In this document: piece by piece, positions 1 to 64,000 of the stretch | Numbering within the stretch: the stretch's first letter is position 1 | Layout: each line of letters starts with the position of its first letter | Virus record (IMG/VR): IMGVR_UViG_3300014204_013734 | Span: 288,001-352,000 of that record | DNA: 64,000 nucleotides | Reading direction: 5' to 3' (one strand) | DNA from: a virus | Lineage: Duplodnaviria; Caudoviricetes | The notes under the pieces: generated by a model | Seen by the model: only the letters and a program-made list of their open reading frames with translations | Told to the model about the DNA's origin: nothing | Databases searched by the model: none | Program-made: the position numbers and the translations under genes

Positions 1-2
1 AC

Positions 3-254
3 GGAAAACCCGCCCGTTACGACCTGAACACGTTGGAAATCACGGGTTCGTGGAAAGTAGCGTTGGGACGCCGCGGATACCGACGATTATTGACGGAAAA
101 GTCATGGTCAACCAAGAAGGCCGCCAAGGAAGCTGCCGGGAAATACCTTGAAAACCATGGCGTTTGGGATTCCGCAATCGTTGTCAGCCAAGCGGAAGTC
201 GTTGCGCAACGTTACCTGGAAAAAAGGGCTACGGTATGTCCTACAGGGAAATAG
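3..254 (+). CDS. Hypothetical protein, 5'-partial; carries VAQRYLEKRA tag
   Basis: Frame is open from the window edge to TAG at 254; C-terminal VAxRYL motif is shared with other ORFs. Confidence 0.55.
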   Translation, partial: GKPARYDLNTLEITGSWKVALGRRGYRRLLTEKSWSTKKAAKEAAGKYLENHGVWDSAIVVSQAEVVAQRYLEKRATVCPTGK

Positions 255-907
255 CCGAAAATGCCATTCATAGACTGAAACGGTTGGTGCCTGACGTGTC
301 ATTCACCACGGTTTCCAACAACATGCGACAAACTTCGGCCTACTTCTACGCTAAGAAAACGGAAGATGAAGATGAAGCCCTGAAAATTAGGGTCAGCAAC
401 CACGATCCTGTTTACAATTTTGATCTGTCTTTTCAAATTCCGACCGGTTCGGATCCGGATGAGGCAACGGATTTTCTGGTTGAAAAACTGGCCCCAATCC
501 TAAAAAAATGGAATGGGAATAAAAACGACCCTTTCCTAAAGAAGCTTCTGACAAGGTCAATTCAATTGGGCAAACACTATGAACTCAAGGAGCCTGAAAC
601 CATCACCCTGGATTTGCGACGGACGAAGGACCCCAAAAGTGACCGGGCCGAAGAAGTAATTCGAAAAGATCGCCTGGATGTTGATTGGGACCGATTAGGC
701 AAAGATAGGGAACGTTGGCGAGTCGTGCGGATGACTAACGACTTGGGTTTAGCTTACGACACCGGTTTGCGGGGCAATATGATTGGTCTGCACGACTGGC
801 AACTGCTGGAAGTAGCGGAAAGACTGTTCAAACCGATGACCATCCGGACCAGCAGCTTGAATGTGGCGCGTAGGTGGCTCCGTTATCTTGCTGACCGGAA
901 AAATTGA
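236..907 (+). CDS. Hypothetical protein with C-terminal VARRWL tag
   Basis: ATG at 236 in the 164..907 frame; IRVSNH motif; ends LNVARRWLRYLADRKN. Confidence 0.7.
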   Translation: MSYREIAENAIHRLKRLVPDVSFTTVSNNMRQTSAYFYAKKTEDEDEALKIRVSNHDPVYNFDLSFQIPTGSDPDEATDFLVEKLAPILKKWNGNKNDPFLKKLLTRSIQLGKHYELKEPETITLDLRRTKDPKSDRAEEVIRKDRLDVDWDRLGKDRERWRVVRMTNDLGLAYDTGLRGNMIGLHDWQLLEVAERLFKPMTIRTSSLNVARRWLRYLADRKN

Positions 908-967
908 TGGAAGACGGATTCAGACTTCTTCTTGGTTGCATATTTGTTCTTGGCTGCATGGCTGCTC

Positions 968-1312
968 CTATCTGGTGGTTTGGACGGAAACCGTCATAAA
1001 CATGTCTTCAAATCGTTTCGGGGGTTCTTCCCCCGGCAGAAGCCGAAGGGCTTCCGTAATGTCTTTGATGTCAACAGTCAAGGATTTCTTGACAGTCCAT
1101 TGGCGATAAGTCATTGCCTTGGTTTTGAACCGTCGGGACCACTTTGTTCCGACCACTTTGTCTACTTCCGCCATCTGAGTTCCATTTTCAATCCAACTAA
1201 TGAAATCGCCCGCTTGCACACCAGCTAAGGACCCGAAGTCGGGACTTCCCTTTTTCCCTTTTTCAAAAAGGACTTGAAATTTCCCTTTGGTGCGGACGGG
1301 GTCATCGTTCAT
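968..1312 (-). CDS. Hypothetical protein
   Basis: 114-aa ORF with ATG; upstream GCGGGGTAAAGT motif is shared with the 1844..2083 gene. Confidence 0.6.
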   Translation of the reverse strand: MNDDPVRTKGKFQVLFEKGKKGSPDFGSLAGVQAGDFISWIENGTQMAEVDKVVGTKWSRRFKTKAMTYRQWTVKKSLTVDIKDITEALRLLPGEEPPKRFEDMFMTVSVQTTR

Positions 1313-1395
1313 GAAAAGGAACCCTTTTTAAGACACGAAAAACGGGTCCCCTTTTCCAGAGGACCCGTTTACTTTACCCCGCGTTGTAGACCAGT

Positions 1396-1506
1396 TCACT
1401 CCGGGACCGTGTCCTTGACGCAGCGGGTGAGACCGCCGCCGGACAGGGAATTCAAACTGACGGCGGCATTAGTGTAGTTCAGGTTCCACACGAATCCAGA
1501 CACGTC
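1396..1506 (-). repeat. Orphan copy of the lipoprotein 3' end (DGR variable-region-like, copy A)
   Basis: 93/111 nt identical to 2211-2321, ungapped and in frame, ending at the same stop codon. Confidence 0.85.
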
Positions 1507-1624
1507 GGAAAACCATATACCATAACCTGTTCTTCCTTCAAGTCTTTCAGAGCCCTTTTTCGGAAGGCTTGACATCTTCAACCCGATGTGTCATATTATG
1601 AACATCCTGAACACGGAGGTTGTG

Positions 1625-1870
1625 ATGACGACCACCCTTTCGCAGAAAAAAGTGAAAGATGCTTTGAAGCACAAACTTATCCAGTGCCCCGTATGCGGAA
1701 AAGAACATGATTTTGAAGTCTTGGAAACTATTGTCCCGGACATTCCAGACGTGAAGGTGAAAGGTGCCTTGAAAAAAGGCCGCCCTTTGGTTCAAGTGGT
1801 GTGCCGGAAATGCTACCACGTCATGCTTTTTGACGCCCACAGCTTAGGGGTTAAACTGATACCGGGCTGA
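1625..1870 (+). CDS. Small zinc-ribbon protein
   Basis: CPVC...CRKC pairs; GGAGG upstream of ATG 1625. Confidence 0.65.
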   Translation: MTTTLSQKKVKDALKHKLIQCPVCGKEHDFEVLETIVPDIPDVKVKGALKKGRPLVQVVCRKCYHVMLFDAHSLGVKLIPG

Positions 1871-2083
1871 AAAATAGGTATCGCCCGACTTGATCGTCAC
1901 TTCCGGGGCGTTCCCGCAAAGTTCAAAAACGACGTTCTTTACCGAATGCAGTTGTTCACGATCGGTATCCGGCGAATATTCAATGGTTAGTTTTGAAACC
2001 TTGATCACCAGAACATCTTCGTCTTCTGACTTTTTCGGTTTGGGTTCCACTTGGGCGAAGGAATAGGGAGTTGACAGTTTCAT
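1844..2083 (-). CDS. Hypothetical protein
   Basis: 79-aa ORF with ATG and AAGGA RBS. Confidence 0.5.
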   Translation of the reverse strand: MKLSTPYSFAQVEPKPKKSEDEDVLVIKVSKLTIEYSPDTDREQLHSVKNVVFELCGNAPEVTIKSGDTYFSARYQFNP

Positions 2084-2210
2084 AAACGGTTCCTTTCGTT
2101 AATGTCCTCCCGTCCCTCCCCCGTTCACTTTACCCCGCTTCCTATGACCATTAGACAAAAAAGCCCTTCCCGTGAAGGAAGGACCCTCGTTGCCCATATG
2201 ATCGGTGCCG

Positions 2211-2321
2211 TCACTCCGGGACCGTGTCCTTGACACAGCGGACCAGACCGCTGTTGGACAGGGAAACCCAACCGATGGCGGAATCGGTGTGGTTCAAGCT
2301 CCACACGAATCCAGACACGTC
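2211..2321 (-). repeat. DGR variable-region-like segment (copy B)
   Basis: Differs from copy A at 15 first/second codon positions and only 3 third positions. Confidence 0.75.
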
Positions 2322-3296
2322 CGACACGGGCGTGGAAGAAAGGTAACGGGTCTGGCAGCCGCCTTCAAGTTCTTCCGGCATGTAACAACCGTCCGTCGGT
2401 CCCTGAAAGGCCGGACACGAACAGGATTCAACGGAATAACCGCATTCGTACCGGGCATTGCATTCGTTGGTGATCGGGCAGGATCCCTCGGGTTCCGTAT
2501 TGGGGCAACCGCTGACCAGTGACCGCAATTCGTCAATGGTCGGCAACCGCCACACACCGACCGTGGTGCCGTAGTTCAGGTTGTAGCAGAAGTCAATCGC
2601 CTCCTGCGGGGTCATGCCGCTGTCGGGATAGCGCATCCAGGTGAGGCCGGATTCGGTATCGGTCCACATGCTGGCCGGTTGGTGTTCACAGGTATCGGAA
2701 GTCGGGTCGCAGATGTCGGTGGTCAGGATGTCACCATCGTCACAGGGGTCAGTTCCGGCTACGCAACCAAGCGTGATGTCACAGATTTCAGTGCCATTGC
2801 AGAAATCACCGTCGGCACATCGGTCGTCCTGAAGGACTCGGATGCAACCGAAAACGGGGTCGCAAACGTCACCCGTGCAGGCAATCCCGTCGTCACAGTC
2901 AAGAAGTTCCCCAGCTCGGCAGAAACCGTCATTCCAGCAGGTTTCAATACCGTTGCAAGGGTTGCCGTCGTCACAGTCGGAATCGTCGCCGCAAGGAAGA
3001 TATTCGGATTCGTCCGTGTTTTCAGTAACATCGCTGTTTTCCGGGTTGTCGGTCTGGTCGCTGTTTTCGGTTTCCTGCCCGTCGGCCAGATCGGATTCCT
3101 GTTCGTTTTCGTTTTCGTTGAATTCGGTCACGTCCCCGGATTCGGTCACGTCACCTTCCAACCCTTCCGTATCGGTTTCCGCGTCGCCGTCGGTTTCCGT
3201 GTCTTCCAGGTACGTCCCAAACGTCAGGTTGGAACCGCAACCCGACAGAACGAGGACGACCAGCACCAGCACTGTCAAAAGATTCGTTTTCTTCAT
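2211..3296 (-). CDS. Lipoprotein with acidic linker, Cys-rich CDDG repeats and C-terminal DUF1566/Lcl (C-type lectin fold) domain; probable DGR target
   Basis: Signal peptide with lipobox LSGC; CDDGNPC/CDDGIAC repeats; WTDTESGLTW, WRLPTIDELRSL and VRCV motifs. Confidence 0.85.
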   Translation of the reverse strand: MKKTNLLTVLVLVVLVLSGCGSNLTFGTYLEDTETDGDAETDTEGLEGDVTESGDVTEFNENENEQESDLADGQETENSDQTDNPENSDVTENTDESEYLPCGDDSDCDDGNPCNGIETCWNDGFCRAGELLDCDDGIACTGDVCDPVFGCIRVLQDDRCADGDFCNGTEICDITLGCVAGTDPCDDGDILTTDICDPTSDTCEHQPASMWTDTESGLTWMRYPDSGMTPQEAIDFCYNLNYGTTVGVWRLPTIDELRSLVSGCPNTEPEGSCPITNECNARYECGYSVESCSCPAFQGPTDGCYMPEELEGGCQTRYLSSTPVSDVSGFVWSLNHTDSAIGWVSLSNSGLVRCVKDTVPE

Positions 3297-3348
3297 TTTC
3301 GTCTCCTTTTTATCTGGCGGGATTCATTCCCGTCGTTTCATGTATAGA

Positions 3349-3376
3349 CTACCGGGGGCATTTTAATTCCAAGCCG
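3349..3376 (-). promoter_or_regulatory. Bipartite motif CGGCTTGGAA-N12-CGGTAG, upstream of the lipoprotein
   Basis: One of six copies with identical spacing; divergent pair with 3399-3426. Confidence 0.8.
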
Positions 3377-3398
3377 GAAAACGAACGAACCAATCTCC

Positions 3399-3426
3399 CG
3401 GCTTGGAAAAATCTTTGATTCGGTAG
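3399..3426 (+). promoter_or_regulatory. Bipartite motif CGGCTTGGAA-N12-CGGTAG
   Basis: One of six copies; 40 nt upstream of ATG 3466. Confidence 0.8.
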
Positions 3427-3465
3427 TTGCCGTGGGGACGAATAAACACGAAAGGTTCATTTGGC

Positions 3466-3999
3466 ATGGCTACTTTAACCTTGGCAGATGCGGAACGTAT
3501 TGCTTCCAAAACCCGTCCGTGGGCGGTGCGATTGGAAAACCCCAATCTTCAGCAGTATTGGCAGGCCACCGGGCGCGGTCTTGGTGAACAGCTTGAAATC
3601 GGGAGTGGGGGCTTTGGGTCCGTTCCGACCACATGTTTGGTCACGTGGACCCAGTTCCGGGTTGAAGTAGCTGACAAATTGGCAAACGGGTTTGTCTGGG
3701 CTGATACGCCCTATTTTCGTATGTCTTCGGACAACCTTGCCAAGGTGATTGGCCAAAGCACGCCCCCAACACAGCCCCCGCCATCAACATCGGCGTCTTT
3801 ACTTGCACTTCCCGTTCCGTTGAACCAGATTCGGTCCCTTCGGGTTGTTCGGGAAGGAACTGTCCTCAAGGGCTTTGACGCCCTGGACGAAAATGGGGTC
3901 GTTGTCGTCCGTTTCAACGAAACCGAGGGACGAGCCTTCGCGCAGAACCACAACTTGGATATCGTTTGGGTTTCGTCCAAAACGGGTAGGGTGCTTTAG
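3466..3999 (+). CDS. Hypothetical protein with degenerate WGR-like N-terminal domain
   Basis: VRLE...QYW...IGSGGFG...DKLANGF follows the WGR pattern; Pro/Thr linker. Confidence 0.55.
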   Translation: MATLTLADAERIASKTRPWAVRLENPNLQQYWQATGRGLGEQLEIGSGGFGSVPTTCLVTWTQFRVEVADKLANGFVWADTPYFRMSSDNLAKVIGQSTPPTQPPPSTSASLLALPVPLNQIRSLRVVREGTVLKGFDALDENGVVVVRFNETEGRAFAQNHNLDIVWVSSKTGRVL

Positions 4000-4009
4000 G
4001 AGGACACCT

Positions 4010-4747
4010 ATGATTCTGCAAATAGTCAGTGATATCCATGCTGAATTCCATAAGGATCTTGGCATATCCTTCATTGAAGAGTTGAAGAAGGCGGGGGACG
4101 CCGATGTCCTGATTATTGCTGGAGACCTAGCTCCGCCTAAGGACGCTTTTAGGATTGTTCCAGCTTGTTGTGACGTATGGCCCAAAGTCATCCTGGTTTT
4201 GGGGAATCATGAATTTTACGGGTCTGATCGTCGGACCGTATTGGCCAGTTTCAGGAAGCTGGAAAAAGAGTTCCCTAACCTGCACGTACTGGATGACCAG
4301 ACTGTCACCATGGAAGGGCAACGATTTGTCGGAAGCACTCTTTGGTTTGAAGACACTCCTGATGCACGTATCCGGGCCGGTCATTTTTCAGACTTTGGCG
4401 ATATCAAGGGGTTGGGAGGATGGGTGTGGGAGGCCAACCGAAAATCCAAGATTTTCCTTCGGAAAACCGTCCGTCCCGACGATGTGGTGATCACGCATCA
4501 TATCCCGACATCCATGGGATCAGCATCCTATTGGACAGGGTCGTTCCTCCAACCCTTCTTCGTCTGCCCAATGGACAAAGTAATCGTTGAAAACAGACCA
4601 AAATTGTGGGTCTATGGGCACACGCATGATTCCCACGATTTTACGCTTTGCGAAACCCGATTCATTTGCAATCCTTTCGGATATGCAAATCATCCCAAAC
4701 TGCTTCCGAACCCGGATTTTGACTGGGGGAAGTTCGTTGACGTGTGA
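4010..4747 (+). CDS. Calcineurin-like metallophosphoesterase
   Basis: SDIH, AGD, GNHE, THH and GHTH motifs. Confidence 0.9.
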   Translation: MILQIVSDIHAEFHKDLGISFIEELKKAGDADVLIIAGDLAPPKDAFRIVPACCDVWPKVILVLGNHEFYGSDRRTVLASFRKLEKEFPNLHVLDDQTVTMEGQRFVGSTLWFEDTPDARIRAGHFSDFGDIKGLGGWVWEANRKSKIFLRKTVRPDDVVITHHIPTSMGSASYWTGSFLQPFFVCPMDKVIVENRPKLWVYGHTHDSHDFTLCETRFICNPFGYANHPKLLPNPDFDWGKFVDV

Positions 4748-4820
4748 CGGTTTTCGTTCTATGCCTTTCCCCTTGCGGAAGAAGGTGTGGTTAGTTTAAG
4801 CCTATTGAGGAGACCGAAAG

Positions 4821-5303
4821 ATGGACAAAGCACGTATTACCAAACTGGCGAATGATAACCCGAAGATGCGGGCGAAACTTGTTCCTTTCCTGAAGAAAGC
4901 TGCCCAACCGGGATCCTATGAAGACAACGGCAGAGAACTGAAGTCGAAAGACTTTGGTTTGGCACTAAATCTCATGAATCAGACGGCGAATCACTTGGTC
5001 CAACGCTTACTGCAAAGTATCCATACGGATGGGCTTAAGAAAGAAACTTCCCCTATCGGTTGGGTTTTGGAATTCACGTTGGCCAGGAAAGACGGGGCAC
5101 CCCAGAATTTCACTGTCTGGCTTCCCTTGGAAATGTTTCGTCACTTTTATAGGGGGAACTTGAAAGGAAGAATTTCGGTGAGGGCCCCCCAAAAGGCTTA
5201 CGATATCCCGTCCCTGGAAGATGTTCTTAACGATCTTGGTCCGAAGGACCTTGGGGATTTCATCTTTGATAAGATCATGATGCTCCTGAACAAAGGGATG
5301 TAA
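4821..5303 (+). CDS. Hypothetical protein with N-terminal KLANDNPKMRAKLVPFLKKA module
   Basis: GAGGAG RBS; module is also present in 56839..57807. Confidence 0.7.
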   Translation: MDKARITKLANDNPKMRAKLVPFLKKAAQPGSYEDNGRELKSKDFGLALNLMNQTANHLVQRLLQSIHTDGLKKETSPIGWVLEFTLARKDGAPQNFTVWLPLEMFRHFYRGNLKGRISVRAPQKAYDIPSLEDVLNDLGPKDLGDFIFDKIMMLLNKGM

Positions 5304-5310
5304 CGATCCC

Positions 5311-6081
5311 ATGCGGAAACGGACACAGTTGACGAACACCCGGGGGCTTCTTATGACTCCCGATATGGCGGAAGCCATCCTGAAGTTGGAAAAGGCGTCC
5401 GGGGCCGCTAAGTGGAAACTCGTCCTGTCCGGGCCAAAATCCGGTACGGACGAAGGTGATCCTCTGTCCTTGGCCCCGGCCGGTCGCGAAGTCCGCATGT
5501 CCCTTGTCAGGAATGATGTTAAGGACCCCCAGGTTGCCCTACACGCCCTTTGGGGGTTTGCCGTGCCCCTCGGGTTCACCCCGTGGCTCCGATGGCCTGT
5601 GGCGGGTTCCGGGGACCAAAGATTCTTTTTTCTCGGCCCTTGGAAAATGGTCGGGGATCGGCTCATGGCCGAAGGCCGTGGGCATTTAGCATGGCCTTCC
5701 ATGTGTGCGTCGGCACAGGCGGATGCCGGGGTTTGGAAGGGATCGGATTCGGACAAACGATTCGTCCAGGCGCAACTCCACCGTCTTGGAAAGAACTGTG
5801 GTCCGGTTGACGGAATTATCGCCGAACGGACCCTTGAAGCTATTGCTTCTTTAGGTTTTGGCCAGGAACCTTTCTTGAAAGTAGCGGACCGATTACGGGC
5901 TTTGGAAACTCCGGCGCCGTCCCCCGCTGCTCGTAAGACGGGTCATCTGTCCCTTCCCGGTTGGAACCTGGTCTTATCCGCTTTCGGGGGCGTCAAGGCC
6001 GTTCAGGGCAACCAAGGGGCTATCCTAACGGTAGACGGGCCAGGTCGTCTTGTGGTAGACGTTGAAGGCGGAACCAAGTAA
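5311..6081 (+). CDS. Protein with peptidoglycan-binding-like domain
   Basis: VQAQLHRLG-x-CGPVDGIIAERTLEAI resembles PG_binding_1. Confidence 0.6.
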   Translation: MRKRTQLTNTRGLLMTPDMAEAILKLEKASGAAKWKLVLSGPKSGTDEGDPLSLAPAGREVRMSLVRNDVKDPQVALHALWGFAVPLGFTPWLRWPVAGSGDQRFFFLGPWKMVGDRLMAEGRGHLAWPSMCASAQADAGVWKGSDSDKRFVQAQLHRLGKNCGPVDGIIAERTLEAIASLGFGQEPFLKVADRLRALETPAPSPAARKTGHLSLPGWNLVLSAFGGVKAVQGNQGAILTVDGPGRLVVDVEGGTK

Positions 6082-6629
6082 TGGAATGGGCAGAAGAAAA
6101 AAAACTGCTTCGGGACGTGGCTTCTGATTGGGAAAAGGTTATACTGTCCCAGGGCAAACCCATTCTTCGTGTCTTGACCCTTTCTGCCACCAAAGCGGGT
6201 CTACCTACGGCCTCTTTGCAATACCTGTATTTCGTCTTCTATGACCGATCTCGGGATTGGGGACTGGCGCCCGACGCCAAAACTTCATTGTCCATCGGTA
6301 GGGAAATCACAATAGCGGCCGGAGTGACTCCCGCATGGTCCAGGTCCGGTATCGTTCTTCCCGGTGGAGGGGGCGAAAACGCCCTTGATAAGGCATTCAA
6401 GGAAACCGCCCGATGGGAACAGACGGATATGGCCAAAGTTCTTCTTGATGCTTTGAACAGCACCCTTGCTGTTCACGGCAAGGAAGTTGAAAAAACACAT
6501 CCCGAATTGAAATCCGGAGATGGGTCCTTTTACCTTCGGCACCGGTTTTGGGAAATCCTCGCTACGAACCCGAATGAATTCCATCTCGGGTCTCTCATGA
6601 GCCGTATCGTTTTCCACTTCTTCACCTGA
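6081..6629 (+). CDS. Hypothetical protein
   Basis: 182-aa ORF coupled to upstream gene by TAATG overlap. Confidence 0.65.
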   Translation: MEWAEEKKLLRDVASDWEKVILSQGKPILRVLTLSATKAGLPTASLQYLYFVFYDRSRDWGLAPDAKTSLSIGREITIAAGVTPAWSRSGIVLPGGGGENALDKAFKETARWEQTDMAKVLLDALNSTLAVHGKEVEKTHPELKSGDGSFYLRHRFWEILATNPNEFHLGSLMSRIVFHFFT

Positions 6630-6695
6630 CCTTTTCGGGTATCTAACTGCTAGGGGGGGTTTGATCCGTACCAAATACATGCAGAGGTGCCGCTG

Positions 6696-9600
6696 ATGTC
6701 TTCCGATCAAATGACAAAGGTGTTGGAACGTCTCAAATCAATCCGGGAACGAACGGACCTTACACTCAGGAAGACCAAACACCTGAAGGACACGTTCACC
6801 GGGTTTGATGGAACAGAACATCCTTTGTCCTTGCGCTATTATCAGGTACAAGGCGTTCTCCATCTGGTCATGATGAAACGGTTCATTATTGGTGATGACA
6901 CGGGATTAGGGAAGTGTTGCCGATGCACCGGTAAGGTCCTTACGAATGAAGGTCTGGTAGCACTGGGGGATTTGGCGCCTTCAGGTGTCGTTTTGAAACC
7001 GGACACCTTTTACGACATGACCCGTCCTGTGAATGTGTGGACGGGGCGCAGGTGGGCTAGGATCAAGAAGTTTTATTTCAGCGGGATGCGCCCCGTCAAG
7101 AAAGTAGTGACCCGACGGGGTTATGAAACGGTTGCAACTTTGGTTCACCCCTTGAAAGTCCGGCGTCCTGGTGGGAATGTTTTCATTGAAACGCGGAATT
7201 TGACAATCGGAGATTACGCCTGTTTGGATAGAAGTCCTGTTCCGTTCCCCCAAGAGGAACCTTCGGTCCCGGTTCCCGACAAAGACCTCTTTCAATCAAA
7301 TGCAATCATCTATCCCGTCCCTGACAGAATGAACCCTGATTTGGCAAGCTTGCTTGCTTACGTGGTCGGGGAAGGTTGTACGAACGGTCGTTTGTCGATT
7401 TCCATAGCACAAAGCCTTGAAAAAAATCCCGAAATCCACCAACACATCAGGGATCTTTGCCTGAAATTGTTTGGTTGGAACAAAGATGGAAACTACAAGA
7501 TTCACGACATGGGTGTCAAGATTTCCAGTGTTTACCTTAGGTCCTATTTCCAGGGTTTGGGAGTAGGTGAATGCTTGGCGGAATCCAAACGGGTTCCGGA
7601 AGTCGTGTTCAGAAGTACGAAGGAATCCGTGCGGGCGTTTCTCAGGGCTTTTTTTGATGGGGAGTGTTCCTTCACTGGGGGGGTTTTGGAAATCAACAGT
7701 GCTTCCGAACAACTACTCCGTGAAGTGCAGTTACTTCTTCTCCGATTTGGAATTCTGTCGTCAAGAAACAAAAAGAAAGTCAAAGGACGGCAACACACTT
7801 ATTGGCGTTTGGCTTTGTGCGGGGAGGATGCCCGTGTTTTCGCCAAGGAAATTGGCCTTCTGACACCGAGAAAACAAGCTGGTTTGGATTCTATGTTGTG
7901 CAAGAAACCAAACCCCAACTTGGATGTTGTTCCGTTCATGCAGAATTCTTTGGATGATTTCAGGAATAATCTTTTAGAAGTAACAAGCAAGATGGGGGCA
8001 AACAAAAACAGAAAGGGAAGTGGAATCAAGCAGTTTGGGTTTTCCGTTGAAAAAGGGCTCAACAATGTCCGCAATTGCGGTCGCAATCCATCCTACGATT
8101 TTCTTCAAGGGTTGTTGGAAATAGCGGATGAAACGGGTGCGATTCGTTCGGAAGGATTCCGAAATATTCAGGATTTGTGTAACACCCATTTCTTTTACGA
8201 CCCTATTGTTGAAATTTCCGACGGGGAAGAAATGGTAGCTGACCTTGAAATCGACGATGATGAACATGCTTTCGTTTCCGATGGTTTCATGAACCACAAC
8301 ACGATTGAAGCCATTTCCTCCCTTTGTTGCATTTGGGAAACGGAACCGGATCGGAAGGTGATCATCCTCACGACGAAATCTGCAACCAAACAGTGGGCGG
8401 CGGAATTCAACAAGTTCACCCAGGGCGTAAAGGTTATCATCGGTTCCGGGTCTCCGATGCAGCGCAAGGCTACCCGTGATCTGTTTGTGAAAAGTTCTGG
8501 TCCGACCGTATTGATAATGGGTTACAGGGCTGCTGTCCAGGACTTCACGCATCTCCAGCATTTCAAGGGATTCATCTTCATATTGGACGAGGCCTCTGCG
8601 TTTAAGTCCCCAAAAACCCAGGTGCATCAGGCGGTTGCCTACATGTCATCCAACGCCGACCGGGTTTGGGGATTGACGGCTACCCTTCTGAAAAACCATT
8701 TGATGGAAGGTTACGGCATTTACCGTGTCGTCGTTCCAGACCTTTTCCAAATGACTCCGAACCAATTCATGCTTTACTACTGCTTGGTTCGGATGCAAGC
8801 ACTCCCCAAGAGCAGACGTCAAATCCCTGTTATTGTCGGGTATGCTCCCGCCAAGGTGCAGGAATTCAAGGAAGCTATCGCCCCCTATTTCCTTGGGCGT
8901 CCCAAATACGAAGTTGCATCAGAACTCCCGTCCCTCGTGTCACAGACGGTTGAAGTGGACATGACGGATGCACAGGAGGAAAAGTACGCGGATGCTTTGG
9001 CCGGCCTTCTTGAAATCGGCACGGGATCGGAAGCCGTGGCCAAGGAAACCACGAAACTGTCCGCCCTTTCGTATTGCCAGGAAATCGTGGATGATCTTAG
9101 CTTGATTGACGCCCTTGTAGACGGGTCCCCTAAACTTGATACCTTGATTGATCTTTTGACCGAAGGCGATTTGGATGGGGAAAAGGTCATTGTTTTCAGT
9201 CGGTTCAGCAAGATGATAAACCTCATCATGGCCCGGTTAGCTAAGGAAAAGATCAAGTCCGTCAGGATTACGGGGTCGGAAAATGAAAACGCCCGTGAAC
9301 AAGCAATGAAAGTTTTTCAAGACCAGTCTTCCGATACGCGTGTCATCTGCATTACGTCGGCTGGTTCGGAAGCGGTCAATCTCCAGGCAGCGAAAGCGGT
9401 TATCTGCTACGATTCCCCTTGGTCGGCCGGTGATCTCATTCAGCTTGTCGGTCGGATGATCCGCATAGGGTCGACGCATGACAAATGTCACGTCATCCAC
9501 TTGTTGGGACGTAGCACAAAAGGAAAGACCATCGACCACCGTGTCATGGAAGTTCTTGGCAAGAAGATGGCTTTGATTGAAACCGTTCTTGGGAAGCGTT

Positions 9601-9701
9601 TCAAGGACGATGGGGAAATGGCAACGGTGTCCGTAGGTAACGACATTTCCGATTTGTTCACCGTCTTGCGTCAAGATGCGAAGGATTCAAAAAAAGGGTA
9701 G
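6696..9701 (+). CDS. SNF2-family (SF2) helicase/ATPase, intein-containing
   Basis: LRYYQ Q-motif; DDTGLGK|T Walker A interrupted by intein; DEAS, LTAT, GSEAVNLQ and QLVGRMIRIG motifs; GAGG RBS before ATG 6696. Confidence 0.92.
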   Translation: MSSDQMTKVLERLKSIRERTDLTLRKTKHLKDTFTGFDGTEHPLSLRYYQVQGVLHLVMMKRFIIGDDTGLGKCCRCTGKVLTNEGLVALGDLAPSGVVLKPDTFYDMTRPVNVWTGRRWARIKKFYFSGMRPVKKVVTRRGYETVATLVHPLKVRRPGGNVFIETRNLTIGDYACLDRSPVPFPQEEPSVPVPDKDLFQSNAIIYPVPDRMNPDLASLLAYVVGEGCTNGRLSISIAQSLEKNPEIHQHIRDLCLKLFGWNKDGNYKIHDMGVKISSVYLRSYFQGLGVGECLAESKRVPEVVFRSTKESVRAFLRAFFDGECSFTGGVLEINSASEQLLREVQLLLLRFGILSSRNKKKVKGRQHTYWRLALCGEDARVFAKEIGLLTPRKQAGLDSMLCKKPNPNLDVVPFMQNSLDDFRNNLLEVTSKMGANKNRKGSGIKQFGFSVEKGLNNVRNCGRNPSYDFLQGLLEIADETGAIRSEGFRNIQDLCNTHFFYDPIVEISDGEEMVADLEIDDDEHAFVSDGFMNHNTIEAISSLCCIWETEPDRKVIILTTKSATKQWAAEFNKFTQGVKVIIGSGSPMQRKATRDLFVKSSGPTVLIMGYRAAVQDFTHLQHFKGFIFILDEASAFKSPKTQVHQAVAYMSSNADRVWGLTATLLKNHLMEGYGIYRVVVPDLFQMTPNQFMLYYCLVRMQALPKSRRQIPVIVGYAPAKVQEFKEAIAPYFLGRPKYEVASELPSLVSQTVEVDMTDAQEEKYADALAGLLEIGTGSEAVAKETTKLSALSYCQEIVDDLSLIDALVDGSPKLDTLIDLLTEGDLDGEKVIVFSRFSKMINLIMARLAKEKIKSVRITGSENENAREQAMKVFQDQSSDTRVICITSAGSEAVNLQAAKAVICYDSPWSAGDLIQLVGRMIRIGSTHDKCHVIHLLGRSTKGKTIDHRVMEVLGKKMALIETVLGKRFKDDGEMATVSVGNDISDLFTVLRQDAKDSKKG
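6915..8300 (+). mobile_element. Intein (462 aa) with LAGLIDADG homing endonuclease, in helicase Walker A
   Basis: Starts at Cys after GK, ends HN|T; LLAYVVGEG and FLRAFFDGE motifs. Confidence 0.92.
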
Positions 9702-9713
9702 TGTGATTGATAG

Positions 9714-10607
9714 ATGGACGGAGGTGACACTTTGGACGAATGGAAAGAGTATCCTGAGGGAGACGGACATCCTACGTGTCCTCGCTGTCACGGGCGCGGG
9801 GTCGTTTCCTTGCCGAAAGAACTACGGCCCCGGATTGCTGTCGGTGAACTGACACAAATATGTACCTGTGTTCTGGCCAGGGACATCATGGCAAATTTGG
9901 AACGTGGATGGCGAGGTTTGTCCAAAGCAGCGGTGATAAAAACATCCCCCCTTGTGGGGATGGAAAAAAAGAACCTTCGCATTACGGCATCCGCAAAGGC
10001 CATTAAAGAACATTTGAAACACGTTGCGTCCCGAATGGGGACCCGTTGGGGATTTCTTGTCATCAGCGATGCTACCATGATGGATGCTTGGTTATCCAAA
10101 GGTATTGCAAGGATTTACGATGCTGACGTAGAAGAAATGCGGTCATCTGATTCCAGGGGCGGGTTTGAAAAAAGTCCTTACGATGCTCTTTCCGAACTGG
10201 TAGAACATCCGCCTTTACTGATTGTGGTCCTCGGAGTCAAAGCAGCCCGCAATTCTGCCATGGCGGAAGTTCTTCTTGAAGCTTTGACGCTTAGGGATTT
10301 TGCAGGTCGGCCTACTTGGTTGGTAGATCAGCCAGTACATCCTTTTGCTGAGGGGCATTTGTCTTGGAGTTCTTCCGTGGAATCGTGGTTGGAACCTTGG
10401 GAAAAAGTAGTCCTGAGTCGTCCTGCCCTAACCCCAAGCACAAGTACTGTCATTCGACCTGGTAAACCCCAGACGTTTGTTATGGGTCGTGAACCGATTG
10501 TTCAACTTTCTGAACCTCCCGCAGTAACTTGGGAACAAGCCGAATTGACAAAGATGAAGGAATCCGACAAGAAAAAGTGGAGAAAGAGGAAAGGGAAACA
10601 GGAATGA
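9714..10607 (+). CDS. Zn-binding, degenerate DnaC/IstB-like helicase-loader candidate
   Basis: CPRCHG...CTC N-terminus; lies between the two helicases; no intact Walker A. Confidence 0.5.
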   Translation: MDGGDTLDEWKEYPEGDGHPTCPRCHGRGVVSLPKELRPRIAVGELTQICTCVLARDIMANLERGWRGLSKAAVIKTSPLVGMEKKNLRITASAKAIKEHLKHVASRMGTRWGFLVISDATMMDAWLSKGIARIYDADVEEMRSSDSRGGFEKSPYDALSELVEHPPLLIVVLGVKAARNSAMAEVLLEALTLRDFAGRPTWLVDQPVHPFAEGHLSWSSSVESWLEPWEKVVLSRPALTPSTSTVIRPGKPQTFVMGREPIVQLSEPPAVTWEQAELTKMKESDKKKWRKRKGKQE

Positions 10608-13498
10608 AGACGCTGCTTCGATCGGTTTTCATATCTGCAGCTTCCGACAATAAGGATCTGTTTTTTAGAAATTATCTGAATCTGGTGGATTCAGGTTTGG
10701 GGTTTGACATTGCCGAAGATGTAATCATTTGGGAATTCATCAAGGATTTTGTTCGGGCGCACAACCATATCCCTGATGTGACGACGATCCGAACCCATTT
10801 TGCACACAAGCAAGAAGACGGCATCCTGAACCGTATTGCGGTTTTGGAAAACCTGCCGGCGTATACTCAGGGCGATTTTGATGTCCGGTTGAATGCCAAG
10901 GCAGACGAACGTCGAGTGCGAGAAGTGTCGGAACTTCTCAAAGACGCAAGCGTCATCGTGTCAAGCGGATTGGAAATCCGTGAAGGACGCGACAAGAAGA
11001 TGCTCAAAGGTCCCATTGACGCCATCCATCACATCTTGGGTCAAAGCCACGGGATCGTGTCTCCTGTCGTGGGATCGCGTCTGTCCGGTGAAGTCACAAC
11101 GGACGGAGTAGATTTCATCAAGACCTATGAAAAGGTAGAAGCAGACCCCTTGGCCGGTATCGGTCAACACACCGGTTTGACACAGATGGATGCGGCACTA
11201 AATGGCGCAAAAAGATACGAATTGTGGACACATGCGGCATTCACTGGCCATATGAAAAGTACGATGCTGCTTAACTGGGCATACAACCAAGCCGTCTACT
11301 TTTTGCATGACAGCCTGATATTTTCCCTTGAAATGCCTTACAAGCAGTGCCGAAATATCCTGTATGCAATCCATTCTTCGCACGAAAAATTCCGGTACAT
11401 CCGATATTGCCTTGGGCTTCAGACGGATCCCTTCGGAACGGTCGGGTTGCCGTATGAAGGTATTCGTGACGGCGATCTGCCTTCGTGGCACAAGAATGCA
11501 AAGCGCTTCTTGTTTGAATGGGTAATCCCCGATTTCAATGGGAAACGAGTAGAAGTTGACTTCCATCCTGATACGGGGCAGCCCCTTATGGATTCAAAGT
11601 CGGGGAAGGCTTTTACGTTTACTCGTGATGGGAATGGGGATCCTTATCCCGACCCGTCAAATTATGGCCGGATACACATTGAAGTTGCGGACCCTGACAA
11701 GTCGGACTTCAGTATTGCTGACATGCGTCACAAGGCGGAACTGATCTATTCAAAACGGCCCTTTTCTCTTCTGTTCGTTGACCACGTTTCTCTAATGTCC
11801 CCCCGCAAATGGGTGTCCAACAGAACGGACCGGGACAACGAAATCATCCGTGACCTGAAGAAATTGGCAATGTCGTTCAACCGAGGGGAAGGGATGGCGG
11901 TAGTGGGTTTGTTCCAGATCAACCGTGACGGTTTCAGGACGGCCCTGAAGATGAAAGAGAAAACGGGAACAGCACGATATGATCTGACTAACCTAGCTTA
12001 CGCGAACGAATGTCTGCTGTACAACACACCAATAGGGACCGACAAAGGGTTGATTCCGATTGGAAAGATGAAAGCCGGATGTAAGGTGTGGTCTTCTTCC
12101 GGATGGAAGGAGGAAGTGAAAGAAGTCTTTGACCAAGGGGTCCGCCGCATTTGGAAGGTCACAAATGACCGACATGCCTGTCTAGAAGCGACGGATACAC
12201 ACAAGGTTCGTATCCTGACGGAAGAAGGCGTTCAATGGGCGGAAGTGCGGAATCTCAAGCCAGGAGATTTTCTGGTTGGTTCAGAATATCAGTTTGCTGA
12301 AACAATTCCTTCAATCCCGGAATGGAACGGGCGGACGAAACCTGACGAAAATTTGGCATGGTTGATCGGGGCGTGGGATGGGGACGGCACAGTAAGGAAA
12401 TACGGGGTTGCCTTCACCGGCAACCGCAAGGAAACCGTATTGGAAAAGCGGTTGCTGAACACCTTGAATGAAATACACGGGCGTCAAGCTAAGCACTACC
12501 ATTTCCTGAGTCGACCCGGTTCCTTTGACATGGAAGCCGGTGACAAGCACTTCAAGTCATGGTGGGACGGTATTGCCGCTCCAAGGGGGGAAAAAGTTCC
12601 GGAAGTCATCCTGCAATCCCCAGGCAGCCTTGTCATTGCTTACTTGCAGGGTCTTTTTGACGCTGATGGATGGATCAATTCCCAAGGGGTTGTTGGGATA
12701 TCGTCTAAGCATGAAGAATTCATGAGGCAAGTACAGTTGCTGTTGACTTGCTTGGGTATTGATTCCTGTCTGAACAAGAAGATGGTGATCTTGAAAAAGA
12801 CCGGCAAGCAGTATCCCTGTTGGACGGTTCATGTCCGGGGACCCTGGTCCAGGGTTGGGTTTAGGGACTTGATTGGGTTTACGGAACCTTGGAAACAGGA
12901 ACAGTTGGAAAGGTTCACCTGCAGGACTTCAAGATTGGACAGGTCGGGGAATGTTCTTCCTCTGCTGAATCTGGTTTCTGGTTTGGCGAACGAATTCCTT
13001 CCGGTCAAGCATCAATTTGACAAAATTTTCCGAAGGAATCAGAAAAAAGGTACGGTCCCTGAAAGTACCGCGAGACGGGTCCTGAAAGCCGTGACGGATC
13101 AAGGGATTGACAATGACCGTGTCCGATTCCTGGAAAGTGCCTTGAACGACATGATGTTGAGCCGTGTCGTTTCCGTTGAAGATACGGGGCAGGATGATAG
13201 GGTATTTGACATTGAAGTCGGGGGGGATCATGAATACCAATCAGGTTCGTTCCTTTCCCATAACTGTGAGAGGTCTTCCGACATTGTGACAGCGTCTTGG
13301 TTGGATCCTGAATTGGCGAAGTCCAACCGAGTCCAGTTTCAGTGTCTCAAGTCTCGCGACCAGAAGCCGTTTGAAATTTTCCTTGGGCGTGTAGAATGGC
13401 CCTGCCGAAGAATCCTGACTTGCTTTGACATCGTCATGGAACGTACGACCGAATCCGGAGGAAGTGTTGATGACGACCTTTCAAAGATCGATGTCTGA
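10604..13498 (+). CDS. dnaB: Replicative DnaB-like helicase, intein-containing
   Basis: AFTGHMKST Walker A, FSLEM, LFVDH, LKKLA, QINR, E-R-SSDIV and KSRD motifs; ATGA overlap at 10604. Confidence 0.88.
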   Translation: MKTLLRSVFISAASDNKDLFFRNYLNLVDSGLGFDIAEDVIIWEFIKDFVRAHNHIPDVTTIRTHFAHKQEDGILNRIAVLENLPAYTQGDFDVRLNAKADERRVREVSELLKDASVIVSSGLEIREGRDKKMLKGPIDAIHHILGQSHGIVSPVVGSRLSGEVTTDGVDFIKTYEKVEADPLAGIGQHTGLTQMDAALNGAKRYELWTHAAFTGHMKSTMLLNWAYNQAVYFLHDSLIFSLEMPYKQCRNILYAIHSSHEKFRYIRYCLGLQTDPFGTVGLPYEGIRDGDLPSWHKNAKRFLFEWVIPDFNGKRVEVDFHPDTGQPLMDSKSGKAFTFTRDGNGDPYPDPSNYGRIHIEVADPDKSDFSIADMRHKAELIYSKRPFSLLFVDHVSLMSPRKWVSNRTDRDNEIIRDLKKLAMSFNRGEGMAVVGLFQINRDGFRTALKMKEKTGTARYDLTNLAYANECLLYNTPIGTDKGLIPIGKMKAGCKVWSSSGWKEEVKEVFDQGVRRIWKVTNDRHACLEATDTHKVRILTEEGVQWAEVRNLKPGDFLVGSEYQFAETIPSIPEWNGRTKPDENLAWLIGAWDGDGTVRKYGVAFTGNRKETVLEKRLLNTLNEIHGRQAKHYHFLSRPGSFDMEAGDKHFKSWWDGIAAPRGEKVPEVILQSPGSLVIAYLQGLFDADGWINSQGVVGISSKHEEFMRQVQLLLTCLGIDSCLNKKMVILKKTGKQYPCWTVHVRGPWSRVGFRDLIGFTEPWKQEQLERFTCRTSRLDRSGNVLPLLNLVSGLANEFLPVKHQFDKIFRRNQKKGTVPESTARRVLKAVTDQGIDNDRVRFLESALNDMMLSRVVSVEDTGQDDRVFDIEVGGDHEYQSGSFLSHNCERSSDIVTASWLDPELAKSNRVQFQCLKSRDQKPFEIFLGRVEWPCRRILTCFDIVMERTTESGGSVDDDLSKIDV
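12011..13264 (+). mobile_element. Intein (418 aa) with LAGLIDADG homing endonuclease
   Basis: CLLYNT start, SHN|C end; LIGAWDGDG and LQGLFDADG motifs. Confidence 0.92.
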
Positions 13499-13730
13499 AG
13501 TATCGTTGGAAAATGGCGGCGTCATTGTCAAGCTGCATATGGAAGAAGCCTTAAAGATTGATCAGCTCAAGGGTTTGATGGTTCGGTATGGTTGGGACGA
13601 TGGAATCAAGAAAGCGGTAGAAGTGCTTTTCGTAGACATTGAAAAACAGGTTGGCAAAGAAATCCAGGAAGCACTTCACCGAAGCGTCCTTGACGGGACG
13701 ATCTCGTTTGACAGGAAAGACATTCCATGA
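13491..13730 (+). CDS. Hypothetical protein
   Basis: Short ORF overlapping both neighbours. Confidence 0.55.
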   Translation: MSEVSLENGGVIVKLHMEEALKIDQLKGLMVRYGWDDGIKKAVEVLFVDIEKQVGKEIQEALHRSVLDGTISFDRKDIP

Positions 13731-14461
13731 ATACCATTCCTGACGAATTGAAGGATTGGTTCAAGACATTGATTTCTCCCCCGGATGCCGAAGCCTTCAT
13801 CATTTCCAATTTGGAATCTGTTGACTTAGCTTCATGGCCCGATGAAAGCCATGTCGGGCTAATCGTCAGAGGGACCCCGACCGAAGCGCAATCCAAGGAA
13901 TTGCTTAGGGTGTTGAAACCGGGCGGGCACCTGATCTTGATTGCCCCTGACACGGAACCGACCGGGCATACAGGAACTTGCCGGATTGAAGATGCAGGTT
14001 TTGAAATCAGGGATTCCGTCCTGCTGGTGGATAGCCCGGAAGGGTTCTATTATGTCCCGAAGGCATCACGGGCCGAACGGGAAGCCGGGTGTTCAAACAT
14101 AGCCCCGAAACAACGGGATGAGGCTAGGAAAGAAGGAAACCCTGGCGGGGTTCATTCGGTCAGGAACTTTCACCCCACCATAAAACCTTCTGCGCTTATG
14201 GAAAAGCTGTTGGGGGACGGGAAGAATGGTGACAGTCCCATTCTTGACCCTTTCATGGGCAGCGGGTCCACGGGTATCGCCTGTGTCAAGACTGGGCATG
14301 ATTTTGTAGGGATTGACATGGAACCGGATTACGTGGGTATTGCGACGGCCCGTATCCGATATTGGGATGGGGAAACCGGTTTGGTTGAACGGTCCGTCAC
14401 GACGGAACAGGAACCCGAACTTGAAAAAACGGATTCCTTAAATGACATTTTCGGATGGTGA
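13727..14461 (+). CDS. Amino-(N6A/N4C) DNA methyltransferase, SAM-binding (C-terminal) module; catalytic DPPY absent
   Basis: RVLKPGG, FYYVPKASRAERE, NFHPTIKP and ILDPFMGSGSTG motifs; no (D/S/N)PPY. Confidence 0.8.
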   Translation: MNTIPDELKDWFKTLISPPDAEAFIISNLESVDLASWPDESHVGLIVRGTPTEAQSKELLRVLKPGGHLILIAPDTEPTGHTGTCRIEDAGFEIRDSVLLVDSPEGFYYVPKASRAEREAGCSNIAPKQRDEARKEGNPGGVHSVRNFHPTIKPSALMEKLLGDGKNGDSPILDPFMGSGSTGIACVKTGHDFVGIDMEPDYVGIATARIRYWDGETGLVERSVTTEQEPELEKTDSLNDIFGW

Positions 14462-14477
14462 AAAAGGAGGTAACGAA

Positions 14478-15311
14478 ATGACCAACAACACCCTTGCTAA
14501 AGATGTAGCACAGCACAAACGGGCCGTGTCCGTTTTTCTGTCCTTCTTGATCGGGAATCTTGAGGATCGGGCGAAAACGCACGATGACAGTAAGCTGTCT
14601 CCAGAAGAATTCAATGTTTACGATCAGGTTGGCCCGAGTTTGAAAGCAGCAGCGTTCGGGTCGGAAGAATACAAGGCAGGTTTAGCCCAATTAGGGTCGG
14701 CTTTGGCCCATCATTACGCTACCAACCGACACCATCCGGAATACTTCAAGCCCAAGAACGGCAAACCCGGCGGTATTCCTGCCATGGATTTGGTAGATGT
14801 TACTGAAATGTTGTGCGATTGGGTCGCGTCAGCCTTGGCTAAAGGCAATGATCCGTTGAAGGGTATGACTGAGGTTCTGTTCCCAAAATATCGGGTAGAT
14901 GGGGATCTTCAGGCTATCTTGTCAAACACTGTCAAATCTTTGCTTGAAGATGTTGCGAATCAGCCGGATAAGAAAAGATCCACAACCGAGGGTCCTTGGG
15001 AAGCTGAAATGCAAGACCCCACAACGTGTGAACATCCCACATGGGAAATTTCTCCAAAGGATGATCCGACGCAGACCATATGTGTCCTGTCTTCCTGCCA
15101 GGAAGGCAATCTTGAAGCAACGGCAAAATTGATAGCCCGTGCCCCGGTTTTGGAAGCGGAAAACAAAGCTCTTCGGGAGTCTCTTCGGGAAATGGTAGAA
15201 GACTTGGAGGAATGCGGGTCCCTGCCGGGTAGTGATGGACATCCTTACTGGAGGGCCCGTGTTTTGTTATACGGTGAAGAAGGACGAGTTCCAGGTAATA
15301 AAGGGGAGTGA
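14478..15311 (+). CDS. HD-like (DUF5662-type) domain protein with C-terminal extension
   Basis: HDDSK, HHYATNRHHPE and EMLCDW motifs; GGAGG RBS. Confidence 0.75.
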   Translation: MTNNTLAKDVAQHKRAVSVFLSFLIGNLEDRAKTHDDSKLSPEEFNVYDQVGPSLKAAAFGSEEYKAGLAQLGSALAHHYATNRHHPEYFKPKNGKPGGIPAMDLVDVTEMLCDWVASALAKGNDPLKGMTEVLFPKYRVDGDLQAILSNTVKSLLEDVANQPDKKRSTTEGPWEAEMQDPTTCEHPTWEISPKDDPTQTICVLSSCQEGNLEATAKLIARAPVLEAENKALRESLREMVEDLEECGSLPGSDGHPYWRARVLLYGEEGRVPGNKGE

Positions 15312-15314
15312 ACC

Positions 15315-15974
15315 ATGGAAAGCAAATCGACGGTTCTAAGTTTAGACGATTTTCTGACCCAGCAAACAACATCCCCCGATACGAAAGCAATGGAACTTGC
15401 TTACAAGACTTCCTGCGAAGATGCCGGCCGTGCCAAACGTGATATGGCCATCAATGAAGGATGGAATACGGTGTGGGGATGTCTGTTTGAAGCATACCTG
15501 AAATTTTCTCGGTTCGTTGTTGAAAGGAGCACTCCTGTTGGAGTAACCCTCTTTGTCCACCGTCAAATGGCGGTCAGGGAAATCCCGGATATCATTGCTT
15601 ACCTAGCCAGAGCCTATTCCGACCCTTCCTGCCGGCAACAGGAAAAACCTGACAACTACGGTTTGCACAAGGCCTTGAATATGGCGACAGCCATAATCAC
15701 CAAAACATCAGCCGCGTCCCAAATGGTTGGGGATCAGTGCATTCTGCCTGGGTGGGACGAACCGGCACAAGCAGTCGTCCAAGCGTTTTCTTCTTTGCGG
15801 CAGCAGATTACGATTACAGGGGCAGGAACGGACGAAGGGTCTACCAGCGTAACCCTCAATGAAAAGTATGTCCTTGATGCCATTCCCATGATGATTGCAC
15901 GTCTTTCTCGCGCCTATGCCTTGCTTTCTAAAGCCGAAGATGTGGTGGAAACGGCTAAAACGGTAACGCCATGA
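15315..15974 (+). CDS. Hypothetical protein with internal duplication
   Basis: Two GW...IPxxIAxLxRAY units. Confidence 0.65.
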   Translation: MESKSTVLSLDDFLTQQTTSPDTKAMELAYKTSCEDAGRAKRDMAINEGWNTVWGCLFEAYLKFSRFVVERSTPVGVTLFVHRQMAVREIPDIIAYLARAYSDPSCRQQEKPDNYGLHKALNMATAIITKTSAASQMVGDQCILPGWDEPAQAVVQAFSSLRQQITITGAGTDEGSTSVTLNEKYVLDAIPMMIARLSRAYALLSKAEDVVETAKTVTP

Positions 15975-17731
15975 ATGGTGAATTTCCGTCTGTTTTTGAG
16001 CATCCTTTGAAGGTAATTCACCTGTTCGCCGGAGCTGGGGGCGGTATCCTGGGGGACTTGATCCTTGGTCACGAATGTGTTGCTGCCGTAGAGATTGAAC
16101 CCTTCTGCCAACGGGTGTTGAAGGAGCGCATTGTGGACGGGGCATTGCCGGATTTCCCCATCCACGATGATGTCAGGACGTTCCAAGGCAAACCGTGGAA
16201 GGGTAAGATTGACATGATTTCAGGGGGCTTCCCCTGCACCAATATTTCCTTGGCAGGAAAAGGGGAAGGGCTTTCGGGACCACAAAGCGGACTCTGGTTT
16301 GAATTTGCACGGATCATTTCCGAAGCGGAACCCAAGTTCGTGTGGATTGAAAACGTTCCAGCCCTTCGGGGCCGCGGATTAACCGTCGTGCTCGGAAACC
16401 TCCATGACCTGGGCTACAACGCCCGGTGGGGGGTTATGTCCGCTGCTGATGCCGGAGCTCCGCATCTTCGCAAACGTTTTTGGATACTGGCGTGGCGTCA
16501 AGGGGTCGGGAAAGTGTCCGGCGAACCTGCCGCAAAATGGGATTCAAAGGCGAAGTCATGGAGGATCATCCGATCTTTTGATGGGACATCAATCTCTTAT
16601 GGAGAAGCCTTTCCGGTTTGGGGGGTGATGCGTAACGGTGGATTATTCCATCCGCCAATTCCGGAATTCGGTGCTTTCAACGGTGTTTCCTGGCCAACCC
16701 CGAGGTCCGGTAAGGTTTCGGACGAAAACGCAGAATCCTGGATGAAACGGCATGAGGAAGGCAAGGTGTCAACCCCGCCATTGGCTTTGGCCGTGAAGAT
16801 GGCAGACGGGAAAGAACCCTTTCCAACCCCGACGAAGTCCATGGCGACCGTACAGGACATGGAACAGGCAAGGTTTGCGGGAAACGATCCGAAGCGTCCG
16901 AAATACGCGGATGCCTTGAATTCATTTCCGACCCCTAGAGCAACCGATGCCGACCGGGGCGGTAGGGGAGACTTGATCCAGGCAGTTCGGGGGAACGCCA
17001 ATTCCCATCATAGTTCGTGGCCAACCCCTCGGGCGTCCCAAGGGGGTCCTGATTTCGCCCGGGAAGACCGGCCGGAATCAGGTGGTGACGATCTGGCAAC
17101 TGCAGTAGCCCGCGAGGAATTCGGGACGCCTACCGCCAACATGAAGGAAGCATCTGATTCTGAAACATGGCCAACGCCAACGTCTCGTGATTGGCGTTCG
17201 GGAAAAGCAAGTCAGGCTACTTTAAACAAGAATAGCCGTCCCTTGAGTGAAATTGTTGAAAAGCGACTCCAGGAAGAAGCATCCGATCCTTCAAGTTGGC
17301 CAACCCCGCGGGCATGTTCCGCCATTGCGGCGACTTTGACGGAAAACAACCTAGACCCCAGATTATTTCCGAACCTGGAAACTGTGGTGACAAGGTCCGA
17401 CCCGAAAAACATGCTCGGCGGGCAACTTAACCCTGATTGGGTAGAATGGCTGATGGGTTGGCCTATTGGATGGACCAACCTGGACCCCCTGAACATGGAA
17501 TGGTTTGAAATGTGGAAAAAGGGGACAGGTCCTTGGACGCAAGGGGGTTGGTGGGACGAAGACCCGTCCAAGACCGGTTTCGCTCCCAGGGTCGCTAGGG
17601 ATGTTTCGGATCGTGTCCGACGGTTGGCGGCACTTGGCAACGGACAGGTTCCGGCGACCGTTGCCTTGGCTTGGATCACGCTTGCAACAATGCAGGAATC
17701 CACGGATTTAGACACTTTTTTCGGGTGGTAA
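15971..17731 (+). CDS. C5-cytosine DNA methyltransferase with seven (W/F)PTP-type repeats
   Basis: LFAGAGG, GGFPC, ENV, HLRKR and LGNGQV motifs; LNPDWVEWLMG. Confidence 0.9.
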   Translation: MNGEFPSVFEHPLKVIHLFAGAGGGILGDLILGHECVAAVEIEPFCQRVLKERIVDGALPDFPIHDDVRTFQGKPWKGKIDMISGGFPCTNISLAGKGEGLSGPQSGLWFEFARIISEAEPKFVWIENVPALRGRGLTVVLGNLHDLGYNARWGVMSAADAGAPHLRKRFWILAWRQGVGKVSGEPAAKWDSKAKSWRIIRSFDGTSISYGEAFPVWGVMRNGGLFHPPIPEFGAFNGVSWPTPRSGKVSDENAESWMKRHEEGKVSTPPLALAVKMADGKEPFPTPTKSMATVQDMEQARFAGNDPKRPKYADALNSFPTPRATDADRGGRGDLIQAVRGNANSHHSSWPTPRASQGGPDFAREDRPESGGDDLATAVAREEFGTPTANMKEASDSETWPTPTSRDWRSGKASQATLNKNSRPLSEIVEKRLQEEASDPSSWPTPRACSAIAATLTENNLDPRLFPNLETVVTRSDPKNMLGGQLNPDWVEWLMGWPIGWTNLDPLNMEWFEMWKKGTGPWTQGGWWDEDPSKTGFAPRVARDVSDRVRRLAALGNGQVPATVALAWITLATMQESTDLDTFFGW

Positions 17732-17734
17732 AGA

Positions 17735-18322
17735 ATGAAACAAGAAGAAATTTATAAGGCTATGCGGGCTAGGTTTGCAACGGTTCTGGACGGATTCGTC
17801 GGTCAACGTTTGGAACCCCGTACCGTGCGTCAGATCAAACAAACCCTACAGGCTACTCTTTCCAGGATGATTGACGAAGGTCTTATTAACTTCCCCGTAC
17901 CAAATTGGCAACTGCGTGTGTACGAAAATGAAGGAAGCCTGGAAATCGTTTTTGGGGATCCAGATGAAAACCTACCGAAGAAAGGAACGGAGATGTTTTT
18001 GGACGAATACCAAGACAAGGCAAAAGTCACGGCTTTTTATCCTCGCAGATGGGCTAACCTGAATTATCCGACACTTGGACTGTGCGGGGAAGCTGGGGAA
18101 TTCGCCAACAAGGTGAAGAAGATTGAACGGGATCATGGGGGTGTTCTGACCGACGCTGTTCGGCAAGCCCTCAAAGAAGAACTGGGAGACGTGCTTTGGT
18201 ACGTGGCCATGTGCGCTGATGAACTTGGGCTTACTTTGTCGGATGTAGCGGAAACCAACGTGGCCAAGTTAGCATCCCGATTGGCACGGGATCAGATCAA
18301 GGGTGAAGGGGACCAGAGATGA
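17735..18322 (+). CDS. MazG-like NTP pyrophosphohydrolase with N-terminal extra domain
   Basis: GLCGEAGE...EELGDVLWY...NVAKL. Confidence 0.85.
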   Translation: MKQEEIYKAMRARFATVLDGFVGQRLEPRTVRQIKQTLQATLSRMIDEGLINFPVPNWQLRVYENEGSLEIVFGDPDENLPKKGTEMFLDEYQDKAKVTAFYPRRWANLNYPTLGLCGEAGEFANKVKKIERDHGGVLTDAVRQALKEELGDVLWYVAMCADELGLTLSDVAETNVAKLASRLARDQIKGEGDQR

Positions 18323-18984
18323 AAAAACCTTATCAACACATTAAGGTGCAGAAATTTTTGGATGACCAAAGTCAACGCCTGGAAACGGGGGCGGTTTGTG
18401 TAAATTTGGACTGGCCAGGTTTATTTATCCGGGGGGATAGTTGTCATGGATTCCTGATGCGTATTTTGGAACATCTTCAATGTGTTCTTGAAGGAGGAAA
18501 TGCAATTATGACCTGTCAACCTTTGTTGGAACTGGTTCATTTGCTGGACTCTCCAGTGCACTACGGGCCTGAATATGGACAATACGTTTCGCGTTTTTTG
18601 GAAGAACTGGACAATCGTTTTTCAATGTCCGATGACCCTAAGAAACCCTTGTATGATCCAAAAAGGGTGTCGGAAAGGGCTTTGTCGGAATTGGAAGCTA
18701 AGTTCAGGGAAGCCCTTTCAGGTATGCTTGATAAGACCTGGAATAACGCTTCCGAAGAAGAACTGAACGACTTTCTTAAGAAAGTCGTCATTGAATTCAT
18801 TGATAAGGATTTCCTTCCTTGGTGGTCTCTTCCAACAATCAAATGGGAAGTTGTAGCTTCTGAAGGATGGTCTTCTTTGAAATTCAATTTCCGCATACCG
18901 GGGAAATCTGACAAATTCTTCATTCAACCTTTCAAAAAGGAAAAAGACGGAAATGACCACGGAAGAGTTGGGACCCCATGTTAG
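18319..18984 (+). CDS. Hypothetical protein
   Basis: ATGA-coupled ORF; DWPGLFIRGD motif. Confidence 0.6.
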   Translation: MKKPYQHIKVQKFLDDQSQRLETGAVCVNLDWPGLFIRGDSCHGFLMRILEHLQCVLEGGNAIMTCQPLLELVHLLDSPVHYGPEYGQYVSRFLEELDNRFSMSDDPKKPLYDPKRVSERALSELEAKFREALSGMLDKTWNNASEEELNDFLKKVVIEFIDKDFLPWWSLPTIKWEVVASEGWSSLKFNFRIPGKSDKFFIQPFKKEKDGNDHGRVGTPC

Positions 18985-19256
18985 AAACCGGGGCATGTTT
19001 GATTTCCAGGACCGGCATGCGGTTAACCCAGGTTCCGAAGATAGATTGCACTACTTCCATCAAAGCTGGGAAAACGATTGGACGCGTCCACGTATGGCTT
19101 CTGGAAAATGCCGTTCTGCAGGCGGAAGCTTTGAATGACGAATGGGTGTCATCCATGTTTTCAAAGTGGGAAGCAAAACGGTTGACTGATGCCGATGTGG
19201 AAACCTTAAACGATTGGTTGTTTGATCCTGAATTTGGACAAGGAAACAGGGCATGA
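18978..19256 (+). CDS. Hypothetical protein
   Basis: 92-aa ORF overlapping both neighbours. Confidence 0.55.
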   Translation: MLETGACLISRTGMRLTQVPKIDCTTSIKAGKTIGRVHVWLLENAVLQAEALNDEWVSSMFSKWEAKRLTDADVETLNDWLFDPEFGQGNRA

Positions 19257-20503
19257 CACAGAAACTCGTCCTCAGACTCGGCAATTGTGTCGAAGTTATG
19301 CGGACTTTAGAGGAGGGAAGTGTAGGGGGGGTCGTAACTGACCCCCCCTACTAGTTGAATGGGATATCGTTCATGGGTAGAAAATGGGACACCGTGGATG
19401 AAAACAATACGCCAGTTCAGGAAGATTCGTCCAATGATGTTGAGCCAGAAGGGGTGTTCCTGGAACATGTCCATGCGCAGCAGGCATGGCACCTAGCCTG
19501 GCTCAAGGAAGCGTTCCGCGTCCTGAAGCCGGGCGGGGTCATTAAAGCATTCAGTGCGACCCGAACATTCCACAGGCTTGTTGCCGCCATGCAGGAAGCT
19601 GGTTTTGTTGATGTCAGGCTTCAAGCTTGGGTCTACGGATGTCTGTCGGAAGACACTGAAATTTTGGTCCGTCAGGGTAGTAGGGAAGAATGGATCCGGT
19701 ATCCGGGAGATGAAGCTATTCAGGGTTTGGAAACGCTTTGTTTTGATATGACAACAGGTCTGCGGTGGGAACGTATCCTTGAAGGGTTTTCCTATGACTA
19801 CGACGATATTGCTTTTCATCTAAAGGGTCCCCGTACTGACCAATTGGTATCAAAGAACCATAGGTGTTTGTTGATGGGGGCCGAAGGCAAGATGCAATTT
19901 GAATTGGCGGAAAATCTTCCTTCGTCCGTGATCATTCCTATCATTCCGGATTGGGTGCAACCGGTGCAGGAAGGGGATAACATCCTGTGGGGTGTAGCGG
20001 ACGTGAAACCCGTGTATTATACGGGTACCGTCTGGTGCGTGAAAGTTCCTACGGGGGCGTTCGTAGCCCGTAGGAATGGGAAAATCTTCATCACCGGGAA
20101 CAGTGGGTTTCCAAAATCATTAAGCATTTCTAAGGCTTTGGACAAGAAACAAGACAATGATCTTAAACGGGAAGTACGAAGAGCCGCAGTAGCAGCAGTT
20201 CAAGAAGCCGGGTTGTTTCTGCCGTCCAATTCTTTGTGGGATTGGACGGTTGGCGAACATGGTCCTGGGGATACATGGTGGAAAAAGTTTCAAGAAACAC
20301 TCCCAGGGCTTACGGACGAAAACAGAGAAAAGATTGAAGGTGCTATTGTGGCTACGGTTCAGAAAACAGCGGGTTGGTTTACTAGGAAGGATATTTACGA
20401 AGTACGGGCCCCTGCTTCTGCGAATTCTAAAAAGTGGTCCAAATACGGAACGGCCGTGAAACCGGCTTGGGAATCCATCGTCGTTGGGAGGAAACCGGAA
20501 TGA
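19253..20503 (+). CDS. Amino-MTase catalytic (N-terminal) module with in-frame TAG at 19352-19354 and a mini-intein
   Basis: ATG 19253 (ATGA overlap) reads GNCVEVM...VTDPPY*LNGISFMGRKWD; RVLKPGG; WVYG|SGFPKS; ends KPAWESIVVGRKPE with no FxGxG motif. Confidence 0.8.
19640..20101 (+). mobile_element. Mini-intein (154 aa, no endonuclease)
   Basis: CLSEDTEIL start, SKNHR block B, VWCVKVPTGAFVARRNG...TGN|S end. Confidence 0.88.
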
Positions 20504-20889
20504 GCAAGTCCATGACCGAAACTGAAATTTGCCGCAAGATTGCTCTTTATGACCCTGAAATCAATCTTCCAGTACGGTGTCTTGAGTTGAATCTCAGCGT
20601 CTTGGCAAATGCCTTTTGGCGGATAGAATGCTACAACAACGCTGTCGTGGCAATAAGTGCTTGCCATGATACAATGGTTTTGCTCCGTGAACTGCTTTCC
20701 GATGATTTCCTGGAAAGGTCTCCCGAAGGGGTTGATCTGCTTTGGGGGGCTTCTTTGGTGGAATGTACGACCATTCCCGAAGGCCAAATCTGGATGATCG
20801 GGGATCAGGAATCCCCTGCGGCTGTTACCTTCATCCAATTCAGTAATCCGAGGGAAGAAACTCTCGGGCTGTCGTATTCATTGAACTGA
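20500..20889 (+). CDS. Hypothetical protein
   Basis: ATGA-coupled ORF. Confidence 0.55.
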   Translation: MSKSMTETEICRKIALYDPEINLPVRCLELNLSVLANAFWRIECYNNAVVAISACHDTMVLLRELLSDDFLERSPEGVDLLWGASLVECTTIPEGQIWMIGDQESPAAVTFIQFSNPREETLGLSYSLN

Positions 20890-20911
20890 ACGGGGAAGAA
20901 ACCTTCTGACC

Positions 20912-21421
20912 ATGATCCTCGCCATCACAGGACACCGACCCCAAAAATTGGGCGGATACAAGGACAACCCAACCCGGAAAATCGTGCAGGCGGCGATGTC
21001 CCAGGCGTTCCTTGACCTGAAACCCGAAAAGATCATTACAGGCATGGCCCTTGGGGTTGACCAGTGGGCGGCGGCTTTGGCCGTCAGACACGGCATTCCG
21101 TTCATTGCGGCCATCCCCTGTCTTGAACAGGAAACGGTTTGGAATTCCGATGTCCAAGACCGTTATTGGCAAATCCTCAAGCTTGCTTCCGAAGTAGTAG
21201 TTGTGACCCAAACGCCATACAATCCGACTGTCATGGCTAAACGAAATCTTTGGATGCTTGATCGGGCTGATGCCGTATTGGCTATTTGGGACGGCAGCAG
21301 AGGCGGGACAGGTCATTGTGTTGCCGAAGCATTGAAGCGAAACATCCCTGTGCATCGTATTCTTCCCGAAACAGGGGAACGAATCATAATGCTTGTCGGA
21401 AAACCCGTTCCGAGGAATTAG
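20912..21421 (+). CDS. SLOG-superfamily (YspA/DUF1273-like) protein
   Basis: AITGHRP, GMALGVDQW, RNLWM and WDGSRGGT motifs. Confidence 0.88.
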   Translation: MILAITGHRPQKLGGYKDNPTRKIVQAAMSQAFLDLKPEKIITGMALGVDQWAAALAVRHGIPFIAAIPCLEQETVWNSDVQDRYWQILKLASEVVVVTQTPYNPTVMAKRNLWMLDRADAVLAIWDGSRGGTGHCVAEALKRNIPVHRILPETGERIIMLVGKPVPRN

Positions 21422-21424
21422 GTG

Positions 21425-22609
21425 ATGGGAAAATACACGGTCCGACGAAGATGTGGCCATGAAGAAGAATTGAACCTGTATGGGCATATAGAAGAACGGG
21501 ACCGTCGTCGTGACTACGAAACAGGGCTGTTGTGCGCCCAGTGTTACAAACTGAAACTGGAAGAAGACCGTCGTAAAGCCAGCGAAGCAGCGGCGTTGGA
21601 GGGCAAGGAAAAGGGTTTGCCGGACCTTGTCGGCACCGAAAAACAGATTGCCTGGGCATTACGTATCCGTCGTTCTGTTTGTGAAGACCTTGCTAGTGCG
21701 GAATCCTGGGTTTTGGGTGAACGTGAAAAAAGGAGTCTGTCGGAAGAAGATACCTGCCTTCGGTTAAAGGAACTGTCCAACATTCGCGAACAGAATTCCG
21801 CTTCCTGGTGGATAAATGAATTCAAGGAACTTGATCTATTGTCCTGGCACGCAATGCGAAATTATCTGAAAGACCGATTTGAAAAGACACAACATGACCA
21901 AGAACTGAAAATGCTTCATGAATCTGAAGAGTCTATTCGTGAAGATCAGGATTTGCTTCGGCCTTCCAGCCCAGTCACCAACGCGGTAGTGGAAATCACG
22001 TCTTCAAATGACACTATTTGCCTACGACTGCCCGAATTCAACGATACGTTCATAACCGTAACTAAGAAGCTTCATTTCGGATGGGATAAAATGAAGTTTT
22101 TTTGGAAACGAACGCTTGATGAACGTTCCCTTCCTATGCAAGACCGCGTAGCTGAAACGGGGGCCGTTTTGTTGGCTTCTGGTTTCATGATCCGTGTTGA
22201 CCGCAGTGTGGTTCCTTTGATTGTTTCCGGAAATTATGAACGTGAAACGACGAAATGGGTGACGAAAGGAGGTCGGAATTTCCGTATTACTTGGAGGGAA
22301 GACGACGGAAATTTCAACACCTTATTGAATCAAATCAGGGGCTACAAACAAAACCGTAAGTTTGCGTGTTGCGTTCACATTCCGTCAAATCAGTGGGAAC
22401 TTGTGCTGGATTTTGCCGAACAACACGGATTCAAAATTGGGGAGGAAGCAAAGAAATTTGCCGAAAGAATTGCGCATGATTTCAAATCTTCCCTGGTTGT
22501 GGACATCAAATTGAATGAAAAAATTGTTGTCGGTCCGGTCGGGGGCCCGCCTAAAGCGTTGATCGTTCCAGAAACGGTAGACGTGGACGATGAATTTAAG
22601 GACAACTAG
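21425..22609 (+). CDS. Hypothetical phage protein (CGH...CAQC; GTEKQIAWA motif)
   Basis: 394-aa ORF directly upstream of the second SNF2 helicase. Confidence 0.7.
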   Translation: MGKYTVRRRCGHEEELNLYGHIEERDRRRDYETGLLCAQCYKLKLEEDRRKASEAAALEGKEKGLPDLVGTEKQIAWALRIRRSVCEDLASAESWVLGEREKRSLSEEDTCLRLKELSNIREQNSASWWINEFKELDLLSWHAMRNYLKDRFEKTQHDQELKMLHESEESIREDQDLLRPSSPVTNAVVEITSSNDTICLRLPEFNDTFITVTKKLHFGWDKMKFFWKRTLDERSLPMQDRVAETGAVLLASGFMIRVDRSVVPLIVSGNYERETTKWVTKGGRNFRITWREDDGNFNTLLNQIRGYKQNRKFACCVHIPSNQWELVLDFAEQHGFKIGEEAKKFAERIAHDFKSSLVVDIKLNEKIVVGPVGGPPKALIVPETVDVDDEFKDN

Positions 22610-24005
22610 TCAACTTCTTCCCCACCAAAAGGAAGCAGTAGCGAAGCTTTCCGGGACACGCATCGGTGCCCTTTTCATGGAAATGGGCACTGGGAAAACA
22701 AGGACCACCATAGAACTGGTTTCCTTGCGGCAAGAACGGATTGATCGTTGCGTTTGGTTCTGCCCTGTTTCCTTGAAAACCACAATTGCCGCTGAAATAC
22801 GGAAACACACCAACGCGGTAGATTCCGACATTCACGTTTTTGACCATCGAACATCTAAGCGGGATATGCCCGATGCGCAATGGTACGTGATCGGCATTGA
22901 AAGCATGAGCAAGTCGATGCGTATTATTTTCGCCGCAAGTGCCCTCATCACTGAAAAAACTTTTGTTGTGGTTGATGAATCCAGTTACATCAAAGGATAC
23001 AGTTCTTTGAGAACGCGGAGGTTAACTGCTCTTGCTGAACAAGCTCAGTACAGATTGATTCTTACGGGAACTCCAATCAGCCAGGGTGTCGTCGACCTAT
23101 TTGCACAGATGCGGTTTCTTTCACCTAAAATCCTTGGCTATCGCAGTTTCTTTAGTTTCGCTGCCAACCATCTTGAATATTCAAAAAAGTATCCAGGCAT
23201 GATCGTGCGCAGCCACAACCTTGACTACCTTGCTGCCAAGATCAAACCGTACGTTTATCAGGTGACGAAGAAGGAATGCCTCACGTTGCCGCCGAAATTG
23301 CACGAATCCTATTACTTCGATATGACCGGGCGGCAAACGGAAGCCTATGACCGAGCCAAATGTGAATTACTGATGGATATCCCTGATGAAGAAGTTACGT
23401 CATGGGTGATTTTCAAGTTGTTTTCGGCTTTGCAGTCCATCACATGTGGGTTTTGGAATCGTCGTACCCCTGAGGGCATTGTTGAAGAACGTTATCCCCA
23501 TGGAAGAATCAAACTTCTTATGGACGTAGTCAATAGGATTCCGAAAGACGAAAAGGTCATCGTTTGGGCCAAGTATCATTATGATATTGAAGGGATTGTT
23601 TTGGATTTGGAAAACCGATGGGGACCGGGATCTTGTGCGGTTTACACGGGCAAGAAGTCCGAACGGGAACGGGTAGAGGAAATTTCTAAATTCAGGAATG
23701 ATGCCCGCTTTTTCGTTGCTACGCCATCGGCCGGAGGGCATGGGTTGACCTTGAACGAAGCTCACCATGTCGTCTTTTACAACAATGGATTCAAGTTTTC
23801 GGAACGTCTCCAGGCCGAAGACCGCTGTCATCGTATCGGGCAGGGATGTCCGGTTACGTATGTGGATATTCTGTGTTCAGGATCAATAGACGAACGCATC
23901 AAAGAAGCCTTGGACGCAAAAGAAAACGTGGTTGACAGATTCAAAAGGGAATTGGATATGGTCAAGCGTTCGGGTATACGTAAAAGGTTGCTGGAAATTC
24001 TCTGA
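22590..24005 (+). CDS. SNF2-family helicase (second copy)
   Basis: MEMGTGKT, DESS, LTGTP, GLTL and QAEDRCHRIGQ motifs. Confidence 0.92.
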   Translation: MNLRTTSQLLPHQKEAVAKLSGTRIGALFMEMGTGKTRTTIELVSLRQERIDRCVWFCPVSLKTTIAAEIRKHTNAVDSDIHVFDHRTSKRDMPDAQWYVIGIESMSKSMRIIFAASALITEKTFVVVDESSYIKGYSSLRTRRLTALAEQAQYRLILTGTPISQGVVDLFAQMRFLSPKILGYRSFFSFAANHLEYSKKYPGMIVRSHNLDYLAAKIKPYVYQVTKKECLTLPPKLHESYYFDMTGRQTEAYDRAKCELLMDIPDEEVTSWVIFKLFSALQSITCGFWNRRTPEGIVEERYPHGRIKLLMDVVNRIPKDEKVIVWAKYHYDIEGIVLDLENRWGPGSCAVYTGKKSERERVEEISKFRNDARFFVATPSAGGHGLTLNEAHHVVFYNNGFKFSERLQAEDRCHRIGQGCPVTYVDILCSGSIDERIKEALDAKENVVDRFKRELDMVKRSGIRKRLLEIL

Positions 24006-24018
24006 ATCGGAAAAGGAT

Positions 24019-24681
24019 GTGGCATTGGGCAAAATTTTCCTTTACGGGGACAGTTGGGAACGGTATCCGATTACGGAAGGGGCAGAATGGACGGACCCCG
24101 GCACCGGATCCGTGGTTGCCGTGTCTGACATCCGCAATCCCCTGCCGAAGTTTATGGTTGGGGCGGAAATGGTCTATTCCGACCCTCCCTGGGACCTGAA
24201 CAACATCAATGCCTTCCTTACGAAAGCGGGAAGGGCTGATTACGTTGACAGATTTCCTTCCTTCTTGGACGTTTTCTTCAACCGACTCAGGGAAATTCAC
24301 CCGAAGGTGTGTTACCTTGAAATGGGGGTAAAAAACGCAGCTTTGGTCAGGGAACATTTGAAACAGGATTTTGCTTCCGTTCAGGAATGGCCCATTCTGT
24401 ATTACCGCAAGCATCCGTGCTTCCTGTTCAGGGGAGGACCGACACCGGTAGAAATGGACTTTTCCGGCCTGGACGACTCGGAAACCCCGTTCACGGCGAT
24501 CATTTCCGAATGTCCGGTATCGGTAGCCGACTTGTGCACCGGAAGGGGTCTGACAGCCGTAGCAGCATTCAAGGCGAACGTTAGGTTCTTCGGCACTGAA
24601 ATCAACCGGCGCCGTTTGGCCGTGGCCTTGGACAGGGTGAATAGGATAGGGGGGGCCTATGCGCCGCGTCCAATTCCTTAA
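24019..24681 (+). CDS. Small amino-methyltransferase-like protein
   Basis: YSDPPW catalytic-like motif and DLCTGRG SAM-binding motif; start is GTG 24019 or TTG 24025. Confidence 0.7.
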   Translation: MALGKIFLYGDSWERYPITEGAEWTDPGTGSVVAVSDIRNPLPKFMVGAEMVYSDPPWDLNNINAFLTKAGRADYVDRFPSFLDVFFNRLREIHPKVCYLEMGVKNAALVREHLKQDFASVQEWPILYYRKHPCFLFRGGPTPVEMDFSGLDDSETPFTAIISECPVSVADLCTGRGLTAVAAFKANVRFFGTEINRRRLAVALDRVNRIGGAYAPRPIP

Positions 24682-25435
24682 AGACACCGCAAAAGCCATT
24701 CTTCCCGAACTCCCTTCTGGAACCTTGGTCCTGCACAGAAAGGGGTTTGATTACGGGATTCCTGAAATCCCTGGTGCGGAATACATGGATTTCCTTGAAT
24801 ACAAAACCAAATATCCGGCTCTGAATCCCCCGGCTATCGTCATGGTCGGACTCAACCGCATTATTACACCCGGCAACCGCTGCGATATGGTCAACGAATA
24901 CCTACAGACCATGACGCCGAACCTGCCTAAGATATGCCTTGACACAGCCCCGTTCCTTGGGGAACCTTGGCGTCTGTGGTTCCATTATTCCGTTGCCGGA
25001 TCCGGGCGTTTCGGTATCTCTTACAGCTATGCTTTAGAAACGGAATGGGAACATTGGTTCCATAGGGACGTGCCGGACTGCCGGTTGTCGGCTTCCAACA
25101 TCAGGATGCTTCTGACCGATACGGTTTCGGATTTGGATCTTCTGAAAACGACGTTCCACTTCATAGAACCATCTCCCGACGAAGAGGATTGGTACAATGA
25201 AGTGAAGAAGCAGGCGTTTGAACGGCACAGCACTCCGAAGATGCTGGTCAACACGCTCCTGGCGGCCGTTAACCGTCGCTTCGGACTGAAAGTGTCATAC
25301 GACAGCTACCTGGAAAACAAGGAAGTCGAGCTCCTGGATTTGGGTGTGTATCGTTTTGTGGCGGAAGAGGCTGTCCGGAGGATGGACATATACAACGAGG
25401 TCGTCCGTCATGGGCACGAAAACCTACCTGGATAA
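24659..25435 (+). CDS. Hypothetical protein in the IbrAB-like cassette
   Basis: 258-aa ORF overlapping both neighbours. Confidence 0.65.
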   Translation: MRRVQFLKDTAKAILPELPSGTLVLHRKGFDYGIPEIPGAEYMDFLEYKTKYPALNPPAIVMVGLNRIITPGNRCDMVNEYLQTMTPNLPKICLDTAPFLGEPWRLWFHYSVAGSGRFGISYSYALETEWEHWFHRDVPDCRLSASNIRMLLTDTVSDLDLLKTTFHFIEPSPDEEDWYNEVKKQAFERHSTPKMLVNTLLAAVNRRFGLKVSYDSYLENKEVELLDLGVYRFVAEEAVRRMDIYNEVVRHGHENLPG

Positions 25436-26489
25436 AAATGTGCTTGATGCTGCTCGCGAACGAATCGCGATGCTGTTTGATAACTTTGAAGCAATCAATG
25501 TTTCAATTTCCAGCGGTAAGGATTCCTGTGTCCTTTACACGTTGTGCGTGCAGGAAGCCGTTCGCCGGGGGCGTAAGATCACGGCGTTTTTCCTGGATCA
25601 GGAAGCGGAATATGAAGCCACTGTAGACGTGATGCAACGCATGATGCAGCATCCGAATATCATTCCCCAGTGGTATCAAGTTCCCATCTACATGACCAAT
25701 GCTACCAGCTACAGCGATTATTTCCTTTACGCTTGGGGGCCCGGTGAGAAATGGATGCGCGAAAAGGATCCGATGGCCATCCATTCCATTGACGAGGAAT
25801 ACGAAAAACGGTTCTACGGATTCCTTGACTGGTACGAAAAAAGAAATACTAATGCCGCCTATCTGGTTGGGTTGCGTGCCGATGAATCCGTCACGCGTTA
25901 CCGGGCGGTGACCAAATATCCCGGCTGGAACGGGATACGTTGGGGCACGATGAACGGGGAAGTCAAACGCTTTTATCCGATCTATGATTGGACGGTTTAC
26001 GATGTCTGGCATTTCATCTACGAATTTGATGTCCCTTACAACAAGATTTACGATTTGATGTTCATGGATGGCCAAAGCATTTACAAAGGCATGCGGGTGT
26101 CAAACCTCGTGCATGAAAAAAGCTTTCACTGTTTGGTGGATCTTCCTCGGTACGAACCGGAAACTTACGATAAGCTCTGCCGCCGTATCGGGGGGATAGC
26201 TACCGCAGCCCGTTATGCGGCTGAAAAAACCGTGTTCAACAACGGCACCTTGCCTAGCCATTACAAGTCGTGGTTGGAGTTTCGGGATTTCCTGTTGGCA
26301 AACATCCCTGAAGAAGAACACAGGGAACGGTTCGCTGCCCGTTTTGCAAAGCAGGATGCGAACGAAAAGATGTATCAGGGCCAAGTCGGTCAACTGCTCA
26401 TCAATGATTACGAAAACAGCCGTCCGTTTGACACCAAAGTTGCCGAGCGAGTTCGGAGATTGAAGGAAAAATGGAATCAACTCTTGTGA
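25410..26489 (+). CDS. PAPS-reductase-like PP-loop protein (IbrA/YbdN type)
   Basis: NVLDAARERI, SSGKDS, FLDQEA, GLRADES and YPIYDW motifs. Confidence 0.85.
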   Translation: MGTKTYLDKNVLDAARERIAMLFDNFEAINVSISSGKDSCVLYTLCVQEAVRRGRKITAFFLDQEAEYEATVDVMQRMMQHPNIIPQWYQVPIYMTNATSYSDYFLYAWGPGEKWMREKDPMAIHSIDEEYEKRFYGFLDWYEKRNTNAAYLVGLRADESVTRYRAVTKYPGWNGIRWGTMNGEVKRFYPIYDWTVYDVWHFIYEFDVPYNKIYDLMFMDGQSIYKGMRVSNLVHEKSFHCLVDLPRYEPETYDKLCRRIGGIATAARYAAEKTVFNNGTLPSHYKSWLEFRDFLLANIPEEEHRERFAARFAKQDANEKMYQGQVGQLLINDYENSRPFDTKVAERVRRLKEKWNQLL

Positions 26490-26986
26490 GCGAAAAGTTC
26501 GCGGACACGGATTCAATCGTCATTTGGCAGACAAGACTTGTGAAGATGGAAGACCTTGTCGCCAACGACTACAATCCGAACCGGATGCCAACCACAGAGA
26601 TGAAACTCCTGGAAATGTGCATCCGTAAGTTTGGGTTTCTCTTTCCGTTGATTGTATGCCCGGATCAGGGGAAGTACAGAATTGTGGACGGCTATCACAG
26701 GTACGAAGTGCTGAAACGCATGGCCGTCAAAGTGGTGTCCGCAGTGGTGTTGGACATCCCCTACCACGAAGCAGTGCAGCTTACCGTGCTGATGAACCGC
26801 ATCAAGGGCATGCACCAGGTGGAAGGCATGGCGGATTTGATCGTCAAGCTTGAAGATTTGGGCGTTGCCGATCAGGAAATCTGTGTGAATCTCGGCATGG
26901 AGGTTGAAGAATACCTCCGATTGAAGCAGCAACTTGGTATCGCCCATGCCTTTAGGGATCACCAGTATTCAAAATCGTGGGAATGA
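26471..26986 (+). CDS. ParB/sulfiredoxin-like protein (IbrB/YbdM type)
   Basis: ANDYNPN, IVDGYHR and NRIKGMH motifs. Confidence 0.85.
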   Translation: MESTLVSEKFADTDSIVIWQTRLVKMEDLVANDYNPNRMPTTEMKLLEMCIRKFGFLFPLIVCPDQGKYRIVDGYHRYEVLKRMAVKVVSAVVLDIPYHEAVQLTVLMNRIKGMHQVEGMADLIVKLEDLGVADQEICVNLGMEVEEYLRLKQQLGIAHAFRDHQYSKSWE

Positions 26987-27504
26987 ATATGCTTGTTGCT
27001 ACCATTGCCAGGAAACCGATTAGTATGACCGTCGTCGACAACGTGTTGGTACACGGGGTCGGTGGGTTCAACATAGACGATTGCCGGATAACCCCGACCG
27101 GGGAACGTCTAGGCGGCGGGGATGAATCGGCAGAATCCATTGACGGAAAGTGGTCTGGTTGGAGCCGTCCTTGGATGCACGATCCTGCCAAGGTGTTCAA
27201 GGTAGCATCGGAAGTACGAGACAAGGTTGAAAAAGCCACGACCTTGGGACGTTGGCCCGCTAATGTCATCTTGATTCATTTACCAGAGTGCCGTGAACAG
27301 GGAAATGGGACCGTGTGGGAATGTGCTGAAGGGTGTCCGGTCGCCTACTTGAATCAGACTGTCGGGATCACCAAAAGTGGGAGCATTGATTCATGGAGGG
27401 AAGGGGTGCCTGGTCCTGTGTATGGCCATCCTTCGGCCCGTCAAGTCACATTCCAAGGAGATGCCGGGTTTGTGTCCCGGTTTTTCAAGCAGGTCAAACG
27501 ATGA
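26983..27504 (+). CDS. Stand-alone middle module 1 of an amino-MTase
   Basis: ARKP...NVLVHGVGGFNIDDCRI...GRWPANV...SRFFKQV. Confidence 0.75.
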   Translation: MNMLVATIARKPISMTVVDNVLVHGVGGFNIDDCRITPTGERLGGGDESAESIDGKWSGWSRPWMHDPAKVFKVASEVRDKVEKATTLGRWPANVILIHLPECREQGNGTVWECAEGCPVAYLNQTVGITKSGSIDSWREGVPGPVYGHPSARQVTFQGDAGFVSRFFKQVKR

Positions 27505-27989
27505 TCGTCGCTACGCTGGCCAGAAAGCCTTTGCGGGGAACCATCCTTGACAACATTATGTTATATGGGGTCGGGGCTTTGAACATCAACGATTGCAGGA
27601 TAGGTACAGACCCGATTGTCGTCCAGGGGGGCGGTGGCGCCGCTTGGGATACTGATGGGAACAAAGTCGGACGCCCGATGGGGGAGATCAATGAAGCACG
27701 TATCGGAAGGTTTCCCGCCAATCTTGTCCTTGTTCACCAAGAAGGGTGCACACGTGCCGGAATTGCGAAGGTGAAAGGAAGTGGCCATTGGATTTCAGCC
27801 GGAGATTCAAAGGGTGTAGTGTGGGGGAAAGGGTTCCATCAGGAACAATCCGATTTCGGGAATGTTCTTGCTGATTCCGAAGGGTTGGAAACTGTTGATG
27901 TATGGGTTTGCACCGTTGGATGTCCCGTTCCTGAAATGGATCAACAAAGTGGGGTTTCTCGTTTTTTCAAGCAGGTGAAGGGGGATTGA
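27501..27989 (+). CDS. Stand-alone middle module 2 of an amino-MTase (paralogue)
   Basis: ARKPLRGT...GVGALNINDCRI...GRFPANL...SRFFKQV. Confidence 0.75.
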   Translation: MIVATLARKPLRGTILDNIMLYGVGALNINDCRIGTDPIVVQGGGGAAWDTDGNKVGRPMGEINEARIGRFPANLVLVHQEGCTRAGIAKVKGSGHWISAGDSKGVVWGKGFHQEQSDFGNVLADSEGLETVDVWVCTVGCPVPEMDQQSGVSRFFKQVKGD

Positions 27990-28780
27990 TGATGGAACGG
28001 AAACTTGGCGGATTCAGACCGGAACCTTTAGACCCGAAACATTGGACGTTTTCCGACAAGTTGAAGCCCCGCTTGTGCGCATTGAGGGAAGATGACGTGG
28101 ACCTTCGTCCCTTCTCTTCCCCCCGACACGACCAACAATGGACGAATTCCTGTGTAGCCAATGCAGTCATTAAAGCATTGGAAATCAAACGGATCATGAA
28201 GTTCGGGCATGCAGCGCATGTCGACCTGTCCCGCCTCGCTGTTTACTTCCTTGCTCGGGAACTGATGTTCCCCCAGGAAACGTCACAGGATGCTGGAACT
28301 TACGTATCCCTTGCGTGTGATGTCCTGCGGCGGTGGGGCGTTTGCACCGAAGAAGCTTGGCCATTTGACCTTAATAAGGTGTTCTCACCTCCCCCTTGGG
28401 GAGCCATGCGACAGGCACATGTCAACCGGATTGCAGCGTTCTACAGGCTTGATTCAGGTGTTTCCAGGGCTCGTCTGGTGGAAGATGTCATCCGTTGCCT
28501 TCGGGCGGGTAACCCCGTCGTTTACGGGACTGCAATTGGCCAGAACTGGTTTGATTACAAACCGGACCAAGTGTTGACGACCCCCAAGGACATGAAAGAT
28601 ATGGTAGGTCGGCATGCTACTGTTCTGGTCGGGTTTGCAAATGGCAGGTTCATCGGAGAAAACAGTTGGGGACCGAATTGGGGTTCCAATGGGTTCTACT
28701 GGATGGATCCTGGGTATATAACCTGGAAGGAATCCTGCGATTTTTGGACAATCACGGCCCCTTGGCAGGAGGTCAAATGA
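27989..28780 (+). CDS. Papain-like C1 cysteine peptidase
   Basis: DQxxTNSCVANA, GRHATVLVG and ENSWG motifs. Confidence 0.88.
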   Translation: MMERKLGGFRPEPLDPKHWTFSDKLKPRLCALREDDVDLRPFSSPRHDQQWTNSCVANAVIKALEIKRIMKFGHAAHVDLSRLAVYFLARELMFPQETSQDAGTYVSLACDVLRRWGVCTEEAWPFDLNKVFSPPPWGAMRQAHVNRIAAFYRLDSGVSRARLVEDVIRCLRAGNPVVYGTAIGQNWFDYKPDQVLTTPKDMKDMVGRHATVLVGFANGRFIGENSWGPNWGSNGFYWMDPGYITWKESCDFWTITAPWQEVK

Positions 28781-29052
28781 CGAAATTTCTTTTCCTGGCC
28801 AGTGTTTTCATGATCCTTGCGGCCTGCAAGACGTTGCTACCTATCCCCATTGAACCAGAGGACACGAACATGTGCCCGGCCGCCTGCCAGCGGCTTCAAC
28901 AATTGGGGTGCCCTGAAGGGGAACCCCTTCCTGACGGGTCCTCTTGTGAATCGTTCTGCGTTGAAACACAGAAGTCAGGGCACGCCTTGGACCCTTCCTG
29001 CATCAGGGGCATTGAAACTTGTGCCGAACTGGCGACGAAGTGCGGACAATGA
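28777..29052 (+). CDS. Small Cys-rich lipoprotein
   Basis: Signal peptide with lipobox LAAC; eight further Cys. Confidence 0.75.
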   Translation: MTKFLFLASVFMILAACKTLLPIPIEPEDTNMCPAACQRLQQLGCPEGEPLPDGSSCESFCVETQKSGHALDPSCIRGIETCAELATKCGQ

Positions 29053-29435
29053 ACTTCGGAAAATTCCAAATCGAACCAGAAAGTATCCTCGGAGAGGACA
29101 ACCTGTTTGCGGTCATCCTAGATGATTATCCTGTCTCCCCAGGCCATTCTCTCGTGGTTGTCAAAAGGGAAGGGGCGGCAGCCCTTTCAAATTTGTCTGA
29201 GGAAGAATTCTCGCGTTTGTGGCATTGGGTTCGGTGGTGCGAGGACCATTTGGAACGAACGTTGCAACCGAAACCAGATGGATTCAACATCGGTTTGAAC
29301 GACGGACCTGCCGCCGGACAGACTGTTCCGCAACTTCACGTCCACGTTATTCCCAGGTACGTTGGTGATGTTGCCGATCCCCGTGGGGGTGTCCGGTTTG
29401 TGATTCCTGACAAAGCAAGGTATTGTAAAAAATGA
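29049..29435 (+). CDS. HIT-family nucleotide hydrolase
   Basis: PVSPGH and AGQTVPQLHVHVIPR motifs. Confidence 0.9.
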   Translation: MNFGKFQIEPESILGEDNLFAVILDDYPVSPGHSLVVVKREGAAALSNLSEEEFSRLWHWVRWCEDHLERTLQPKPDGFNIGLNDGPAAGQTVPQLHVHVIPRYVGDVADPRGGVRFVIPDKARYCKK

Positions 29436-30430
29436 AACTACTTCTGACCGAAGATCAAATTAGGACCCGGCAGGCGTACCCTCTTGACCTGAAAATCCAG
29501 ATCAGCTTGAAGCGGATTGAAGATTGGCGGGAACATCACGGGGGCCTAATTTCCGTGTCGTATTCGGGCGGTAAGGATTCAGCGGTCTTGCTTCATTTGG
29601 TCAGGTCCCTTTATCCCGACACCCCTGCGGTATTTTGTGACACCGGATTGGAATATCCTGAAATCCGGCATTTTGCTATGGACACCCCCGGAGTTGTAGT
29701 CCTCCGTCCAAAAATGAACTTTCATGAAGTAGTAGAGAAGCACGGTTGGCCTATCGTTTCAAAGAGGGTGGTGCAATACATATATGAAGCCGGGACATAT
29801 CAGGAAGGTTCTAAGACCTGGATTCGCCGTATGACTGGAACATCTTCGTCTGGAAAAACAACCGCTTTGGGAAAGATCCCGAATAAGTGGATGTATTTGG
29901 TTCCTCTTGTCCGATCCGGGGTTTTGAAAGTGAACTACCGTTGTTGCCACATTATGAAAAGAGGCCCCATTCAAAAATATGTCAAAGAAACTGGACGGTT
30001 CCCTTATGTCGGAACGACGGCAGCAGAAAGCAAGGACAGGGAATTGTCTTGGAAGATATTCGGATGCAACGCCTATGACAGCAAGAATCCTACATCAAGA
30101 CCCCTGATGGCGTGGACGGAACAGGACATTCTTCAATACATCAAACGGGAAGGATTGAAGATTGCTTCGGTTTACGGGGATATCGTAGAAGATGATGAAG
30201 GAAACCTTTCATTGACTGGTGCAAAACGAACCGGTTGCATGTTCTGCATGTTTGGCGTTCACCTGGAACATAGCCCCAACAGATTTGAACGGATGAAGAA
30301 AACACACCCCAAGCAGTGGGACCACATTACGCGTTACATGGGCGGCGGCAAAGTTCTTGATATTCTCGGGGTTCCTTGGGGCGACCCGGACAAACCAACC
30401 TTGTTTGATATCCTCGGAGTAGAGGACTGA
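29432..30430 (+). CDS. PAPS-reductase-family protein (phage type, Cys cluster)
   Basis: SYSGGKDS, DTGLEYPE, CC and RTGCMFC motifs. Confidence 0.88.
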   Translation: MKLLLTEDQIRTRQAYPLDLKIQISLKRIEDWREHHGGLISVSYSGGKDSAVLLHLVRSLYPDTPAVFCDTGLEYPEIRHFAMDTPGVVVLRPKMNFHEVVEKHGWPIVSKRVVQYIYEAGTYQEGSKTWIRRMTGTSSSGKTTALGKIPNKWMYLVPLVRSGVLKVNYRCCHIMKRGPIQKYVKETGRFPYVGTTAAESKDRELSWKIFGCNAYDSKNPTSRPLMAWTEQDILQYIKREGLKIASVYGDIVEDDEGNLSLTGAKRTGCMFCMFGVHLEHSPNRFERMKKTHPKQWDHITRYMGGGKVLDILGVPWGDPDKPTLFDILGVED

Positions 30431-31038
30431 TGTCGGATTCCAGGTCAAAACATCGGGCGGAACGGATCAAGAAGGAACTTAGGATAGCTCAGGTTCTTTT
30501 TGATTTGGGTTATCCCATCCGTCCCGACGCGGGAGACCGGGAAGAACAATTTCCGTGTGATTTGCATGGTGACGGACGAGACGGCAAGCCTTCCGCCCGT
30601 GTTTATCCGGAATCTGATTCTTGGTACTGTTTCGGTTGCAACCGAACCAGGGATGCTATTGAGACCGTCAAGGAAAAGAAAGGTCTTGGTTTTGTCGCTG
30701 TCCTGGATTGGTTGGAAAAGAAATACAACCTTCCCCCTCTTCCGTGGGAAGACGATGAGGGATACGAACGAAAACAATCGGTCAAAGACGAAGTCTTTGA
30801 CCGATTGAACCAGTCAGGTACGTTTGACAGTGATCGGAAATCACTGGAATCCCTTTTGGACGGTCTGACAAAAGACCGCCTGTTGCCGTTGGAAGTTATC
30901 CTGAACTTCTGGGAAGCTTTTGACAAATTGACGTGGTTCGTGTCCGAAAAGCGTGTTTCGGAAACAGTTGGGAGGGCAACCTTGGTCGGCTTACGAAACC
31001 GAATCCTTGAAGTCCTTAAGGAAAACCGTGGCACTTGA
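30430..31038 (+). CDS. CHC2 primase zinc-finger protein without TOPRIM domain
   Basis: CDLH...PSARV...WYCFGC...DAI. Confidence 0.8.
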   Translation: MSDSRSKHRAERIKKELRIAQVLFDLGYPIRPDAGDREEQFPCDLHGDGRDGKPSARVYPESDSWYCFGCNRTRDAIETVKEKKGLGFVAVLDWLEKKYNLPPLPWEDDEGYERKQSVKDEVFDRLNQSGTFDSDRKSLESLLDGLTKDRLLPLEVILNFWEAFDKLTWFVSEKRVSETVGRATLVGLRNRILEVLKENRGT

Positions 31039-31471
31039 ACGGATACAGCGATTCAACCTTTCAGGGAAGGGTTGGGAAGACGTCCCGGTCTTGCGTCCTA
31101 TACCGAATGGGAATGATCCCTGGGGGGTCCTGGCGCCGCTCAAGGGGACTGATTTTGAAGGACTGCTTCCTGTCGTGTCAGGGGAAGTTTGGTCACATGC
31201 TCTTCACGGACATCTGGCCCCCCTCATGCGACAGATCGGAAGACCCCCGGATGCACTCTTCAGGTTCATTCCTCAATCCTTTCTGAAATGTGCAGAAAGC
31301 AAAACGTGTGGGACCCACGACCTGAAAATCTGCTTGCCTGGACCAAAGACACCCAATTGCTGGATTCCGTTCGGGGTAGATGCAGGAGTAGCTCCCGCCA
31401 TCATTGAAATCGTACTGGCTTGGAGGGACGGCAGACATGTCGTGATCGTTGCCGGTGAAGAATTTCTGTGA
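31028..31471 (+). CDS. Hypothetical Cys-containing protein
   Basis: GTG start overlapping the zinc-finger gene; four clustered Cys. Confidence 0.6.
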   Translation: MALERIQRFNLSGKGWEDVPVLRPIPNGNDPWGVLAPLKGTDFEGLLPVVSGEVWSHALHGHLAPLMRQIGRPPDALFRFIPQSFLKCAESKTCGTHDLKICLPGPKTPNCWIPFGVDAGVAPAIIEIVLAWRDGRHVVIVAGEEFL

Positions 31472-31514
31472 TTTGGGGTAGTATGACTGTGAAGCTTAAA
31501 CGGGAAGGTTCCAT

Positions 31515-34433
31515 ATGACAACAGAAGAAATGGCTTTTGACGAACAACTGGGAAACCGAGCAAAGAAACGTCCATGGATGGACCAAAAGACGTTTATCCT
31601 TGGAACTTCCGACAATATAGAAGAAATTATCGACAAGTGCATCGCGTCAGGCCGTTATGGTATTGACCTGGAAACGAGTGGCCTTGACAACCGCATTTTC
31701 AACAACGGGGGAACGTTCAGAACCGTAGACCAAATTGCAGGGATGTGTTTGTCCCCTGACGGTGTGATAGGAGCATACATTCCGCTTCGTCATGCTAAAA
31801 TGGCCATTGACGGAAGCAGGATTCCGATGGCTTGTAATGTGCCTTCAACTGTGTTCGACAAAGCCTTTCGCAGGCTTATTGAAGCCACGGATGCCGGAAA
31901 GACCGTAGCGGTTTTCCATAATGGGAAGTTTGACCAGGAATTCCTTCAATTCAACGGAGGAGAGCCCTGGGGGGAATGGGACAAGGCGCAGATCTGGGAC
32001 GATACGATGATTCTGGCCCATCTTTCGAATTCTCGTAAACGTCAGATCGGCCTTAAACCTTTGGCGAAGGAATTCCTTGACATTGAAATGATTGAACTGA
32101 AGGAACTCTTTCCCGACGAAAATTCCGTAATGGATTTTTCCAAGTTGGACCCGAGGAAGAAGGAAACCCTGTGGTATGCCTGCGGAGATGCCATCTGCAC
32201 CCGGCTTCTTTATGACATCTTGTCCCCGGAAATCTTGGACCCTGTTGACGGGTCTGACCAGAAGGGCATTTATCGGATCGAAAAAGCGTGCGTTGCAGCG
32301 ACACGATGGATGGAACGTAACCGAATCCACATCAACCGGAAAAAGGTTTCCGAATTGATCCAAGTTGGCCACAAAGAATGGTTTGAATCTGTAATGGCGG
32401 TTTACGCCGAAGCTGAAAAGCTTCTCGGACGGGATGTTATGCCCGGATTTTTTAAGGTGCTCAAGGAAAGTTTTTCTGACGATCCTTCCAATATGATTGC
32501 GGACCAAATCAAGCGGGCTAGAAGCAACGGGGAAAGACTTTATCCGGATCCCATCGGCAGAATCCAGATGAAGGACAAAGACTACCCCCTTGTTTACGAC
32601 ATCAATTCGCCTAAGCAGTTGGGTCCGATGTTTGAAGAAATTGGTGTAGAAGGTCTGAAGGAAACAAAAAAATCCGGACAGATTGCTACCGCCAAAGCTG
32701 ACTTGGAACGAATCATTGAAGAAGCGGGGGATCAATTCCCCTTTATGAAAAAGATCCGTCGATTCAGGGAAGTGTCCAAGGCGTTATCCACATTCCTTTA
32801 TCCGATGATGCTGGATTCCGACCCCCGGGATGATACGATGCGTATCAATTTCCGGGGGCAAAAAGCTGATACGGGCAGATTTTCAACCCCAGCTAGAGAA
32901 AGTGTAGACCTGGACACTTTTGGAAAAAACAGGGAACGGATGGAAGGTTGGCCTTTAGTAAATATACAGGCTGTACCAAGGGCTGGAGGTAAGGACCGAC
33001 CGGAATGTATGACCCGTATTCGTGAGTGCATTTCTGCTAGGGCTAATGATGTATATATCGCAGCAATTGACTTTAGCGGCGTTGAATTACGCCTCATCAC
33101 GAACATCTCCTTGGAACCCAAGTGGATCCATGAATTTTTCCACTGTTCCGGTTGCGGCAGGGTGTTTGACCGCGGAGATGGAAAAACAACTCCAGAAGCC
33201 CCGCCTCCCCGATGCCCGAATTGCGGGTCGGATAAGATTGGTGATATCCACACCCTGACGGGCTTGTCCGTCTACGGGCAAGACGCTACCAGCAGGGATA
33301 ATTGGAAGGAATTACGAGGGTTTGCAAAATCTTTGAATTTTGCTATGTCTTACGGAGGAGGTGGTTCCGCCGCCCAACGGGCGGTTGGTGTTGACAAGCA
33401 CGAAGGTGCCCGTCTCAAGAGGCAATTTGACGGCACCTATTACGGTCTTAAGGCGTGGTGGGAACAGCAGCACGCTTTTGCCCGTCAGCGTGGTTGGGTT
33501 AAGACGGCTTTCGGACGTAAATATCCCGTCCCGGATATCACCAGCACGGATGGTTTTTTCCGTTCCAAAGCGGAACGAAACGCGGTCAACGGACCAATTC
33601 AAGGTTCATCGGCGGACATCACAAAATTATCCATGGCTCTTGTTTACAAGGAATGCAAGGCGCGAGGGTGGCTTGACCGGGTGCGCATGATCATAACCAT
33701 GCACGACGAACTCGTGTTTGAAATCGAGGCAGCACTTCTTGAGGAAGCCATCAAGACCATCGTCCCTCTCATGACCCGTAATTCAATGATCCTGGGTCGA
33801 AACTGGCCAGTTCCCTTGACAGCAGACGTGGAAATAGGTCATGATTGGTCTGTGCCGTGGGATCTTAACGCGATGACCTACAAGGAGGTCCGATTCATTG
33901 GGGACAAGAAATACAAGGACAAAGACAAGTTTCCCGCCGGTTCTGATTGGGATTCCGTCTCTTCTTGGCCGAACCAGTTGAAACCCTGGTTTGCTGCCGC
34001 TAGAGGCGAAGTCCCGACCCCGCTGGCTGTAGCGTCGTCTGAATCATTTTCTCCTGAACCCCTGCCGATTCAGACCGCAGACGACGGTGTAGTTGTTCCG
34101 TCGTCTGCGGTACCCGCCCCATCAGAGGTAGTGACAGCACCGCCGCAACAACAAACTAATCCTGTTCCTGCCAAGACAATGGATGACGGTTTGCCGAATG
34201 TTGCGCCGGGGGAAATCTACGAATTTCGTCTTGGGCGGGAATTAGCCCTGGACGTAGCCTTGCGGTTAGCTGATGTTCTGAATCGGTCCCGAAATGGCGG
34301 GACCAGGATTTTCAAGCTGTTGACGCGGGAAGGCGTACCCTTGAATGACTGGCAGGATATGTATGGGAAAGGTCCCATTCTTGTCAATCACCTCCAATTC
34401 TACTTCTTGGCTCACGAACATGGATTGACTTGA
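31515..34433 (+). CDS. polA: Family A DNA polymerase with 3'-5' exonuclease
   Basis: DLETSG, HNGKFD, TGRFS, DFSGVELR (motif A), RGFAKSLNFAMSYG (B) and MHDEL (C). Confidence 0.93.
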   Translation: MTTEEMAFDEQLGNRAKKRPWMDQKTFILGTSDNIEEIIDKCIASGRYGIDLETSGLDNRIFNNGGTFRTVDQIAGMCLSPDGVIGAYIPLRHAKMAIDGSRIPMACNVPSTVFDKAFRRLIEATDAGKTVAVFHNGKFDQEFLQFNGGEPWGEWDKAQIWDDTMILAHLSNSRKRQIGLKPLAKEFLDIEMIELKELFPDENSVMDFSKLDPRKKETLWYACGDAICTRLLYDILSPEILDPVDGSDQKGIYRIEKACVAATRWMERNRIHINRKKVSELIQVGHKEWFESVMAVYAEAEKLLGRDVMPGFFKVLKESFSDDPSNMIADQIKRARSNGERLYPDPIGRIQMKDKDYPLVYDINSPKQLGPMFEEIGVEGLKETKKSGQIATAKADLERIIEEAGDQFPFMKKIRRFREVSKALSTFLYPMMLDSDPRDDTMRINFRGQKADTGRFSTPARESVDLDTFGKNRERMEGWPLVNIQAVPRAGGKDRPECMTRIRECISARANDVYIAAIDFSGVELRLITNISLEPKWIHEFFHCSGCGRVFDRGDGKTTPEAPPPRCPNCGSDKIGDIHTLTGLSVYGQDATSRDNWKELRGFAKSLNFAMSYGGGGSAAQRAVGVDKHEGARLKRQFDGTYYGLKAWWEQQHAFARQRGWVKTAFGRKYPVPDITSTDGFFRSKAERNAVNGPIQGSSADITKLSMALVYKECKARGWLDRVRMIITMHDELVFEIEAALLEEAIKTIVPLMTRNSMILGRNWPVPLTADVEIGHDWSVPWDLNAMTYKEVRFIGDKKYKDKDKFPAGSDWDSVSSWPNQLKPWFAAARGEVPTPLAVASSESFSPEPLPIQTADDGVVVPSSAVPAPSEVVTAPPQQQTNPVPAKTMDDGLPNVAPGEIYEFRLGRELALDVALRLADVLNRSRNGGTRIFKLLTREGVPLNDWQDMYGKGPILVNHLQFYFLAHEHGLT

Positions 34434-34434
34434 T

Positions 34435-34812
34435 ATGCTGCAACCAATCAGAGTGAACTTCAAAGGATCTGATGTAGACGCTATATGCGTCCATTGGAAA
34501 ACATTCCCTATTCCGTCTGCAATCATGGCCAAGGCAGAAGACATCAGTGTGGATGATCTGTACCGGAAGGGGACCATTACGCCATCAGAATGGCAGAGGG
34601 CACAGTTCTGGGTTCATAACTGCGGAAAGTACCGGATGGACTCCGCTTGCGGGGGTTGTCCTCATATTCGGTTGATTGAAGAACGTAATCACCTGATTGT
34701 TTTGGTTACGCCGGACGGTAAGACGGCTGTTCCTGTCGTAGATTCCACAACAATAGAAGCTCTGACAAGATACAGGCAGACGGCTCCGACATCGTTCAAG
34801 CAAGGAGCGTGA
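34435..34812 (+). CDS. Hypothetical protein
   Basis: ORF directly after polA; CGGC motif. Confidence 0.6.
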   Translation: MLQPIRVNFKGSDVDAICVHWKTFPIPSAIMAKAEDISVDDLYRKGTITPSEWQRAQFWVHNCGKYRMDSACGGCPHIRLIEERNHLIVLVTPDGKTAVPVVDSTTIEALTRYRQTAPTSFKQGA

Positions 34813-34815
34813 ACT

Positions 34816-35028
34816 ATGGAACCAAAAGACATTGTCGTTCTCATCATTTCCCTTTTCACGGCTTTAGGGGTGTTTGGGGTGTTTTGGATGAACCGTTTCT
34901 TCGGAATTCCGGTGACCCGTTGTGACAGTTGCGGGAAATGGGTTCCTTTTTGGAAATTGCATAAGGTGGAATACCCATTAGCTTTTGCTCTGCTGTGCCC
35001 CGAATGCAAAGAGAAGGTAGGGAAATGA
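34816..35028 (+). CDS. Small membrane protein with zinc ribbon
   Basis: N-terminal hydrophobic helix; CDSC...CPEC. Confidence 0.6.
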   Translation: MEPKDIVVLIISLFTALGVFGVFWMNRFFGIPVTRCDSCGKWVPFWKLHKVEYPLAFALLCPECKEKVGK

Positions 35029-35657
35029 ACGATTTCCTTGAAGCTTGTATCAGCGATATCGGGACCAAGAAGGATTATCCCGCTTTTCAGAGCACCTTCT
35101 GCAACCGTTGCCGGAACCGAGAATGTGTCCACGCCAAGTGGGCGGCCGACAAGTTTGCCGTCCGTGTCGCGGTGCAACCGGACCGGATGTTACATCCGCA
35201 ACAGGCGGACCCAACAAACCCAAAATACGCCCAATTGACCGATTTTGTGGATAATTTGCGGGAAGCAATGCGTCTTGAAATTGCTGACCGACGAAGGGAT
35301 TGGGAAGTGCCGGAAATCCCTATCCTTGACGGTCGTGATGATATGGCGAATCCTGAAGTCACCCGTGTTGTTGACAATGCGGTTCGCACCTTGGCACAAG
35401 CCAAGAATCCTGACTGCATCCTTCCCGATCTTGAAAGTAAAGTTCCTGAGAAACCCGTACCGCCAAAAACAAATCAACAAACCCCGGTGCCCAAGGCTCC
35501 AACCAAACCAGGGATGGGCAACACCCCGGTAAAGGACGGTGTAATGGTCGGTGGTGGTCGTAAGGTTCAATCTGAACCAGAAGACCCTTGGGAACCAAAG
35601 AAAAAAATTGATATCGTGGAATCAGGGGCGAAGATCACGCTTGGAGGAAAGAAATGA
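35025..35657 (+). CDS. Hypothetical protein (FCNRCRNREC; Pro-rich tail)
   Basis: ATGA-coupled ORF. Confidence 0.65.
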   Translation: MNDFLEACISDIGTKKDYPAFQSTFCNRCRNRECVHAKWAADKFAVRVAVQPDRMLHPQQADPTNPKYAQLTDFVDNLREAMRLEIADRRRDWEVPEIPILDGRDDMANPEVTRVVDNAVRTLAQAKNPDCILPDLESKVPEKPVPPKTNQQTPVPKAPTKPGMGNTPVKDGVMVGGGRKVQSEPEDPWEPKKKIDIVESGAKITLGGKK

Positions 35658-36757
35658 ACCAGATACCTACTGAATTGTTTCCCCTTTTGTCCTTGATGAC
35701 AAAAATCTTGGTTAAAGAAGCCCCAGGGATGGGGATTATCATGGAAAAGGCTAAGGGGGGGCAACTGTCTGAAGCGGAAGCGTTTCAGGAAATGGTCAAG
35801 TTGGTTGAATCTACTCCGGGATTGAAGAAGCGGTTGGAATCCATGGCGGGTCCTTTGCAGACCAGGATGCAGACGCCACAGCAGAACATGTTGTTCCAAC
35901 CCAAACCAAAGGGCCTTCCCGGGTTGAATCCGCTTTTCGTCGGAGCCCTTGCGGAAAAGTTGCAGTTTGACGGGGACATCCCGGAACTGAGGACAGGGCC
36001 TTTGCCTGAAGGTGTTTCCCCTGCCGTTCCCGTTGATACGGATGCCAGAAATCCGGTTGCTTTGGGAATGATGCTTGGCCAGGCATCTGAAGAAGTCAAG
36101 ACTCTCATTGAACAGCACGAAACGGAACGTCGCACTGCTATTGAAGCGGTAGCGGCCAGTGACGGGACCAATCTGTCTTTGCTTAAAAAGCACGCCGATT
36201 TGGTAGCGGCAGGACCGAATGCGGCAAGGGACGTTGCCTTGTGGGGATCCCAGGAAACGGATATGCCATCTTACAGGCGCGGAATGCCTGTTCCGGCACG
36301 TCAGGTAACGACTCCGCAGGGGAAGGATATTGCTACGGTTGCGAAAGAACGGGCCAAGGAAATGACTTGGAAATTCTTTTCGACGACCGCCGGGCGCCGG
36401 ACAGTTGTCCACACGATTGGGATGTTGGTGTCAAAACGGTTGGCGGAACAAGGTATCCACGCTGCATGGAAAGGTGTAGGCAAGAGCATGGACGGCGAAG
36501 TAGTAGCAGCACACCTGTGGAAGGTAAATCTGTCCGGTCCTGGGAATTCCCAGGAAAACTTCGCAATGGTTGATACGGCCGCCGCCGCCTTGGCGGTCGG
36601 GTTGCTCCGCAAACTTGGGGACCAAAGGCCAGAAGGTTTGCAAATTGAAGTGTCTACCGTGGACGCCGTAGCTGACCGAGAAGTCGGGTGGGAAGCCCGT
36701 CTGGTTGCCCCCAAACCGAAAGCATGTCTTGATTTCAATGCCGGAGCAGGAATCTGA
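35654..36757 (+). CDS. Hypothetical protein
   Basis: 367-aa ORF with GGAGG RBS. Confidence 0.7.
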   Translation: MNQIPTELFPLLSLMTKILVKEAPGMGIIMEKAKGGQLSEAEAFQEMVKLVESTPGLKKRLESMAGPLQTRMQTPQQNMLFQPKPKGLPGLNPLFVGALAEKLQFDGDIPELRTGPLPEGVSPAVPVDTDARNPVALGMMLGQASEEVKTLIEQHETERRTAIEAVAASDGTNLSLLKKHADLVAAGPNAARDVALWGSQETDMPSYRRGMPVPARQVTTPQGKDIATVAKERAKEMTWKFFSTTAGRRTVVHTIGMLVSKRLAEQGIHAAWKGVGKSMDGEVVAAHLWKVNLSGPGNSQENFAMVDTAAAALAVGLLRKLGDQRPEGLQIEVSTVDAVADREVGWEARLVAPKPKACLDFNAGAGI

Positions 36758-36768
36758 AAGACAAACCT

Positions 36769-37011
36769 ATGAAAATATGGACTTTTCGACTATTGTCCGG
36801 CCCTTGTTTCCAGATGTCTTTGCCCGGTAATCCAGCACTAGACTTCAGGGGATCACTGACCGTTTGGAAACTGGTTGGTTCCAAGGAATTGGCGGATTCT
36901 GCTGAAGCCATCATGAGGAATCTTGGAGTTCAGGTTGATGTCTTCACGGAAGAAGAAACGGAAGAACAAATAGCTGAACGGGAACGTCTTTTGTCAGGAG
37001 TTTTGGAATAA
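36769..37011 (+). CDS. Hypothetical protein
   Basis: 80-aa ORF continuing the operon. Confidence 0.5.
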   Translation: MKIWTFRLLSGPCFQMSLPGNPALDFRGSLTVWKLVGSKELADSAEAIMRNLGVQVDVFTEEETEEQIAERERLLSGVLE

Positions 37012-37059
37012 CCTATCTATTTTTTCAGTAGTAGGTAGTCTTAAACAGGAGGGTTACCT

Positions 37060-37899
37060 ATGGACAAGAATCAATTGAAAGAAGAGATTGCAAAGAAGGC
37101 AGCGGCAACCGGCAGGAAAACCTTGACGGCATCGCAGCGTTCCGATTTGGTGACCGCCATCAAGTTAGCCCGAGGGATGGAACTTGTTGCGGAAACTACT
37201 GTGAACCAACTTCCTGGGTTTTCTCCGATGCAGCTTCGGTCGCACCTGGATCACTTATCGGAAATCGCCCATGAAATCAAGATCATGGAAGAACGACTCG
37301 GAGACGAGCTGAAAAAACTGAAGAATCTCGAAAAAGAGGAAAAGGCCGGTTTGGAATTGCTGAAGAAGGCCGGGGAGCAGATGACTGAAAAAGGCCAGTA
37401 CATTGCCGAAACTGACAAGGCAATTCTGAAATTCACTGCCTACGCACAAGGGAAATCGCCGGGCCTTGAACAAATGTTGGCGTCGTCTGCCAAGGCAAAA
37501 CCGGGAGAAAAAGCCGGAGATCTGTTCCTAAGGGTCGCTAACCAGTACGGAGAAGAACTGGCAAAAGGGGTTATGGGAATCATTGAAACATGCAAGGCTG
37601 ATCTGACCCATGCGGCCAACTGTGTCCGTGGGCTTCAGGTTGTCAGTAAGACGGCAAGTTTGGATCCCAGGATTGTGAAGAATGCGGGTCTGGCGGAAAC
37701 TGTAGTTTCCATCAAAGAATGGCTTTCTGGAAAGACGGATTCCCTGGTGACCCGCATCATGGGATTTGCGGGCGGGATTGAAAAATGGTTCAAAGGATTC
37801 GTGGAACGAACCAAACTGGTGAAAAAGTCCAAAGATTCCGTTGAAAACGCCATTAGTAACTTGCAAAAGGCTGCTGAAAAACTTCTTGCGTCCGCCTGA
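37060..37899 (+). CDS. Helical protein with KKAA/KTAS/KNAG sites; possible virion protein
   Basis: AGGAGG RBS; coiled-coil composition. Confidence 0.7.
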   Translation: MDKNQLKEEIAKKAAATGRKTLTASQRSDLVTAIKLARGMELVAETTVNQLPGFSPMQLRSHLDHLSEIAHEIKIMEERLGDELKKLKNLEKEEKAGLELLKKAGEQMTEKGQYIAETDKAILKFTAYAQGKSPGLEQMLASSAKAKPGEKAGDLFLRVANQYGEELAKGVMGIIETCKADLTHAANCVRGLQVVSKTASLDPRIVKNAGLAETVVSIKEWLSGKTDSLVTRIMGFAGGIEKWFKGFVERTKLVKKSKDSVENAISNLQKAAEKLLASA

Positions 37900-37928
37900 A
37901 ATTCTGATTCTTTGTTTGGAGGTTTGTC

Positions 37929-38258
37929 ATGGCTACGGCTACGGAATGGTGGTACGACGACAGTGGAACGAATACCTTGAAGGGTGTTGAAGACGACCCT
38001 GACAACCCCATCATTCTTGACGACACTTACATCGTGCAGTTTATTTGTACGGTTCCCGCTGCTTTGGAGTCTTTTAATCGGATAGTCCCCAACATGTTGC
38101 CGGAAGAACAACTCCGTCTGAATGCCTTAGCCGCCGGGATCCCAAAGTACGAGTATTCCGACCCCCGAACCGACACTGACGAATTCCAAAATCGTTGGAA
38201 TCGGTCCGGAATCCACACTACCGGTCCAAATGGCGGGGGTTGCCCGTTCCCACGGTAA
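37929..38258 (+). CDS. Hypothetical protein
   Basis: GGAGG RBS. Confidence 0.6.
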   Translation: MATATEWWYDDSGTNTLKGVEDDPDNPIILDDTYIVQFICTVPAALESFNRIVPNMLPEEQLRLNALAAGIPKYEYSDPRTDTDEFQNRWNRSGIHTTGPNGGGCPFPR

Positions 38259-38272
38259 TGGAGGTAGAAAAC

Positions 38273-38569
38273 ATGACCCCTAATGAAAGCCCGTTTAAAA
38301 GCCGGAAATTCATAGCTTTTCTGGTTGCCGATATTGGTTGGAAAGCCTTGATGATGACCCTGATGTTGACCGGGAGCAATATGTTCGACCAAGCCGTATT
38401 GATCGCCATGATCCTGACCAACGGGTTTGTAGAAGTTGGGTTCATTCTTGGCCAGACTTTCATCGACCGTTACGTGAAGATCGCACAAATTGCGGTCGGG
38501 GATGGAAGCAAGGTTGAAGTACCAGTTCCGAAAGGTCTGGTTATTACCCCCAAGGAACCCAACGCATGA
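38273..38569 (+). CDS. Holin-like small membrane protein
   Basis: KSRKF followed by two hydrophobic segments; GGAGG RBS. Confidence 0.55.
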   Translation: MTPNESPFKSRKFIAFLVADIGWKALMMTLMLTGSNMFDQAVLIAMILTNGFVEVGFILGQTFIDRYVKIAQIAVGDGSKVEVPVPKGLVITPKEPNA

Positions 38570-38760
38570 AAAAGAAAATGCAAACCCGAGCTAAAAAGAC
38601 ATTCCTGGCGGGCCGGAAGGAATTTGAAAAACCAGTTATTTCCCCGGTCATTTTGGAAGCAGCAAAAGAATGGTGTGAAACGCCCATTGAAGAACGCAAC
38701 GCTTTCGTTCGGGATCTTGCCCGAGAAGTGAATTCCAAACGTTACCCGACCGGCATTTGA
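38566..38760 (+). CDS. Hypothetical protein
   Basis: ATGA-coupled short ORF. Confidence 0.45.
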   Translation: MKKKMQTRAKKTFLAGRKEFEKPVISPVILEAAKEWCETPIEERNAFVRDLAREVNSKRYPTGI

Positions 38761-39257
38761 TTATGCTCCAGATGCAGGTTTGCAAATACATCCCGGACAA
38801 ACTGTATGGATTCCTGATCTTTCCGGAAACGGAACGACAAGTGTTTTTTCATCTTGGTTCGTTTGATCCGGGTATGCTTCAAGTCAGTCCTGATGCTTGC
38901 AAGGCATGCCCGAAGAACGGTTTAGGTTGTTCTTGGCCAAACGTTCCGTTACCCCCAATTCTTGGGGAAACTGTTGACGTAGACATTGATCTGGACGGAA
39001 ACACCCGAGAAGAAAAGCCCCCAAAGGCCAACAAAGTTCTTCGGGTCAATTCCCCTACCGTCCTTTCGGGAAAAGTCACTACGTTTGATGGCCAGTTAGG
39101 GTATGGTTTCTTGGTGGATGAAACGGGCAAGTCACACTACCTCCACCGGAGTGAAGTACTGGAAGGTAGGATGCCGCTGCCTGGACAGTCCGTCATGTTC
39201 TGCGCCGGTTTGAGGCAAGGACGATCCCGGGCGTGTCATGTGAAATTGTGTACGTGA
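38757..39257 (+). CDS. Tandem cold-shock (OB) domain protein
   Basis: YGFL...VFFH and GKVTTFDGQLGYGFL...YLH RNP-like motifs. Confidence 0.75.
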   Translation: MIMLQMQVCKYIPDKLYGFLIFPETERQVFFHLGSFDPGMLQVSPDACKACPKNGLGCSWPNVPLPPILGETVDVDIDLDGNTREEKPPKANKVLRVNSPTVLSGKVTTFDGQLGYGFLVDETGKSHYLHRSEVLEGRMPLPGQSVMFCAGLRQGRSRACHVKLCT

Positions 39258-39273
39258 CAGAAAGAAAAAGAAC

Positions 39274-39942
39274 ATGAAGACTACCAAAACCGGTCCTGAA
39301 ATCCCGTCTGGAGCCCCGGACACAAATCCCTTTGGCGGGAAGAACCCTATTGGGCTTTACGTCCCCATGTCCGATGACGAACAGGAAGTCCTGTTTCGGC
39401 TCGTTTCCGAAGAAAACATTGTCCTGATCATCCACGGTTGGGGACGACTTGACCGTCCGCGGGTGCAATTCGGCGACCATCGGGTCAGGATTGACTTCCG
39501 TTTGGATTTCAAGGCTCCAGAAAAGCCTATGGAAGTCCGATTCTTTGACTTGGAGCTCAAGACCCGGATTGAAGACTTTTCCCTTTTCAAGAAACGGATG
39601 GCGGTTTCCGCCAACGGGAATCCGATAATTGTCCAGGCAGGGATGTTCCTTGAAATGTCATGGGATATCGCAATTGACCACATGGAACCGGCCCTCGTCA
39701 AGGCATTGAAGCCAGGGGCATTCGGGTTTACTTCTCGGCGCCTTGACAAGGACACGGGAGCCCGCACCTTAAGGGGAAACATGAAAGTCAGTCCCCAACA
39801 GGATTGGATGCTCCGAATTCTGGAACAAGGGGCTTCCAAAGTTCAAACCGCCGACGCTAAACAGGTGTTTGAAGCTACCAAAGCGTCCGGGGCGGAAATC
39901 AAAGAAGTCAATGGCAAGCTTATCACCCCCGACCTGAATTGA
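39274..39942 (+). CDS. Hypothetical protein
   Basis: 222-aa ORF. Confidence 0.7.
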   Translation: MKTTKTGPEIPSGAPDTNPFGGKNPIGLYVPMSDDEQEVLFRLVSEENIVLIIHGWGRLDRPRVQFGDHRVRIDFRLDFKAPEKPMEVRFFDLELKTRIEDFSLFKKRMAVSANGNPIIVQAGMFLEMSWDIAIDHMEPALVKALKPGAFGFTSRRLDKDTGARTLRGNMKVSPQQDWMLRILEQGASKVQTADAKQVFEATKASGAEIKEVNGKLITPDLN

Positions 39943-39976
39943 ATTTTACAAGACACTTTGTCGGGAGGAAACCGGC

Positions 39977-40396
39977 ATGCTTCTGAATGCAAACATGAAA
40001 CGGAGACGGTTGGCAGCGACAGTTGCCAAAGTGGCGGCTATTTGGGGGGAACGGTTGAACGTTCATGATCCCGAATTCAACCTTCGGGAAATCGCCAAAC
40101 AGCTTGCCCTGTTGGAAGAACACTTGTTTCATCCCGGCAAATTGTGCCCCGATTGCGTCAGGAAGCACCTTTTGACCGTTGAAGCTTTGGCTGACGAAAC
40201 CGTGTCCCTCGTGGAAGATGCTGATTCCGGTCTGCATTTCCGTGAACTTGGACGGGAACTGTCCGAACAAGCCAAACAATGGGTTGAACGGTTCAACAGC
40301 GGTGAACCTGTGGAAGGCATCGGAGAAGAAGTTCGGAAAGCCCGAAAAGGTTTGGTGAAGCAGGTTCCTGACCCAAGGCGGGAAATCCCAGAATGA
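39977..40396 (+). CDS. Hypothetical protein with KVAAIW tag and H/CxxC motif
   Basis: GGAGG RBS; LLEEHL...CPDCVRKH. Confidence 0.7.
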   Translation: MLLNANMKRRRLAATVAKVAAIWGERLNVHDPEFNLREIAKQLALLEEHLFHPGKLCPDCVRKHLLTVEALADETVSLVEDADSGLHFRELGRELSEQAKQWVERFNSGEPVEGIGEEVRKARKGLVKQVPDPRREIPE

Positions 40397-40467
40397 CCAA
40401 ACGTGAACGTAAGGACTAATACATTCAGTCCAGTTCAGCGGCATTTGAAAAACGTGAAGAGGAAACC

Positions 40468-40734
40468 ATGACATCTTTGAAAAAGGGCTGCAAACAGCTT
40501 TTAAGCCGCATTGATACGGAATTGGCTGAAATTCAATTCACAAAAGACAACCTTGACGAATACGTAGAAATAGACGTGGATTATTTCAAGGAAATTTGTG
40601 ACCCGTTGGATGATTTTGAAGTAAAGGCCGTCACTACCTATTTGCGCACAGAAAAGCTGAAAACCCTTGACCAAGCGAAGGACCGTTTTGAGTCCCTTAG
40701 GGACGTGATTACGGACGCTTTGGCTGAGGACTGA
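40468..40734 (+). CDS. Hypothetical protein
   Basis: GAGGA RBS. Confidence 0.6.
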   Translation: MTSLKKGCKQLLSRIDTELAEIQFTKDNLDEYVEIDVDYFKEICDPLDDFEVKAVTTYLRTEKLKTLDQAKDRFESLRDVITDALAED

Positions 40735-40738
40735 AAAG

Positions 40739-41329
40739 ATGTCCGAACATTCAGGACGGTTAGAAGTCGTGGTTGGCCCTATGTTCAGCGGGAAAACGGA
40801 AACGTTGATCCACCGCTTGAAACGAGCCGCTTTGGCAAACCATCCTCTTTTAACGTTCAAGCCTTCCTTTGACAATCGGTGGAACGCCCCTGAAGAAATC
40901 AGAACGCATTCCAGGGAAAGCTTCCCTGCTACCCCGGTCCCAGCAGATAACCCTGAATCCATCCTGGGGTTGTTGAAGGACGGTATTGCCGTTATTGGCA
41001 TTGACGAAGTTCAATTCTTTTCCCCAGGCATCGTCGGGGTTTGTGACAAACTTGTCAAGGATGGTTTCCGGGTAATCGTTTCGGGTTTGGATATGGACTA
41101 TGCCGGGTGTCCGTTTGGATCGGTTCCCGAATTGATGGCAACCGCCGAAAAAGTTGACAAGCTCACGGCGGTTTGTACGATTTGCGGGGAACCTGCTACC
41201 AGGACACAACGGTTGGTCGTGTCCACGAATCTGATAGACATCGGGGCGGACGACAAGTACACCGCCCGATGCCGAAAACACTGGAACATACCGGAGGAAC
41301 CTGATGTCCGACGAAAAGAAACCTCTTGA
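40739..41329 (+). CDS. tdk: Thymidine kinase
   Basis: GPMFSGKT, DEVQFF, GLDMD and CTICG...ARCR motifs. Confidence 0.93.
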   Translation: MSEHSGRLEVVVGPMFSGKTETLIHRLKRAALANHPLLTFKPSFDNRWNAPEEIRTHSRESFPATPVPADNPESILGLLKDGIAVIGIDEVQFFSPGIVGVCDKLVKDGFRVIVSGLDMDYAGCPFGSVPELMATAEKVDKLTAVCTICGEPATRTQRLVVSTNLIDIGADDKYTARCRKHWNIPEEPDVRRKETS

Positions 41330-42242
41330 ACTTTGCTACATCTGCACTCCTTATCGGGGCGCCGACGAACTTGAAATAGAACAAAACATCCTTGATGCCA
41401 GGAAGCTGGCCATCAAAACGGTCAAGGAAACCGGCTGGTTTCCCATTAGCCCGGTTCTGAACACCGCTTTCTTTCACCACTACGAAGGAAACGTCCTACC
41501 GACCGGAATGATTGAATTCTGGCTTGAAGGCACCTTTGCGCTTTTGGAACACTGCAATTGCCTCGTTGTGTCTGATGACATGCGGTGGACCCGGTCAACA
41601 GGATGTTTGAACGAACTGAAACGGGCCATTGCTTTAGCCCGTGAAGGCAAGATGAAGATTCGGGTCGGATCCGACATGATTGCTGACCTGAACGCCTTTG
41701 AAAAGGCGGTAGACGAAAAACGGGAAGGATCCCCGTTCAACAAAAGGACAGCTCCCGCATCTGGCGCCGTCCTTCGGGAAATCCCGTCCAAACCATGGGC
41801 CCAAGACGAATCGTGGTTGGACCAATTAGCTATAGAAATTGCTGTCAAGGCACATGCCGGGCAAATTGACAAGTGCGGGCAACCTTACATCTTCCATCCC
41901 ATAGCCGTTGCTGCAACGTTCAGGACTACTCTGGAACGTGTTGTGGCCATCTTGCATGACGTAGTGGAAGACACGGATGTCACCCAAGCCATGATTACCC
42001 ATACGTTTCCTGCCCTTGTTTCCGATGCTGTGGACGCAATCACGCACCGGAAAGGGGAACCCCATGAGGATTACCTGAAGCGGTGCGTGGCCAACCCGAC
42101 CGCCAAGGCTGTCAAGTTGGCTGATGTTATCCACAATATGGGTCGTTTGCCTGAATTGGCGGATGAAACAGAAAGAGAACGACTTAGGGAAAAATACCGG
42201 AAATCCTTGAGTTTTCTTGCCGGTGCCAGCGTGGTAGAGTAA
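41304..42242 (+). CDS. Fusion: DUF4406/deoxyribosyltransferase-like domain plus SpoT/Mesh1-type HD hydrolase
   Basis: N-terminal YICTPY...STGCLNE; C-terminal AHAGQxDKxGxPYxxHP, LHDVVEDT and VKLAD. Confidence 0.8.
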   Translation: MSDEKKPLELCYICTPYRGADELEIEQNILDARKLAIKTVKETGWFPISPVLNTAFFHHYEGNVLPTGMIEFWLEGTFALLEHCNCLVVSDDMRWTRSTGCLNELKRAIALAREGKMKIRVGSDMIADLNAFEKAVDEKREGSPFNKRTAPASGAVLREIPSKPWAQDESWLDQLAIEIAVKAHAGQIDKCGQPYIFHPIAVAATFRTTLERVVAILHDVVEDTDVTQAMITHTFPALVSDAVDAITHRKGEPHEDYLKRCVANPTAKAVKLADVIHNMGRLPELADETERERLREKYRKSLSFLAGASVVE

Positions 42243-42883
42243 TGAAGCGTGGCAAATTTATTGTCCTTGAAGGGATAGACGGTTCCGGGAAGACTTCCCA
42301 AATGAAGTTGCTTGTTGGCCGTCTGAAAGCTACAGGGCGGCAAGTCGTAAGCACGGCAGAACCTTCAACGGGTCCGATTGGGGCGTTACTTCGGTTAGCT
42401 TTGTCCAAGCGAATCGTCCGACCGAACAAAGTCAGTGGTTCCGTACCCTTGACTTCCGATACGTTAGCTTTGTTGTTCACGGCCGACCGGATGGACCATT
42501 TGGCATCATTCATTGATCCTGCCCTTGCCGAAGGGAAGGATGTAGTCTGTGACAGGTATGCTTTGGGCACGTTGGCTTACCAATCATGGTCTGATGAGGA
42601 CCAGGGATGGATCAAGGGACTCAACTTACGTGCCCAGCACCCAGACATGACCATCTTTCTATCGCTTCCCGTGGAAATGGCCTTGAAGAGAATATCCGGA
42701 CGGGGAAATCTGGATATATTTGAAAATCAGGAAGTTTTGGAACGGGTCGTCTTGAACTTCCGAACCGCCCTATCCGATGCTATGGCGGACGGGCAGGAAA
42801 TAGCGGTCGTGAATGGAACCGATCCTGTGGAAACGGTTGCTGACAACGTTTGGTGGAATGTTGAGAGGATTCTCCAACCATGA
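42242..42883 (+). CDS. tmk: Thymidylate kinase
   Basis: EGIDGSGKT, LLFTADR and CDRY...AYQ motifs. Confidence 0.93.
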   Translation: MKRGKFIVLEGIDGSGKTSQMKLLVGRLKATGRQVVSTAEPSTGPIGALLRLALSKRIVRPNKVSGSVPLTSDTLALLFTADRMDHLASFIDPALAEGKDVVCDRYALGTLAYQSWSDEDQGWIKGLNLRAQHPDMTIFLSLPVEMALKRISGRGNLDIFENQEVLERVVLNFRTALSDAMADGQEIAVVNGTDPVETVADNVWWNVERILQP

Positions 42884-44082
42884 AAGTTGAAACCGTTTTT
42901 GCGCCCGTCGGCGATGACCCCCCGAAGGCAACCCTTCTTTATGGGGCTGATGTCAGGGATACCTTAAAAACGATCCCTGACAAGTCCGTACAGGTTATTT
43001 GTACTTCGCCCCCTTACTGGGGTCTCCGTGATTACGGGGTTCAGCCAACGATCTGGGGTGGGGACGAAAAATGTGACCACGATTGGGAAGAAACGTTTTG
43101 CCGTAAGTGTGGTGCTTGGATGGGAACCTTGGGTCAGGAACCACATCCCAAGGACTTTGCCGCCCATGTCGTGGAAATCATGGAAGAAGCCCGCCGAGTC
43201 CTTCGAGATGATGGCACACTTTGGCTTAACCTTGGTGATACCTATGCGGCGAACAAATCCTGTCAAGTTCCTTCTACCAAATGGGGGGCTGCGGCCCCGC
43301 AACTTGCCGGAAAAATGTCCGTTCCAGAAGGATTCAAACCAAAGGATCTTGTCGGTGTTCCTTGGAGGGTTGCCTTTGCCCTTCAGGACAAGGGTTGGTG
43401 GTTAAGATCTGATATCATTTGGTCAAAACCAAATGGGCTCCCGGAATCGGTCACGGATCGTCCGACTAAAGCCCACGAATACGTTTTTCTGTTCACAAAA
43501 AAACCGCATTATTTTTACGATCCGGAAGCCATTCGGGAACGCCAAAACGATTCATCCGGGCACAGCCGTCGATCAGTTTGGCCTGTTTTAACACAACCTT
43601 TTGAAGGGGCACACTTCGCTACATGGCCACCCGACCTCGTTCGTTTGATGGTGAAGGCCGGGTCAAGTGAAAAAGGATGCTGCCCGACATGCGGGGCTCC
43701 GTGGAAACGGGTTGTAAGGAGAGGTGAAGAACCTGAATTCCGGTATTTGAATACCAAGGCAGAACGTGACGCAAACCAAGTGCCCAACCAACCTGTTAAA
43801 AAGAGACTGCCACAAAAAATCAAGACACGAAACACCTTGGGATGGGAACCTACTTGCAACTGCCCAGCAGCAGATCCTGTCCGTTGTGCCGTTATGGACA
43901 TCTTTTCAGGGTCTGGAACCACCGGGATGGTAGCACTTCAAGAAAACCGAAATTACATAGGGATTGACCTAAACGAACAGTACTTGGAAATGGCGAAGGC
44001 ACGAATCACAGGGGAACGTGCACCTTCTAAATCTTCTGACCAAAGCAACGGTGTTCTGGACCTGTTTTCGGAAAAACCATGA
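42880..44082 (+). CDS. Beta-class amino (N4C/N6A) DNA methyltransferase, intact
   Basis: TSPPYW, IIWSKPN, HFATWP and DIFSGSGTT motifs. Confidence 0.92.
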   Translation: MKVETVFAPVGDDPPKATLLYGADVRDTLKTIPDKSVQVICTSPPYWGLRDYGVQPTIWGGDEKCDHDWEETFCRKCGAWMGTLGQEPHPKDFAAHVVEIMEEARRVLRDDGTLWLNLGDTYAANKSCQVPSTKWGAAAPQLAGKMSVPEGFKPKDLVGVPWRVAFALQDKGWWLRSDIIWSKPNGLPESVTDRPTKAHEYVFLFTKKPHYFYDPEAIRERQNDSSGHSRRSVWPVLTQPFEGAHFATWPPDLVRLMVKAGSSEKGCCPTCGAPWKRVVRRGEEPEFRYLNTKAERDANQVPNQPVKKRLPQKIKTRNTLGWEPTCNCPAADPVRCAVMDIFSGSGTTGMVALQENRNYIGIDLNEQYLEMAKARITGERAPSKSSDQSNGVLDLFSEKP

Positions 44083-45146
44083 CCCCCAAAGTGGTTTCCC
44101 TCTTCAGCGGGGCCGGGGGCATGGACCTTGGGTTCATCCAAGCAGGGTTCAATATCGTTTGGGCTATTGATCAAGACAAAACAGCCTGTGCTACCTACCG
44201 AAACAACATCGGACCTCACATTGTTCAAGGGGACATCCGGGACATTGACGCTTCAACCATCCCCGATTGCGACTTAATCATTGGAGGGCCTCCTTGCCAA
44301 GGATTCAGTCCTTCAGGAAAGATGGACCCCAAAGACCCCCGATCACGCCTATTGTGGGAATTCTTCCGAATTGTAACCGCTAAGCACCCCCGTTGGTTCG
44401 TGATGGAAAATGTCCCGAATCTCGGCAAGAGCCCGAAATTCAGCATCTTATTGGATAACCTGCTTTCTGCTTTTCAGGAAGCAGGTTGGAACACCCGCTT
44501 TCAAATCCTGAATGCTTCCCAGCACGGAGTCCCACAAGCCAGGGAACGATTCTTTTTGATCGGTACTTTGGATGATCCGGGGAAGATTTCTTTCCCCGAA
44601 CCGGAAAACAGCTTCATTTCTGTTCGGGAAGCCCTTCGGGGATTGCCCCCACCCGGCCAAGGCATCAACCAACCTGTTGATCCGGCAGTCATCAAAGTGG
44701 CTAAAAACCCCCAAATAGAAAAAACTCCTTATATGGGGTTGATTTTCAATGGTAGGTGTGGCCGCCCCCTTGATCCTGACCGTCCTTCCGGAACCGTATT
44801 GGCGGAAGGCCAAGTTCCTATTGTGGATCAAAAATTGATTGACGACCCGACGGCTGAAAGTTGGATCGTCAAGCTTCATGCCTCCTTGTCCGTTGGTAAA
44901 GGTATCCCTGGGGAAATCCCTTCGGAAATCAGACGCGTGACTTTTCGGGAATTGGCCAGGCTTCAGGGATTTCCCGACAATTTCAAATTTTCCGGCCCTA
45001 GGACCGAACAACAAAGGCAAATCGGTAATTCAGTTCCCCCACCGTTGGCCAAGAAAATTGCGGAAAGCATATTGGCAGGTATGTCAGGGCCTGCCAAAAC
45101 CCATAAAAAAGGTTTGTTTGGAGTCCTTTCCGAAGAGAATCCATAA
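44079..45146 (+). CDS. C5-cytosine DNA methyltransferase
   Basis: LFSGAGG, GGPPCQGFS, ENV, PQARER and QIGNSV motifs. Confidence 0.93.
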   Translation: MTPKVVSLFSGAGGMDLGFIQAGFNIVWAIDQDKTACATYRNNIGPHIVQGDIRDIDASTIPDCDLIIGGPPCQGFSPSGKMDPKDPRSRLLWEFFRIVTAKHPRWFVMENVPNLGKSPKFSILLDNLLSAFQEAGWNTRFQILNASQHGVPQARERFFLIGTLDDPGKISFPEPENSFISVREALRGLPPPGQGINQPVDPAVIKVAKNPQIEKTPYMGLIFNGRCGRPLDPDRPSGTVLAEGQVPIVDQKLIDDPTAESWIVKLHASLSVGKGIPGEIPSEIRRVTFRELARLQGFPDNFKFSGPRTEQQRQIGNSVPPPLAKKIAESILAGMSGPAKTHKKGLFGVLSEENP

Positions 45147-45592
45147 CAAAAACAAATTCTTACAAAAACCCCCTGAAACCACGGGTTTTCCGACCTTTTT
45201 GTTTGGGCTTGTTTTCATGCAATGCACATCCAAAAAGGGGATTTGGGGTGAGTTAGGGATAACGGCCGGAAGATGGGGAAAGGCACTTTTCCGCATGTTT
45301 TTTGGGTAAAACAGAAGTTCTCTGCGGAGTAGTTGTAGGGTATAGGGAAAATCCGTATGCAGGGAAAATCTCTAAACTTGGCTAGGCTGATTTCCGGGCT
45401 GTTTTTGGCCTTTTGGGGAGGAAATCTGTCAAACTTTGACGACCAACGTGTTGAAAGGATTTAGGTTTTTTCAAACCCCCGTTAAACCCTGGGGTTTCTT
45501 TAGGGTTTAGTTAAAAGTGGGGTTTTAGGGTAGAGTTTGGGGTAGAGTTTGGGGGATTGGTTCCAAAAAATTTCCACAAAGAGAGGTAAAAC
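45147..45592 (+). other. Long G/T-skewed intergenic region with several hairpins and a GGGTAGAGTTTG tandem (candidate ncRNA or origin)
   Basis: No convincing ORF; stems such as TTCTCTGC/GCAGGGAA and GGGAAAG/CTTTTCC rely on G-U pairs on the + strand. Confidence 0.4.
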
Positions 45593-46756
45593 ATGATTAT
45601 CGTCAGACCCCCCAACGGTGTTCCCCCAACGACTTTTTCTAGTTCCCTCTTTCTGGCCGGTCCTTCCCCGAGAACGGCAGGTGTTCCGGATTGGCGCCAG
45701 GAAGCCCTCACTATCTTGGCGGAATTGGGGTGGGATGGGGTTGTGTTCGTTCCGTTGCCGGAGACCATCACGGATACTGTAAATTACGACAACCAAGTGG
45801 AATGGGAACAAAAGATGATGGGGATGTCCGATATGATCGTCTTTTGGATTCCTCGTGACCTTGAAAAACTGCCTGGATTCACGACGAATGTGGAATTTGG
45901 GATGTGGATGAAATCCGGCAAAGTTGTCTTGGGGTTCCCTCCAAAAGCACCCAAAATGCGTTACTTGGAAACATTGGGGGGATGGGAAGGAATGCCGGTT
46001 TTCAATACTTTGGCAGATACCTTGTTTAACGCTGTCTATTCCGTTGGGTTAGGGGCGGAACGGATAGGCGGTGAACGGGAAGTGCCTTTGCAGATTTGGA
46101 ACCTGCCTGCATTCCAAGGATGGTTGACGGCACAGAAAAAGGCCGGAAATAGACTTGACGGGGCGAAAACCATCATGACTTTTCGTCCTAACAAGAAACG
46201 TTTGTTTTTGTTCGCCTTACATGTTGATGTGTTCGTGGAATCTGAAAACAGGAGCAAAAACAATGAGATTGTGATTTTCAGGCCAGACATTTCTACCATC
46301 GTTGCCTGGTCCAAACCCGTGTCTGGAATGTCCGTTTTGGATATCAAAGTTGTGATCGTCAAGGAATTCAGGTCGCCGGCATCCGTAGGGGATTGTTTCA
46401 TTCGGGAAGTCCCAGGAGGTTCGTCAATCAAAACCGGGGAAGAACCGACAGTTGTAGCGGCGCATGAATTGGAAGAGGAAACCGGTTTGGCCATTGATGC
46501 GAACAGACTCGTCCCCATAGGGTCTAGGCAGGTAGCTGGGACTTTGGCAGCCCATCGGGCGCATGCTTATGCCGTGGAACTGGACTCCGGGGAAATGGAT
46601 GCGTTGGCGGCGGACATGTCAGTTCATGGTGTAGAAGAAGACACGGAACGTACCTTCGTTGAAGTTAGGACGGTACGGGAACTTCTCCAGGAACCTTTGA
46701 CTGATTGGGCCAACTTGGGGATGATTTTCGCCGCAGTTCGTGGTTTCGCGCATTGA
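45593..46756 (+). CDS. Fusion: nucleoside 2-deoxyribosyltransferase-like domain plus Nudix hydrolase
   Basis: LFLAGP...WR...QVEWE...TTNVEFG; Nudix box GG-x-E...AAHELEEETGL. Confidence 0.85.
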   Translation: MIIVRPPNGVPPTTFSSSLFLAGPSPRTAGVPDWRQEALTILAELGWDGVVFVPLPETITDTVNYDNQVEWEQKMMGMSDMIVFWIPRDLEKLPGFTTNVEFGMWMKSGKVVLGFPPKAPKMRYLETLGGWEGMPVFNTLADTLFNAVYSVGLGAERIGGEREVPLQIWNLPAFQGWLTAQKKAGNRLDGAKTIMTFRPNKKRLFLFALHVDVFVESENRSKNNEIVIFRPDISTIVAWSKPVSGMSVLDIKVVIVKEFRSPASVGDCFIREVPGGSSIKTGEEPTVVAAHELEEETGLAIDANRLVPIGSRQVAGTLAAHRAHAYAVELDSGEMDALAADMSVHGVEEDTERTFVEVRTVRELLQEPLTDWANLGMIFAAVRGFAH

Positions 46757-46769
46757 AAGAAAAAGAAAC

Positions 46770-46797
46770 CGGCTTGGAATGAAGAGGTTATGGGTAG
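46770..46797 (+). promoter_or_regulatory. Bipartite motif CGGCTTGGAA-N12-GGGTAG
   Basis: One of six copies. Confidence 0.8.
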
Positions 46798-46837
46798 TCC
46801 TTTTGTGGATAGGATGTTTTTACGAAAGGACTACCAC

Positions 46838-47047
46838 ATGACGGATTGTATGGGCACGGCTGAAAAAATTGAAAAACAATCCCTTCCGACGGATTTTCCT
46901 TCGTCTTCTCAGGAGGATTGGGAACTGGGACTTCGGTCCCTGATTGAAGTAGGGGATGGTTGGAAGCTTCCGGGGTGGTTCAGTCACCGGCTTCCACATT
47001 TAATGGACGCTGGGATCGTGAGGATCCTTCGGGATAAACTGGCATAA
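46838..47047 (+). CDS. Hypothetical protein
   Basis: AAGGA RBS, downstream of the motif. Confidence 0.5.
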   Translation: MTDCMGTAEKIEKQSLPTDFPSSSQEDWELGLRSLIEVGDGWKLPGWFSHRLPHLMDAGIVRILRDKLA

Positions 47048-47493
47048 TGAACACCCGCCAACGTCTAGACGATTGGGACTGGCGTGCCCTCAAGGACAAA
47101 ATCCGAGGGGGAGAACCAGAAGGCACTTCAGGGTTTGAACGTCGTTTGCGCCGGATCAAGGAACGAGAAGGTCCGAGTGAAATGGACAAGGTCCGTTGGG
47201 TACACGCATATGCTGCGGAACTTGCCCAACACCTTGGCGTCCCGTTAGTTCTGCTACCTGTGGTCTTACCTCATATCCCTGAAAACGTAAGTTTTCCGAT
47301 CCTTGCCGTGGACAAAACGTTATGCCGGGGTTGCTGGGGAAACCCAATCAAATTCCGGCTGCTTTCTGGCCCCGGACCGGATGATGTCTTGTTTGAGACC
47401 GAAAAGATGACCAAACACTTGTCAGTTCCAGAAAAAGTTCCGTTTGATCAGGCAACCATCATTGCCATGAGACAGGCCCTTAAACATGAATAA
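47047..47493 (+). CDS. Hypothetical protein
   Basis: TAATG-coupled ORF. Confidence 0.55.
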   Translation: MNTRQRLDDWDWRALKDKIRGGEPEGTSGFERRLRRIKEREGPSEMDKVRWVHAYAAELAQHLGVPLVLLPVVLPHIPENVSFPILAVDKTLCRGCWGNPIKFRLLSGPGPDDVLFETEKMTKHLSVPEKVPFDQATIIAMRQALKHE

Positions 47494-48388
47494 GCCAGGA
47501 TTCTTGACTACCCTTGCCATTGGAGACGCCTTCGGGGCGTGTTTTGAAGGTCTTCCTGCCAGGAACGACGATGCCGCCCCCATCAAATTGGAAGGGTATC
47601 CCAAGAACCCCCGATGGAAAACCCTTGGGGGCGGTCGGTACACAGACGATGCACAAATGAGTTTGGGGTTGGCCGAATTCCTGATTGCGACCCCCGACTT
47701 AAAGACGGCGACCCCTGTCTCCCTTGCCAACTACTTTGTCAAAGCTTATCAGCGGGACCCCAGGGGCGGGTACATGCCCGGTTTCAGGAGTTTGTTGGAA
47801 TCCTGTGCTGACGGTTCCGATTTTCTTGCTCGTATCCGTCCCCACAGTGACAAATCCGGCGCCGCCATGAGGGCGGGTGTCTGTGGGTTCTTTTCGGACC
47901 GGAACGATGTGGTTGACCTTGCCATGTGGCAAGCATCCCTAACCCATGCAACATTGCCGGGGATGGTTTCCGCGGCTGTGTCGGCTCTCATGGTCTGGTA
48001 TTGTCGGGAAGGGGTGGACCCGGTTGATATTCCTGCGGAAATTGACGGTATGTTCCCTGGTTTCGGGTTGAATGAACCTTGGGAAGGGTTTGTCCCAAAC
48101 TTGGGTATCCCGGTCGTCAGAGCAGCCCTGACCGCTTTATGTGCCGGAACACAATCGGACATTTTATCCGCCGCCGTGGGGTTCGGTGGGGATGTGGACA
48201 CGGTTGCCGCCGTTGTCATGGGCCCTGCCGCCATGCACCCGGACATCGTTTCTGATCTCCCCGCCGCCCTGATTGACGGGTTGGAAAACGGGCCTTTTGG
48301 GCTGGATTTCCTCAAGGCTTTGGACGAAAAGTTGTTGGCCCGGTTCGGCATTGGCCATGATGACTTGGTTGTCGGATCTCAGCAATGA
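47486..48388 (+). CDS. ADP-ribosylglycohydrolase (DraG/ARH family)
   Basis: AIGDAFG, YTDD, GAAMR, LTH and GGDVDT motifs. Confidence 0.9.
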   Translation: MNKPGFLTTLAIGDAFGACFEGLPARNDDAAPIKLEGYPKNPRWKTLGGGRYTDDAQMSLGLAEFLIATPDLKTATPVSLANYFVKAYQRDPRGGYMPGFRSLLESCADGSDFLARIRPHSDKSGAAMRAGVCGFFSDRNDVVDLAMWQASLTHATLPGMVSAAVSALMVWYCREGVDPVDIPAEIDGMFPGFGLNEPWEGFVPNLGIPVVRAALTALCAGTQSDILSAAVGFGGDVDTVAAVVMGPAAMHPDIVSDLPAALIDGLENGPFGLDFLKALDEKLLARFGIGHDDLVVGSQQ

Positions 48389-48397
48389 CAGACCGCT

Positions 48398-48670
48398 ATG
48401 TTTACGCCCTTGGTAGGGGATGCTTGGAAGGGGGTCACGCTCCAAAAAGTGTTTACCTCAAAAAAGGAAGCTGCTCGCGAACTTAGGGACCGACTTAGCT
48501 TAAGCTGGTCAAGAAATCGCATTGTTCTTCCTAACCCTATCGGTTGTCGTGTGATACGGATGAAAATTTCCCGGCACTATTCCATCCCTGGAATGAACAA
48601 GGCCATAACGTCTGGAAACAACTTGCTTTCACACGAAGAATTTTCTCGGTTCCGCGGAAAGGTGTTGTAA
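48398..48670 (+). CDS. Hypothetical basic protein
   Basis: 90-aa ORF filling the gap before the next motif copy. Confidence 0.4.
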   Translation: MFTPLVGDAWKGVTLQKVFTSKKEAARELRDRLSLSWSRNRIVLPNPIGCRVIRMKISRHYSIPGMNKAITSGNNLLSHEEFSRFRGKVL

Positions 48671-48671
48671 G

Positions 48672-48699
48672 CGGCTTGGAAACCGTTTCGTTCCGGTAG
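48672..48699 (+). promoter_or_regulatory. Bipartite motif CGGCTTGGAA-N12-CGGTAG
   Basis: One of six copies. Confidence 0.8.
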
Positions 48700-48724
48700 T
48701 CAGGGGGTGAAAGGAAGGTGTACC

Positions 48725-48931
48725 ATGCGCAATGACACTATCACGATCCAGACGAAAAATCCGAACGACCCTGACGGGACGGTTTGTGCCCTGGTCGTGG
48801 ACAGCGACCAGGAAGCCATCCAGCGGTGGTGTCTCACCGGCAAGGATGCCATGATCCTGATGCAGGCCCTCATGGCGTGTTTGTCGGGAACGGCACCGAC
48901 CGTCAACGAAGTTGAAGTGACCGTCTTTTAA
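48725..48931 (+). CDS. Hypothetical protein
   Basis: AAGGAAGG RBS, downstream of the motif. Confidence 0.55.
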   Translation: MRNDTITIQTKNPNDPDGTVCALVVDSDQEAIQRWCLTGKDAMILMQALMACLSGTAPTVNEVEVTVF

Positions 48932-49025
48932 GGCGCATGCCTGGGCAGTCCAGTACCTTTCTCAGTTGAATTCCTGATCGTTTTCGTTGATTGCTTTATA
49001 GCCCTCCCGATGGTGGAGGTGCTAA

Positions 49026-51074
49026 ATGCCTAGCTTTATCAAAACCCCTGCCGACGAAAAACTTTGGGACCGTGCAAAACAACTTGCCGAAGAGCAAGGT
49101 CACAAGGAAGATTGGCCTTACGTGACCGGCATCTATAAGCGGATGCACGGCGGCAAAGTAGCCTTCTCCCAAGAAGACTTCAAAGAAGACCTCAAGAACT
49201 TAGCTTCCTTCATAGCTTCCAAAACGGGTCTGAAAGATTGGGAAATTGAAAACGACAGGATCAATTTCCGCGTTTCGGACAAGAATTTCACCATGGTCGT
49301 TGAAAGTTCAAAGATCAAAAAACTTTCTTATCTTGTGGATGGTATTTACCTCCGGATGGTTTTCAGCCAGGGGTTTAAACATCCTTTCTTTAATATCCTA
49401 GTGAGAACTTTGTTTGAAAAAAAATTCTATCAAACCCCTACCCCTCGTGAAGCAAAGCAGGAAAAGACTTCCTTTGAAGGCATCACCGATTCTGAATACG
49501 CAAAACTTCATGACAGTGCCCTCAAGGCAGGAAACGCCGCCATGAAGGCTGTGACCGAATGGCTCCAAACAGACAAAGGGAATGAAGAAAAGTTTGCCCT
49601 CTTGAAAAAGAAGTTTGCTTCTTTTTTGACAAAATGGGGGACAGGGGACAAGATCGGGAATGTGTCCAACGTTGTAGTCATGTCCAGGAATTATCAGGCT
49701 GGCCTCGCCAATCCCGTTGAAATAGGGGTTGTTCTCAACAAAGCGGAAATCAGGAAGGCATTTGAAGACGATAAACCTTGGCCTACCATCAGACTTTTCC
49801 AACTGGTGTGGAAGAACAAGGACACTGGGGAAATCAAGAAATCCACCTTAGCTGAAACCCCCAATATGCTGTATCGGTTGTCCAAACGAACGAACGTGTT
49901 TGATGAACCTGTAAAGGCCATCAAAGAATTCAACGTTGACATCGTCGGGGCCTGGTTGGAAAACCTCGGGTACACGGACGGCAAAGAACAAGGTCTGAAC
50001 GCTTTCAAGAAGACTTTCGGGTCGTCCTTCACATCTTCAAAATCATCAGCGGTCCTTTCCACCTGGTCAGACATTCCTGGGTTAGTTGGTCAAAAGCTGG
50101 TCAAGGTTTCACCCCCGCCGTTGGATCCTGATTGCGGGACGACGTTGACGTTTGAAGATGGCACGGAAGTGTTTGTCCACACGGATGCCTGTCATGGCAT
50201 GACAGAAGAAGAACGCATCATGTGGGATTCGGCCCAAGATGACTGGTACGGGATGAAAGAAGAACTCGGTGCAAAGAAAGCCTGCTGGATCAACGACCCC
50301 TGGGATATGTCCAAACTCGTCGGGGCGAAGGTTGTGTCCCTGGATAATGCCGTTCCCGAAGGGGTTGTCATCCGATTTGACAACGGGGTTGAAGTCAGGG
50401 CACATTTTGACGGGGTACGGAAGACCGCAAGAGGCAAATCCAGATATCAGTTTGAAAAAGGTGTAGCAGAAGGCAAGAAACTTCCAAGCACCGAAGAAGA
50501 ATTTAAACATCGGCAGAACGTGGCCCGGCGGGTCCTAAAACTGGTGAAATCCGACGAAGCAATTCTGGTCAAGTTCATTGCTGATCCGGGACAGGATCCG
50601 AAAATAGTCAAACACATCCTATCGGAGATTGACAACATAGCCTTCGCGCTTGGAGTCATTCAGGGAATGGCCTCAGTCTGGAGGTCGGCTTCCATGGCCA
50701 GGAAAGGGTCAGATCTGATCTGGGATAGGTTTGACGAAGGCGTGGAAAGTGCACAAGTGGTTTCAAGGTCGGAATTTGAGTATCAACGGAAAGTGGCCAA
50801 GATGTTTCTTAAGCTGTTCAGGGAAAAACTTGCTACCCTCAGCAGTCACATTGCAGACCCGGAAGAAGAACCCATGATTGCGTTGCAGTTCTTGGACGCC
50901 GCTTCCGATTTGGCATATTTTCTTGGAGATCTTCACGGGATGACACGGAAGGTGAAGATGGCGAAATCTATCCGTAAAGTAGCCCAGGAATGGGAAGCTT
51001 TGCGCACCCACCCCTTGACTGTACGGGAGATTGCTATCAAATGGATGGAAAGAAACCTGTGGAGAATGACATGA
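49026..51074 (+). CDS. Mosaic multi-module protein with two internal duplications (putative virion cargo polyprotein)
   Basis: GGAGG RBS; modules joined by KVAF/KKAC/KTAR/KMAK; C-terminal KVAQEW and EIAIKW tags. Confidence 0.75.
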   Translation: MPSFIKTPADEKLWDRAKQLAEEQGHKEDWPYVTGIYKRMHGGKVAFSQEDFKEDLKNLASFIASKTGLKDWEIENDRINFRVSDKNFTMVVESSKIKKLSYLVDGIYLRMVFSQGFKHPFFNILVRTLFEKKFYQTPTPREAKQEKTSFEGITDSEYAKLHDSALKAGNAAMKAVTEWLQTDKGNEEKFALLKKKFASFLTKWGTGDKIGNVSNVVVMSRNYQAGLANPVEIGVVLNKAEIRKAFEDDKPWPTIRLFQLVWKNKDTGEIKKSTLAETPNMLYRLSKRTNVFDEPVKAIKEFNVDIVGAWLENLGYTDGKEQGLNAFKKTFGSSFTSSKSSAVLSTWSDIPGLVGQKLVKVSPPPLDPDCGTTLTFEDGTEVFVHTDACHGMTEEERIMWDSAQDDWYGMKEELGAKKACWINDPWDMSKLVGAKVVSLDNAVPEGVVIRFDNGVEVRAHFDGVRKTARGKSRYQFEKGVAEGKKLPSTEEEFKHRQNVARRVLKLVKSDEAILVKFIADPGQDPKIVKHILSEIDNIAFALGVIQGMASVWRSASMARKGSDLIWDRFDEGVESAQVVSRSEFEYQRKVAKMFLKLFREKLATLSSHIADPEEEPMIALQFLDAASDLAYFLGDLHGMTRKVKMAKSIRKVAQEWEALRTHPLTVREIAIKWMERNLWRMT

Positions 51075-52213
51075 CGAACACATCAAAGAAAATAGGCACG
51101 GAAAAGATTCCCGGCGGTTTAGCCAAAGGAATGAAACCTTCCGACTTTGACCCTGCCGCTTTGGCCAAAGGAACTAGGGTCGAAATGGAACACACGGATG
51201 ACCCTGCCATAGCTAAAGAAATCGCATCCGATCATCTTACTGAAGACCAACGTTACTACGATAAATTGGAGCAAATGGAGAAGAAAGCAGTCAACAAAGT
51301 AGCTGATAAATGGCTGCAAAAGATGGCGGCCGAAGTCGGCACCGACACGGCAACCATTTGGGCCCTTGCCCCTGAAAGTCTTGCACGTCTGTTCAGGAAC
51401 AATGGTTGGATGGGTTTGTTTCACAAAACGTACACCAACAAGCAAGGTTCTGAAATTGACTTTTCCTTGCTGGATCAGGGTATCCGGGAACATGGGGGAG
51501 CGGTGTTCCTTACCGGTGGGGACGGCATCTACGACATAACCATCCCGACACAAGCAGGGGAAATGCCTATCGTCAGGGAAGATGGGTTCCTGCCCCCTTA
51601 CGGGACACCAACTTACGGTGAAGACAAAACGGTTCAAAAAGAATCCTTGCGTGATGCCTTGGCAGCTTACGCCCATGACACTTGGAGCCGATGGGTACGG
51701 TACCAATTCACTATCGGGAAAAAAAACCTAGACGGCAGCTTTACGATTCCGCCAGACAAAGTGGCCCGGTGGGACCGTCAAATGAACACCCCATTCGACG
51801 AATTACCGCCGGATGAAACCCCTTCAGATTACGAGGAAGCCGATAAGATATTGGCCATCCTATACCGCCCCAAAACAGGGTTCAACAGGTCAGCACAGAT
51901 GACTTGGCGTGTAGACCAAGCCAAACTAAGGTCCAAGCTCCCGTCCCTTGTCAAGGCCGTGACGGACATGATCAACAAGGCTAAAATCCCGTTTGATCTT
52001 CTCCAGAAAACGACCTTCTTCCGGGAACTGGCGCCGGAACATCTTCCCCAGGAACGGTTGGAAAACACCGTATGGGTGAAGGGTAATGGGGTGTTCCCCC
52101 AAGGGGAGGATTCCGAAGTCCTGTTTGACTATTTCATGCAAGTCTGTGCGGCCATCAACGAAGAGCTCCTTGAAAAGGGTGTCATTGGCCCGAAGACACG
52201 GAGAGACCGATGA
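51071..52213 (+). CDS. Multi-module protein with N-terminal DUF5661-like domain
   Basis: GGLA...KGTRVEMEHT...EIASDHLTE..YY; KVADKWLQKMA tag; ATGA overlap. Confidence 0.75.
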   Translation: MTNTSKKIGTEKIPGGLAKGMKPSDFDPAALAKGTRVEMEHTDDPAIAKEIASDHLTEDQRYYDKLEQMEKKAVNKVADKWLQKMAAEVGTDTATIWALAPESLARLFRNNGWMGLFHKTYTNKQGSEIDFSLLDQGIREHGGAVFLTGGDGIYDITIPTQAGEMPIVREDGFLPPYGTPTYGEDKTVQKESLRDALAAYAHDTWSRWVRYQFTIGKKNLDGSFTIPPDKVARWDRQMNTPFDELPPDETPSDYEEADKILAILYRPKTGFNRSAQMTWRVDQAKLRSKLPSLVKAVTDMINKAKIPFDLLQKTTFFRELAPEHLPQERLENTVWVKGNGVFPQGEDSEVLFDYFMQVCAAINEELLEKGVIGPKTRRDR

Positions 52214-52422
52214 AGAAGTGGTGGATCACCGGGGACACCTATGATATCCAGGATTCAATCAAACGAGCTTTTCGGGGCACTTGGTTTGACAAAGCCCGGA
52301 AAGGTTGGGTGATTGAAAAGGATTCCCCGAAAAGCATCCTACAATTCTTGGAAGGATTCCCCCGGCAACATTTGACCGTCCTGGACGAAGACGGAAAGCC
52401 CATCAGTTTGTCCAAATACTGA
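52210..52422 (+). CDS. Small hypothetical protein (TYDIQDSIK...WFD...KGW)
   Basis: ATGA-coupled ORF. Confidence 0.55.
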   Translation: MKKWWITGDTYDIQDSIKRAFRGTWFDKARKGWVIEKDSPKSILQFLEGFPRQHLTVLDEDGKPISLSKY

Positions 52423-52430
52423 AATCCTGA

Positions 52431-52763
52431 TTACAGGTTGAAGAGTCCCTTGATTTTCTTGACGTATGCCTGGGGGTCGGGTTTGCGTGACGGTTCTCGG
52501 TAAGGGTTCAAACTTGCCCAATTTGCCCCTTCCATAAAAGCGTAGACGAATCGTTCCAAGGTTTCCAAACCCTCTTCGTTGAGTGCCTCATCCTTCTGGA
52601 TTTCAAATTTCAAAACCTCATCATCAGAAAGGGTAACGTGAAACACGCACCCTTTCGTTAGTTCGGGCCACCGTTTCTTGAATGCTTTTACGGCAGCTTT
52701 CCCCCATTCAGGCCATTCCGCAGATTTGGTTTTGTTGGTCGCCGACCAGGAGAAGCAGGTCAT
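52431..52763 (-). CDS. Hypothetical protein
   Basis: Last gene of the minus-strand cluster. Confidence 0.6.
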   Translation of the reverse strand: MTCFSWSATNKTKSAEWPEWGKAAVKAFKKRWPELTKGCVFHVTLSDDEVLKFEIQKDEALNEEGLETLERFVYAFMEGANWASLNPYREPSRKPDPQAYVKKIKGLFNL

Positions 52764-52769
52764 GCGATT

Positions 52770-52946
52770 TCATTCCTGCCCGTCATTATCCCAATTTCCG
52801 CAACCAAAATCGGTTGCCTTGACCGGTGTCGGGTTTTTTTGATCTTCTTTTCCTGGTTCTTGTCCTTTGTAAGGGCACCATCCGTTAACGTCATTTTCGG
52901 AAAAGATGAACGCAAGACACGTTCCGCAAGTTTTTTCAGAATTCAT
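52770..52946 (-). CDS. Small 4-Cys protein (58 aa; below the ORF-track cut-off)
   Basis: Hand translation MNSEKTCGTC...GWC...FGCGNW; GAGGAGG RBS. Confidence 0.6.
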   Translation of the reverse strand: MNSEKTCGTCLAFIFSENDVNGWCPYKGQEPGKEDQKNPTPVKATDFGCGNWDNDGQE

Positions 52947-52961
52947 GTTCCTTCCTCCTCT

Positions 52962-53726
52962 TTAAGCGATTTTGAACAGCATCCGGATGCGATCAGGATC
53001 AATCACGATTCCGGCAGTCTTGGCGGCATCCCCGGCTTCCTTGCCAACCTTCAAATCAGGCAAGGCTTCCGGTGAGATTTGGTAACGTGTGTACAAACCG
53101 ATTGGCAACATAGCCCTAATTACATCCTTCGCGGCAGACTTCGGTTTCTTCCGATTCGTCCAGGGAGAAGATTTTTCCAACACCTTTTCCCCGAGCTTGA
53201 CCCCATCAAGGTAAATGGCGCCGGGTTGGGGGGAACGGGGATCGTCGGGACGGGCAGCTCCAACATACACCTTGACCCCTTTGACGGGCACTCCGTTCAC
53301 CTTGAGGGGTTCCCAAACGGGATCAGGAAGGTCCGAACGGTCGTCCCAACTGTCTTTTGACCCGCTGTCTTGGAGAACGCGCCGGAACTGTTCCTGGATT
53401 TCCTGGATGGCTACCGCCGCATCCTGGATTGTCATGTCGGCATGTCCGGCGTCCAGGGTCGCTTGGGCAATGTCCTGAATGAAATGAGGGCTTTTCGCCA
53501 TCAGATCTTCCAGCTTCCGTTCGGACCGTTCAACCAGGGCCTTGTATTGGAACCCTGCCCAAACAAGGACGTGGACCAGATCGTCCCCGTACACCTGCCG
53601 GTCGCTGGCTTTGCCCCGTTCAACGCCCTTCTTGCGGACGACTACGGATACCAAGGTTCCTTGACCGGAATCCCCGATTTCCGAAAGTGTTCCGGCAAGT
53701 CCTGAATGCAATGCGTTCGTTTCCAT
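52962..53726 (-). CDS. Hypothetical protein
   Basis: 254-aa ORF with GAGG RBS. Confidence 0.7.
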   Translation of the reverse strand: METNALHSGLAGTLSEIGDSGQGTLVSVVVRKKGVERGKASDRQVYGDDLVHVLVWAGFQYKALVERSERKLEDLMAKSPHFIQDIAQATLDAGHADMTIQDAAVAIQEIQEQFRRVLQDSGSKDSWDDRSDLPDPVWEPLKVNGVPVKGVKVYVGAARPDDPRSPQPGAIYLDGVKLGEKVLEKSSPWTNRKKPKSAAKDVIRAMLPIGLYTRYQISPEALPDLKVGKEAGDAAKTAGIVIDPDRIRMLFKIA

Positions 53727-53744
53727 TTTTTCACCTCGTGAAAG

Positions 53745-54440
53745 TCACTTCTGACCACCTGTTTCCAGACGGGCAACTTGTTCCAAACCTATTTTGATTC
53801 GTTCCTCTTCTTTGCCAGGGGCACACACAACTACCCAATCCCAATCGTTGTCACACCAAGCAAACGCTGCCGCCCGGTCCGTCGTCGTGAACATCGGAAT
53901 GTTAAGAACCGGGTCCGTTATGACCCGGTAGCAGATGAACTGTTTGCCGTCCGGGCGTTCCCATACGGAATGGGTTATCTTGACATGCAAGGCTTTTGTC
54001 CCGGTATCCAGAGAAACCAAGAACCTAGCCGAATGGAGATGGGCTTGCCCATTTTCATCCTTGACAGCCATTGTCCAAAACCGGTTGACGGGCCAAGCCC
54101 CTTCTTTCATCAAACGGATTTTGGTTTCAATGCGGTTTTCCTTGACTTTATTATCCTGCTTGTCGAACCACATTTGTTCAACGCAGGATTGCTTGTTTCT
54201 GCATGCCCGGATCACGACGGACATGATCGGAGGCCAAAACAGGATCATAGCCAAAAACACCAGTAGGTGTTTCCACCATATAGGGGGTTCTGACGATATT
54301 TCATCAGATAGCAGCCGTTGCATATCCAACACGTAAGCCGGATTTCTAATCGCAGCCGCGATTTCCATCAGGATAAATAGAACCAGGGTCAGTGCCCCCA
54401 ACCCAACCCATGCAATCAATGCCGTCGACAAAAAACTCAT
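53745..54440 (-). CDS. Membrane protein (two N-terminal TM segments)
   Basis: GGAGG RBS before ATG 54440; hydrophobic stretches. Confidence 0.65.
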   Translation of the reverse strand: MSFLSTALIAWVGLGALTLVLFILMEIAAAIRNPAYVLDMQRLLSDEISSEPPIWWKHLLVFLAMILFWPPIMSVVIRACRNKQSCVEQMWFDKQDNKVKENRIETKIRLMKEGAWPVNRFWTMAVKDENGQAHLHSARFLVSLDTGTKALHVKITHSVWERPDGKQFICYRVITDPVLNIPMFTTTDRAAAFAWCDNDWDWVVVCAPGKEEERIKIGLEQVARLETGGQK

Positions 54441-54485
54441 GTGCAACCTCCAGTAAGAACCCCTTCTTTCAATACCCAAAACAGT

Positions 54486-54689
54486 TCAGATATCTTCGTC
54501 CTGATCTGTATCTTCCTGATCCGTTTCTTCTTCTTCCAGAAGTTCCTCAGATTCGTCTTCCATTTCTCGTTCCCGTGTGGCTTCCCTTAGACGCCGTGCT
54601 GTCGTTTCGTGGGGGCCGGCCTTGCGTCGTTTTGAAGGAACAACGTAAGGATTCCGGGGCTTTGAAGTGGGAACGTGAAGTCGCTTCAT
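54486..54689 (-). CDS. Small protein with basic N-terminus (KPRNPY...RKAGPH) and acidic tail
   Basis: ATGA-coupled to the NYN gene. Confidence 0.6.
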   Translation of the reverse strand: MKRLHVPTSKPRNPYVVPSKRRKAGPHETTARRLREATREREMEDESEELLEEEETDQEDTDQDEDI

Positions 54690-55591
54690 GAAGGAATTCC
54701 TTCATCAGAGTCACTCTTTGTTTCTTCAACGGCAGGTTCTGCATATTCCGTCGGCGGTGTCGGCGGCGCATCCGAATGTTCGGTTTTGGAAATAAAAACC
54801 AGGTTCTTTCCGGTAGGGGTTTCCTGGATTTCCACAATCCCCTTAAGCTGGAGCCGGTGGAGGGTTGCAATCCTCTTTTGACCGTCCCTTAGACGGCCGT
54901 TGGCAAAAACCCATTTGGATATGAAGTACCCAACACTTACAAAGGGAAATCTGGCCATTGCATTCTTCAACTCTGAAATAAAGATTTTTTCGTCCAAGGC
55001 GTTTTGCTCTGCTTCATCAAGCGTTTCCGTTTCAGGTCGGAAAATAATCTGTGCGGGTTCAAATGCGGCCGCTTGTCCTTTAACAGCTTCTTCCAAGGCG
55101 AGACAACCGTAAGCCGCCTGCCTGATTCTTGCGGACGTACCGTTTGCCCAAACGGCAGCCCATCCGGTTTTTCCAAAGATACGGATGGCATCCAACGCTG
55201 GAGCCATGTCAGCATCTCCCGACACGACAATGGCGGCATCATAGAGGTCCAACGCAGCCATTCTGACGATGTCGGCCACCATGGTCGTGTCAACTTCCTT
55301 TTCCACAACCTTTTCGTGAGCTTTCCCACATTCCGGGCACCACACGGTGCCTGTTTTCAGTGGAAATCTGCTGACAAAGAACCCTTCCAGCTTTTCCATG
55401 TCGTCTAAAGACACATCAATGCCCGTTCCGGGCACCGTTCCCAGGTAGTATCGGGCTTCGACCAACCGGGTCCCTCCAATTTTCTTTACGAGAAAATCCG
55501 CTAATTGAGCCCAGTCCAGTAAACCCCCATGCACTTCGCCTTTGCTAAGATGATGGAAATTTTGTCCATCGATGAAAATGGCGACTCTCAT
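54686..55591 (-). CDS. NYN (LabA/DUF88, PIN-like) ribonuclease with CxxC insert and possible C-terminal wHTH
   Basis: IFIDGQN, EKEVDT and VSGDADM motifs. Confidence 0.88.
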   Translation of the reverse strand: MRVAIFIDGQNFHHLSKGEVHGGLLDWAQLADFLVKKIGGTRLVEARYYLGTVPGTGIDVSLDDMEKLEGFFVSRFPLKTGTVWCPECGKAHEKVVEKEVDTTMVADIVRMAALDLYDAAIVVSGDADMAPALDAIRIFGKTGWAAVWANGTSARIRQAAYGCLALEEAVKGQAAAFEPAQIIFRPETETLDEAEQNALDEKIFISELKNAMARFPFVSVGYFISKWVFANGRLRDGQKRIATLHRLQLKGIVEIQETPTGKNLVFISKTEHSDAPPTPPTEYAEPAVEETKSDSDEGIPS

Positions 55592-55644
55592 TAGAAACCG
55601 TTCCTTTCTTAATTAAGACTAAAAACCAATCTTTCCCGCCTAAA

Positions 55645-55672
55645 CTACCCGAAACCATCTCGTTCCAAGCCG
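55645..55672 (-). promoter_or_regulatory. Bipartite motif CGGCTTGGAA-N12-GGGTAG
   Basis: One of six copies; divergent pair with 55684-55711. Confidence 0.8.
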
Positions 55673-55683
55673 GAAAAAAGTTA

Positions 55684-55711
55684 CGGCTTGGAATTCTATC
55701 GGAACCGGTAG
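55684..55711 (+). promoter_or_regulatory. Bipartite motif CGGCTTGGAA-N12-CGGTAG
   Basis: One of six copies. Confidence 0.8.
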
Positions 55712-55758
55712 TATGGGGTAGTTGCTACCGAAGGTAAGAATTTTTAGGAGGAAAGACC

Positions 55759-56703
55759 GTGAACTTCAATATCCAAGAACATACGATCTTCCGGTGTCTG
55801 TCCGGCAGTCACGCCTACGGCATGGCAACCCCTGAATCGGACGAGGATTTCAGGGGCGTGGCCATTCCGCCGAAGGAATACTTCCTCGGCTTCATGCAGC
55901 GGTTTGAACAGTCGGAATCGAAGCCCAGTCCGGGGCATGATGTTCCCGACGAAGTCATCTATGACATCCGAAAGTTTGTCTCCCTGGCGGCGGACAACAA
56001 CCCGAACGTCATGGAACTTTTGTTCATGCCCGAGGACACCATTGTCCATTCCACTCCGTGGTGGGAACGTCTGACGGCAATCAGGGAATCCTTCCTATCC
56101 ACCAGGGTCCGGTATACCTATGGTGGATATGCCGTGGCACAACTCAAGAGGATCCGGCAGCATCGGAACTATCTGCTGAATCCTCCGAAGAAACGGCCGG
56201 AACGGTCCGACTTTGGGCTCCCCGAAAACCAAGCTTTCGTCGATTTCAAGACCAAGGTGGAAGAAGCGAACAAGGCGGGGCTGGATGCCAGGGCCCTGTT
56301 CGGGGAGGACATCCAAAAGGAAGCACGGTATAACCGTGCCATGGCCGACTTCCATTCTTGGGAAACCTGGAAAAAGAACCGCAACCCGAAACGGGCCGAA
56401 CTGGAAGCCAAGTTTGGCTATGATTCAAAGCATGCGGCTCATTTAGTACGTCTCATGCGACAGGGTTGTGAAATCCTGGAAACCGGTAAGGTGTTTGTCC
56501 GGCGCCCTGATGCCGAAGAACTCCTGGCCATCCGTCGTGACGGCATCTGGTCTTATGACCAGTTGGTTGCCTACGCGGAAGAAATGGAAGCCCGTCTTTC
56601 CAAGATTTACGACGAAAAACTGTCCCCGCTTCCTGCGAATCCTGACCGAAAACGGATTGACGACACCGTCGTCGGAATCGTGTCGGATTTCCTGGGCTTG
56701 TAA
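55759..56703 (+). CDS. Pol-beta superfamily nucleotidyltransferase (YcgL/RlaP-like)
   Basis: GSHAYG...SDEDFRGV, NPNVME and GYDSKHAAHLVRL motifs. Confidence 0.88.
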   Translation: MNFNIQEHTIFRCLSGSHAYGMATPESDEDFRGVAIPPKEYFLGFMQRFEQSESKPSPGHDVPDEVIYDIRKFVSLAADNNPNVMELLFMPEDTIVHSTPWWERLTAIRESFLSTRVRYTYGGYAVAQLKRIRQHRNYLLNPPKKRPERSDFGLPENQAFVDFKTKVEEANKAGLDARALFGEDIQKEARYNRAMADFHSWETWKKNRNPKRAELEAKFGYDSKHAAHLVRLMRQGCEILETGKVFVRRPDAEELLAIRRDGIWSYDQLVAYAEEMEARLSKIYDEKLSPLPANPDRKRIDDTVVGIVSDFLGL

Positions 56704-56705
56704 TC

Positions 56706-56751
56706 ACTTTGGGGGTATTTTTGCCAGTACTGGCAAGAATACCCCCAAAGT
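56706..56751. repeat. 46-bp loopless palindrome (one mismatch)
   Basis: ACTTTGGGGGTATTTTTGCCAGT|ACTGGCAAGAATACCCCCAAAGT. Confidence 0.9.
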
Positions 56752-56838
56752 AGTCAATTATGGTTTTATTCGTTCCCCATTGGTGAAAGCACTGGCCGTT
56801 GTAAGGCCAATGGACACTTTTGGTGAGAAGGAAAAACC

Positions 56839-57807
56839 ATGAAATCCGAAGCCGCATTCAATCCCAAAGACATTGGCACGATCAAACCGCCCGCCCGCAT
56901 CGACCAAGAAGACGCTTGGCTTCTTGAAGACGTTGACCAACGTTGGTTTTCCGAAATGGAAAAGCTGTTCCACAAGGAAGCCGGTCTTCTGGGACGGGTT
57001 TCCAAATTAGCGGCCGACCGGCCCGAACTTCGGTCAAAGTTGGTCCCCTTTATCAAGATGGCAGGAATGACCGTCCCTGAAAGGTTTGCTTCCTTGAAGA
57101 AACTGGCCCACAAGCCCATCCTTGAAAAGACGGGTCTTACACCTCGTGCGGTTTCACAAGGGTTAGCGTTCATGGTCTACAACATCGACCAGGGAAGCAA
57201 CAAATCCAAGTTTTACGAAGGGCTTATCCTTGAGTCAGGGGGTGGGTTTAGGTTGATTCGGCGTTGGGGCGCCTTGACCGATTCCGCAGCGACGGGACGC
57301 ATTGACGGAGCGCAATTTGATGAAGACCCGCGGTTCCTGTTTTCGTCCCTTGGGACGGCGAAACGAGAACTTGCCGCCCATTTTGCTAAGCGCGTTTCCC
57401 ATGGCTACATAGACGCTTTCGGTCCTGAAACCCCTGTCAAAGGACAGTATCCGATTGGCCTGTCCAGGGATGTGGGTTTTGGATGGAACACACAGTCTAT
57501 CACCCGGTGTATTCCACAACTGAAGATCCTGATGAACTATTTCAGGGCGGCTCATGACGAAGTGAGAGAAACCGGAAAATCCGATCTCATCCAAGGCATC
57601 TTGGCAAAGGCCGTCAGAACGGTGAAGGAGGTCGCCCATGCTGACAGCAGCATGGCCCAATTGCTTATCAAGATGATGAAAAAACCCCTCCAGAGGGTCA
57701 AGGGCGACAAACGATTCATTCCTGATTTTGAAGGCCGTGCCCTTGCTATGGAACTTGAAGCAATCATCAGTTACCTGGACAAACAGATGTCTTTGTGCCG
57801 GGATTGA
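56839..57807 (+). CDS. WGR-domain protein with KLAADRPELRSKLVPFIKMA module
   Basis: NKSKFYE...LIRRWGAL matches the WGR pattern. Confidence 0.7.
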   Translation: MKSEAAFNPKDIGTIKPPARIDQEDAWLLEDVDQRWFSEMEKLFHKEAGLLGRVSKLAADRPELRSKLVPFIKMAGMTVPERFASLKKLAHKPILEKTGLTPRAVSQGLAFMVYNIDQGSNKSKFYEGLILESGGGFRLIRRWGALTDSAATGRIDGAQFDEDPRFLFSSLGTAKRELAAHFAKRVSHGYIDAFGPETPVKGQYPIGLSRDVGFGWNTQSITRCIPQLKILMNYFRAAHDEVRETGKSDLIQGILAKAVRTVKEVAHADSSMAQLLIKMMKKPLQRVKGDKRFIPDFEGRALAMELEAIISYLDKQMSLCRD

Positions 57808-57833
57808 CCTTTCAGGTAAAGGAAGGTTGAAAA

Positions 57834-58691
57834 ATGGCTATGCCCGCGACCGTCAAGTTGTTGGTGATTGATGATGACGCCGAAGACCGCCGCTTGGTCC
57901 ACGACTGGCTAGACGATGCGGATCGGGTCAACTTCAGCGTAGAGGAAGCGTCTACGGCGGAAGAGGGCCTGGAAAAGATGGAAAAAGGCCGGTATGACGT
58001 GGTCCTCCTGGACTATCGTATGCCGGAAAAGGACGGGTTCTGGGTCCTGGAAAGGATGCGTGCCCTTCGTTTGCAAGTCCCTGTTGTCATTGTCACCAGT
58101 CACGGGGACCGTAATGTCCAGACGCAAGCGTTTGAACTTGGCGTTGCGGACTACCTGGAAAAGGGTGCTTTCACTCCTGAACTCCTTGAACGCACTTGTC
58201 TCTATGCCATTGGCCTGAATGAACGGAAAATTTCCGAAACTTCCGGCCCCGGCGTCGGGGTTCTCATGGAACAGTTGGTATCCTTGACCCGTGATTCTGT
58301 CAAGGCCCAGTCTGATACGGCCCAGGAAATCCGGGAAATGCGCCGGGAACTGGCGTCAGGATTTGCATCGGTCAAGGAACAAGCGTCTGAACACGATAAA
58401 AACTGCCAGGACAGGAATACGGCGGTCGTCGGAAAAATAGAAGAACGGGATGCTCCGAAGGGCAAATGGCTTCTGGATTGGATTGCGGTTCACCCGCTTG
58501 CAACCCTGATTCTTGCCCTTATCCTTCTGGCTTCTATTCTCGCACTTGGAGTATTGATTCCCTTGTGGGCGGAACACGTCACGGCGGACCAACTCAAAGT
58601 GTTGAAAGGTTGTGGGATGTTGCTCTTTTTTCCCGTAATGGGATGGGAAGTACACAATGAATCTGACGGAAACGGATCGCAAGGAACTTGA
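57834..58691 (+). CDS. Receiver-domain protein fused to a coiled coil and C-terminal TM segments
   Basis: IDDD, LLDYRMP, VTS and YLEK receiver motifs; hydrophobic LATLILALILLASILALGVLIPLW. Confidence 0.85.
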   Translation: MAMPATVKLLVIDDDAEDRRLVHDWLDDADRVNFSVEEASTAEEGLEKMEKGRYDVVLLDYRMPEKDGFWVLERMRALRLQVPVVIVTSHGDRNVQTQAFELGVADYLEKGAFTPELLERTCLYAIGLNERKISETSGPGVGVLMEQLVSLTRDSVKAQSDTAQEIREMRRELASGFASVKEQASEHDKNCQDRNTAVVGKIEERDAPKGKWLLDWIAVHPLATLILALILLASILALGVLIPLWAEHVTADQLKVLKGCGMLLFFPVMGWEVHNESDGNGSQGT

Positions 58692-60330
58692 ACTTCACAA
58701 GGCGCTTATTGAATTGGGTGGACGCCTTATCAGGAACACGATATCCTTGGAAGAAATGGCATGGTTGGTATTAACCCCGGTCATGCGGTTGACGGGAACT
58801 ACCGTCGGATTTGTGTCCTACATCGACCCGGAAACCAAGGAAAATGTAGGATTCCTGAACGCCCCTGGAATTGCAGCTTGCGTAGAACAGAACCAAGGCA
58901 GAATGGTCTTTCGGTTTCCAACCGGCAAGGACGACCCCTTGTGGGGTTTTAGTCAACCGGATACCCGTACAGGTTTTTTCACAAACAAACCCGTCAAGCA
59001 CCAGATATCTAAAAACATCCCTTCCGTCGTTCGTTTTCCCATTGACAATTTCCTTTCCGTTCCTGTCGTAGCCGGTAGCAACCTGTTAGGCCACGTTGCC
59101 TTGGCTAATAAAAAAGGCGGCTTTTCAAACGAAGACATCCGAATCGTCAACCTGTTAGGGGAACTTTACGGTTTGGCTTTAGACCGCAAATTCTACGAAC
59201 AGGCCTTATTGGATGCCGAACACAAGGCAACGGAAAAGCTGAATCATAGGTTCAGGGCATTCATGGAAGCGACTCCCGACCGGTTGCACATCATCTCTTC
59301 AGACGGGGTTTTCCTTGAATCCCACCGGGGAGCCCTTCCCTTCGTGGAGAGTGATCCCTCTAAATATATTGGCAAGACCCTGCATGATTTGTTTCCTGCT
59401 GATGCCGACAAGATGCTGGACAAAGTCCGGGAAGCATTGGCCATGGACGGGACACCGATCATTTGGGAATACACAATATCCCAACTGCCTGATCATGTTT
59501 TTGAAGGCCATCTCATCAAATGTGGTCCTGATGAAGTAATGACCGTCATCAGAGAAGTCACCCAAGCGAAACAGTTGCAGTCCGATCTTGAACGCAAAGT
59601 CGAAGAACGGACTTTGGAACTCAGCCTATCCAATCAAGCGTTGCAGTCCTTCGCCTATGCAGCGTCACACGACCTTCGGGAACCGTTGAACAAGATACGG
59701 GCATATGGGGAACGGTTTGAACGTACACACCCCAACCTAGATGAAAAAGGCAAGGAATACATCGGTGTCATGGTCACGGCGGCCGAACGCCTGGCCCAGT
59801 TGGTAGAGGATCTATTGGTATATTCCAAGGCGGGCGGGAAAGATGAAGCATCCCCGGTTAAAATCCCCCTAAACAGGCTTATTGAAGAAACCTTGGGGGA
59901 TCTTGACGAATCCGTCAAGAATTCCGGCGCCATCGTAGAAGTCGGGGATCTTCCAACGGTTGAAGGTCACGCTGGAACCTTGCGGGCCGTTTTTCAGAAC
60001 GTCTTGTCAAATGCTCTAAAATTCCATAAAGTGGGACAACCCCCGAAAGTTCTGGTGTCGGGAAGGGTAGACGGTAGTATGGCATTCGTGTCTATACAGG
60101 ACAATGGAATCGGTTTTGATCCGGCATACAAGGAAAAAATCTTCGCTATTTTTAACAGGCTTCACACCCGGTTTGAATATCCGGGTACAGGAATAGGGTT
60201 GGCCCTTTGTCGAAGGCTGTTGGCCCAATGCGGCGGAACCGTAACGGCGGACGCCAGACCCAATGAAGGAGCTGTTTTCACGATCCAAATCCCGCTCAAA
60301 TTCTCCTCTGCATTTCCAAAAGGAACCTGA
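58657..60330 (+). CDS. Sensor histidine kinase (GAF-PAS-HisKA-HATPase_c)
   Basis: AASHDLREPL H-box; NALKF, DNGIG and GTGIGL; FLSVP...LANK GAF end. Confidence 0.92.
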   Translation: MNLTETDRKELELHKALIELGGRLIRNTISLEEMAWLVLTPVMRLTGTTVGFVSYIDPETKENVGFLNAPGIAACVEQNQGRMVFRFPTGKDDPLWGFSQPDTRTGFFTNKPVKHQISKNIPSVVRFPIDNFLSVPVVAGSNLLGHVALANKKGGFSNEDIRIVNLLGELYGLALDRKFYEQALLDAEHKATEKLNHRFRAFMEATPDRLHIISSDGVFLESHRGALPFVESDPSKYIGKTLHDLFPADADKMLDKVREALAMDGTPIIWEYTISQLPDHVFEGHLIKCGPDEVMTVIREVTQAKQLQSDLERKVEERTLELSLSNQALQSFAYAASHDLREPLNKIRAYGERFERTHPNLDEKGKEYIGVMVTAAERLAQLVEDLLVYSKAGGKDEASPVKIPLNRLIEETLGDLDESVKNSGAIVEVGDLPTVEGHAGTLRAVFQNVLSNALKFHKVGQPPKVLVSGRVDGSMAFVSIQDNGIGFDPAYKEKIFAIFNRLHTRFEYPGTGIGLALCRRLLAQCGGTVTADARPNEGAVFTIQIPLKFSSAFPKGT

Positions 60331-60335
60331 AACCC

Positions 60336-60779
60336 ATGCCTGAAACCGCCCCTTTAGTCATTTTCGCTGAAGACGACCTTGAAGATTGGGACCTCATCAA
60401 GGAAGTTCTGGAAGAATGTGAAGAGTGCCGATCCGGCGCCCTCAAATATGAACACGTGGTTGATGGGGTCGCCCTGATGGAACGGTTGACCAATCCCGTA
60501 CCTCAAAAACCAGACATGGTGATGCTGGACCTCAAGATGCCAAAGAAAGATGGTGCGGAATCCTTGGAAGAAATCCGGGCAAATCCGGAACTCAGACACA
60601 TTCCGGTCATTATTCTGACCACTTCCCGTTTGGAAGCCGACATCTTTGAAGCTTATCACCGCGGGGCAAATTCCTATGTTGTAAAACCAGTAACGCACGA
60701 CACCATTAAACAAGCACTCCACGATATTCAGTACTATTGGACTAAAGTAGCCGTTAAGCCATCCAAAAACCATGCCTGA
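60336..60779 (+). CDS. Single-domain response regulator (Rcp1-like)
   Basis: AEDD, LDLKMP, LTTS and GANSYVVKP motifs. Confidence 0.92.
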   Translation: MPETAPLVIFAEDDLEDWDLIKEVLEECEECRSGALKYEHVVDGVALMERLTNPVPQKPDMVMLDLKMPKKDGAESLEEIRANPELRHIPVIILTTSRLEADIFEAYHRGANSYVVKPVTHDTIKQALHDIQYYWTKVAVKPSKNHA

Positions 60780-61254
60780 AATGAAGGTTCGTGTTGCCGC
60801 CCGTTGGGTAGGGAAATCAGCAAAGATTCCCGAAGTGGTATACGTGGCGATCTTTCTCCCACCAATGGAAAGTGCCCGTCTGGTCAAGAAATTTGGCAAG
60901 ACACACCCCACTTTTTTAGCCAAACACATGACAATATGGTTTCATGAAGACGGCAGTAAACTTGACTTGGTGAACATGCCTTTTGGAAAAACGATCCCCT
61001 TGAAGATCGTCGGACACGGGGAAAATGACAGGGTCCAAGTAGTTGTAGTGAAACCCCCTGCCGGATTCAAACCCAAAGCAGGTCGTGTGCCCCACATCAC
61101 CATGTCCCTCGCCCCTGGAGCATCCGCCAAAGAATCCAATGCTCTGTTAGCCAACCCAGAAAACATTGTCTGGGAACAAGGGTTACTGACCGTGGAAGGG
61201 AAGTTAGGTTGGTGGGATGGGGAAAGAGAACGGTTTGACTCTCCAAACGGGTAA
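60772..61254 (+). CDS. 2H phosphoesterase with N-terminal RVAARW tag
   Basis: Two HxT motifs: HMTI and HITM. Confidence 0.75.
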   Translation: MPEMKVRVAARWVGKSAKIPEVVYVAIFLPPMESARLVKKFGKTHPTFLAKHMTIWFHEDGSKLDLVNMPFGKTIPLKIVGHGENDRVQVVVVKPPAGFKPKAGRVPHITMSLAPGASAKESNALLANPENIVWEQGLLTVEGKLGWWDGERERFDSPNG

Positions 61255-61309
61255 TCTTCCTACAGGGCAATCCGAATCAGGATTTCCATGAACATATGAG
61301 GTTAACAGC

Positions 61310-61966
61310 ATGTTAACAAGGGATCAAGTTAAGGAACGTATCCATTACCAGAAGGAATCCCTCACCAAATGTCGCAAAGAAATTCCAATCCTTTGCAAGG
61401 AAGCCGCTACAGAAAAAAACGTTTTTAAAAGTAGGGAGTTGGAACACGAAGCAGCACTTAAACAAGGCGGAAAAGGGGTTGTAGGACAAGAACATCGGGA
61501 ATTTCTTCTTGTTTACGCGTGGATGAGAAACCGTCGTTATCGAACTGTGGAACGACGGACGGCAATTGACAACATAGCTGACCGTTTTCTGGCAGAACGT
61601 TCCTTGGAAAAACTTGTACAGAGAGTTGTGCGACACCTATCTGTCGATCGCGAAGTTATCTGGTTTTGGATGACTTTTGATTTCCCTCCAAAGGATATTC
61701 TGGAAGGAAAGGCTTCGTTCATGGTGGCGGAAATCGCGAAGAAAAAGATGGAGGAAGCGGAAAAAGACGTCCAAGAAGCTGAAAAACATTTGGCTAGAGC
61801 CGAAGCACACTTTGTTGCGGAAAAAGCCAGATTGGAAGCCAGTATCGAATGGGCTCAGGAAAACCTGAAAAAAGCAACCGCTGAAGCAACGTACCGCATC
61901 AAGGCTTTCGCTGAAATCAAAGCTGCCGTCGGGAATACAATTCAATCGGGTGTGGTGAAAGGGTAA
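61310..61966 (+). CDS. Hypothetical helical protein, paralogue 1
   Basis: HREFLLVYAWMRNRRYRTVERRT plus coiled coil. Confidence 0.7.
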   Translation: MLTRDQVKERIHYQKESLTKCRKEIPILCKEAATEKNVFKSRELEHEAALKQGGKGVVGQEHREFLLVYAWMRNRRYRTVERRTAIDNIADRFLAERSLEKLVQRVVRHLSVDREVIWFWMTFDFPPKDILEGKASFMVAEIAKKKMEEAEKDVQEAEKHLARAEAHFVAEKARLEASIEWAQENLKKATAEATYRIKAFAEIKAAVGNTIQSGVVKG

Positions 61967-61973
61967 TTTCAGT

Positions 61974-62633
61974 ATGAAACCGGAAGAATTGAAGAAAGAC
62001 ATTAAGTCCTTAACCGTGTCCCTCATTGAATACCGCAAGAACATCAGGAAATTGATCCTTGAGGCCCGGCAGGAGGAAAAGACCGACGCTGATCGGAATA
62101 TCTTACGCGAACGGGCACAAAAGGCTAAGACCAATAAGGATTACTATGGTAGGAAACAGCGTCATCTTCTTCTGGCCTGTGCCTGGTTGCGTAATTACCG
62201 CTACAGGACCGTAGAAGGACGAACGCTGGCCGACAAGGTAAAGGATCCCTGGGAAGCCCGGATGATACGAGAAAACCTTGCGGAAGCCGTTTCTAATCTA
62301 CTCCCTGTTGGAAGACAGGAAGTGCTTACCTGGATGACGGTAGACCTTGAACCTCGGGAAGTTGAACGGAAGCTGTACCTTGAAGCTTTTGAGAAAGCTG
62401 AAAAAGAAGTAGCGGAAACTTCCGGAGAAACAGAATTCGCCCAGTGGTTTTTATGCGAAGTGACTACCTTTGTCAAACAATTGGAAAACAAAGGCGAAGA
62501 ATCTTTCGTTCTGAATTTGGCCAGAAAACAGAAGGAAAAAGCGGCTAAGACATTAGAAAAAACGAAGGCCCTTCTGGCGGGTAAGCAGAGGGCAAGGGAC
62601 CGTGCAAAAGAAGTTGTTTTCCGGGTAGATTAG
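61974..62633 (+). CDS. Hypothetical helical protein, paralogue 2
   Basis: QRHLLLACAWLRNYRYRTVEGRT plus coiled coil. Confidence 0.7.
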   Translation: MKPEELKKDIKSLTVSLIEYRKNIRKLILEARQEEKTDADRNILRERAQKAKTNKDYYGRKQRHLLLACAWLRNYRYRTVEGRTLADKVKDPWEARMIRENLAEAVSNLLPVGRQEVLTWMTVDLEPREVERKLYLEAFEKAEKEVAETSGETEFAQWFLCEVTTFVKQLENKGEESFVLNLARKQKEKAAKTLEKTKALLAGKQRARDRAKEVVFRVD

Positions 62634-62648
62634 TTTGGAAGTTGTTCA

Positions 62649-62676
62649 TTGACAATTGTAGTACCCAAGTTAGTTT
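62649..62676 (+). promoter_or_regulatory. Sigma70-like promoter candidate
   Basis: TTGACA-N16-TAGTTT; predicted start coincides with the first stem of the folded leader. Confidence 0.5.
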
Positions 62677-62679
62677 TAC

Positions 62680-62968
62680 GTTCCCAAAGAAATTCCAATC
62701 TGTAGGGAAAAACGTTTGTTGAAGAATCTTAAAGGAAATCCTTTAGATTCGCGTTTTTTCCATAAAACATCAAAATGATCGTACAGATTCAGGAATTGGG
62801 AACTCTAAGGTTCCCTTCCCACAAAAGAAGTAGGTTCGCGTTCCTAATGATTTCCATAGGTTAGGTAAGATTTTGGGTAAAAACCGTTACTTAAAAACCA
62901 AAGGGTTTTTAGGTTCACGTTTTCATCCCAAAAATCTGAATAATAACATAGGTTTGGAATGGGACCCT
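62680..62968 (+). ncRNA. Candidate structured RNA (two nested stem domains) preceding the mini-array
   Basis: 62680-62704 pairs with 62782-62803; inner stems 62706-62714/62752-62761 and 62724-62750; 62808-62819/62956-62968 encloses 62868-62877/62927-62937 and 62892-62911. Confidence 0.55.
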
Positions 62969-63158
62969 CTTTAAAGGGGTCCGAACCCCCTTTACACGTT
63001 GAAAGTTCCCCCACCGCCACCTGCCGGACCTTGCCATGCTTTAAAAGGGGATCAGGTCCTCTTTTACACGTTGAAAGAAAACACGTTGAACAATGGGCAT
63101 TCCAGCCTCAGCTTCGGTCCTTTCAAGGGGGATACAATCCCCCTTCACACGTTGAATT
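62969..63158 (+). CRISPR. Cas-less CRISPR-like mini-array: 3 divergent hairpin repeats (37-39 nt), 2 spacers
   Basis: Repeats at 62969-63005, 63039-63077 and 63120-63158 share CTTT..AAGGGG-loop-CCYCTT..ACACGTTGAA; spacer 2 matches 63533-63559 at 24/27. Confidence 0.75.
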
Positions 63159-63190
63159 AAAAGCAACCCATAATTCCAATTGTCCCAAAG

Positions 63191-63225
63191 AAGTCCCCTG
63201 GTTCAAAACCACGGGGCTTTTTTTT
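63191..63225 (+). terminator. Intrinsic terminator after the mini-array
   Basis: CCCCTGGTT-CAA-AACCACGGGG stem followed by T8. Confidence 0.75.
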
Positions 63226-63286
63226 GGCTATGGTCTTTACCAAAGTGGAGGGGCATCCCTACCTCCCCAACTTAAGGAGTCTTAAA

Positions 63287-63577
63287 ATGCCTATGCAGGA
63301 CCGACAAGTAACAATCCTGGACGTAATTGCTGATACCGATGGGGCAGCTTTCCTCGTAGGAAGGAAAGGGAATTCCCATCTATTTGTCATTACGATCACC
63401 GGGGCGGCTACCGTCAAGATACAAGGCCGACAAAAAAGCGGTGCTTGGAAGGATTTGACTTCTACGGCAGCGAATGCCGAATTGAACGTTGATGATTACG
63501 GTTGGTGGGAATTTAGGGCCGTTTCATCGGCGATGGGAATTCCTGCCACAGCTTCGGTCGTTTGGAGTTGGACCTAA
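63287..63577 (+). CDS. Small beta-rich probable virion protein; contains the spacer-2 match
   Basis: AAGGAG RBS; ATVKIQG...WKDL pattern. Confidence 0.65.
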   Translation: MPMQDRQVTILDVIADTDGAAFLVGRKGNSHLFVITITGAATVKIQGRQKSGAWKDLTSTAANAELNVDDYGWWEFRAVSSAMGIPATASVVWSWT

Positions 63578-63593
63578 GAAAGGCGTTTTGTAA

Positions 63594-64000
63594 ATGACTG
63601 AAATCAAATATCCCCCAAATGAATCGACCCCGACTGCCCACCATACAACCCACGAACCTGGGGGTTTAGACGAAGTGTTTGGCATCCCTGCCGCACCCCA
63701 TGCGGCAAGCCACCTAACAGGGGCGGACCTGCTTCCCGACGCTACTGGAGTAGCCCGAGGGCTCATGTCGGCGGCATTTGCCGGCAAGGTCAATGCCCAG
63801 TTTTTCATTGACCCGAATTCCATCCACGTCGACAAAAACCGAACTGATGTTTATACCGAAGATGGAAGCCCAACATTCCCTTACAAGACCATTCAGGCAG
63901 GTGTAACCCACGCAGAAACGACGGCCACTTCTTCTAATCCTGTTATGGTGATGGTTGAACCAGGTAATTATGACGAAAACGTGGTCATCCACAAAGACGG
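63594..64000 (+). CDS. Probable tail fibre/spike protein, 3'-partial
   Basis: Hand translation gives HAASH, GLMSA and DGSPTFPYKTIQAGV...VEPGNYDENV (start of a pectin-lyase-like beta-helix). Confidence 0.6.
   Translation, partial: MTEIKYPPNESTPTAHHTTHEPGGLDEVFGIPAAPHAASHLTGADLLPDATGVARGLMSAAFAGKVNAQFFIDPNSIHVDKNRTDVYTEDGSPTFPYKTIQAGVTHAETTATSSNPVMVMVEPGNYDENVVIHKD

Follow-up and report, generated by a model that had tools for sequence, protein, structure and literature searches.

A putative Cas-less CRISPR mini-array with near-self spacers in a megaphage from landfill and groundwater

The Locus and Its Gene Neighbourhood

The DNA analysed here (the window) is a stretch of 64,000 nucleotides that corresponds to bases 288001–352000 of a 381,280-bp IMG/VR virus record. 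In IMG/VR, this record is labelled as a provirus, 72% complete, that was cut from a contig of ~444 kb, and the product of the 96-aa gene discussed below is also on record on 444 kb contigs. The carrier is a phage contig of ~444 kb, a megaphage, and its source is landfill and groundwater. The locus of interest lies near the 3′ end of the window, in a region where the + strand holds nearly all genes, and its features are collected in Table 1.

The 96-aa gene matches no Pfam or PHROG family. Its homologues form five clusters with 57–81% identity, to which a copy on contig L202 is added at 67%. At 90% identity, the group comprises five protein clusters, which is a thin sample. Further upstream, two tandem paralogues of 218 and 219 aa are encoded at 61310–61966 and 61974–62633, neither of which belongs to a Pfam or PHROG family; the relatives L203 and L208 have one copy of this paralogue, immediately 5′ of the 96-aa gene. 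The window also contains a cassette of a receiver, a GAF-PAS histidine kinase and a second receiver (57834–60779), and this cassette is kept in relatives L203–L205. When the phage kinase was looked up for host inference, mixed phyla were returned. Elsewhere in the genome, there is a 905-aa N6/N4 DNA methyltransferase with a LAGLIDADG homing-endonuclease domain (genome 163905–166619; L219:11905–14619), and the first 95 kb encode HNH and other homing endonucleases.

The array described below was found on none of the nine contigs of relatives, which represent five protein clusters. In L202, L203 and L208, the corresponding intergenic region is ~100 nt long and the leader-like region is absent. 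In L203 and L208, a homologous terminator is located directly 3′ of the 220-aa gene. Consequently, the cassette from ~62640 to 63190 is an insertion in the lineage of the window.

Table 1. Features of the array and of the genes downstream of it (window positions unless stated otherwise)
Feature	Position	Strand	Description
Leader-like region	62634–62966	+	AT-rich, ~330 nt, from the stop of the 219-aa gene to repeat 1
Repeat 1	62967–63005	+	8-bp hairpin, then 11-nt single-stranded tail CACGTTGAAAG
Spacer 1	63006–63038	+	33 nt
Repeat 2	63039–63077	+	11-bp hairpin (one G-U pair), then an 11-nt tail identical to that of repeat 1
Duplicated handle	63078–63092	+	AAA + ACACGTTGAACA, partial second copy of the repeat tail; contains GTTGAACA
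Spacer 2 core	63093–63119	+	27 nt, near-copy of the 3′ end of the 96-aa gene
Repeat 3, terminal, degenerate	63120–63157	+	9-bp hairpin, different stem sequence; tail ends in GTTGAAT
Intrinsic-terminator-like hairpin with T8	63195–63225	+	Closes the array transcript; homologous to the terminator after the 220-aa gene of relatives
96-aa gene, function unassigned	63287–63577	+	RBS AAGGAG at 63274–63279; adjoins the fibre gene, as is kept in relatives
Self copy of spacer 2, protospacer-like site	63533–63559	+	Last codons of the 96-aa gene
Fibre-like gene, 1876 aa	from 63594, past the window end (64000), to genome 357224	+	PHROG tail-protein match
Self copy of the L229 terminal spacer	genome 352287–352313 (window-equivalent 64287–64313, just outside the window)	+	Inside the fibre gene, 24/27

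Anatomy of the Array

Between the 219-aa gene and its terminator lie three repeats at CRISPR spacing, 72 and 81 nt apart, in a segment (62634–63290) with a fold z-score of −4.6. The leader-like region that precedes them consists in part of three degenerate hairpin-plus-TAGRTTCRCGTT units (~62720–62755, 62810–62842 and 62888–62921; direct-repeat family D4) with a period of ~80 nt, and it is kept, with small indels, in contig L229, which represents a sister strain. The hairpin that follows the array was not called by a consensus terminator scan, probably owing to its bulge and its loop of 7–10 nt.

The repeats are 36–39 nt long and, when the duplicated handle is counted with the spacers, those of the window are separated by 33 and 42 nt and those of L229 by 35, 46 and 38 nt. 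Pairwise identity among the repeats of the window is only 67–74%, which is unusual for an active array. What they share is structure, as all seven repeats of the two strains (7/7) fold into a hairpin with an 11-nt single-stranded tail on its 3′ side (CACGTTGAAAC/G). Among these seven repeats, the last of which in the window is degenerate, the stems (8–11 bp in the window) co-vary and the tail is invariant, and the end of this tail, GTTGAAAC, is canonical for CRISPR repeats. The repeats of type I-C systems combine a stem of 7 nt with a 3′ overhang of 11 nt, which becomes the 5′ handle of the crRNA after cleavage by Cas5c, and this protein has been reported to recognise the cut site and nucleotides of the handle (PMC8524198). 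To judge by their predicted fold, the repeats studied here, with a hairpin and an 11-nt tail that ends in GTTGAAAC, are of a type I-C-like build.

A peculiarity of this array is that the 11-nt tail, that is, the predicted crRNA handle, is tandemly duplicated before three of the five spacers of the two strains. If processing were canonical, with cleavage only at the base of the hairpin, 15 nt that include the second handle would fill the seed and disable targeting; it is conceivable that Cas5c uses the second copy of the handle instead. A look-up of RNA runs that contain the locus gave none.

No copies of the repeats were found elsewhere in the record, where six other sites with the CACGTTGAA tail motif were examined and did not have the hairpin-plus-tail fold. 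Likewise, the 381-kb record has no canonical CRISPR array, and neither a tRNA nor a known RNA family, including Rfam CRISPR-DR, matches at the array.

Cas Genes and Cognate Arrays

Cas1, Cas6, Cas5d, Cas7 (Csd2) and Cas3-HD were not found in the 381-kb record. A PADLOC scan of 105 ORFs returned mostly methyltransferase families. One weak match of the Cas12f zinc-ribbon type was rejected, as it corresponds to a methyltransferase with a LAGLIDADG insert.

A cognate array was looked for in three collections. Scanning GTDB species genomes for CTTTACACGTTGAAAG gave only chance single matches among the first 100 stretches listed, and no array. The same was the result for an 18-mer ending in GAAAC in JGI metagenome contigs and for the repeat tail in IMG/VR: chance single matches and no array in either case.

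Spacer 2 and the 96-aa Gene

The core of spacer 2 agrees with the end of the 96-aa gene at 24 of 27 positions, on the same strand, and differs from it at positions 6, 12 and 16. This match had been noticed in a preliminary description of the sequence, and it is confirmed here: 100 shuffles of the window that preserve dinucleotides yielded no second site with three or fewer mismatches. In the whole 381-kb record, the 96-aa gene is the best match to spacer 2, and the runner-up reaches 19/27. The same description had placed the match in frame, with synonymous differences at 6 and 12, which holds in the frame of 63287–63577, and had located GTTGAACA before the spacer copy and GCG before the gene copy, as is indeed the case. 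Its view of GTTGAACA as handle-like stands in part, since this motif belongs to a partial second copy of the repeat tail, but it is not the end of repeat 2, which is reached at 63077. Its remark that a sense orientation indicates targeting of DNA and not of mRNA is well taken.

The two synonymous mismatches fall at third codon positions, and the one at position 16 exchanges Thr for Ser. Thr is invariant at this position in the six homologues (6/6), and the Ser codon may have arisen by drift in the spacer. Immediately 5′ of the self site (63530–63532), the codon is Ala (GCG) here and Gly in all five relatives (5/5), which may represent a change on the PAM side.

The extent of the similarity is limited. 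From repeat 2 to repeat 3 there are 42 nt, and the 96-aa gene matches only the last 27 of them. The 5′ edge is sharp and, on the 3′ side, 8 of the next 13 bases agree, weakly and into repeat 3. When the 650-nt intergenic region was compared by BLASTN and TBLASTN with the 96-aa gene and its five homologous clusters, nothing beyond 27 (to 40) nt was found. A plain local duplication, which had been proposed as the reading to be expected if the similarity ran well past the repeat boundaries, is thus not what these edges and searches indicate. A decayed duplicate of the gene was also considered and rejected, as the intergenic region resembles the 96-aa family nowhere else, in DNA or in protein. Separately, the 15 nt before repeat 1 (62952–62966) agree at 13 of 15 positions with 63560–63574, which extends from the end of the match to the stop codon of the gene, and 6 of 500 shuffles reach this score. 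Such likeness may be due to chance or may be a trace of an older spacer.

A Sister Strain with Other Spacers

JGI contig L229 encodes the same 96-aa protein, with flanks that are 96–97% identical to those of the record. At the same site, it has four repeats and three spacers that are unrelated to those of the window. Its canonical repeat is 36 nt long and ends in GTTGAAAC, an exact duplicate of the 11-nt tail (CACGTTGAAAC) precedes two of its spacers (L229:1914–1924 and 1996–2006), and the degenerate terminal tail and the trailer are common to both strains. Three assemblies, namely, the window, L227 and L228, carry the window-type array. Run X3 has differences of the L229 type, and its loose end before repeat 3 agrees with L229; no contig of this run covers 63010–63119, a segment that is exchanged in arrays of the L229 type. 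The occurrence of different spacers at the same site in the two strains means that the spacers turn over, as they do in real arrays.

As in the window, the terminal spacer of L229 resembles a gene of its carrier. This 27-nt spacer C, located after a duplicated handle, matches the fibre gene at 24 of 27 positions, on the same strand and 1.1 kb downstream (the shuffle maximum is 20/27), and its mismatches, at positions 3, 9 and 18, are all synonymous. The fibre gene of L229 carries the same 24/27 allele as that of the window strain, and its 96-aa gene has, at the site of spacer 2, the same allele as well. As both strains carry the same mismatched alleles with or without the corresponding spacer, the mismatches are allelic and are not escape mutations. 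Thus, the differences predate the spacer-bearing lineage or lie outside it, and the mismatches seem best described as allelic differences from an unsampled relative. The 5′ flanks of the two self copies, GCG and ATG, do not point to a consistent PAM.

No match to spacer 1 was found in the record, where its best self hit (21/33) is at the level of shuffles, or in the collections searched; in IMG/VR there is no exact 24-mer of it, and INPHARED gave only a chance match (E = 0.3). Spacers A and B of L229 have no match in the record. Searches of IMG/VR, INPHARED and the contigs of relatives with the five spacers of both strains gave no perfect protospacer, and degenerate exact scans of IMG/VR gave no spacer match. 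The best match to spacer 2 anywhere is the gene of its own carrier (24/27), and the relatives reach 15–22/27, among the five protein clusters sampled at 90% identity. A protein search for more relatives of the fibre gene around the site of spacer C returned nothing.

With the second strain at hand, one may ask if the locus is a CRISPR array at all or, instead, a set of structured non-coding repeats that picked up a scrap of a gene by local duplication or template switching. The weak extension of the similarity on the 3′ side (8/13 bases), the likeness of the 15 nt before repeat 1 to the gene (13/15; 6/500 shuffles) and the failure to find a cognate array in GTDB (among the matches listed), JGI or IMG/VR could be taken to favour this. 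Nevertheless, it is very improbable, as the 5′ boundary is sharp with no other similarity to the gene, the strains differ in unrelated spacers of 33–35 nt, the tail ends in the canonical GTTGAAAC and the mismatches are codon-constrained and not random.

Source and Use of the Spacers

We consider it probable, with a good deal of room for doubt, that the locus is a Cas-less, phage-borne CRISPR mini-array whose spacer 2 derives from the allele of a relative and is used against co-infecting relatives. The array, inserted between the 219-aa gene and its terminator, would be transcribed with the genes of the + strand. Spacer 2 would represent part of a different allele of the 96-aa late gene, and its most likely donor would be a close phage that is unsampled. 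During infection, the array RNA would be cut and loaded by a type I, that is, DNA-targeting, effector of the host, and the loaded effector would be directed against co-infecting relatives that have the matching allele. The allele of the carrier itself would be spared by its three differences and by its changed 5′ flanking codon. In effect, the sites of the carrier have the differences expected of self-sparing: three mismatches each for spacer 2 and for spacer C of L229, and the unique Ala codon 5′ of the spacer 2 site.

The preliminary description had offered two explanations of spacer 2. The first, that it came from the orthologue of a related phage, is the best supported, if indirectly: the array varies between strains, the L229 spacer also has a 24/27 match and the mismatches are allelic, but the perfect match with a consistent PAM that had been anticipated in a related phage was not found in IMG/VR, INPHARED or the contigs of relatives. 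The second, by which positions 6 and 12 would go unread by Cascade and the RNA would repress the late operon of the phage itself, is contradicted by the mismatches of the L229 spacer (3, 9 and 18) and by a mismatch at seed position 7 in a spacer of another array of this genome, described next. Positions 6 and 12 are third codon positions of an in-frame match, and two such positions drawn at random would both be multiples of six with a chance of 1/6. Co-variation of spacer and self target across relatives, which had been expected under this explanation, cannot exist on the nine contigs of relatives (five protein clusters), given that they have no array.

A Second Mini-Array in the Same Genome

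At genome 197039–197255 (L221:7039–7255), ~91 kb before the start of the window, there is a second Cas-less mini-array, unrelated to that of the window, which has five diverged type I-E-like repeats and spacers of 12–26 nt. Two of these spacers are also near-self. The one of 26 nt matches the next gene (genome 198040) at 25 of 26 positions, 0.8 kb downstream and on the same strand; the one of 22 nt matches the preceding gene (genome 196357) at 19 of 22 positions, 0.7 kb upstream and on the opposite strand. Both matches are the best in the genome, and a mismatch of an I-E-like spacer falls at seed position 7. In addition, solitary I-E-like repeats are found on the + strand at genome positions 48978, 53398 and 56251 (L213 and L214), kilobases apart from each other, and these are candidate RNA anti-CRISPRs.

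When the four near-self spacers of the two arrays and two strains are pooled, it is apparent that their mismatches are codon-constrained: seven of ten are synonymous third positions, two are conservative replacements (Thr/Ser and Val/Ile) and one lies at a repeat boundary. With random placement, at least seven of ten mismatches would be at third positions with p ~0.02.

Another possible function of the array is that of an RNA decoy comparable to the Racr anti-CRISPRs, in which the repeats would soak up Cas5c/Cas6 and Cas7 of the host and the spacers would be passengers acquired by host adaptation or recombination. The repeats here keep structure and tail and not sequence, the tested cas genes are absent from the record, the same genome has solitary I-E-like repeats, as do phages that bear Racrs (PMC10651486), and a doubled handle could bind extra Cas5. 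By contrast, passengers are not expected to lie beside their own near-matches four times, with codon-constrained differences, and Racrs are defined as solitary repeats and not as arrays (PMC10651486). We regard the decoy as unlikely.

Self-regulation can be weighed on the same data. It would resemble the CreA/CreR circuits, with a crRNA that binds the gene of the carrier in a register tolerant of mismatches and keeps the late operon repressed. CreA and CreR are mini-CRISPR regulators that are said to lie beside cas operons or a toxin gene and to match promoters through a PAM-flanked seed. With them, the locus shares degenerate repeats on either side of a spacer that partly matches a target, which is adjacent, as in the CreTA and CreR circuits. 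When counted from the second copy of the handle, positions 6 and 12 account for two of the three mismatches, and this only in the case of spacer 2. However, the mismatches at 3, 9 and 18 of the L229 spacer and at seed position 7 of the I-E-like spacer are at positions that Cascade does read. Moreover, the carrier is a phage from which the tested cas genes are absent, and the 27-nt sense match lies at the 3′ end of a coding region, not at a promoter, and pairs with the template strand. Strains swap spacer 2 for a spacer against a different gene, relatives do without any array and, under canonical processing, the seed would be taken up by the 15 nt that separate repeat 2 from the match. Self-regulation is accordingly a far-fetched account of this locus, and the use of the array against relatives is preferred over it.

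Proximity and Orientation of the Near-Self Targets

In this genome, which spans at least 381 kb, all four near-self targets lie 0.4–1.2 kb from their own array, and the chance of one of them falling within 1.2 kb is ~0.006. In all four cases (4/4; p = 1/16), the targets are oriented with the PAM side such that Cas3 would travel towards the array. It is known that, in type I-E systems, Cas3 translocates 3′ to 5′ along the non-target strand, in the direction of the PAM side.

Perhaps, then, the arrays are more than weapons. In a homing-like element, or one that links a killer to an immune allele, the guides of the array would hit rival alleles of genes less than ~1 kb away, a scheme that we hold to be possible but doubtful. 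At the same tentative level, resection of the genome of a co-infecting rival by host Cas3 would run across the insertion site of the array, and recombinational repair templated by the resident genome would copy both the array and the resistant allele into the rival. In a variant that is just as tentative, tight linkage alone would keep recombinants from becoming suicidal. Such a model extends the use of the array against relatives and, if this rather unlikely extension were right, it would account for the closeness of targets that Medvedeva et al. left open. These authors described target proximity to the mini-array as unexplained (PMC6858448), and no publication that links mini-arrays to homing was found in the literature.

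The closeness of four spacers to their targets, in two repeat types and two strains, and the uniform orientation argue for it, as do the resistant alleles at both sites in both sampled strains, which are expected after a sweep, and the classical homing endonucleases that this phage also encodes. Against it, the model is post hoc and draws on four cases, all from one genome, and the guides may be disabled by the duplicated handle; moreover, neither a sensitive allele nor a close strain lacking the array was found. Cas3 is, in addition, bidirectional in some I-C systems, which also counts against the model.

Comparison with Known Systems

Virus-borne mini-arrays with mutated self loci and with targets near the array have been described (PMC6858448; reviewed in PMC11656645), and the locus studied here fits among these mini-arrays of interviral conflict. 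Overall, the pattern fits the known signature of viruses that borrow host CRISPR systems against close relatives, and not that of self-regulation.

The closest counterparts are the Saccharolobus portogloboviruses SPV1 and SPV2 (Medvedeva et al. 2019, PMC6858448), which also have one to few intergenic spacers, a leader and no viral cas genes, whose sister strains differ in the spacers at the same position, and in which the orthologous locus of the carrier is point-mutated and the targets are close to the array. Here, in contrast, the carrier is a bacterial megaphage of ~444 kb, the repeats diverge within the array and the 11-nt handle is duplicated before three spacers.

A second set consists of the mini-arrays and solitary repeat units of phages and prophages (Faure et al. 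2019), as summarised in PMC6858448 and PMC11656645. According to these summaries, they have spacers against adjacent genes of close viruses that spare the carrier and, being Cas-less, rely on the system of the host, as is proposed here. [quoted passage not shown]

The Racr elements (Camara-Wilpert et al. 2023, PMC10651486) are alike in the mimicry of repeats by a phage without cas genes, and solitary I-E-like repeats are present in the same genome as the array. A Racr is, however, a single repeat with no other within 100 bp (PMC10651486), whereas there are three repeats here, spaced at 72 and 81 nt, and the spacers vary between strains and resemble neighbouring genes.

Lastly, T4-like phages have free-standing homing endonucleases that mediate intronless homing. 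In these, as in the arrays, the weapon adjoins its target and the allele of the carrier is resistant through a few substitutions; by analogy, the specificity would here be provided by an RNA guide and a host nuclease.

Significance

The locus adds a well-resolved case, from a landfill and groundwater megaphage, to the small set of virus-borne mini-arrays. It also provides a natural comparison of two strains, in which spacers turn over and the "self mismatches" are allelic. Within one genome, two arrays with different types of repeats follow one rule, by which the neighbour is targeted and the own allele is spared. The duplicated 11-nt handle may inform how such arrays are built or processed. 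Finally, the consistent proximity and orientation of the targets lead to a testable hypothesis, either RNA-guided homing or linkage of a killer and an immune allele, for a proximity that has been left unexplained.
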